Of a DNA stretch of 64,000 nucleotides, positions 1 through 64,000 are shown in pieces. The notes under the pieces were generated by a model. That model was given only the letters and a program-made list of their open reading frames with translations, searched no databases and was not told the origin of the DNA. Origin of the DNA: Yuukianura sp. NJ FZ-2021 (Eukaryota); NCBI GenBank assembly GCA_046563655.1, contig CM102286.1, positions 4,464,001 through 4,528,000 of the forward strand, in the 5' to 3' direction. Each line of letters opens with the position of its first letter. Position 1 is the first letter of the stretch. A program made the translations under genes and the position numbers.

Positions 1-939
1 TCGTCGACAGAGTCGAGAACGGTAAAACTTCTGTTTTAGTCCATTGTTCAGACGGCTGGGACAGAACTTCCCAGGTAACATTTCCATCAAATAGAACAGT
101 TTTTACTTCAATTGTGAAATTCTTCGTCAAAATTTTGGATTTTTGTGTTCCCAAGTTGACTTCACTCTCCATGTTACTTCTGGATGGGTACTACAGAACG
201 TTACGCGGTTTTCAAGTCTTGGTTGAAAAAGAGTGGCTAAGCTTTGGTCATAAATTTCAGCAGGCAAGGAAGATTAATAATATTGCTGGATCTTAATTTC
301 ATTAGCTTCAACTTCTGTTTTAACTTTTATAGCGCGTTGGACATGGAGACGAGAGACACGCAGACGCAGATCGGTCTCCGATATTTCTTCAATGGGTGGA
401 CTGTGTTTATCAAGTAACCAAGCAGTACCCTAATGCTTTTGAGTTCACTGAAAACTTTCTCATCACCATACTGGATCATCTCTACTCTTGCCTCTTTGGT
501 ACGTTTTTGTACAACACTGAACGAGAACGAGTGGCGAATGAACTCAAAAAGAAAACAGTTTCATTATGGTCTCTCGTCAATTCTAATCCCGATTTCTACA
601 CAAATCCTTTCTACTGCGATGAGGTTTCCCGTAACAAGGTCATCATCCCATCTCCAGCAATTCGTCACTTGAAATTCTGGAAAACCTACTTCTGCAGATG
701 GAATAGACTTGTTCATAAACAGGTAATTGACATGATTGTGCAAAGAACATCAAGAAACCAAGAATTAACATTTACATGTATTGCTATTGTTAAACTAGGA
801 TCCAGTGATGTGTTCGAACAAATATCAACATCTGATGCTTTATAAAGCACAACTGGAAACTAGGCTAGCAGACCTGAAGTTGTTGGAAGATGCGGAAAAT
901 AGAAATCACCGCACTGCCGTGAGAGCCGCGTATTTTTAG
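1..939 (+). CDS. Myotubularin-family phosphoinositide 3-phosphatase (MTM1/MTMR2-like), 3' part; multi-exon, 5' end outside the window
   Basis: Spliced translation gives [14 protein letters not shown] (active-site CX5R), [34 protein letters not shown] and [24 protein letters not shown]. The last exon encodes a short coiled-coil-like tail ending at TAG 937-939. Confidence 0.93.
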
Positions 940-1271
940 ATTACGAATGTGCATTAAAAGTCGCCTAAATTATTCCTATCAACTGGAGTTAATAACAAAC
1001 TGGTTACTAATTGTACTAGCAGTTGAGGTTTTACTATGCAATGGTTCGGATATTGTCCATTTTGTATCATATTGTTTAATTTGAGTGGCAAACACCGGAA
1101 TCGGAAGTAGAGTTTAAGGTTTGAATTATCCTGAATTGAGTTCTGATTTTTTGACAATGATTTCTTAAAAAGAGTTGCTTTTGCTTTAGCTGCTTTCCAT
1201 ATAATGACATTTAAGACAATAAAGTTCCAAGTACCTGGTTGATTTACGTTTTTTGTTATCTTCAGTTGAGC

Positions 1272-2784
<1,513 letters not shown>

Positions 2785-4169
2785 CTTGGAAAATATCCTG
2801 TAGTTCCTTCGACAATTCCCTTACAAGAGCTTAACCCGGTAAATGTGTTGATTTAGGTTGATTTTCGGGTACGGTATCCTCTGCTGGATTCTAGAAGACA
2901 ACCCACGTTGCAGCCGGAAAGATCAAGAAAGCCACTTCAAATTTAAATTCAAGCACTCGCTTCTTATCACGCGCTCTTATCAACAGAACTCTCACCCTCT
3001 TATTACGACATCTCTTACAATTAGACCATCCATTAATTCCAATACCATGCTGACACTTGACAAAAAATTGGAAGCTGACCTCTGACCCCGCTACTTCTCA
3101 AGACTTTTTTGCATTACAAGTTACCCTATGATTAGAGCGTTAGTACATCGTTAAATTAAAATGCTATTGTCATTTTCACCTACAAAAATTTCAATGCAAC
3201 CTCAAAAATTTACCGGATATGGCAGTCCCATTGTTAACCCGCCATTTTCCCGCCATGTAATTTAAAATTTTCTTGGCGGACGGAATTCTAAACGTTTTTA
3301 TCATTCTGAAACTGAATTTCGTCGATTTATCCAAAAAAAAAAATGAATTTTCCCGCGGACTGTTATCGGTTTCACATTGGGGCACGCTGAGATGTGCTCT
3401 TACAAGCATGACTAAAAACCACAAAGATTATTGAGTTTTTATGACGTTTTTGTTGCACTTTTCGGTAATTCTTTTTTTGTTTCGCAGTGTTTAGCTTCCA
3501 TCAACCAGAACCAGTAAACAATCACTTGATGAAATTACAAATTTAAATTTAGTTAACAACTAATGATTTCATAATTAGTAAAATTGATCATTTAATTGTT
3601 AAAAAGACTTCCACGAAACCCCTTCTGGCGTGACATCCAGTACTAAAAAATGCAGGATGAAGACCGTAAATGCCTATATTTCCTGGCTTTTGTATTACTC
3701 AAGGTCAACCGGTCTGGGCCATCATTTAAGCCTACTCTAAACCCTAGTATTGTTAGGTGCTGTTCTGCTGCTAACCATGGACTTGGTAAGGCCAAGGATA
3801 TGGTTTATGGAGTCGCTTGGTTATGTTCTTGAATCGATATGATCTGTAACTCTGACTCAGAAAAACAGTCATTCTTTCATTAGAATCGGCATCGGTGCAA
3901 GACTTCAAAAGAAAACATAGAGAGTCCTCAAAATAAACTGATTGTTTAATGTAGTCCTTGTGCAAATTTGAACTCACAAAACTTTTTAGAGTTCGTAGTA
4001 CAAGTACAAGTAACCAAAAATAGTTGAATCTGCAATTCAAAAAATTCAGACTTTCGTGGAACATCATCGTCTGTGTCCTCGGGCGGATTGAAAGTTAACA
4101 CATTCTCAAACCTAGCACTTCAACTACGTTTCAGCACCGTTTCAAAATTCTGGACACTAACGAAATGTA

Positions 4170-7025
4170 ATGGCAAACTCTAGTGAAACGAACAGCAACA
4201 ACGACAATTTAGAAATGAAACGCTCAAAACCAAACAAAGTGGCCAGTGACCAATCGTTTTTCACACCAACATGGCACCAGCATTGTTGTAACGATGCTTG
4301 TGTGCACAGAGTTGCGCAGACTGCCGATTCTGCTAAACTGTCGGAATTTCTGAAGCGAAACACCGCAGACGTAAATTTAGCAGACGAGCAAGGAAGAACG
4401 GCTCTGCATTGGGTCAATTCAATTAGTAAGTTTAGAAGTTACATAATTCATTTATCACAAAGGGAGGTTCAAATATTGATTTCAAAAAACCATTTCTTAG
4501 AATGCAGTTGCGAAAACTGTTTGAATCAAGCAGAGGAATGCGTGCGATGTTTGTTGGACAGCGGTGTAGAATTGGACGTAAATTGTAAAGATTCTGAAGG
4601 AAATACTCCGCTGCATTTGGCAGTGAAATATGGAAATACTAAAGTAGCGCAGCTTTTACTTGCAAATGGTGCTGATACTTCAATTAAGTAAGTTTTCAAC
4701 ATTTAAAATTAAATTTTTGAAGAAAGTTTAAAAACCTCCGACTTTGTTCAGAAACAACGAAAATCAGGAAGTACTTTCGATGATTGCTCAAAATTCGCCA
4801 GAAGTTATGGTGTCCGTCCTCAATCAGGCAGTTACCGTTGCCAAGTTTTATCCCAACAGCAAAGATTGTGTTCTATCGCTAGATTTCAGGTAAATTCTTT
4901 TAAATTTTGAATATTTCGGGATTAGTGAACCCGGAAATCCGAATCATAACACAAATTTTTGTAGTCTTATTTGATAAAATTTGATGCTAAACTTTCAACG
5001 CCAAATTGTTACGCGCATGTATAGTGCACACAAACTTTCACGGTGATTGCTTTAAAATGTTTACTTATTCTATTTTTTTTTTACCATCAGTGCTGTCACT
5101 GGTAATACAGACGACTCTGGAAAAAGCACCAAGTATAGGAGGGAGCTTTCGCTTTTAAATCAACTCCTGCGCACTAAAAAAGCAACGCGCCAAAAAGTAC
5201 TTACGCATCCATTAGTCATTCTTTTCCTGGATCAAAAATGGCGGCGTGTCAGGATGTACTACATGATGCTCTTTTTTTGCTATGTAAGAAACGTGAAATT
5301 CGTTTTCTATCAAAGCAAATTAAAAAATTCATTTAAAAAGATGACTTTTTTGTAGCTCTTTTGGTTGCTGTCTTACACAAGCTTTATCATCAAAGTGTAC
5401 TTGGTCAGTTGCCCTTGTGAAACATTTTCAAAAGAAATTAGAGCAAGATCTGCAATCAACCGAATAGCTGAATTTGACCATGAACTGTCTCCAGAGGTCA
5501 ACCGATGTCAACTGGAGACAGGATTCACATACAATTCATGTACAGTTCTGCTCCTGACGCTCATAATGGCTGTCAATGAAATTCTGAAAGTTGTTACCAC
5601 TCCGAGATTGTATTTCAGAAACAAGTTGAATTTGGGAACATGGGTTTTAATTTTCATGGTAATCATCACAACAGCACCGGTCCTCATGAAGACAAATAGT
5701 CAATTGGAGTCATGGCAGTATGAAGCCGCTGCAGTAAGTTCCGAGATTTCTACTTTCAAATTCAAAATCTTTTTTAAATTTCAAACCAACAAATTTTTGT
5801 GAAACGAATGTTTTAGTTGGCGATTTTTCTGTCGTGGGCTTTCATTTTGCGTCAACTTGGAACGTTTCCTTCACTCGGAAGATACGTTGAAATTCTTGGC
5901 CATGTACGATTCTTACGCCAATTTTTTGCGCTTGATAAAACTTAGTTTTGGGACAACCAATCTTGAAACCAATCTATTTTCGAATTTTGCACAGGTATTG
6001 AAAAACTTCAGTCTGTCGATGCTAACGTTCTCATCGCTGTTCATGGCCTTTGCATTGGCTCTTAACGTTTTATTTCCAGGCGTAAGTTTTATTTTCGAAA
6101 AAATTTTGCAAAAAATAGAAATAATGGAACCTTTTATTTCAGACTGGAAGTTTTTCACATTTTTTCTATGCAATTATGAAATGTATTGTAATGTTTACCG
6201 GAGAAGTTGACTACCAAGACATGTTCTACGACAAGGACAAAGACGACGCCACTGGACCAATCGTTGGACATCTTCTATACGTTGCATTTGTTTTGATCGT
6301 ATGTCCCACAAGAACTATGAAAATTTTGAGAATATATCTATATCATTTTCAAAACATTTTCAAATTTTTATCACATTCACTTTAACATTAACTACCTAAT
6401 TTTTTAGATCACCGTAGTTCTTATGAACTTACTGGTGGGTTTGACAGTGAGTGACATTCAGGTGGGTTTTTTGAAAATAATACACAGATATTGAAATCAT
6501 GGCTCCAGTTTTTTTTAATTTGAAAACATGACTTCGGAAATACATTCACTAATTTCATTTTCTCCAGTCTCTGCAGAAGGAAGCAGAATTGACACGTGTA
6601 TTTCGCCAAATCAGCGAAATGCTCAGCCTGGAATCCGCAGCTTTTTCTAGCAAGTTTCCTAAACCTTTCAATCGCTACTTCCAACGCATGATCTCAGTCA
6701 CTGGACACAAAGTTGAAGCTAAACCAGGAGAAGCAGCGTCTCCCGAAAACAAACTCCTGGACGAAACGTATTCAACGTAATGATCAAATATCTTTAACTG
6801 AAAAATAAAAGTAGTAACCATATCTTTAACTGAAAATTAAAAGTAGTAACCATATCTTTAACTGAAAATTAAAAGTAGTAACCAAAAGTTTCTTTTTTCA
6901 GCTCCATGTTAATCCTACCGAACGATCTAACGGACAAGAGGGTTCCAGAGCACTTGAAAGAAGCTATGCTTAAAATTGCAATAGGGAATTACCATCAGTC
7001 TAAAGTCAAGTCCAGAGGTCAATAG
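4170..7025 (+). CDS. TRPA-family cation channel (pyrexia/water witch-like), paralog 1, with about 3 ankyrin repeats
   Basis: Ankyrin motifs GRTALHW and GNTPLHLAVKYGN; pre-S1 THPLVILFLDQKW; TM segments; pore MFTGEVDYQDMFY; S6 ITVVLMNLLVGLTVSDIQ. Stop TAG at 7023-7025. Confidence 0.88.
6788..6883. repeat. Intronic tandem repeat, 3 x 32 bp (ATATCTTTAACTGAAAA(A/T)TAAAAGTAGTAACC)
   Basis: Three near-identical adjacent copies make up most of the last intron of TRPA paralog 1. Confidence 0.9.
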
Positions 7026-8519
7026 GTTGCAGCGTTACGTTAGATCAGGTGGTACGATTATTCGTATAATTCAAGCAACATCATTTCCACTTCAAGAATT
7101 TGGTTTAATGACGAATGGTCCAATCAAACAAAATTTTGGGTGAAAAAGCTAATTGATAAACGCTTGATTGATATTTTCGAGATTTTTGATTTCAATTGTT
7201 AGTTATGGCTCTTGAAAATCTTGACGCTTAAATGTGTATCTTGTTGACCTTCACCACCATCTTCAAAGTTATTCGTACGTGTTACAATCATTATACACTA
7301 AATATGGTTTTTTATAATATTTAAAAAATATAAATACAATAAAATTCTAACTCCATTATTAACTATCAAAATGATTGTAGCATTTTTATCGAACTTGTCA
7401 TAGAGTTTTACAGTGTAAAAAAATAGCAATCCACTTTTCAATATTTGAAAAAGAAATACGTATTTGCTGGAAATACAATTCGTACAGCGATGAGGTGTGT
7501 CATACACGTCACACGTTGGTTTAAATGATAGAGAAATTCAAAAATGCATCAATCTAGAAATTACCTCATTCAAATTACTTCAGTATTTTGCCCATTGGAA
7601 ATTTTCCACAGCAAAAATATACTTGTAAGGTCAGAGGTCAACCCACCTACAATGAATAACTTCCTACTCAATCAGTTCTTATGATACGCTTTGGATCATA
7701 ACCACACGAGCCTCATAGGCACTAATCGATAGCGAAATTGATAATTTCAAATTTTTCAGCATACTTTTCAGTACACAAAGATTAGAAAGAGGCAAAAGCA
7801 GATGAAGGAGCCACTTGGTAGAAATTCCAGTGAAACAAAAAGAATCACCAGGTAAATTGTCATAATTAAATCAGGATGAAGGCACTTCATATTTGTTCAA
7901 AATTAAAAGATAAAAATCAGTCGTCTAAAATCACTACTATTTAGTTTTTGATACTTACTATTTAGCACTAATTTGGCTTCTACAGTTAATACCAAGTCAG
8001 GTTCAACTGTAAACTGGAGGAGGATAGATAAGGAATCCACTAGAATAACAATGACATGCTAAACAATAGTTTTAACCATTTGGGTAAAAACAGCGCTTCT
8101 GTTTTTACAAGTTAGTGCAACTTTACAAGGGGCTTTTATCACTAGGCGTCAAATACACACCTCTTGTGCTGTTTGTGTCCACTGCTAACTAAAAAAACAA
8201 CTGAAATTGCATTTTGAACTGCGATTAGGCTGTTTCAGTCTATGTTGATTTGGGGATCACGGAAGAGTTAGGCATAAACCATTTGGATTTTTGGAATAGT
8301 GTACATAAGTTTACCATCATCCTCCAGATTAAGTGCAACGTTCAATTGGCCAGTATCAATCATCACGTAATAACTGTAGCATGTAGTTCCAAGATCCATC
8401 AGCGCAAGAGCATTACATGATTCTCAGCGTCAACACTTAGAAATTTCAGTTTGCATTCAAGAGTTGTTAAGGTACAGTAGTGAGCAAGGATTTTCAACTT
8501 TGAGTTTACTCTGGAAATT

Positions 8520-11500
8520 ATGCGGAAATATTCGTGGAAATCTTCCAAAATGAGTTTAAATCTTCCAGGAGATTTTTTAGGAGTTCCAAACGGGAATTCC
8601 GGCGGATCGAGTTTCGGTTCGCCGCCGCCAAGTCCTTGTCCCAGTGCAAATCCTACTTCGAACGGTGGAATATCAGCGTCTACTCCAATTCCTAAAATAA
8701 ATCCACCACCAACGAAAACTCACTCCAACAACAATTCAAAACCAAAATCCAGACCGAGTTTCAAGTATCCCGAAATTCTAATCAACAATAAAGCTCAAAG
8801 TGCTAGATTTCGATGGGCATCGTACTACAATGGATCGTCAGAACAAGCCAGTTTGTGTGACGATCCTTATAGTGGAAAACATGTTTGTTCTGATAAATGT
8901 GCCGATTTTAGTACCCCACTTCATGAGGCTGCTAAAGACGGAAACGCTGAACGAGTCGAAATGCTTCTGGACAATATCGAAGTCAATCCAAACGCTAGAG
9001 ACTGTTTGGGCAGAACTCCGCTTCACTACGCTGTTAAAGGAGGTAATTTTTAGCCTTCCTTTCTGATTTGTAGAAAAATTTGAAAAGTTAAATTGTAAAA
9101 AATTTGAAGATTTTTTTCAAATTTTGAAATTGTTTCATGTGATGTTTTCAGAATGTAATTGCGATTCTTGTATTGCTAATGCTGCTCAATGTGTTAATCT
9201 TCTTGTCAAGTGTAGCCGATGCGACATCAACATTCAGGATTACAATGGAGAGACACCACTTCACTTGGCCGCCGAAAACCAAGCAACAAAAGCCGCTGAA
9301 GTACTAAATTTTTTGTTAAAAATGTTTGCTAATAATGCGAATTTAATAAGTATCATAAAGCGTAAATTTTCATTTCATTTCAAGTTTTCATTTTACATGG
9401 TTTGCAGGTACTCCTTTATAATGGTGCCGACGTTTCGATAAAGTATGTTTGTTTTCATTTAAAAAACAACGCAATAATTGAAGGTTGTTTAAACTTTCAT
9501 TGAGTGATTTTGATTTGGTTAGGTCAAAGAGTGGAGTGAAAGCTGTAAAACTGATGGTAGAAAAAATCCCGGATGCAATGGAATGCTTATTGACACGAGC
9601 AGTGTCAATTGAGAAATATGACGCTTCAAATGCCAAATGTGAAGTAAAGATGGATTTCGGGTAATATTTGCAACTTTAAGCCTTAAGCCAAAAATGCTTC
9701 CAAATTGAAGGGGAGTATTTATCTAGTATCTAAGCCACTTCCAAAATTTTCCAATTTTTTTTTTGCTTCTTAGAGCGATTGTTGGGTACGAAACAAAACT
9801 AGGTACGCGAGACAGTACACGTCAAAAAACTCCGCCCATTAATGCCAATGCCAATGACACCACGCGCCCAGGTTTCCGCAAAGAAACGCAACTTCTGACA
9901 CTCATTCTCGAATCTGCAAACCGAAATTCCCGCAAAAAAATTCTGACGCATCCACTCATTGCCATGTTTTTGTACAAGAAGTGGAGATGTATCAAGCCAT
10001 TGTTTTGGGCCATGATTTTGTTTCACGTAAGTTAAACATTTATACTTCTAATTTTCAGTGCATCTTGAAGCTAATTCATACCTGAAGGTCACTTCCAAGG
10101 TCACATACTTTGACCCCATGCAGTTTCTGTTTGCAAACTAACTACTCTATCAACATTTCAAAGATATACACACATGGGTTCAATCAGTTACTATTTCTAA
10201 ACACAAAACCTAAACATTTTTTACTCTTCAACTTTTAATTTGCCGCGATCTTGTGGTTTGAAGAGCCATTTTGTTTATTTGTTCAATTTTCAATTGGGCG
10301 AAACTGTCTGTAGCAAAAATTTTGAACTTGCATACAAATCAGAACCAGAGAGACGAAGTAATTGAAGGCATGATGACTAATGCACAAAACGCTTAAAAAA
10401 GAAATGTTAAAAGCCAAAGTTTTTAAAAATGGAAAAATTTGTTTATAGGCGGCGCTGTTAATTTTGTATACTGTGTATATTCTGGATGTCTATGTGATCA
10501 GTTGTCCTTATCGATTGAAAATTACGGAACCACTGCACGTAAAAGCAGCTAAAGCAGCAGGACTCAAAGAAGGATTTCTAACAAACCAGAACGAAACGAT
10601 TCGAGCGGAGTACATCCAATTTTCCTGGTTTCAATTTCTACCGCAACTGAACATGAAACAAATTGAACTTGGTAAGTTTTCGAGCGAGGCAAGGTCAAGG
10701 TTATTTAAGTATACACATGAAAAACACTGAGGCAGACTATAACTAAAAGTGCATTAGGGTCAATGACCTCAAAGATTCTGGGTCAATGATCTCAACTTCT
10801 CTGATTATTGTTTAAGGAATCCTTGGGAATACGCTGGAGTGTAACTTGGAAATTGGACCGACCGTCAAGTCTATTTTGCTTTTATCCCTAACGACTCTAA
10901 TGAGTTTCAATGAACTGTTCAAAATGCTGCCAGCACCTCTGCTGTACTGGAAAGCCAGTAACAACCAATTCCAGTGGGCCTACTTTCTAGTTATCTACCT
11001 CACGGCATGGCCTGTCTTCATGGAGCAACCCAACATTTCGTTCTGGCAGTATCAAGTGGCAGCGGTACGTTTTTCATCTACATAATAGAATTGAAAAAAA
11101 AATTCATTTCATCTTTCCCATTAAATTCATTTCTTATACATTATATTCTTGTACATGTCAAATTTTGAAAATGTTTAGTTTGGACTATTTTTGGCGTGGT
11201 CAATTATGTTGTTTCAAATTGGAAAATTCCCGAGACTTGGACTCTACGTTTCAATTTTGATACAAGTAAGGAACATTAAGTTAATCGTTTTACTTTTACA
11301 TTTTACAAATTTGTAATCTACTAAATTGTTTTCAGGTGCTTAAAAACTTTGGATTTTTTATGCTCACGTACGCATCGCTCGTCATTGGATTTGCACTTGC
11401 ATTCTGTGTCATCTTTCCTGGGGTAAACTTAACTCCATCCAAAAATTTTTTAGAGAGGTTATTAGTGGTACAAATCAGTTACTACAGTTCATTCGAAGTT

Positions 11501-13288
11501 TTTTCCGCAACACCGTTGTAAATGTAATTTTGAAAAGGATAACAATATTTAACAATCTGAAATACAAATGCATTTAGTACTAGCATTTATTTCATTGTCA
11601 TTTTTTTTAACAACAAAAATTATTTTACTTTTTTTTTTAAATCCAGAATGCTGCCTATTCTTCGATTCCACTCGCCATATTGAAAGGTATCACATTGTGC
11701 ACATTTCAATTATAACTTTGAATTTATTGGCACATGAAAACTAATTAAGGTGCTTGCTTTACAGTAATGATGTTGATGGTTGGAGAAGTGGATTACGAAA
11801 CGATGTTTTACGGAGAAGAGTAAGCAACGCTCCAGAAAGAAAATTTTAAACCTGACCTAATATAATTTGGATTAGTTTGGATTTGATAAAATCTTAACTT
11901 TCAATTTTTTAATACATCACAGGGAAAGCCCAGTGGATGACCTCCTTGTAAGAAATTGGACCAAACCACTTTTTAGTACTAGAATACTTTTTGACCTGCG
12001 CTGTGGGAAGTAATTGTAACTTTTAATAATTTTAGTATCCCGTAACTGGACATCTCCTGTACGGCTTATTCGTTGTAATGATCACCATCGTGCTTATGTA
12101 AGATTTATTTCACGCGGGCTTTTGCATAAAATTATTGCAAACTATAAATCATAGCAGATCATTAGCGCGAAACCCGAAAGCAATAAGCGCGAATTTATCA
12201 AGTTGGCAACAGTGGAACAGGAACTGAACCACATTGGGGCGTAAGACCAATGCTTTTAACAGGGTAACTAGGTTTCATTGGTAAAAGTAGTTGCACTGTT
12301 GCCAACTTGTGAAATTAGTGCTTATTGTTTTCGCGTTGATGACCTGGAAGCTTAAGAATTAACTGTTTTGCAGGAATCTCCTGGTCGGTTTAACAGTCAG
12401 CGATATTCAGGTCAGTCCCCATCTTCGAAATAATACTTTCACACTAATTAATTCAACTGGTATTCTCAAGAGTGCTGTCATTTGCAAAAGCTAATTCGAA
12501 ATCGAATGCACAGGGCCTACAAAAAGACGGCGAGATTATGCGTCTTTCGCGTCTGATTAGTGAAATCTCGCAATTGGAATCGTTTATTTTTTCCAAACGA
12601 CTTCAGTCAATTTTTCCAGCCCGAGTGGCGTTGTTTCTACGTGATACCATTCTTGTAGTCCCAGTACCGAAACTCGTGTCAACTCTCCCTATGACGGCTG
12701 CAATAGACGACCCAGCAGCAGACAAGTAAACTCATAAGTTGGCAACATTAAAAAAAATGAAATAAGTTTAAAACGTAAATTTTTCATGTTTTCAGTTGTA
12801 CCTTCACTATATATCCAAACGATCCAAATGACAAGTCAGCTCCCGAGCATTTAAAAGCCAGCATTCTGCGTGTAGCGGTATCACGACACCGAATCATTAA
12901 AACAAACCATTGCAGACATCAAGGTGGGCGAGATTCATTTGCTGCGGAAATGGGACCAGCGATGGACGAACCGCTGCCGCAATCGTTATATACACATCTT
13001 GGCTTGCCGCTGCCACATTATGCACTTGGGCCATCATCGACACATTCCCTCTTCGTACCCCAAATTCAATTGGACACTGAAGACATTGGGTTTGTTGGAC
13101 CGAGCTACGCAAGACGCAATGTGATAATTGACGAATATCCGAGAACAAGGAGAAAAAGTACTTCAAGTGCCGTTTCCAATCAAGAATATCTCTCGAGAAA
13201 GCTTGAAGAAAAACTCATGGATAGGATTAAGGTTCAGATGGACGCTTTGTACCAAAAAATAGAAGATAAAATAAGTGAGCTCAAGTAA
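8520..13288 (+). CDS. TRPA-family cation channel (pyrexia/water witch-like), paralog 2, with about 3 ankyrin repeats
   Basis: STPLHEAAKDGN, GRTPLHYAV, GETPLHLAAEN; THPLIAMFLYKKW; pore MVGEVDYETMFY; ITIVLMNLLVGLTVSDIQ; C-terminal coiled coil KLEEKLMDRIKVQMDALYQKIEDKISELK. Intron positions largely shared with paralog 1. The start could be the ATG at 8520 or 8550. Confidence 0.88.
12156..12345. mobile_element. MITE-like element with imperfect ~60-bp terminal inverted repeats, in an intron of TRPA paralog 2
   Basis: CAATAAGCGCGAATTTATCAAGTTGGCAACAGTG on the left pairs with CACTGTTGCCAACTTGTGAAATTAGTGCTTATTG on the right; no coding capacity. Confidence 0.6.
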
Positions 13289-13393
13289 GAGCATTTACTC
13301 ACCACATCCGGTAACAAACATATTCCATGTCACATGTCGCATCGACTTGAAGCCTAACTTAATTCTTATACTCAAACAATTACTAGTAATTTT

Positions 13394-14239
13394 TTAAAGT
13401 TTTCGTCGGTTCTTGCCTGCCAACCACTCGTCAATTACGGATTCGTCATAATATTTGTTATACTTCATGTATCCTGGTCTAGCCGTTGGCTCTGGATCGA
13501 AAGGAGTTTTGAGAATACCTGCATACACACAAATAGGGCACAATAATTATTATTTGATGTAACCATTTACGATCGATTTCAGGTGATATCTAATGATAAA
13601 CGAACTGAATAAAAACTTGCCTGCTAACTTCGCCATTTGAACTAAATAGTCCATCCTTCTGTGCTGTTGAGAGCATAAGCCCGTTACGTTTCTCTGAAAG
13701 AGGTTACCGGAGGGGTCCAAGAATTGCTGCAGTATCAAAACGTCCTGAAACAAAAACGATTTATTTCAATCAACGGTGCTTTGCCAGTACGCGTTACCCG
13801 AAAGAAATGGCTTACGGTATGCTTAATATGCAGACCTAATCTGCACAATGGGCAAGATTTCGACGTTGACGAGTTTGTGTCACATTTTTGAGGATGATTG
13901 GAATAACCCGATCGATGTAACTTCTCAAAGTCTACCAAGTTTTTTCCTCGCGGCGAATCAACGTAGACGCCTTCGATTGTCACTGTTTTTCCATCCGGAG
14001 ATGGCTTCTCAACGACTGAAATTTTGAAAACATTCACGTTATACGTTGGACTTGGAACGTCCAGTCTCTAGTATAATTACTTACATATAGAAAATAAAAA
14101 TTCATAAACTGTAGTAAAAATGAGTTCAAAACTTACTTTCCTTCAAAAATGAAACGCTTGTAGTACTAATTCGTCTCGTAAATGAGTGTGAAGGTGGTCG
14201 GTTGTGATGTAGAGTTCTAAATACGAATAATCCCCTCAT
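13394..14239 (-). CDS. mRpS18A: Mitochondrial ribosomal protein S18A (mL66)
   Basis: Arg/Ser-rich presequence (MRGLFVFRTLHH...), then VTIEGVYVDSPR, CPLCRLGLHIKHTDVLILQQFL...VTGLCSQQHRRMDYLVQMAKLAG (S18 core), and YMKYNKYYDE; four exons. Confidence 0.85.
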
Positions 14240-14532
14240 TACTAAACCGATTAATCGTTAATTGTATGTAACTGTTTTTACAGGACATAAATAATCACCA
14301 ACGAAATCAAAAAGTATTTGTGGCGATTAATTCCAAATTAATTTTGTGTAAACATTCCAGCTGTTGTCAAAGATTGCACTAATCCCCCGAAATGTCGGAT
14401 AAATCAGACGCAGTGTTAAAATGTCGCATCTACGCATGGATAACAACTTTGGTCTTGCATTAGCTTTATTTTAATTGTTTTTGATAAAAATCAGATTAAA
14501 AAATTTGTGTTTGAATGAGCTTCGAAATTTTG

Positions 14533-17500
14533 TTAACCTTCATATTGGGTCAAGTACTCTGAAATCCCAATTCTGTCCCGTTTGAGCCATGCAGAAGCGT
14601 TATGAATCTTTTCCAAACTCTGCGAAATGATTCGTTCACATCCCGGAAAGCTTTGATGTGTTTTGAAGAAATCGGAGATTTCAATTAATTTTTCTTCAGT
14701 ATTGTAGCACTCTATGACTGCTTGAAGTAACTGACTCAGCGATTCGCTTCCCTGAAATGAAAAAAAAACTACGAATTTCTGTTATTGTTGTGATTGCAAC
14801 TGCGACGTACTGGAGGATACCGATGACCAAGAATTGCGTAGCGTTCTTTAAAAAATTCCCAAAGAATGTTCCGACCCAAGGCATTTGATGCCAAAGATTT
14901 GAAAACCAAGATTGTATCTTCTTGATGAACATGATCTGACAATGAAAATTCCAAGACATCACGTAGTACAACCTCATTTCTGCAAAATCCCAAACTCTCT
15001 AAAATGTCTGCCCGATCTTTCCAGTCGTTGATGGATCGAAAACGCTGCAAAATGAAAACACAACATACGATGCCCAAAAGCACTACAAAATTTTGCAAAT
15101 CCGAACTTACCCGAATTACAGACTGAAACGTCGCATGGTCGCCAAAAGTCAAGCCAGCTTTGTAAATCATCGGAACAACTTGCGGTGGAAACTCCTCTCC
15201 AAGCATCAAACTTTCGAATCTTTGCTGTCCTTGTTGCAGACATCCTTCATGACCGCAAATCAGCAGGCGGGAAATTACAATTTTTCGGATCAACTTGTCT
15301 CTATTGCCTGTTTGAAACCAAAAATTTCATCTTGTAAAAAAATGGACTCACGGTTACTTTGTCTGACATACTTTCGTCATCGGGAGCGTTCCATCCAACC
15401 CGTTCATAAGCGTTCTTGTAAACTGCTTTGATGTAATTTTTGTAATTGGCGTAACATACGTCAGTATGTAAAACCAAATCAAGGTCATGGACAACTTCGT
15501 CCACGTACATCCAAATGGGCAAGTTGTCTTCGTCTTCAAATGCTTCCAAGAGACCAAACACCTATCGTTTTTAGAAAAAAAAAGTTTTCAAAAACACAAT
15601 CTTATGCTGAATTGATTTTTTTCTAATTGGAACAATTTGAAATTTTGTTACTTCAATGCTGCTGCTCATTCCAGATTCCGCTAGTGCAAAAGTGTCAGAA
15701 AGCATTCCCAATCTGTCCAATGGCGGCATAGATTTAACTCGAATGGCTTGTCGAAACATGGAGAACATCTCTACTGGATACTTGACGCGATAAAATCCAG
15801 TTAAACCAGGGTTCAACTAAAAAATTTTTCAAATCAAAATTTTTATAAATTATTCCATAAAAACAATGAAAATTATTTTTAAAAAATTATCTTTTTTAAC
15901 CTTGAACCATTCCCCTTGTGCAATTTTAGGCAATCTGAAAGATATGGATCGTTTGTCCAGCAGAACTTCCTTGGCCACATCATATGGATTCGAACTGATA
16001 GAAATTGACACAGGAATAATCCAAAGTGCATTGGGTTTTCCAGTGATAGAACTTGAGTCAGAGCAGAAGACATGTTGATGCATCGTAATCACGCGGGAAT
16101 TGTTTTCATAACGAGCCGAACTAACTCGGACCAGTGGAAATCCCAATTGCTTAGTCCAAGACAGCATCATGCTTGTAATCGGTTTTTCCGTAACGCGTTC
16201 CAGAACTGCGCAGAACTCTTCAGTAGTTGCATTGCCATAAGCATATTTCTTCAAAAATGCGTTCAAAGCCTGTCGAAACTTGTGTTGACCAATGTAGTCC
16301 TTAATCATGCGCAGAACTGCGGCTCCCTTGCTGTACGCCATGCTGTCCAGTACTTCTTTAAGCTCCGATGGTTGCCGAATGGGCACTTCAATGATATGAG
16401 TACTCGTCAGGGCGTCCATTTCTAAAGCCTTGACATTGTGCTCGGCTACAAAGCGCATCCAGACATCGTCGTCTTCGGGTTCCATTACACTAAGGCTAAC
16501 GTATTCCATGAGTCTCGCCAGCGATTCGTACAACCATAAATGTGTCCACCACTTCGGCGTTACCTGATTCAGATCATTTTAAGTCATTGATTGTTTTCGT
16601 TTGTTCAAAATGTGATTCACAAAACTTACAAAATTGCCAAACCATTGCTTAAAGATGACATGCGCCAGCATGGTCACGACACTCCAATGGGTAACACTGT
16701 CCGAGTCAACTTCCATAATATCCCCTTCGTTGATAATAACCAAACCCCAATTTTCACTGGCGACGATACTGGATCTAGTGATTTTCTCCACCAAAATGTC
16801 GAACTTTCGCATTGGGAAAGGAATCATGAGGTACTCCGTGAAGAATGTGATGAGATTATGCACCGTTTCAAAAATGTGCTTTCCCGGAAGTCTCCGCGGA
16901 GGAACATTGGCGTATATTCGGCATGGAATGTCCACATGAACAAATTCTTCGATGTAATTGAAGTGGCCAATGGCAAAAGCCAGCAGGGCAGTTGACATTT
17001 TGGGGGTTGAATCAAATTCAACAACGTGGAGGTCCTTGTCTGTCCGATGCGGAAATGAAACTTTGGTTGCCTGAATTGCAAATTTCAAATTTCAAAAATA
17101 CGCAAATTTATTCTAAAATTTCTTTTTTTATTTTGAACTGAAATGTTGGTTTCTCACCATGTTGGAAACGACAGTCATCGTTTTTGGGAGTATAAAACTC
17201 AAGCGAAAAGTGGCTTTGAAAGACGGTTCATCAAAACATGGAAAGCACTTTCGCGCTTGCGCTGGTAGAAATTTTGTCATGGGATTGAAATGCTGCTTTC
17301 CAAATTCATTTGTGTACTTGGAAGCATAGAAGCCATTTGAGCGCAACTCCTTCAGAAATCCTTTGAAGTTAATCAATAAATTTCCCGGTTTTGCTGGCAA
17401 AGCTGGTTCAAACATTATGTTCAAGCGTTGGTCTGTTGGAATTGGTGTCATGTCTGTTGGATAATGCTCAATAAAAGTGTCATCTTCAGTCCAAACTATT

Positions 17501-17920
17501 TTTGTTGTGGCGAGCCCAGCACAGTTCAATGTGATCGACTCCACCTCGGCTGTAAGCTAAGAAAAACAAAGCAAAATGAGATCAAAATTGCCTGAAGTGG
17601 AATACTGGCCAGTACGGGTATACCTCGCATTGAATCGCCACACATCCTTCGAAAACAAGGGCTTCCAGATCTGGTTTGAGGCAAATCGTATAGTGGACTG
17701 GGACAAAGTTTCTGATCAATTGGAGTTTAGCATCTTCGTGTCCAAATTGGTAGTGATGCTGTGTCAGGAAATATTGGTGGTAGAAATCACCAGCTACAGT
17801 TTTCGCTGGTCGGCAAATGGCTTCGTAAGGAACGCCAGGCGGGAAAACAAATTTTTTAACAGTGTTAGGAACGGTTTTGCGTTTAGAGCAGCGTTCAGCT
17901 TTACTAGCGCGGTGTGCCAT
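14533..17920 (-). CDS. Puromycin-sensitive aminopeptidase-like M1 family protein with a degenerate active site
   Basis: FVPVHYTICLKPDL, ARKCFPCFDEPSFKATF, FDSTPKMSTALLAFAIG, AYSKGAAVLRM, MMLSWTKQLGFP, NPGLTGFYRVKY and an ERAP1-like C-terminal region. GAMEN reads VASEN and HEXXH reads HVIFK. Confidence 0.88.
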
Positions 17921-18493
17921 TTCTTACAAAGTCAACTACGGAGTAAAAATTTCTTGAATTGACAACTTTGTTCCTTCCAAAAACTAAAAAAATTTTTTTG
18001 TGTCGTTCACTTCTCTACAATAATCGTAAAAGTAGTGCAAAATATTTAAACAATGAAACATCCCGAATTGCACAGCACGCTGCTCGGTCACTATGGAAAA
18101 ATCATTTGAAATTTGACAAATGTGTTAAAAAAAATTATGACTCCTTACAATTAGTTTTTCCAACTTTTCCATAAAGTTCATTTTCGTGGTCATGCAAGTC
18201 ACAGTAGTTGGATACTTTAGTTGACCTCCAGTTTTCTGAATGTGAGTGAATTTTTTATTACGTGACATTTCTTTCTCAACAATTTACAATGTTTTACTAT
18301 TGATATTTGTCCGAGATAAAGTTGTTGCTTTTTTTTTCTATGCAAGCCACTTTCGAGTGGATGAAAGTTATCGTTTCTGTACTTCCTAGTGTTATCATAG
18401 CAAACAACTGCAATTCTAAGTCAAGGATTTCCAATTTCCTAGCCTGTAAATTCACTAAACTTAAGCAATTCAGCAATTACAAACTGGAATGAA

Positions 18494-19402
18494 ATGGCGT
18501 TCGGCTATCAACGACTCTACGACGAAGAAGAGGAAAAAGAGAAGGAGATTTCTGAAATTTCCTGGACGCGTCTGCATCATTGCTACTCAAAACTAGCTAC
18601 GACATCGCAAATCGCCTCGCTCATGCTGTTCTTTGCCGTGGTAAGCAGCATCGACCCAGAAATATTTAATTTTAAAGGTTAATTAAAGAAATACTTTAAC
18701 TTATGCTAAGTTGTTTACTAAGTTTGTATTTGTGTTGTCATTTTATAGATTTCGGCGGTAGAACTCAAGTTATCTCAGAACGAAACGAGTGAATTTCTAA
18801 TAATTTCCTTAGTCGTGACAACGTCGCTTCTAGTTGCATCCACAATGCTTGTAAAGACAGTCGCCTGCAGTTTAATACCCTATTTGGAATCTGTTGTTGT
18901 AGTATCACAAGTTGAAGATGTCACTCGATCTCCACATGAACAAATGATCATATTCGTCAACATAACTTGGCTCATAGGAACAATCGTTCTGCCTGCCCTC
19001 TTTGTTGTGGACCTCATCATCATGACATGGATCCAATTCAGATTCTTGGCCCTGGAAGCTGCTTTTGCTGCAACAATCATTCTCCTTCCGCTTCTGATAA
19101 TCATTTTAGCATTTGGAATTGTATTTTTCAAACAAACAATGAAGTCTGATACAGATTGTATTCAACTGTCAAAGGTAAGTGGAGAATACGTGAAGCGTCA
19201 ACAACAACAGTTTGCCAAAAATAGACACGGAAGCGACTGTTTATCGATGTCAACAAGTTCTTCTCTCATCACTTTCAACAGTAGAACGGGAGACTATGAA
19301 GAAAAGTTGACACTTCTTCCACAAAATCCTCTACATATGTACACGTCGTATGGATCGACGGTCCCAAGTAGCATAATGTCACTTTGTGGATTCCTGGACT
19401 AA
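18494..19402 (+). CDS. Divergent Orai (CRAC calcium channel) family protein, two exons (intron 18641-18748)
   Basis: ISWTRLHHCYSKLATTSQIASLMLFFAV|ISAVELKL aligns with Orai TM1 ([33 protein letters not shown]). LIPYLE...SPHEQM...W matches Orai ILPNIE...SPHERM...W; LFVVDLIIMTWIQF matches LFLAEVVLLCWVKF; four hydrophobic segments. Confidence 0.82.
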
Positions 19403-19519
19403 TTTCTATGTCTACCAACACCAACAGGTTTCCGAAACTTATACAAACGCCGTGCTTTGGGTTGAGGCAAGGCTTAACTACCATAATTGTAGTCGCACAA
19501 TGCATCCAATCCACAATTT

Positions 19520-19733
19520 TTAGTGGCTACAATGGGTGGCTACACTACGCCGCCCATTGTTATGTTGCCACTATCTATAGGCTACGTAGATTGTTACCAC
19601 TTATGTGTAGCCACGTAATGTAGCGTCACCGCCATTTTGAGTGGCTACATTGTGCGGCAACTTATGTTGCCAGTTTATCTAGGTTGCGTTAGGTAAGTAG
19701 CTACTTAAGTTGCCACGCATTGTAGTCACTAAA
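19520..19733. repeat. Small foldback/MITE-like repeat built from GTGGCTACA / TGTAGCCAC units
   Basis: TTTAGTGGCTACAATG at the left end and CATTGTAGTCACTAAA at the right end, with repeated GTGGCTACA/GTTGCCAC motifs between, just downstream of the Orai stop. Confidence 0.55.
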
Positions 19734-20457
19734 CTGAGATAATTAGTAGAAAACACGATGATATAAATCCTATTTTGTGTTTCGAATAAACCAGGTACTA
19801 CGCAATATTAAAAAAATTGTTTGAAAGTGAAAAGTGATTCCGAAGTTTTACGTATTTTATTTCTTTACGAAGAGCAACAAAGGTTAGCTATACTAATTTA
19901 CAAAATGCACCCGTATGTGTCAGTAAACGGGAACAATTTAACTTTTTTTTCAAAACAAAGGTCATGTCATGTGAACTCTCATTGTCTTACAACCTACGAC
20001 ACTCAACATAAACTCGTCCATGCAACTAACATTTCCATTGATTCAACGTTTAATTACATTCCGATTAAAAACTTCTCTTAAAATGGGAATTCATTGAGAA
20101 TAACATTAGACCTTACTTTAACGTTGTTACTGCATTTAGTTAATTGCGCCTAAACATATTTGACTAAAACATGACGCACAACGTTCGTTCAAAGTGTAAA
20201 AACAGTTTGAGCCTTGAAGCAAAAGTGAAACAAAAATCTACGTTTGTTTTCAGCAGTAGTAGGCGTGCTAATAAAATTTAAAAGAATTAAATGACTAGTT
20301 GGATTTCCTTGTGAAAGAATCGGTTAGTCTCAATACACAACCAACGGATGACATAGGAAACAAGGAAGTTATTATAAGTTAAAGGTTAAGAAAACATAAT
20401 TTAAATTAACTTCTCGTAATAAGGGTGTTTCACTCTCAACTGTGCGCATGTCTTTCC

Positions 20458-26336
<5,879 letters not shown>

Positions 26337-27290
26337 ATCGTTTGCAAAACTTAATGTTCAGCTAGCAGTAATTCCGCAAATTGCAAACTGGTCACCCACG
26401 TTTTCCTGAAAGATCAAATGATTTTATAAACCAATTAATTTCATACTTCCGTCTTTCCGTGTAAGTGCTCGGTAGTAATAAAATTGCACTATTATGACTG
26501 ACGAGAGTTCGCCTTCACCTAATCACCTAGTCAGCCCACCACTGCACCACAAATTCATCAATTAATTAACAATAATTGACAGCTTTGGCCTCGCTAATTT
26601 TCCTTTAGTTTAGTGTTACCAATCTTTATTTGCCTCTATGACTTACCTTATCGTGAAACTCAATCTACCTTCATGTATCCCATTCCCTTATGAATTTTGG
26701 AAAACGAAAATCGTCTTCTAGAACTTAATAAGGAAGTCCAATTTCGTAAGAGTACAAAAACCGTTGGGTTACAAAATCAGTTTCTTGCAAAAGTGAGTTC
26801 TCAGCGCACAGAATTTTAATTGTTTTGACTTTCTCAATTTGACTTTTTGTTTTTGCTAATAAAAACAAAAAAATTGAATTTGAATTTAGACTTTGGGAAT
26901 TTTTCAAAAATTCCCTCCGCTTCTCACAAGAAGAAAAAGCAACGCCTTTCACTTTCACTTTTGAGAACTTTCACCGCTTTCCAACACTCCGGCTCAAATC
27001 TGTCCAGCAACTCCAAACTAAAACTTATTTAGTTTTAAGTTAGTAATTCAACTTATTTGAGTTAATTTTTACAATATATTTTAAGATATGACCTATTTAT
27101 AAAATACTTACTGGAACTGCTCAGCCCATATTACATGAAATAATTTATCATTTCTTTTCGTACGCGCAAAAAGAAAGTGCATTTTTTTGTTTTCCGATGA
27201 GAATGAAATAAATAATTTATTTAATTAAACAATAAATAAGGATCCGACAATGATTCATGTTGCTTTCACGAAATCAACACTGATTCCTTC

Positions 27291-30208
27291 TTACTTCAAA
27301 TTGGCCTTATGAACCAACTCGGGCATTTTGGCAAACATGTCCACAAGTGGGTTCATGTACTCCGAATTAAACGTTGACACGAACTTTTGCTGATCTTCCA
27401 ACTCCCGCTTAAACTTTTGTCCATCCTGGTCTTCCCCTTTGCCTGCATCACTTGGCAGTCGATTTCCGTACTTTTTGTGGATGACGTTGTCCAGACAAAG
27501 GGCCAACTGAAGTTTCAAGTCCTCAGCATACTTCAAGCAAACGTCCTTCATTTGGCTAAAATGTGGCCAAGCAGATTTAAAAGTTGAGCTCCAGTCCTGG
27601 ATTAGTTTCAGTGGATGAAGTTCTGGACAAAGCTTGCCGGATTTGTTGGCGAGGTCATTGACTTTCTCTTGATACCCTTTAAACTTCGGTTCAATTTCAC
27701 TAAATGGAAACTTCGGTGGTTCGTCAAAGGTTTTTGTTTCGTCATCAAGAGAAGATAGAGCCTTGAGGACGACGCCTTTCATATCTTTCTGATTCGTTTG
27801 GACCCGCGTGATGCTACCGTCATCACCAGTATTGTTTGAATTGTGTTTCATATTTTTACTACTGAAAGCAAAAATTGAAATGTTCCGATCCGATATCCAT
27901 GGCTTGATTTTTTCCACAATTTTTTCGGTGCCTTCGTCGCTTGCACCACGAACGATTACCTCAGGCGAGCTCTTTTCGTTACTAGTGGTTTGCGTAGTCA
28001 TGGTCTTCTTCTTGTAAATTCTTCGGAGTAGGGATTCTTGGGATAAATTTTCGTTTGATGGTTGCGTATCTTCGTTGGAATGGTCCGACTTATTGGGGCT
28101 GTCAACGTTTACTTCCGGTGAGCTCGGTTGTTCGTTACTGGATGTTTGTGTTGTCGTTGTTGTCTTCTTCCTCTTAATTTTTCGGTTAACCGACTCAGTA
28201 TTGGAGGAACTTTCGTTTGATCCTTGCGAATCGTCATTGGATTGGGGTGACCTAGACCGGTCAACATTTTGCAATGCGTCTTCGATGCCAACGTCATCAA
28301 CGTTTGCGTCTGGTGAACTCGGTCCGTCACTAGCGGTTTGCGTAATCTTTATTGTCTTCTTGTTATTAATTTTGCGAATAACGGTTTGTGTTCGGATCCA
28401 ACCTTCGTTTGATCCTTGCTCTTTGGATCGGTGTGGTGGAGCCGTCGTCTGCTCAATTGACGCTTGCGGTGAATCTTCTTTGGGTTTTTCAGCCGAAGTC
28501 TCAGCGGAGGGTGCTTCTGTTGGCGGGTTTGATGGCTCTTCTTCTGGCGGATTTGACGGCTCTTCTACTGACGGCGGATTTGACGGCTCGTCTTCTGGCG
28601 GATTCGGTGGCTGTTCTGTAGATACTTCAGCTGAAGCTTCTTCAGACCGATACGACGGTTGTGTAGGCTCAGCTACTGGTTCATCTGTAGCTTCATCCGT
28701 CGGATGATCCTCATTTGGACACTTCTCTGTCGTCTTTTCGTCACTCTCAGGGTTTTCCGTGGGTTGTTCTACTTCTTCATTTGACTCCGTCTTGCTTTCG
28801 ACCGATTCCTCATCAGACACATACTGATATGTCGTAGTTTCTATTGACAAGTTGGGCGGCTCTGTTGTCACTTCTGGAGAGGCTTCTTTTGATTCTTCAT
28901 TTGAAGGTTTGCGGTATGGAGTCTCTTCTTCCGATTTATATGGCTTCTCTTCTTCATTTGAGCGGGAAACTCCGCTTTCCAGGCGATAAGGCGTCTGTTC
29001 CTGTGATATATATGGAAAAGGATCAGGATGCGCGTTCTCCGTTCTTGTCTCTTCAACAGAATCTGCTCTTGAAGGTTCCGTGGGTTGGTCATTTATGATT
29101 ACAGGAGGATTCGTTGGTTGTACACAGCAAACGGTGGGAGTTTGTGGCGGAGGTTGGCAGCATGATCCGGGCGGATTTGGATTTGCAAGGGCCATGAAAC
29201 TGAGTTCGTCCAAACGTGGTGCGAATATTTTTGAAAGATTGTGTCCTTTGTCGTATCGTTCGTACTGACCGCCTTTCTTCATCATGACGTTGAAAGACAT
29301 TTTGTGGTGTGATACTTCATCGCCATCGTGAGACTCATGACTGAAATGTTCGAAGTTGCCATTTTCGGTATCTGCGGGAGTACCTACACCGGAGCCGTCT
29401 GGTCCGTCGGTACTTTCAACCTTCCCATTGCGTTTGAGGAAATGCAGATAGTTGTTCAACGCATTTATTCGTTTCTTCACATTAGAAATTTCGTGGTGCT
29501 CTGGTTGGGGTTGAATGGTGTCGTCACCAGCGGCATTACTTTGAACGTCAGTTGGATTCGAACCGTCATCAGCGGCATTACTTTGAATTGCATTTGGATT
29601 CGAACCGTCACCAGCGTCGGTATTTCCCAGTTCTGCAGAGCCTGCTACTTTTGCGGGCGTGGTTAAAAGGATTTTTCGTAGACCAGTAAGAGCGACGTTT
29701 CCTTTGCGCTTAAGTTGAGGTACCACTTCTGCAGAGCCTGCTTCTTTGGCGGCCGTGGTTAACAGGAGTTTTCGTAAACCAGAAAGTGCGACGTTTCCTT
29801 TGCGCTTAAGTTGAGGTACCACTTCTGCCACTTCTGCAGAGCCTGCTGCTAGGGGCTCTGCTGGGGGCGTGGGTATGAGGATTTTTCGTAAATTTTTTAA
29901 GCCAGAAATTGCAAAATTTCCTTCGTTTTCATGTTCATGCCGATGATGTCTTCGGTAACTGCCCTTGTGTCTCGGTGCTTAGTGGTTAATAAATAGAGAA
30001 ATCAGTAACAATTTATTGGTTAACATGTAGAATTCAAAAATATTCTGATACATTTTGAAATATAAAATTATGTAACTTTCAAATTTTTACCTAGCGTTCC
30101 GTAGGTGTTGAAGTTGTTCACGTCACTTCTGTGGTCGATTGCTCCCGTTACCAGTAGCATAAATTCGAAGATTAGTAATGGATAAAGTAGAAATTTGTAG
30201 GATGCCAT
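27291..30208 (-). CDS. Secreted low-complexity (Glu/Pro/Ser/Thr-rich) repeat protein, unknown function; two exons
   Basis: Exon 1 encodes signal-peptide-like MASYKFLLYPLLIFEFMLLVTGA. A phase-1 intron (about 29979-30090) joins it in frame to the 846-aa ORF, which has 32-aa repeats, EEPSNPP repeats and a helical Cys-containing C-terminal domain. Confidence 0.75.
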
Positions 30209-30856
30209 GATTGAGGCGACGTACCGTTGTCTATCATGTGTCCGAAAAACTAAATCAAAATGGAATCAACCTACTGAATCATTTCAAATTCCGACATTGT
30301 CTTGCAAATAGTTCCGGGTATGAAGAACAAAAGGTTTACGATTTCGTATAAAATCGAATGAACTAAATTTGAAATGGGCCAAGCACTTAAGTTTAAATTA
30401 CTAATCCAACACTTAGATTGTTTTTTAAATTCTTCCTGCTTTCTCTTTGCTCAACCTACATTTTTGCAATCATAAAAAAGTCAGGAATTTGTTTTTGAAA
30501 TGTTGAAATATGAAAAAAAAAACAGAAAGATTCATTTTGATTCGCTTAAAACTTTGAATTCTTTGATGTCGACGATTTATGTCGGCTTCTTGTATGAACT
30601 TTCGAAACTTTGTTCTCGTTTTTTTTAATAGACACAATTTGAATGAAAATTTAGAAAGACGAGAAGCAACTGATGACTTCTTGGCCTAAGCAACGAGAAA
30701 AATTTATCTCACCCAAAGGTCAAGCGCTTCTTAGTTTCGAAGCGCATTTATCGTCTGAAAACATTAACATTGACCTCTTTTAATTAAAGTTAAAGTTAAG
30801 CTAATCTAAAGTCACAAAATGTTTGTTTTTGGTTAGAAGACCGTTGAGAAGAGTAA

Positions 30857-32303
30857 ATGAATTTACTGCTCAAGATGGACTGGAAGAGAAACGTCTTTGA
30901 GCTTTCCCTTCTTGCTGTCATAATTTTGCAATTTTGTTATATTTTTCAAAATTACGAAAGCATTGGTGATGGCGCTTGCGTTGAAGGTGAAGGCCACCAT
31001 TTCACTAAGCGCAGCGTTAATTCAGTGCCAGCGGATAGGACATGTCCACCGGGTAAATTAGTAAAATAATAATATGAATGTTACCAAAATTTTAGAATTA
31101 TGTTAATGTTTTCGCGGTGTTTCAGGATGCCGTCGTATTATAAAACGACCACAACCTCCTATGCAAGCGGAACAAAGGATACATTCATATTCGTATTTCT
31201 CGGACAATAGAAGGTCAAGACTCCCTGACAGAAATCGGGCGGTAAGATTTGACAATTTCAGGAAAAGAAAACTAACTTTTTCAATATTTTTTTCAATATG
31301 CTCGGTTTCGAACTTCAGAGCAATCCTTTGAACGGATCACCCGGCCTTCCAGGTATCAGTGGCGAACCAGGGCTTACGGTAATATTTTGTGTTTTCTGAA
31401 ATTTCTTTGTTCAAAATTTCAAGCTTTTAAAAGTTGTGAGTCATGCAAACAATTTTTAGGGGGAGCGTGGGGCTAGCGGACTTCCGGGTTTGCCAGTAAG
31501 ACTTCTAAAAGTTCAGAATTGGAATTTTCAAAATCAAATTCATTATTTGGCTGCATAACAGAAATAGAATTTAAAGTTATTTGTGTGTAATAGAATTGAT
31601 TGTACCGTAATACTATTTTAAAAAAATTCAGGGTGAACGTGGACAGAGCGGTTTAGCTGGAGCGCCTGGCATGAGCGGGATTCCGGTATTCAATGTTTTT
31701 TATAATAAAAAAAATTATTTTCCCCAATTTCCTTCTGTTAAAAAATGTTATTTCTATTTTCTTAGGGTGAGCGAGGACATGCCGGACTTCCAGGAATTCG
31801 CGGGCCTCCAGTATAATCCAAAAAACAATAAAAGTTTTGAAAAGCATTATATTGATGTGTAAGAAAATGTTAATTTGCGATTGAAATCATTAGGGAGAGC
31901 CTGGAAGCCGTGGACGAATGGGCGAACGTGGCCGCGATGGCGAAGCTGGACTGCCTGTAAATTTTTATTGGAGTGATTTTCGCTGCTAAATGTATCAATA
32001 ATTTGGATGATAACTTTATTTACATTTACAAAGGGACCAAGTCCACCTAACTACCAAGTCGCCGGCAGAGGACACCAAGAGCGAAACGATGTTTCCAGCG
32101 ATTTTCAAAACTATCCAAGAATGGAAGTGAAGGAATTGAAAGTGGCCCAGGCACTACAGACGCTTAAATTGTACTCAAATCCCAACTGTATTGACGACCC
32201 CAATCACCACAACGTTATGAATCGCCTTCAAGACAAGGGGACAGTGTCGCTCATGATACTCGTCGACTTAAGTCAAAACGTGTTTTGTATACTTCATAGT
32301 TAA
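30857..32303 (+). CDS. Short type II membrane (MACIT-like) collagen with about 28 Gly-X-Y triplets
   Basis: N-terminal hydrophobic anchor, furin-like HFTKR|S site and CPPG, then phase-0 Gly-X-Y exons of 36, 54, 45 and 63 bp (GERGASGLPGLP; GERGQSGLAGAPGMSGIP; GERGHAGLPGIRGPP; GEPGSRGRMGERGRDGEAGLP). The 3' end is less certain. Confidence 0.75.
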
Positions 32304-32392
32304 CTAAACGTAAACATTAGTATTGTAACTGGAGTTAGTAAAACGAATGATAGATCTTGAATTTGGATTTCTATACTTTCCTTAGGAATAGC

Positions 32393-32406
32393 GTCGTCAT
32401 GGAAAC
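32393..32406 (+). promoter_or_regulatory. RFX X-box upstream of ZMYND10
   Basis: GTCGTCATGGAAAC matches the X-box consensus GTHNYYATRRNAAC, about 330 bp upstream of the ATG of a ciliary gene. Confidence 0.6.
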
Positions 32407-32734
32407 CAGTATCTTCTTTTTTGTTTAGTTGGTACCGTAACTCCGTGAAAAACCTTTTCGTTGCTGCTGATTGCTCTTCATTTTTGTCTGTTTTTGTGAA
32501 CCTGGATGAATCAATTTCTAAGTTACTGTCAACTTATTGGGAAAACCTGCTCATTGTCAGTACTCTTTATATTAGAAAAACTTGACTTTTCGCGCTTTGT
32601 TGAAGCGAAACTGTTTAATCAATATCCTCATCCAGGAATCAGTGAGTTTCCAAATCAGATTATCAATTTCACAAATATTGAAATTTTTCAAAATTACGAA
32701 AGTAACTGAATCTCTCATTTCCAGGTAGAAAAAG

Positions 32735-34578
32735 ATGAAGAGTGGCCAAGACTTTCACCGGCCGGACGTTTTGCTTCCTATCGAACTGGAATCATACGTC
32801 GATGCCCTTGAAACTTCAACTTTTGAAGAACTCGGTTCAATCAGGTCAAACATACAATATTTTAATAAACTGCATTTCACATCACTTTCAAAAATGCCTT
32901 GATTTTATTGGTTTGGCTATTTCCAATTTTCAGTTGGATTGAAAAGCATGACCGAATTGAAAAACTGACTTTACAAGCAATCGTCCAAGCTTTGTCGGAT
33001 CGAGAGGAAACAGTCAAGGAAATGCTTGTTTCACGGGACAAGGTCACTTCAATTCCAAATTTTATAAAAATTCTTTCAATTTCAAACTGACAATTCTGAA
33101 AATTTGAAATAGCTCAAGTATTTGGTTCACGATTTAATCCTTACTGAGCTATGGAGAGAAGTCATTTTTCCAGAACTTTTGAAAGCGAATCCGAAATGTA
33201 CGTTTGGAATCTACACTGTTCTGTACCATGAAGCCACTTGCGTCAACCTCATCGAAACGGTGCTGTTCCACGCAGAAGCAGCAGAAACGCTGGGTGATGC
33301 TGCACTGGATCTTGTCGACTACTGTTTCCGTTCTCTGAACTGGCTTATGACAAGGTATAACATTAAAACTTAAATTTCAAAAACAAAAAACTTCAAAATT
33401 TTAAAAACATTATTCGTTTATAGACCAGAAGTAGATGCCCAAGACGAAATGGATCCCATGGACACAGACTTACTCAAGCAATCCAATTCGATTTTATTTC
33501 GAATTGCTTTCAAAACGCTCACTTGTCTTCGCTACATTATTGAAAACATTGACAAGTTAGTAAAAGCTGAAAATCTTCTATGAAATAACTTTTTTGAAAT
33601 TCTCTTTTCCGAAAGCAAACATTTTTTGAATCTGTAGAATCCATAGCAGTGTCGTGCCAAGATTGGTTGTGAGCGCAGACGCACCAATGTTGCTCACCGA
33701 AGTTCTACTCCAGCGTCCCTGGATCAGCGTCCAGAAAGATACGGAAATGATCTACGATGGAGACGAACAGCGCTGGACTCCAAACGACACTGGAAACAAA
33801 ATGGTTGGAAAAATTGAAGGTCAAGCTTGGCTGGCTCTCTATCAACGTAAATCCAAAAAATTCAACTTTCGAAAAAAAAATTGTTAAGCTTCAATGTGCT
33901 CATTTTCAGTATTCAAGCACAGCCGAGTCATCTCGTCTTATGAGATACACAATTACAGGAAGAGTCAGTTGATGAAACTACGACCGAAACTTCACCAAAT
34001 GACGCTGGACCAAATTCCAGTTCTGGAAGAGTTCAGTCGATGGCTAACTGACGTGTCCATTGCAACTGGACCAATTGGACCCTCAAAGTCACCGCTTATT
34101 CTGGAAATGTTGCCTCCGTTTAGAACTGCACTGGAGACGGAACTGAAGAACAAAAAAGACGAAATCATGAATTTGCAAATGTCGGAACTAGTGAACACAT
34201 CGCAAGATACAATGACTGAGAAAGCACGACGGTAAAGTGTAGTCTGCGTTCAAAACTAACAACATAACTAAACTAATTTGTTTCTATACTCAGGTTGGCC
34301 AGCACTTACGATTTTGAAGCATTCGAGGCAATTCTACCCAAATGTGCCAAATGTGCTGCCTGCGGAGATGTCGCCAGTAAGCGTTGTGGAAGATGTCGTA
34401 ATGAGTGGTACTGCAAGAGGTAGTGCTCCAATTAACTTTCCGTTTTTAACAGTATCAACATTTTAACAAATTTTTTTGAATTTTAAGGGAATGTCAAGTG
34501 AAACATTGGCCGAAACATAAGGCAGTGTGTCAGCTGACTTGTGATGGAGACAGCGGTGAGCAGGACAATTCTGCTTAA
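32735..34578 (+). CDS. ZMYND10: Zinc finger MYND domain-containing protein 10 (axonemal dynein assembly factor)
   Basis: LVHDLILTELWREVIFP, YTVLYHEATCVNLIETVLFH, LDLVDYC, GKIEGQAWLALYQ, LDQIPVL, and C-terminal MYND finger [37 protein letters not shown]; stop at 34576-34578. Confidence 0.92.
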
Positions 34579-35690
34579 TCGTCTTACGTTTCATACTAAC
34601 ACCGAATATCACAAATCATAATTCACACAAGTAAAATTATTTAAAAAAAAGTTTTCCACTTTCTACATTAAAGGTCGACTGATTTAGTTTTACAAATGCT
34701 ATCATTATTTTTTATTTGTGTGTCTTATATTTACAGTGTATCGATTGATGCGCAATGTTAGCAGGATAATAATTAATTGAGCTTGTTTAGCTTTAAGTAA
34801 GCGCACTTTGAGGTTTGACAAGAACACAAGATCAGTGTTGCTAACCTTTAAAAGTGAAAGGTTTTACCTAGTAAAAGCAGAAGTTTACTGCCACAGCGTC
34901 ACAGTGCTTTGTTCGTTGTTCTGTTTTGAGCACATGATAGTTTCTGTTATCTACAAATATTTTAATTATTTAATTCTAAAGTGGACATTTATTTTTAAAA
35001 AGGTCCCAGAATTTCTACATCGTCATCAACATTTACGATGTTAACATAATTTGCAACCGGCTGTAACCAAGTATATGATGATGATAACACGTATCAATTT
35101 TTGTCACTACATTTTCGACACTCACCACTATAAAATGCTACAAACTAAAGGCAAGTTTTTCAAGGCGTCGTAATTGTCCAGTTCTACTTGCGTAGATACT
35201 TCCCTTCCAGCAGTCGAGCAGTCAATACTTTCTCCGGAAAATGCTAAACCCGTTAATACTAAAAGTAAACAAAATTTTCTCACGTAAATGATTCGAAATT
35301 GAATTTAAAGCTTAAAAAACTTACCGTTAGTTAGTTGTATTTGTAAAGTTATGAAACTTACGCAGAAGGGAATCTCAAGAAAAACACTGGCTCTTAAGAT
35401 GCAGAAGGTTCTGTTTCTACATTACTCATCAGTTTCTTCCTCCGAATATCATAAATCATACTTTACTAATTTATTTTCAAAAAATATACTGCAACAATAA
35501 ATGAACAACTTGCTGAGTTTGGAGACGAGGAAAGTTAAGTTATGTCACATAACTTAACTTTATAACATAACTTATGTGCATGAGCATCTGACAGTTAAGC
35601 GTTGTCAGTCTAATAACTCTTGTAACACTACTGAATCCGAACGCGTTAGTTAAGGGAAAATAATTTAGTGGCGGAGTGTGACTTGTCGTC

Positions 35691-42069
<6,379 letters not shown>

Positions 42070-42695
42070 TATTGAAAGTGTAATTTAGTATGCTGCATGT
42101 AGAACTCGTGGTGAAACGGTGAAAGTGTTCTCATCTCATCTCGAATCTCTTCTCTCCTACTCAGACAGCGAGAGTGACACTGAACCCTGAAACAAATACA
42201 AAGAGGTCAAAATGTTCCTGCTTGGTTACAAGCTTCATTCCTTTAATCTAGATTATTTAAACTTATTATTATTGTTATTAGTAATCTTTATGATCAATGG
42301 AAGTATGGAAATGAACTTACAGTTACAAGAAATGTGAGTTACGAGTACGAGATACACTTTGTAATAACAAAGTGTGTCACGTCAAAAATAGGTTTTACGC
42401 CGTCCACGTCTTTGGTAGGGTACATGTGTGAAATCGGGGTCAGATCTAAGCTAGTCGTACCAAAATAAAGATGTTCACTTACGAGTTAATAATCTGAGAA
42501 TTAACTGACCTTCGTACTGATTGATTGCGATATTGTGAATTGGAAAAGTTGACAATCAGCTGAGCTGTGGCATAATCTCGGTTTGGTGTTCGGGTGGGTA
42601 TTGCAAAACAAAACAAACCAATACCAAATTAAAAAAAGAAAACTCAAAACTTTCGCGCCAAACATTCAAAATTGTGATTTCGAATAGCTTTTGTA

Positions 42696-44847
42696 TATGG
42701 GGGGAGTTTTGCTGATAAACAACAGGATTTTTTCCGCAACAGGAATAGCAAAAAACGGGCAATTCCTGTTGCAGAAAATCCTGTTGCGTCAAATCGTGAC
42801 AGGCAATTTCTGTTGCGAAAAATCCTGGTAGCTAATTCCTGTTGCGAAAAATCCTGGTAGCTAATTTCTGTCGCGAAAAATCCTGGTAGCTAATTCCTGT
42901 CGCGAAAAATGCTGACGTCTAATTTCTGTTGCGAAAAATGCCGACAGTTAATTCCATGTAGAAAATCCTGGTCCTCACTTTCTGTTGCAAAAAAATTGAG
43001 ATGTGTTTTTGACACCAGGAATCGAGATGTGTTTTTACATCCAGGAATATTGCTCTGCTTTACCAAGAGATGGCGGGAGCTGCACCAAATTGAATTTTAC
43101 TTGCTTTATCATTCTGATTCTCATTTCACTCAATCAGTAGAGCTACGCCTGCGCAGTAGTATCAAACTACAAAACGGGTAGCGCTACCCTTTTCGTCATC
43201 GTTTAACGTTATAATTAATTGAGAAAATAGCAATGGCAAAGGTCAAGAGCATCTTTCGTATGTCAAAATGTCAAAATTAGGTAAGGTTATGTGTACTGCA
43301 CCGTATTGAATTCTTACTTGCTTGTCTAACTCACAGAGATATAGGAGAGACTTTTAGAAGTTTCTCAAAAATACAAATTCTGAAAACCAGAAACGATTTT
43401 TAATAATGAAAATTGATTTTTGGCACTTCGCTTCTTTGGTGACGAACGCAAAAAAAAATTATCCCGCACTTGGGATTGAACTCATGCTGAGCGAAGCCGA
43501 CCTTCTTTGAGGAAGTCGCTCTCTCCACTCCACCAAAGCTAGGTTAAGAAGGAATCACACATGGCAACGGTGGGTCTCGTTTCGCCTTAAATTAATTAAC
43601 TTTGACGCCTAATTAGAAGTCACAGGTATAACGTAGAAATGTCTACAAGGGCTCTAAAAATTCGTCATTATCTGTAGAATGCAGAGCCTTGAACCAAACT
43701 TGAATTTTTGTTGTGAAGTGATACTAAAAATTGAATACAAGGTTCAATTTTTTCTACGCGTCGAATGATACCAAAATTCGGGAATTTGGTCAAGGCGGCT
43801 TAAGCGCCATGGTCTTCCGGATTTTTAGACACCTCAAACACATTTCTAGGTCTTATAATGAACATCTAATTAGCAAAAGTAGATGAAATTCTGAGGTAAT
43901 TTACAAATTTGCAAATGTCGGCAATGAAATTAGCCGTTTCCATGGGAACATGTTGATTGTTTTGTTCCAGCTTATTTGATTTGTTGTACCCGGAAAAACT
44001 TTGATTCGTCAACCATTCAAAACAGTGCCGACTTTTGCACGTTTGAGCAGTGATTTTGCTTGGTTACTAACGGCAATGACTGACACCAAATCGTAAACAA
44101 ACGCTGCCTCTTACCCGTCCTTAACTGGCCATTGAGGAAAATAAACTCACCCATGAGCTGCAACTTTTCGTTTCGACATTTTTTCAGCTCCGAAAAATGC
44201 GTTTGACCTTTGACGTTTGCCATTGCTATTTTCTTAATTAATTATAACGTTAAACGATGACGAAAAGGGTAGCGCTACCCGTTTTGTAGTTTGATACTAC
44301 TGCGCAGGCGTAGCTCTACTGATTGAGTGAAATGAGAATCAGAATGATAAAGCAAGTAGAATTCAATTTGGTGCAGCTCCCGCCATCTCTTGGTAAAGCA
44401 GAGCAATATTCCTGGATGTAAAAACACATCTCGATTCCTGGTGTCAAAAACACATCTCAATTTTTTTGCAACAGAAAGTGAGGACCAGGATTTTCTACAT
44501 GGAATTAACTGTCGGCATTTTTCGCAACAGAAATTAGACGTCAGCATTTTTCGCGACAGGAATTAGCTACCAGGATTTTTCGCGACAGAAATTAGCTACC
44601 AGGATTTTTCGCGACAGAAAATGACTGTCAGGATTTTTCGCGACAGGAATTAGTTACCAGGATTTTTCGCGACAGAAAATGACTGTCAGGATTTTTCGCA
44701 ACAGGAATTAGCTACCAGGATTTTTCGCAACAGAAATTGCCTGTCACGATTTGACGCAACAGGATTCTCCGCAACAGGAATTGCCCGTTTTTTGCTATTC
44801 CTGTTGCGGAAAAAATCCTGTTGTTTATCAGCAAAACTCCCCCCATA
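42696..44847. mobile_element. Non-autonomous foldback-type DNA element, about 2.15 kb, with long modular inverted arms
   Basis: Arms 42696-~43240 and ~44215-44847 are near-identical inverted copies starting TATGGGGGGAGTTTTGCTGATAAACAACAGG. Each has a 29-bp tandem array (3 vs 6 core units). TTTGTA flanks both ends as a direct repeat (alternatively ATAT if the element starts at GGGGGG). No transposase ORF. Confidence 0.88.
43450..43540 (-). other. tRNA-derived Pol III promoter-like cassette (A box, B box, oligo-T) inside the foldback element
   Basis: Minus strand reads GCTTTGGTGGAGTGG (A box)...GAGTTCAATCCC (B box)...TAATTTTTTTTT. The cloverleaf is incomplete, so it is not called a tRNA. Confidence 0.5.
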
Positions 44848-45529
44848 TTTGTACATCGACGATATGCTATGTTTAGAAACGTTTTTCAATTCCGTGTGCC
44901 TAATTTGCTACTTATTTAAGTAGTCAAACGTTAATACATTTTGTGCTCATAAGATCTGAAACCTCTTAGAAGGGTACATTATTCGAATCAAAAATTCAAA
45001 ATTAAAAAGCCAATTTTAAATAAATTGCAGTACAATGTTTTTGCCACCAAGCGATTTTGTAGCCCTGCGGCTGTTTCGTGTCCTCTTGTCCAATCACAGC
45101 AATTGTTTTTGTTGGGGTCTGAGTTATCTGATTTATCTGACTATTCCCTGCCCCCGGCCGAATTTGCATCTTAAAAATTATTGTTACGTTGTTAATTGAA
45201 ATAACATTATTGAAAGAAATCCAAGCGCAGTGAAGTCACTCCGTTTTGTTAGTTGATAGCTAAACTGAATTGATAAGGGCACGGACGACAGCTACACTCG
45301 GAGCAGAGGTAAGCAATGATGAATTCTAAATTTCTTAAACAGAAAACTTGCTGGAATAGCCAATGGCATAATGGCAATGTACTGAAAAGAAATTTACCAA
45401 ACACTACTTAGGTAGGTAGTTACTATGATTTAGGTAGTAATGATTTGGGCATATTCTTTAGGTTGACACGGAACCATTGCCAGCTACTCGCCCTCCTTTG
45501 CTCTGGAGAAAATGTTTTGAATAAGAACA

Positions 45530-48500
45530 ATGTTCGGAAGTAAAATGAAAACAACTTTTCGGTTATGCTCTCGTAGTTCACCTAGCATTAGCTGGACGCT
45601 AGGTCCAGTGCTAAGCGGATTGGGAAACTACACTGCGCTTTCAAATCAGCGGTCGTTTGAGCTACCATGGATCGAACACCTAGAGACCCTTTCAATTACT
45701 TCAGTCAGGCGATTTTCTGCTCAAGCTGAGAAGTCACTTACTACTACCAAGCCTGAGGACGAGGAAGAGGAGACGTCTCAGTCGTTACCAGTACCAGTAC
45801 CAAAGAAACGAAATACAAAGATTATTAAGTTGGACCCAGAGGACTACAGGCATACGGCTGTGGGAAAGAAGAGGCCTCCATTACTTACACGCCGAGGTGA
45901 AGCACCGACAATGTGGAGTATGGTCAGCTTTCGAATCAAGGATGAACCAGGAAGGCATATTGACGATTTAGCCAAGCTTCAAACTAAAATTGATTTGCGG
46001 CCGTCAGCTATTAAGCAGATCCTGGCTGCTGCTGAAGCGGAACGTGATATAAAAGAGCAAACGTGAGTATTTAAGGGTAAAAATACTACGGTGTTCCTTT
46101 ACTAACGAAGTTCACGGGTGCTTTTTTTTCTGTTTTTAGTTACAAGGAAGAACGAGTTAAAATTTTAGGGAGGGATTTAAGCGCTGCTCACTTCATTGTT
46201 GCTCGGAAAGGTCGTGTTCGGTTTATGGGTTATAATAGTTGGATCTCAACGTATCAGCGAACGGATGACCCGGCAGACGAACTTAGTGATGTCCCGTCAC
46301 TTAGGAGTGATCCTGAAAATGCACATATACACTATAACTGTACGTTGCCTGTGAGGTACGACCCGAACTTTCGTGTTGAAGCACTTGACGCTAACGGGGT
46401 GCAAGTCCGGTATGAAGGTCTAGCTAATTTAGGTAAGCAAATAATCACAACACCTAACGTTAGGTTAGTATTTGGACGATGATGATGACAGGTTTTAGAT
46501 TCACAGCATTAAGTTGTCACAAGCTGCGCTAATCTATTTCTGTTTCATTCTGGATTCAGAAGGGCTAAACTACTTGAAATGGCTAAGCTTCCGAGACAAT
46601 AAGTTCCTGGACGACTGGGGCTTGGACAGGATTTTCTGCAACCATGGAGACACCTTGGAGTATTTGGATTTAAGTGGATGTCCAGGCATTACTCTATGTG
46701 GACTCTCAGCTCTGAAAAGAATCAAGTAATTGTGCTAAGAAATTACCGAACTAACGGTTCCATTTGTAATATGGTCAAAAATAATTTGCTCAAAAAGGGT
46801 AAAAAGTGGGAAGATCAAACATAAAACCTAGCCTAACCAAACCTAAAACCAGAGCTAGAAGTTAAATATTTAACTTTTAGGCTAAAAGCTAAAAAAACTT
46901 AAATAAATTTAAATAAACCCTAAACTAAAAAAACATTCAAGTTAAAGAAATAAAGTTAAATAAATTTTTTATGGTTTATTTAAATTTATTTAAGTTTTTT
47001 TAAATAATTTAATTAATTTAAGTTAATTTAAGTTAATTTAGGCTAAACTAAATTTTGTATTTCAAAATTTAAGAAGCCGCAGGAGAGGCATTTAAGGCGT
47101 GGGAGAACTTGTAAATTTTGAAACTTAACTATACCGGCTGGTTGGAGTAAACTTTAATAGTGCTAATTGTAACCTCTCAACTATTACGAAGTGGAATTGG
47201 GTTTACTGGGAGCTACAATGAGCACTACTGAAGTGTTCCTCACTCCAACCAGCCGAGAAACTTACAAGTCAGTGTTGCTGGACGCTTAAACGTCCAGTGG
47301 GTTAATTGCCGCTTCCACTGGATATCCACTGGAAGAAATGCAGCCGAAATGGATGAAATTTTAGTGGATGGAAGACATTAAGAACTTAGCGCCAAATTCA
47401 AAAAAATTCAAATTTAAAATTACAAAATAATATAAAAAATGGTGGCTTTTATCGCTAATATTAATTATTTATTTAAAACTCATATAAAACATATTTCCTT
47501 CGTTTTTTACGGTATTTTTAATTGTTTAAGCTTTTTGCATTTAATTAATTCAAACCTCGCGTGCAAAGGTCCGCTCCTTTGAATTCATCCGTTTCGTCGA
47601 TTTCTTCCACTGGCTATCCAGCCGTGGATGAAATGTCGAAAAACTGGATACCCACCAACTAGACGGCGTAACCATCTACCTGGTGGTTATACTAACCTTT
47701 CTGCTATCGTTACCACCGGGTAGCATTAAAAACTATTTCATTGTAACCATCCCTTCGCTGGTAACCAAGCGATGGTTGCAATGTGAGGTTGCCAGACTGA
47801 ATGTAATTTGGCATTATCTTACCCACTTTGGCATGTGTTTTATCACATGGAGAGATTTTTCCGATATTTTTCAGTTTATTTAAGTTTCTTTAACTGTATA
47901 GTTAAAATTTAAGGTTTCTTTAGGCTAAGCTTCCGAGACAATAAGTTCCTGGACGACTGGGGCTTGGACAGGATTTTCTGCAACCATGGAGACACCTTGG
48001 AGTATTTGGATTTAAGTGGATGTCCAGGAATTACTCTATGTGGACTCTCAGCTCTGAAAAGAATCAAGTAATTGTGCTAAGAAATTACCGAACTAACGGT
48101 TCCATATGTAGTATGGTCAAAAATAATTTGCTCAAAAAGTGAAAAAGGGTAAAAAGTGGGAAGATCAAACATAAAACCTAGCCTAACCAAACCTAAACCT
48201 ACTATTTGTAACAGTTGACAATTTAACTTTTTTTTTACCTTTTCACTTTTTGATCTAATTATTTTGGCCATTTCACCTGCTTCGAAAATAACACTTAAGA
48301 AGGGAAGAATAATTATTTTTCACCTACTTTTGTCTTCCAGGAACCTCAAGATGGTAGTCTTAGAAAATTTAAGTCACATCAAGGACCTGGGTATGAATGA
48401 AAGTCCTTAAGGATGTAATTATGTAAATTATTATAAATGCAACTAAATATTTAATTCTTTTCCACAGACGTTGTTTGTGCTGTGCTGGAAGATGAAGTGC

Positions 48501-48706
48501 CAGGCCTAGTTTGTGTTGGAGCCGACTTCCCGAAAAAGTTAGAGGAAATGAAGAAAGAAAGTATAGAGCTGGAAGACGAGGCGGCGAGGCGCGGAATAAT
48601 ACTGAGGCTGGAAGGCGGCACATACACAATTGAAGTCCCCCAACAACTTTCAGATGGAGAGGCTACGGTAGAAGAGCCTACGACGACGACAAAGCAGATT
48701 CAATAG
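45530..48706 (+). CDS. DMAC2: DMAC2 / ATP synthase subunit s-like mitochondrial LRR protein
   Basis: Presequence-like N-terminus; ERVKILGRDLSAAHFIVARKGRVRF, LPVRYDPNFRVEALDANGVQVRYEGLANL, and LRRs LKWLSFRDNKFLDDWGLDRI / LEYLDLSGCPGITLCGLSALKRIKNLK. Confidence 0.72.
46581..48197 (+). repeat. About 265-bp direct duplication (46581-~46845 and 47923-~48197) separated by a ~1.08-kb hairpin-rich insert
   Basis: Both copies read GGCTAAGCTTCCGAGACAATAAG...CCTAGCCTAACCAAACCTAAA with few differences, covering most of a DMAC2 exon plus downstream intron. Confidence 0.93.
48112..48271. mobile_element. MITE-like element with ~45-bp imperfect TIRs and internal CCTAA motifs
   Basis: ATGGTCAAAAATAATTTGCTCAAAAAGTGAAAAAGGGTAAAAA pairs with TTTTTTACCTTTTCACTTTTTGATCTAATTATTTTGGCCAT. 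The upstream duplicate at about 46771-46845 contains only the left half. Confidence 0.6.
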
Positions 48707-49038
48707 TAAACTACGTGTAACCTTAATACAAACGCTATTTACCGCATTTTCTGGACAAACCAGGTTTTACTCATCGCTCGAAGAATCAATCAGAACTGGA
48801 ATCGATTATGTGCAACTTCAGTTAATCTTACAAAGACTGGTGTAGAAGATATCGCAGTTTGCTGTAATGTAATCAAAAGGGGAAAGGGAACCTTGTAAAC
48901 CTCACCGGCAAGGTCATAAAACTGTCCATTTCGTGCTCAAACATCGCAATTAGAAAACATGGGAGATACAAAGACTTACTTTTGCATTAGGCATGAGTTT
49001 GCGTTCAATAGTAAACATGAGTGGATTCGGAAACGTTA

Positions 49039-51156
49039 TTATGAACCCCATCCCTTGAAGAACGAGGTAACAGAAGCCATGATTCCTCCATTTCCAGAAG
49101 GATTGGACCTGGACCGGAGGAAACTATCGCTTTGAGGCTGATACGAACTCTGGAAGTACGACTGATTGTTGTGGGCTGTCATGCTTTCAGCACTCATCTC
49201 TTCTGTTATGGTTCCGCGTTGGACGTTTTCCCAGTCAGAAGGGAAGTTACTGTCACTCCAGTCTCCTTCCGACTCTGAGGAATCCTCTTCATAGATAACC
49301 AAATCTTTTTCAATTGATTGTTCCATGGATTTCGCCAACTGCGATGCCACTTCGAAGGGACCACGGCTACAAACAGTAAATAACTCAATCAATTCAAAAA
49401 GTGGTAGATTCGACTTCAATATTTTTTTATATGCAACTCACCGGCCAAGATCAGCAAGAGAACCGTCAAAGAGAAGCAGTAAATTGGGTAATGTTCGCCT
49501 AGGTTGAATATGATGATGAGGCACGGCTTGTGAGGCACAGAGATGGATAATATTTGCATTCAGTTTAGCCACTTTCCGATAGAATTTCCCTCCGATTAAG
49601 TCTCCGTTTGTAAATTCACTGGAAAAACGATATTTTAAAATTACTCTTTCCCAGTATCTTATTCCTGACATTGTTTGAACCTAACCTGTACGATAATCGA
49701 TGAGGCAGTCGTAGGTCCAAGTAATAAGCAATCAAATTAACAAACTGGGTCGTATAAGTTAAGCCAGAGTCAATAGAGTGCGCAGGATTTCTTGTGGTGC
49801 CATGGCCAGTCGACTTATCCAGTCCTTTGTTTGCTGAAAGAAGGAAATGTTAGTTGAAACTGGAAGTATAATGTAACCGACATAAAACTGGCGTAATACT
49901 AAATGTTGCTTGTTACCCCATTCTGTGTAAGCCGAATAATCGCCGTTTGCAGGCAGCGTGGGACCGTGCGGAGCGGGAATACAATGATGCAAGTTCTGCT
50001 GAGAATTCTCCGTCGTATTTGGCAGGATTACACCCTCCAATTTTCCACCATACTGACTTGTTGCAGCCATCAGAGCACAAACAGTGTCATCTTCTTCGTC
50101 AACGTCATCCCATAAGTCTGCATACAATCCATCGTTTTGCACACTGCAAACAGATCAATTTAACACTACAAACTGAAACAACTTATTAGTATATACGTGT
50201 AATGAAAATGAGAGATTTCATACACCGTTTGCCTTGGAGTTGGAGGTGTTGAAACCGAAAGAAGAGAATCGCGGGTGGTCTGCTCAATGGGGAAAACGTA
50301 TTCTTTAAGTTGGAGAATTCTTGTTTTTGTAACACTTTGCAAATATTCCTTCCGTCCTTGAATGTGGAGGTAGTACTTGTTTAGTTTCGAAATTTTGTGA
50401 CGGTGTTGAAGCAACATATTGTCCAAGCGACTCCTATACAGGGGCCAATTCTTGGTCTTCTCAAGAGTCGACTTCTTAGTCGCTTCCGCAGTACGGTCGG
50501 CTAGAAATAAGTTATACTACAATCTTGTAGGTGCAATTTGTTCCGGTAATGTTCTTACTTACCTTCCGCAATTCTCGATTCTAGCGCAGCTTTCAGCTCT
50601 TTTAGTAAAGCGATTCGATTTTCCGAGGCTTCTATTTCGTTCATCTGCAAACGAATTCAAAATATTCTGTAAGGGGCAGAAGTATTAGGTTAAATAATTT
50701 ACTAGTAGGTTAATGACATAACAAACTAACAATTTTGGCCATTTCTTCCTTTTTCCGAGTATATTCCTCACATTTGTCAATTATTGCAGTTCGATGGTGT
50801 TGACGCTCATGTAGTTTCAGCTTGAGCACCTCGTACCTGAGCAAGTCATTACGATTACGCAAAAGAACACAAGCAATTTAATAAAAACGATCTGTCTGTT
50901 GTACAAAGTCTGAAACTTACTTTTCGTGGAGTCTAGGAATAATTGGCGAAGAATGGCGAAAATTATGTGCACGTAAGCAATCAGTACATGTAAATTGTTC
51001 CTTGACTTTTCTACACATCGGACATTTGAAAGATGTCCGTAGCGTGTCAAAGTTGAACTGATCACAGTCATCATCAGAATCTGAAGAAGGAATTTGAAAG
51101 TCCACAGGGGGTTCCTCATCTGGATAGCTTGAATAGCCTTCGCGTATAAACGCCAT
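49039..51156 (-). CDS. Atg14: Beclin 1-associated autophagy regulator Atg14
   Basis: N-terminal CPMC...FTCTDC, coiled-coil region, LKEYVFPIE, PTLPANGDYSAY, AKLNANIIHLCASQ, DWENV, and terminal amphipathic helix IMASVTSFFKGW (BATS-like). Confidence 0.87.
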
Positions 51157-51499
51157 TACTCCTTGTTAACCTGTAAAACGATCATACATCGAATAAGTTA
51201 TTACAATACAGATAGGAGATGACTAATTAATAAGTTTAGTAATGTAAATACTCGTTGGGAATACATTACCCGAATACCTTGAAAAGCCACCACCACCGTT
51301 TAGTTGTTAGCGCTGCTGGAAAGACGAGTAAAAGCCTACGAATGAATTTAACATTATTCCTTGGTCAAGTTCGGTAATTCGATTTCCAATATAAGTTCAC
51401 GTCCATTAATTGCGTAAATATATTATACAGTAATGAATAAGAATTGTTTACCTTCTTTTTCTATTTTGGTCCTAATTTTCTTGTTTTTTGTGCTGAATG

Positions 51500-51600
51500 A
51501 AAGTGAGAGTGAGAGTGAGAGTGATCATCTGGTATATTTTGATTATGATTGGCGCCTGAGTCAATTCCAGCGTCCTGATTGGTCCAGTTGACGTCATTCC
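51500..51600. promoter_or_regulatory. Likely shared promoter between Atg14 (-) and PP2C (+): GAGAGT repeat, two CCAAT boxes, AP-1 site and CRE
   Basis: ATTGG at 51548-51552 and 51578-51582, TGAGTCA at 51557-51563 and TGACGTCA at 51589-51596, lying between two divergently transcribed genes. Confidence 0.5.
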
Positions 51601-52751
51601 TCCGTCTGACTCTCGTTTTCCTCCTCTGCACTGAAGTGCATGTATCCATTGATCAAAGACAAAACCCCTCCAACAACCTCCTCCATTCAACATCTCCATC
51701 TCACCTCTTCAAAGAAAGTGAACTTCAGTCAATCACCTTCACCTTACTCCGAGATCTCAAGGAACTACACAGTTAACAAAACCATTAATCAAGGTAAACC
51801 ACAAGGCCGAGTAATCGTCAGGGCAAAGGTCAAGTCAGGAGAGGAAAGGGAACAGTTGTCGGGAACTCCAGATCAAAACAGTCCTGCACAGTAATCGCTG
51901 ATTAAAATCGATCTCCCCGTAAGTCACCACCTTTGCTGACTGGACCGGACCGTCTTGGAGAGATCGTTCTTTTTAATCACTGTAAACCGTCATGTCATCG
52001 ATCAACTCGAGCTGAATCTGCTGTTATTACTTGTAGTGTAAAAGGTAAGTTGGATTTGGAACATTTATGGTTTAGTAGTAACAAGTACGGGTCGCACTTG
52101 TACGACAATAAATATGCCGGACAAATCTCCTTTTGGTATCGGTTGACGGTTGAGTTTGCATGCCAGAGTTCGCATGCAACATACAAAGTGGAATAATTGC
52201 AGAAATGAAATTTTCACTGAAATAAAACGCAAAAATAGGCAATGCAAATTTTGCATTTGTTTTAATTTTTTTTTCATTTTCTTCAGCTACAAGCAATGCA
52301 AAAAACGCATAGTGCAAAATTTCTAACTCTGTAACCAAAGGACTTCACTGCCAGCATTATTTTTTTTTCTCGTTTACCGAAGTTTTGACTGATATGACGA
52401 CCGGCTAATTAGTATGTTTGTTTTATCATTACATTAGTCGCATGACTATGACTGGGAATAGAGTTACTTTTTGCCCTCACTTTCTAAGGTTCATCCCGAA
52501 CCTTACAACAACGTTTCCAGACCAGATCATTCAGTTAAAGAGAAGTTGACCAAACTACTGGTAAAGTGCAAAATATCGCTCGATTAATGGTTCGGATCAA
52601 AATTTGCTGGTAATCCTTGATCGTGTGATCGTAAAGGCTAAAAACATCGTTACAGAGAGCTTTGGTTTTGTTTTATCCACTACTTCAATACTCCAGATAG
52701 TTTCCTAATTAATGAATTTTGTTATAATTTTTTAGCAATAGTGGAAGCGAA

Positions 52752-54701
52752 ATGGGGGCATTACTCGACAAACCAAAAACCGACAAATATAATGAGCACG
52801 GTGACTGGAATGGCTTACGATACGGACTGGCCAGTATGCAAGGATGGCGAATTGAAATGGAAGATGCACATTGTGCCGTGATGGGGTTGCCTGGTCAGCT
52901 CAAGGATTGGGCATTCTTCGCTGTGTTTGATGGACATGCCGGTAATAAGAATAATTACATCATTGGTCGTTCTGTTCTACTGTTTCAGTTTACGATCTGT
53001 TTGCATTACAGCTGGAAAACAGTTAATTCACAACATTTTTTTATTTTTTACAGGGGAGCGGGTCTCCTCACACTGTGCTGAAAACTTACTTGAGACTATA
53101 ATTAACACAGAGCAGTTTTCCAAATGCGCTGGACAAGAAGACGTCTCAATTGACGATATAAAGAGAGGAATTCGTGATGGTAGGTTATTAGCTTTCGTCT
53201 ACAGATTAATTAGTCTTGGATAAGCTTGCTGAGGCACTTAAACTTGGTTTTTTGTTGTACGCAGGGTTCTTACTTTTGGATGACAAAATGAGAAAAATTC
53301 CAGAAATGGCAAGTGGGGAAGACAAGAGTGGTTCGACCGCTGTTTGTGTCCTCATTTCTCCATCGCACATGTACGTTGCAAATTGTGGAGACTCCCGTGG
53401 CGTCATATGCCGCGATGCTGGAGTCAGCTTTTCTACTCTTGATCATAAACCTGTCAATCCGGCAGAGAAAGAACGCATTCAAAATGCCGGCGGAAGTGTC
53501 ATGATCCAACGGTAAGTCTTTACTTGCACTGTTCTAATGAACCTAAACTTAATCCGAAAACGCTATACTTTCACTCTGTTTTAGGGTGAACGGATCTCTG
53601 GCCGTTTCACGAGCTCTTGGTGACTATGAGTATAAAAATGTGGAGGGAAAGGGCCAGTGCGAGCAATTGGTTTCACCGGAACCTGAAATTTCTGTAGAGC
53701 AAAGAAACGAAAAACAAGACGAGTTTTTAATACTTGCTTGTGATGGAGTTTGGGACGTGATGTAAGTTCTATTTATACTAGCAATTGCTATTCTAAAATC
53801 TAATGTCGTAATCGTACATGTATTTTACCTACTATTTTTTATCCATATTTCGTAGGTCGAATGAGGATCTCGTTGAATTTGTTCGTTCTCGACTACTTGT
53901 TACCGACAATTTAGAAGGAATTTGCAATCAAGTGATTGACACATGTCTTTACAAGGTATTTGACCGTGAAACTGTAAAATTTTTAGAGTAAAACCTCATT
54001 GCAACTCTTGACTCTACTCTCCCGACTTCGGGATAAGCAATGAGCGGTCCTACTGTATTCGTATTTTGCTAATACTTCCAAGAAACAATCTTGATTTTAA
54101 ATCAATTCATTTTGTTTTATATTTTCTTAGGGGAGTCGGGATAATATGTCATGCATGTAAGTAAGTCTTACTTATTTCGCAAATCGAATCTATTGAACCT
54201 GTTTAACTAATTACTATTTTTCCTATAGATTAGTGACATTTCCGGCGTGCCCTCCTCCGAATGAAGCTGCTATGGAGCTCGTAAATTGGATATTTTATCT
54301 TGCTTTCTTGAATTTTGAGAATTTCCTGGTAAATAAAAAATTGGATTTTCTAGGAAGCAGCACTCGATACGACACTTAGAAACAGAGTGGCAGAACTTCT
54401 TGCGGAGTCGGACGGAACGATTGAGCTTCCACATATCCTTCAACAATTGAGTGAAGAGAACATACCCAATCTACCTCCTGGTGGCGGACTTTCTTCCAAG
54501 TATGCAGATCTAATTTTGAAAGTAGGATTAGGATATTTTTAATTTTTAACTTACTTTGCACTTTTCTAGGCGCACGTTCGTTGAGGAAGTGTACAAATCC
54601 TTGTCTGCTTCTACAAATCATTCTGAAGTAAGTTTCACCAGCAGCTTTTAACACTTTTAGCATTATAAAAAGAATCTGTGTCTTTTCAGGGTGATACATA
54701 A
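52752..54701 (+). CDS. alph: Protein phosphatase 2C, PPM1A/PPM1B type (alphabet ortholog)
   Basis: [120 protein letters not shown]; stop inferred at 54699-54701. Confidence 0.93.
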
Positions 54702-57341
54702 TTGGACGAAGGCGGACGGCAGCGATGTACTCGTATGTCACAGCAAACAAATGTGGATTGAGCAACAACAAGGAAAATATAGTGACTTTGTAAGAAACTT
54801 TTAGCACACGGGATGAAACTTTTAGTATTTAAATCATGGAACAATTTTAGGCGGAAGTGTATTCACATAATCCTAAGTGGAGGTAGAATTTCGTCAAAAA
54901 AGTTTATGTCTGCCTCATATGTGTCGCCACATTTAATCGAAGTGAAAAAATCCAACTGAAAAATGAGAAGTTCCAACCTGCCAAAAGTCTGATTCTTAAA
55001 TATATTGTCGTGATTTCCCATTGACGAAAAACAAACTTCTTCTCCCTAAATTAGCTACCTCCCTGCATGTCTTTGGCTTTTTAACGTTACCCTCTTAAAT
55101 TTGTTTTTTTTTTGAAAAAGAAATCCTTCCGATTTGCTTCTGTTTATTTCTGTGTTCCCTCCCTACAAAATGCACTAAAATCTAAAATTGAAAAGAACAA
55201 GATTATGTTTCCAACGGTTGAGAAAAGAGATGTGTTAATGCCCATAGTTCATTGTTGCGAATGATGGACATAGACTTTAATGGTAGTTGAATTTTGTTGT
55301 TTTGTTTTAAAAAATTCTTGTGTACATAAAGTGTTAAGGTTATTAAGTGTTTGGAGACACTGCATCACAAAAAGTGTAGATTTTTTGAAATTAAGAGTAA
55401 TATGGTTACGAGCAGTGACATTTAAGCTAGAGTGTAAATTAATTTTTTATTGTTAGGTTATTCATATAAGCACCTCCGTTTATTCCCAAAAGTTAAGTTC
55501 CGGAGTGACTAAACAATTCACTTAAATTGAATAACAACGGATAACTACTAAAAAATCAGTTGGGCCACAAGTTTTTATGCTAGAGGAAATTTCTTGTTTG
55601 CTTTGTTACAAATTTGTTATTTGCTGCCTAAATTGTTACGTACAATTCCATTATCGGCTTGTTATGTTCTTATACCGAAGTAAACTAAGGTGTTAATTGT
55701 TGCAGTTTCCAAGTTACATGAAGTTACTGCTCTATCCGACTTTTAATTATTTTAAATATAAGTGAAATCAGCGGCGATAGTGAAAGATGCTGGAAATAAA
55801 TGAAAATCAAACCATTTAGAAATTTTGCCACTTTTTGACAGTCTTATTAGCTTTATTTTGAATATCTTCACTGTCAAAAAAAGCGGAAGTTAAAAAAAAT
55901 TGTCGAAAAACGATTGCAATGTCCTACTAGAAGCAAAAGCCAAGAAAATTTGTCAAAAATTTTTCAAGGAAATCCAAAAATTCTAAGCCCGGTTTGACCT
56001 GCCACAGAAATTGGTTCTTTCTTTTCTGTGTTTCATAATTTGGAGGTTATTTTTGCAAAGACTGCGATCCAACAATTATATCTTTCGAAAATTCCTCCGT
56101 TTGCCTCACTTTCTTTTTTTTCTTTATTCGAAAACGAGGTTTTACAATTTTTCTGCTTTCGTTGTAAAAAGAAGTGTAAGTTTATTGCGTGTTTTGCTAC
56201 TTTTAAAAACTTTTTCCGTTTCCTTTTGTATCTACTGTGAAAAATTTATTTTGGATCCGAACGCAGAAAACAAACACGTGAATTACATTACTACCGCACA
56301 AAATACAGATCAAATAGGCAAGGTCTTAAACTTAAAAGAGGTTTTGACCATACTGATTTTTTGTTCTTCGTTTTCCTTGAGGATTCAATGCACCTTTCTT
56401 TTTTTTTAGTCTAAAATTCAACCCCTTCTTGTCTGTCACAGTTTCATCCCCTCCAGTCATTATTCCTCGGGGTGAAAATTCCAATTTTTCATGGACGGAA
56501 GGAACGGAAGAAGACAACGCCTTATTTGTCTTTCTTCGTTTCCTTCTTACAGTAACGTTGAATACATTTTATTTAATGCAACACCACTACTGAAAATTTT
56601 GAGTATAACTTTGTCTTTGTATAAATCCGTTTCGATTTTATTTTCAGGTTCAAAAAGTTTCAGCACGAAAAAATTGGCAGCTAGTCTGCTGTCCGCTAAA
56701 TAAAATTGAGCCAATTTTTCCAGTATTTTTTTTCAATAAATTTTTCACGCATGTTTTGACCAGTACACAGAAATGGAGAGTTTCGATTCGAGACTCACGC
56801 AATATTTCCTTTAAAATTAGTTTAGGCATAGAGGGTTGTACGTTAGGTCGTCGGTTCGTGTAGTATCTTGCCACAATACAATGGGTTCTTGAACATCAAG
56901 TACAATGGAGTTGTACAGCATAATGCTGTAAGCATTTGAACCTAACCCAGGCCTTTTGTTATGATTGCGTTGGTTGTGTGGTGGTAGTGCGTTCGGGGAT
57001 TCAGGAATCACCTCTTACTTTTCATTCCTAGGCAGGAGCCAGAGGCAAAGGATGGCAGTTCTACCGTAAGCCTCCCGATGGCCACTTACCTCCACTCCAA
57101 AAACAATAGCCACTTCCATTTTGACGTAGGAATTCTTCACCTTAATCAACGGAACACAGGTTCAATTTCAGTTCCTTCCTGGACAAAGTTTATAAGTTGA
57201 CAATTGAGAGAAAGTGCGTGAGAGTGAAAGTTTCGACAAATTTCGGTTTTAAGTCTTCTAATGAAATGAAATGACCTTAAGGTTTTACTTGCCCTGGAAC
57301 AGTTTAGTGCTTGTAGGGTTTCAAAATTTTAAAATTTGGCA

Positions 57342-60300
57342 ATGGCACTCAAACGTGTCAAGTTGCCGCCAGTGACTTTTGAAGTAAGTGGGTGTCAGCG
57401 ACAGCGAAACAGAATAAATCCAATTGCTGTGTTATGTCATGTGAGCATTATTTTGTGGTTTGCGTTTGCGTGGTGTCCGGAAGTCGTAGGGCAGCGAGGC
57501 CTTGGCGGTTCCATTGTTGTGCCAATGACGCTTGACCGCCAAGATGCTCCATACCTCGTTATTGACGACATTGTGGTTGAAGAAACAGGAGAACTTACGA
57601 TTCGACCTGGGGTCAAATTGCACTTTGCTCCTACCGTGGGAATTACAGTTTTTGGACGCTTAATTGCCGAGGTAAAACTTCAATCTTAAAAAACATTTTT
57701 CACTTAAATTTTACTGAAACTACAATAGTAAGCGTGGGAAAAGTGATTCACTGGTTTCCGCTAAGGCCGTTTTTTGTTACTTTTTTTGTAATCAACGCTC
57801 TTGACCCGATTTCCGCAAAAATGTTTCATTCGGTGCTCCAAATTCGGAGTTAAGGGCAGATTAGATACCCGGAGTGTCCGAATTCGGTTTTTAAATAAAA
57901 ATGAATGGAGAGTTTGCGGGAAGTGAACGGGTGATTTAAACGTTAAACGTAAACACTGCGTTCATTGTTCTTTTCCTGTCGCTGATAAGTTTTTTTGGTG
58001 AACAAAAAAGCACCGTTCCATTTGAAAGTGATGTTCAAAAGTACTCAATCTGCGCGTCTGAAGTCATTCCATGAAACAAAATAGAAACAATTGATTAGAT
58101 ACGGTTAAATGTCTCATCTCAACTGTAATGTAACTTGACACGTTCGTCACGAAGTGAATTGTCTCGTTCGTCACGATTGAAATTTTGAATTGGTATTTGC
58201 AATTTTTTAAGTCCATAAATAAGAACGTAATAAGGCTTCAACAAAGATGAAAGTAATTGAGTCAATTGTTTCATAAATTGAATGTTGCGAAACTTTCACT
58301 CAATATGTTTCGCTGCTCATCATCATGCTCAAGATTCTGCAAAATAACATTCCATGCGAAAATTGTGTTTCGCAAGATCCTTTTATTGTTAAAAACAAAA
58401 ACTAGTTTTGGTCGTTAGCATATTTTGTGCAAAACAAGATTCAAATTCTTAACAACTCTAGTCATACTCTTCAGCATGTGAAAAAAACACATCTTTTTTT
58501 TTAAAATTCTTTGGATAATTCGTGGAACTGGATTCTAGTGAGCTAAAATTTCATGCTTAAGCAAAGGATTAGTCATTTCAAGAAAGTTTTCACAAAATTC
58601 TGGAGAAAGCACAGTTTGCGTTGTCAGCGATATTGATTTATTCCTTTTCACGTTCCATCTTTTCAGCGTTGGTAACGAAGAAGAAAACTTATTCTCGATT
58701 TTCAAAACAGAAAAGTGCAGTTGGACTCGAATGTATTGATTTATGAACTTTCTCATTCGAAATTGAATTAAAACTGAAAGTCAATTTTCATTGTACAGCG
58801 TCTGCTAATTCAGTTGCCTGCGAGTGACATTTGACGTTATACTTTTCTGCATTTTTGGTGAATGAATTTGTTTTTTAGAATGATGAAGATACAGGTGATG
58901 AGCAGGAGGCATTGTTTCCTGTTTAATCATAAAACTTGTTTCCTGCTCTACTCTTACTACACCGTTAATTCAACAGGCAGTGTTAATCACCCCCTACTAT
59001 AGTATTTTTCGCCTCTTTTAATGAAGAACAAATACACAATACGAAATTGGTTTAGTTTGTGACTAGTCGCTCATTGTCTTTTGAATTTGTCACTTTTCAG
59101 ATGAGTCAGAGGTTGCTCTGCTAAGGTCAACGGGTTAGTTGTAATGTCAAATGTTGTTTGATGACTCACTTTTGAACATTATGGAAGTAGCACGCTCCGC
59201 TGTTAAATTATACACTCCAAAATACTAGGTTAACGTTTTCAAGCTTACAAAGTGACATGAAACGAACCGCAATGCTATAAGTCCTGATGCTGCGACTTTG
59301 AAATTCTAAATTCAAACTGCCTTGAAGACTAAATCTGTGACGCTTGATAAACATACATGTTGCATTTTATTTCAATTTTGAAAATACGTTGAAGTAATTT
59401 TAAGTCAAAGTTTTACTACCTACATGTTTTTCAAAAACTTAAATTGAGTTTTCAAATCAGAAATGGATATCATTAAATATTTCAAATAAATTCCAACATC
59501 TTAGTTTTCTAATAATGTTTTATTGCTTTGCCAAATTCTTCTGTTCCGAAATTTCGGTTTGTGCAAAACTTGATTTTTGAGTTCGATTTCCGTGAGAAGA
59601 GAATGGTCTAAGTACTTCCAGTAAATTCCTAAGCCGCTTGAACTTTGAACGAGCATCTTCAAAATGGCTTTTAGGAAATGACAGAAGGAAATCCTATTAA
59701 AGATTTCTGCTCCACGGAGTTCCAAGTTTTTCTCATGCCAAAAGTACAACGTACTCCCCCCTAAGCGTCTATTGTTTAAGCACGTTACACGTTACGACGA
59801 ATTGTTGAACAAAAAAGTATCACAAAATCCGGTAAATTTTTTTCCGCGCTGGAAATAAATTGCTGTATACAGAGTAACGTGTTTACCGAACTCGTGTATC
59901 GTGTTTGTATAGAAGTTTACTGCATAAAGAATTGTTAAACTGCACAAAAAATCTATGAAAATTCAGCCTGAGAACTCTCCAGTTATAAAGTGGCGACAAA
60001 ATGGAAGTTTGGTTTCAAAAGGGATTGTTATGAACAAAATTTGACAAAAATGGAAACTTCAAACGACAATTCAGGAAACGGTGCTAAAGTAATTAGGAAG
60101 CTGATGGATCGAGCTTGAAAGCCTTTTCACATCTATTTTGCTTTTAAGATGATTGATGACTTAATGGCAGTTTCTAACAATACGGGTATTGTTGTAATTT
60201 CAAAAGTTATTTATGGAATAAACCTTAGAGAATTAAGTGTGAGGAAGTTAAAATTGAGGAAGTTTTTCCAAAAATCACAAAAATTTTGGCAAAGTGGCTC

Positions 60301-62435
60301 ATTAGCCGAATTTGTATTTTTGTTAAACTTGTCAAAGTGTACAATTTCCGCTTTCCAAAAGTAACAATAATGTCCCGTTTTCAAAGTTCATTTTCTCTGC
60401 ATGTACTCCACGCATTATTGTGAAGAAACCAAACTACATGTTGCGTCTGCTTTTTTTCTGGCGACACAGTTTAAAAAAACAATTTTCCGAAAGTGACAAA
60501 TCATGTATTGTTTTGTGGTGAGATTCTGTGTGTAGCTGCTTTTGTGCTGCACACCCAATGATCCAGTTATTTTTGCCACGCAAAGATTCCACTAAAGTCT
60601 GAAACTTCTTTTCCGTCACTGTCGACTGTCGAGTCATCATCTTCTCATCACTTTTTTTTGAAGTTTTTAGCCCACTTTGCTAATAGGATTTCCTACTAAA
60701 GCGTAACAAGGAAGAAAGAAAGTTTACGGAGCGTGATGCGGCACGATTCCATTCTTCTTTTCCCAAATCTAAAAACTGAAACAAAGGCTCAAGCCCAATT
60801 TGAAATTCGCATCCTCTTGACTTTCTTGCAGATCAGAATCCAAAAATATTTGCGCAGGGCATTGCCCAAGAGTAGTTGTTATGTGGGCGTGACTTTTTCA
60901 AGATGATGTAGCAAATTGTACTAAAAAAAAGTTGGACAAAGTTAGTATGCGTTACATTTGTTGCAGAGATTTAAACTTACGTGAGGTACGTCTTCTTTAA
61001 ACACAAATAAATGGAATCTTGAACTTCATGCTTTGCCAAGCACACATCCGCTGGATCTGAATACATTTCCGTGAATTTCAGAATTTCGTCATACAGAAAC
61101 TCAGAAAATCTTCTTTTTTGAAAATAGGGAACTGAGACTGAGCGAATTATTATGACCACTTCGATGAAGACATCATCCCAAGGTACTGGAAGACTGAACC
61201 GAAATCGAAATTACGATGAAGCCAATAATCGAGATACGAGGTTCCACTCTACTGTGGAATATGCTACTGATGCTGACCAAAGTGTTCATCAACTTGAAGA
61301 TTCAAATTCTGGAAATGTCAATCCAACAGCTACTGACAACATGAATGTCATAAGACAACAACGTTCGACTTCTGATGGTCCAGCGGTGAGACTGACCGAA
61401 GGTCCTTCACCTCTTATAGGTCGCCTTCAAATTTATCACAGGGGCCAATGGAGATCTGTTTGTACAAATTCACGCAAGTATGTTAACGTTTTTCACGAAA
61501 AATACAAGAATCCAGTAGTAAAGCAACAGTCCTGAAGTGAAATTTAACTTGTTTCAGCTGGACAGCGGTAGATATGCACACGGTTTGCAAGGAACTTGGC
61601 TTCACAGGCGGAGAGTACTGGACGTGGGTTGATCACTACAACGACACGAAACAAATTTTGTGGGAGAAGCCGAAATGTGTTGGGGTCGAAGGTCATGTCA
61701 AAGAATGTCCCAACTGGTCTGCACGTCAACTTGGCGCTGGAGTGTGCGGTAAGTTTAAAAAAAGTTAAAACACGATTTGTTTTCAAATTTTCTATTTTAA
61801 GTTGACCTTGAAAAAGTTTAGCTGGAAATTTGAAAAGATCGTTACGAATCCGTTAATAGTTCGCTTCCTTCACGAAAAGCAAAATGCGTCGTTTGTTCAC
61901 TCGAGCGTATGACTTTGAGGGTGTTAAACTCTGTCAAAGAAAACATTGATTTGGCAAGTCATAATAATAACAGTATTTGCAGAAATTTATGCAGTGTTTT
62001 GTCAGCAGTTTTCATGCACATCTTAGAATACAATCCATCACTCTGTTCTTTTTAATTCTAATTTTTGTTAAACTTTGTTATTTTTTTCAGATCATCATCC
62101 GAATCTCGGGATTAAATGTGCTCCTTATCACATCTTTCCATCCAACGTGGAAGGGCACTGGCGAGGACTTCGATTTGAAAATTCCCGCCACAGAGAAACT
62201 TATAGCCACGACAACACCCTCAGAGTCAAGGAGTCACTTTCATCTCTCAAGTACGTCGATTTGTTGTACGCAGGCGTCGGAAATGGCTACAACGTCACTT
62301 CAGCCATTGAGACGATTGGAGTTCCACCGTCAATGTCGTTCCTACGCGTTGAATACTCGGCGTTCAACGGCCTCAATGTCACGTACCCGTCGACAAGATC
62401 TGCAATCCGAAATTCAACAATCAGCAACAATGCGG
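57342..62435 (+). CDS. bark: Bark beetle / anakonda tricellular junction protein (SRCR plus beta-helix repeats), 5' exons; continues beyond the window
   Basis: Signal peptide; PYLVIDDIVVEETGELTIRPGVKLHFAPTVGITVFGRLIAEG; SRCR domain VRLTEGPSPLIGRLQIYHRGQWRSVCTNSRNWT...CKELGF...WSARQLGAGVCDHHPNLGIKC; HWRGLRFEN; SSLKYVDLLYAG. Confidence 0.87.
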
Positions 62436-62452
62436 GTAAGGAAAATTTTGAA

Positions 62453-62927
62453 TGAAAGGGTGCCAACCGGACCCACCTTGGTCCAGTGTAGCAACCCTCC
62501 CGTAACCTCGGCAGTGACTCAAAGAAGGTGAAAGACGTGACCCTGGAATGCGTGCGACGATGAGTTTATTGCGCTGTTCGCCCTAAGGGTCCCTCTGGAC
62601 CTCGGTGTTGGATACCAGGACTCGTCCACTCTTCAGCTCCTCCATCATGGTGGAAGATCTGGAGAGGAGACCTACTGACTCTCGGCTACTCTCCTGCTTG
62701 ACTCTCTCCCTATCTACTAACTGCCCCGCTCTCCCGCACTCCTCTGCTACTTAAGCTTTCTCTCATGGTCAGGAATGTGACCATGAGAGGAAGCTGCCAA
62801 ACCCAAAAGTAGCTCCTCTCACTCGGCCAACATAGGCTCGTGTGCAAAACCTTGAGTCAGTGTGCCAAATCTATGTGGGTAGTGAGGACAGGGTTCCGTG
62901 GGCTAACCACGGGATCCTGACCTCACA
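62453..62927 (-). mobile_element. 3' LTR (about 475 bp) of an LTR retrotransposon inserted antisense, 17 bp into a bark beetle intron
   Basis: Abrupt rise in GC. On the minus strand it runs TGTGAGG...CCTTTCA (TG...CA with an imperfect terminal inverted repeat), is immediately preceded by the polypurine tract GGCGGGAGGAA (62928-62938), and has an internal AATAAA (62565-62570). Confidence 0.75.
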
Positions 62928-63211
62928 TTCCTCCCGCCAACACCGAATTCCTGGAAGGAATTCCCTTTCTTTACACAGCCTCAATGTTAGTTGTTAGCAA
63001 TGTATCCTATACTCAAAGTCACACATTTTTTGTTTTGATGCACACGACATGAAATAGCTATATAGTATTCTGATAACAATGTCTTATCGGATCTTATGCA
63101 GGAGTTGCTGCTAACATTGTGTTAATTACATACATATACATTACTAATAAATACACTAAACATCTATACATGACTACTTGTCGTTCGTATTTTTGTGTTT
63201 CTGTATTGCTT

Positions 63212-64000
63212 TTACGGGTCACACATATCTACATATACGCCAGGAAGGGTAGCATTAGTTGAAACAGAGGTAGCAATTTGCGTTACTTCGTAAAACTCAG
63301 TATTAATTGGGATGAAATCTCCAGTATGAGTGAGCGTCCAATCATCGTTGTCCGTATCTCGTGTAGCCGATTTGTTCCACAGAAGTAAGGTCGAAAGAGG
63401 GTAGTAACAACAATTTCGAGATGGGGGCAGAAAATCATAGGTTAGATTCAAATGTACGACGAGGTCACATGTTTTTTCTTGGGTATAGAACGTATAACTG
63501 TCTCCCCATACTAAATATGAATTAATTAATTCACAATGTCCAGGGCAAGCCGTAATAGGCTCTAAATTGTTAACATGAATAAACTTTTTCCTATTATAAG
63601 TTCCTTTATGCACACGAATAATTAGTTACAGAGCTGTAGGACGTGCCGGTCGAGAAATAGTAGGCGAATGTTCGATGTTGAGTTCCATAGATGGTGTCAT
63701 TGAGTTTTCGTAAGACACTGTCATCTGTACTTCGGAAGGGACTAACCAATCTATGGCATTCTGGGAAAGGGACCCGGCTCCGAGTCGTGTAGTACGTGTG
63801 TCCTGTGTGACCAAAGAAATAAACTGTTTTAGATTCGTATGAGATTTCCTTGATACATTCAAATGCCATGAAGATGTCGCCTGATGAAGATCAGTGGTAA
63901 AATTAAGGCATCAGTGGGATGAGTGGTACTACAATATTCATCGGGTTTGGTCAGTTGATAGGGCACTCCATGGTCCAGTGTGAGTTCTGCGCTGTAATGC
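63212..64000 (-). pseudogene. Frameshifted, Cys-rich glycoprotein (env-like) remnant of the LTR element; continues beyond the window
   Basis: Intronless reading-frame fragments (GVPYQLTKPDEYC / AFECIKEISYESKTVYFFG...ECHRLV...NDTIYGT...VTNYS / ...CPGHC...LVW...KTCDL) with several N-X-S/T sequons, lying upstream of the PPT in the element's orientation and broken by at least two frameshifts. Confidence 0.55.

Follow-up and report, generated by a model that had tools for sequence, protein, structure and literature searches.

The gene at positions 18494..19402 of the window (the whole stretch of 64,000 nucleotides of Yuukianura sp. NJ FZ-2021 DNA that was analysed) is an intact two-exon Orai gene encoding 266 amino acids. 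With a probability of roughly 45%, we read its product as an Orai that has been uncoupled from STIM, sorted to endolysosomal or vesicle membranes, and is shut at rest. To judge from aligned sequences, two things are new here: a subclade of divergent Orai proteins, labelled 'K138', whose members are without the L273/L276 STIM-binding pair, and an acidic dileucine plus YG[S/A] motif in the cytosolic tail that is specific to this subclade.

The gene lies on the forward strand, as do all of its features given below. Exon 1 (18494..18640) comprises 49 codons, which encode an N-terminus that is short and acidic, followed by TM1 over its inner two thirds, and aligns without gaps to TM1 of canonical Orai. 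A 108-nt, phase 0 GT-AG intron (18641..18748) separates it from exon 2 (18749..19402), which encodes the end of TM1, TM2-TM4, the cytosolic tail and the stop codon. The position of this intron in TM1 is common to the canonical Orai of the same genome and to the orthologue at metagenome locus L020. We infer the placement of the exon 1 start codon, and an upstream exon is possible: the frame is open from 18443, and a candidate splice acceptor at 18474 closes a stretch (18456-18474) that includes a branch-point-like CTAA. An out-of-frame ATG at 18489-18491, 5 nt ahead of the Orai start, would open a short overlapping frame. The N-terminus carries a YxxL-type GYQRL sequence (18503..18517) before the acidic run, which may tentatively be read as a sorting signal; its equivalent in L020 is YMRL, but that methionine may be the start codon.

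On one flank, an M1 aminopeptidase gene (14696-17950, reverse strand) lies about 550 nt from the Orai gene in head-to-head orientation, and on the other flank lies a CNH-domain gene (20460-23310, reverse strand). The window also holds two tandem genes with ankyrin repeats recognised by Pfam, followed by hydrophobic exons (4161-6210 and 8484-13288, forward strand), which we take to resemble a duplicated TRPA-type channel pair, and a single-frame protein of 669 amino acids (27291-29300, reverse strand), which has short repeats, a high content of Glu, Pro, Ser and Thr, and no Pfam match.

The gene product belongs to the Orai family, with the four-TM fold and the E106 filter. Exon 2 matches the Pfam profile Orai-1 (PF07856) at 62.8 bits against a cut-off of 25 (E 4e-17), so that the family assignment of an earlier note on this DNA stands, and it matches Drosophila Orai (PDB 4HKR) at E 6e-20; the same gene scores 61.7 bits in a genome-wide Orai profile search. 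Exon 1 by itself gave zero matches in the Pfam and PDB searches. An AlphaFold model of exon 2 contains three long helices (15-52, 63-97 and 102-157), with pLDDT mostly above 85 across TM2-TM4, TM1 being placed by sequence alignment only. When this model was used as a Foldseek query, ranks 1 to 11 were all Orai structures with probabilities of 0.98-1.0, none of which reached an E value of 0.001.

Residues are numbered as in human Orai1, anchored on the H206A site in the PDB alignments and on the canonical paralogue of the same genome, in which the spacings E106-H134 (28) and H134-E190 (56) equal those of the human protein. W76, K85, L95, F99 and E106 are kept, as are E149, W176, F187 and P245. 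The changes comprise R83Y, K87A, R91Q, G98F, H134T, L138K and E190D, with T92I, S97L, V102I, Q108K, A137V, E173N, G183L and F250I in addition. In the inner pore, from W76 to Q91 (18563..18610), the basic set R83/K87/R91 is thus absent and replaced by Y83 (18584-18586), A87 (18596-18598) and Q91 (18608-18610). The gate region of TM1 (18611..18634) reads I92, L95, L97, F98 (18629-18631) and F99, and the outer pore (18749..18769) carries I102, the selectivity-filter residue E106 (18761-18763) and K108. T134 (18842-18844), V137 and K138 (18854-18856) lie in the TM2 brace (18842..18856), and D190 (19010..19012) in TM3. The gating checkpoints G98, H134 and L138 are therefore absent, with F, T and K in their places.

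Alignment to the canonical paralogue and the PDB entries bears out every kept and substituted residue that the earlier note had named. The substituted residues depart strongly from those usual in the family: among H134-type homologues with an intact TM1, position 98 is Gly in 66/66 and positions 83 and 87 are R or K in 66/66, and position 138 is L or V in 113 of 114 H134-type homologues. Position 91 is less strict than the note's description of it as highly conserved suggests (R in 32, T in 15 and K in 14 of the 66). The intron, the family context and the conserved tail motif were absent from that note.

The Orai profile search of the genome gave 11 exon matches, which resolve into at least seven loci; further searches of the genome with exon 2 or L021 as query gave zero additional Orai loci, and all counts are lower bounds. 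The first locus, on contig C8, is a canonical Orai with H134, G98 and E190, to which the present protein is 32% identical. Four tandem Orai genes occupy 621-627 kb of contig C6, the model of the last being without its 3' end, and the first of them has a copy near 648 kb with about 92% DNA identity. The present gene, on contig C4, is the seventh locus. A single SOAR locus on contig C8 represents STIM, again as a lower bound. The proposal that the gene is a non-canonical Orai paralogue is supported by the paralogue count and by the presence of canonical Orai and STIM in the same genome. At least seven Orai loci in one invertebrate departs from the statement of a review, in its accessible part, that invertebrates have one Orai, or two in Tribolium and Apis. 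In one of the tandem genes, C6_c (contig C6 622.5-623.4 kb; L014 2450-3350, reverse strand), we observed Asp at 106, Ser at 102 and Asn at 190; the counterpart in L022/P0123 carries Glu at 106, so that the filter differs between close orthologues. Just downstream of C6_d, an AT-rich tandem array of ~120-nt units (L013 7700-8700; contig C6 ~619.7-620.7 kb) interrupts the search for the last exon of that gene.

The gene's relatives were collected by a homologue search of cluster representatives, with the best 150 of 205 matches used; word-indexed protein searches were insensitive (2, 4 and 3 matches). A first tree of 151 of 162 sequences, 11 having been dropped for low coverage, splits H134-type Orai from about 30 divergent sequences. 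When 21 divergent or doubtful proteins were looked up, three clusters had an organism name, and all were springtails (Orchesella dallaii, Allacma fusca and Folsomia candida); on these few labels the divergent radiation appears to be springtail-specific. The ESM Atlas, searched with the Orchesella protein P0006, yielded nothing beyond haptophyte clusters that bear Orai and structure matches below the threshold for naming. In a second tree of 46 hand-picked sequences and 180 columns, the divergent radiation has support of 100/100 and the K138 subclade that includes the present gene 99.8/100; membership of the gene in this subclade of the radiation is thus a well-supported reading of the alignment. 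'K138 clade' and 'T91 clade' are labels coined in this analysis. The best tree sets the radiation beside the genome's own canonical Orai with weak support (85.3/59). An AU test of a sister relationship to the insect T91 paralogue did not reject that placement (p 0.13, from a fast constrained search with 2000 replicates), and a shared VELQIN sequence and E94 hint at an origin from that paralogue.

Several other relatives deserve mention as observations in their own right. The T91/E94 clade (P0027, P0028, P0033, P0039, P0040, P0058, P0079, P0129 and others) is widespread, with members from cockroach, psyllid, flea and dragonfly, beyond the Tribolium and Apis cases of the review. P0072 (Ephemera danica KAF4518549.1; 443 aa) has two tandem Orai domains, both without H134, and is either a fused Orai pair or two merged gene models. 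P0144, P0065, P0032 and P0014 are Orai-like proteins on further long branches. Of these, P0144 combines T134 and K138 with a retained G183 and E190, and is placed next to the K138 clade with weak support.

Within the K138 clade, position 138 is K in 8/10 members, R in one and Q in one; position 190 is D in 10/10; position 134 is T in 8/9 and M in 1/9; and position 106 is E in 7/8 and D in 1/8 of the eight members that cover the site. W76, L95 and F99 are kept in 5/5 members with a full TM1. At most one K/R of the three basic positions 83, 87 and 91 is kept in 5/5 full-length members; loss of all three was considered as a clade trait and rejected, as three of the five keep one. The clade-wide invariants persist at 38-62% identity. 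Loss of H134 and D/N at position 190 are common to the whole springtail divergent radiation and not peculiar to the present gene.

In the K138 subclade the tail, poorly conserved otherwise, contains an acidic dileucine-like motif and, no more than 15 residues after it, YG[S/A]. In the present gene these are EKLTLL ([DE]xxxL[LI]; 19301..19318) and YGST (19349..19360), the latter 17 residues from the C-terminus. The pattern as first set was found in 6/7 subclade tails, 0/18 other divergent tails and 0/97 canonical tails, with a shuffle expectation for the ordered pair of 0.02 of 7. P0168, found after the pattern was set, fits the ordered pair; P0169 has LM and so needed a relaxed pattern, P0002 and P0154 fit only with LV, and P0003 is without a dileucine match, its tail having exactly YGSI. 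Once two later-found members had brought the subclade tails to nine, the relaxed form, [DE]xxxL[LIVM] then YG[SA], was present in 8/9 subclade, 0/18 other divergent and 0/97 canonical tails. Taken singly, the strict dileucine occurs in 6/9, 1/18 and 1/97, respectively, and YG[S/A] in 9/9 subclade and 6/97 canonical tails. YG[SA] is followed by a hydrophobic residue in 5/9 subclade members, and the present gene's YGST is without that final residue. The pattern is post hoc, having been set from these tails, which share ancestry, so the counts are not independent trials.

[DE]xxxL[LI] and Yxx-hydrophobic sequences are adaptor-binding motifs (PMC9545562). Dileucine motifs target TPC2, BK and CLN7 to lysosomes (PMC11381013), and YGSI targets Nramp1 to lysosomes, its final hydrophobic residue being needed (PMC12247208). 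The only endomembrane Orai proteins named in the accessible part of the review PMC11381013 are Orai1 on secretory granules and Orai3, proposed as an ER leak. Our paper search found no earlier description of a dileucine-plus-YG motif, and no description of springtail Orai paralogues or dileucine-bearing Orai was found among open-access papers (titles and abstract starts). We put the chance that the tail is a working sorting signal at slightly better than even. The dileucine could alternatively serve endocytic turnover of a plasma-membrane protein.

The probable behaviour of the pore was judged from published human Orai1 mutants. H134T, A137V and S97L are each gain-of-function singly (PMC7825772), T92I gives a modest gain of function of 5-10 pA/pF (PMC9991058) and L138K reduces the current seen with STIM1 (PMC9991058). 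Neutralising the basic residues abolishes STIM1 gating and most H134S current, and V102A on such a basic-less pore rescues only a STIM1-gated, non-selective current, with no large constitutive current (PMC7034092), and G98F gave no constitutive current (PMC5321763). Taken together, these mutants predict a pore that is closed at rest and unresponsive to STIM, and not a leak, a prediction that assumes, with some uncertainty, that the effects carry over at ~30% identity. E190D keeps Ca2+ selectivity and makes Na+ current less sensitive to acid block, by nearly two pH units, and leaves pH sensitivity unaltered when Ca2+ is the carrier (PMC4649748). The case for E190D as an acid adaptation is weak because of this last result; the change is also common to other divergent paralogues, which are without the tail motif.

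The non-conducting pore predicted by these single and double mutants would fit equally well the main rival to our reading, a silent damping subunit that co-assembles with canonical Orai or with the C6 paralogues. Such a subunit would keep a mixed filter working through E106, bind no STIM and lower the open probability, and its dileucine tail would pull mixed hexamers off the surface. A single L273D subunit in six is reported to cut open probability by ~90% (PMC7825772); neither STIM1 nor H134S opens a pore that has lost the basic residues (PMC7034092), and L138K reduces current (PMC9991058); and the genome has both canonical Orai and STIM. However, at 32% identity to the canonical paralogue co-assembly is uncertain, the A102 and T102 of orthologues, in place of the present I102, open or rescue the human gate and look more like a tuning of conduction, and the strictly kept W76, L95, F99 and E106 suit a pore that is in use. 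We regard a damping subunit as less likely than our own reading, although it is the best of the alternatives, and we give the regulatory subunit suggested in the earlier note some probability in this form. That the protein conducts ions we consider somewhat more probable than not.

The four changes that singly confer gain of function (H134T, A137V, S97L and T92I), together with the V102A or V102T of orthologues, speak for a STIM-independent, constitutively open or leaky plasma-membrane channel for cations or Ca2+. Against this, H134S opening was lost once two basic residues were removed (PMC7034092), V102A without a basic pore gave no large constitutive current and the present gene has I102, and G98F was not open (PMC5321763); the conserved tail motif also argues against steady surface residence. 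The suggestion in the earlier note that H134T would open the channel without STIM finds no support in the same human data: H134S no longer opens the channel once the basic residues are gone, G98F does not open it, and current falls with L138K. A leak channel is accordingly a reading to which we attach little probability.

STIM coupling itself appears to have been dismantled. L273/L276 form the main STIM1 site, and two of the gating salt bridges R83-E149, K85-E173 and K85-E149 are said to be needed (PMC7825772). By ungapped count from P245, the nexus is changed (TMKSD) and the pair lost (19136..19183), with K at 273 (19172-19174) and G at 276 (19181-19183); in a gapped HMMER alignment position 273 is V and position 276 is again G. 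A hydrophobic residue at 273 with L, I or M at 276 occurs in 0/7 K138 members, 12/16 other divergent sequences and 62/73 H134-type sequences, the last being those of the 114 H134 rows in which the tail is long enough and P245 is aligned. With Y83 and N173, K85-E149 is the sole salt bridge of the three that could still form. As a homomer the channel is thus probably not gated by STIM. The present protein is not classed as a STIM-gated CRAC channel, four defining features being absent. 'STIM-independent' in the earlier note, taken as a lack of STIM coupling, is for these reasons probably right, with the L273/L276 pair lost and one salt bridge of three left.

A helix after TM4 is nonetheless predicted in both AlphaFold models of exon 2, the first built on an alignment rich in canonical sequences and the second having pLDDT of ~42 at this helix. 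The view that the C-terminal helix is gone was rejected on this ground, and the earlier remark that the C-terminus shows no coiled coil holds for the replaced L273/L276 pair but not for the helix itself. In four members of an Orchesella-type branch, a YSE[IL] stretch aligns with the 273-276 helix after a proline-containing insertion. Given this stretch and the predicted helix, STIM contact may not be wholly lost across the K138 clade. The channel could then still be store-operated, with opening and closing changes that cancel and a remodelled C-terminal helix that binds springtail STIM; K85 and E149 are kept, and the effects of human mutants transfer unreliably across ~70% divergence. This seems to us improbable in view of the pair's absence from all seven clade members, the changed nexus, the loss of two of three salt bridges, and the orthologue L020, whose nexus contains a Pro and which is net basic over 266-285.

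The gene is under purifying selection. The gene at L020 is its orthologue by synteny, flanked as here by aminopeptidase and CNH-domain genes, and shares 70% identity with the present gene over 160 core codons; dN is 0.21 and dS about 2.0, near saturation, and the dN/dS of ~0.1 is hence rough. A decaying or weakly constrained duplicate without a real role, as the long branches and an evolution faster than that of paralogue C6_b (whose L022 counterpart has a near-identical TM1) might suggest, is largely refuted by the open frame, clean splice sites, dN/dS, synteny and retained clade-wide invariants. We consider it almost certain that this is a functional Orai paralogue.

The preferred reading, a STIM-uncoupled Orai of internal membranes, may be put as a general mechanism. 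The K138 clade would have left the STIM-gated CRAC system, an uncoupling suggested by the loss of the L273/L276 pair and of two of the three salt bridges, and its members would be sorted to endosomal, lysosomal or secretory-vesicle membranes. Recognition of the tail by adaptor complexes AP-1/2/3 would deliver the channel to acidic compartments, where E106 would face the lumen and luminal Ca2+ or other cations would be released into the cytosol. The pore is probably shut at rest because of its lack of basic residues and the bulky residues at 98, 99 and 102. It would be opened by a cue other than STIM, acting on an already loosened TM1-TM2 brace (T134, I92 and V137). More speculatively, K138, from its place behind the pore helix, may make up for the positive charge that the pore lining has lost. 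An extension of this mechanism, tentative and on balance doubtful, would make the whole K138 clade an Orai subfamily devoted to organelles: freed from STIM, redirected to lysosomes or lysosome-related granules, and gated anew through a lysine behind the pore helix in place of the basic residues that lined the pore.

If the extended reading is true, the clade represents a new kind of Ca2+-release channel of acidic stores. The springtail gut has mineral and metal storage granules, which an organellar Orai might possibly serve. To our knowledge, Orai gating is understood almost wholly from point mutants of the human and fly proteins. The K138 clade amounts to a natural experiment: under purifying selection, changes expected to open the pore (T134, I/M/L92, V137, and A/T102 in orthologues) occur together with changes expected to kill it (no basic pore, a bulky residue at 98, and K138). 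It can test whether conduction really requires the basic inner-pore residues and G98, and can show what opens an Orai in the absence of STIM; a working tail motif would also make it an Orai specialised for internal acidic compartments.

Finally, the present protein may be set beside known systems. Canonical Orai (PDB 4HKR, 6BBF and 7KR5; human Orai1-3) has the same four-TM fold, E106, L95/F99, W76 and K85, and differs in its basic inner pore, G98, T92, S97, H134, L138, E173, G183 and E190, all of which are changed here, as are the nexus and L273/L276; the long tail of the present protein is of low confidence in the model. The insect T91 clade, a second Orai paralogue, is likewise an arthropod duplicate with a non-basic residue at 91, but keeps G98, H134, L138 and E190 and forms a separate clade in the best tree. 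Closer at hand, the other divergent springtail paralogues (C6 genes a-d, Allacma fusca CAG7816211.1 and Folsomia candida XP_021946110.1) form one 100/100 clade with the present gene and share its non-His 134, D/N at 190 and large residue at 92; unlike it, most keep G98, K83 and a hydrophobic 138, and E91 is usual among them. Within the K138 subclade, Orchesella dallaii CAL8113420.1 (P0006, annotated as uncharacterised) is 45% identical to the present protein and resembles it in T134, K138, D190, a bulky residue at 98, I102 and a dileucine plus YGA tail, and differs in keeping R83, in having E91 and M98, and in the YSEL stretch after TM4. Outside the family, TPC2, lysosomal BK, CLN7 and Nramp1 likewise carry acidic dileucine-type or YG[S/A]-hydrophobic motifs in a cytosolic tail. 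These proteins have unrelated folds, and the likeness, drawn with motifs that are putative in the present protein, is a functional analogy only.
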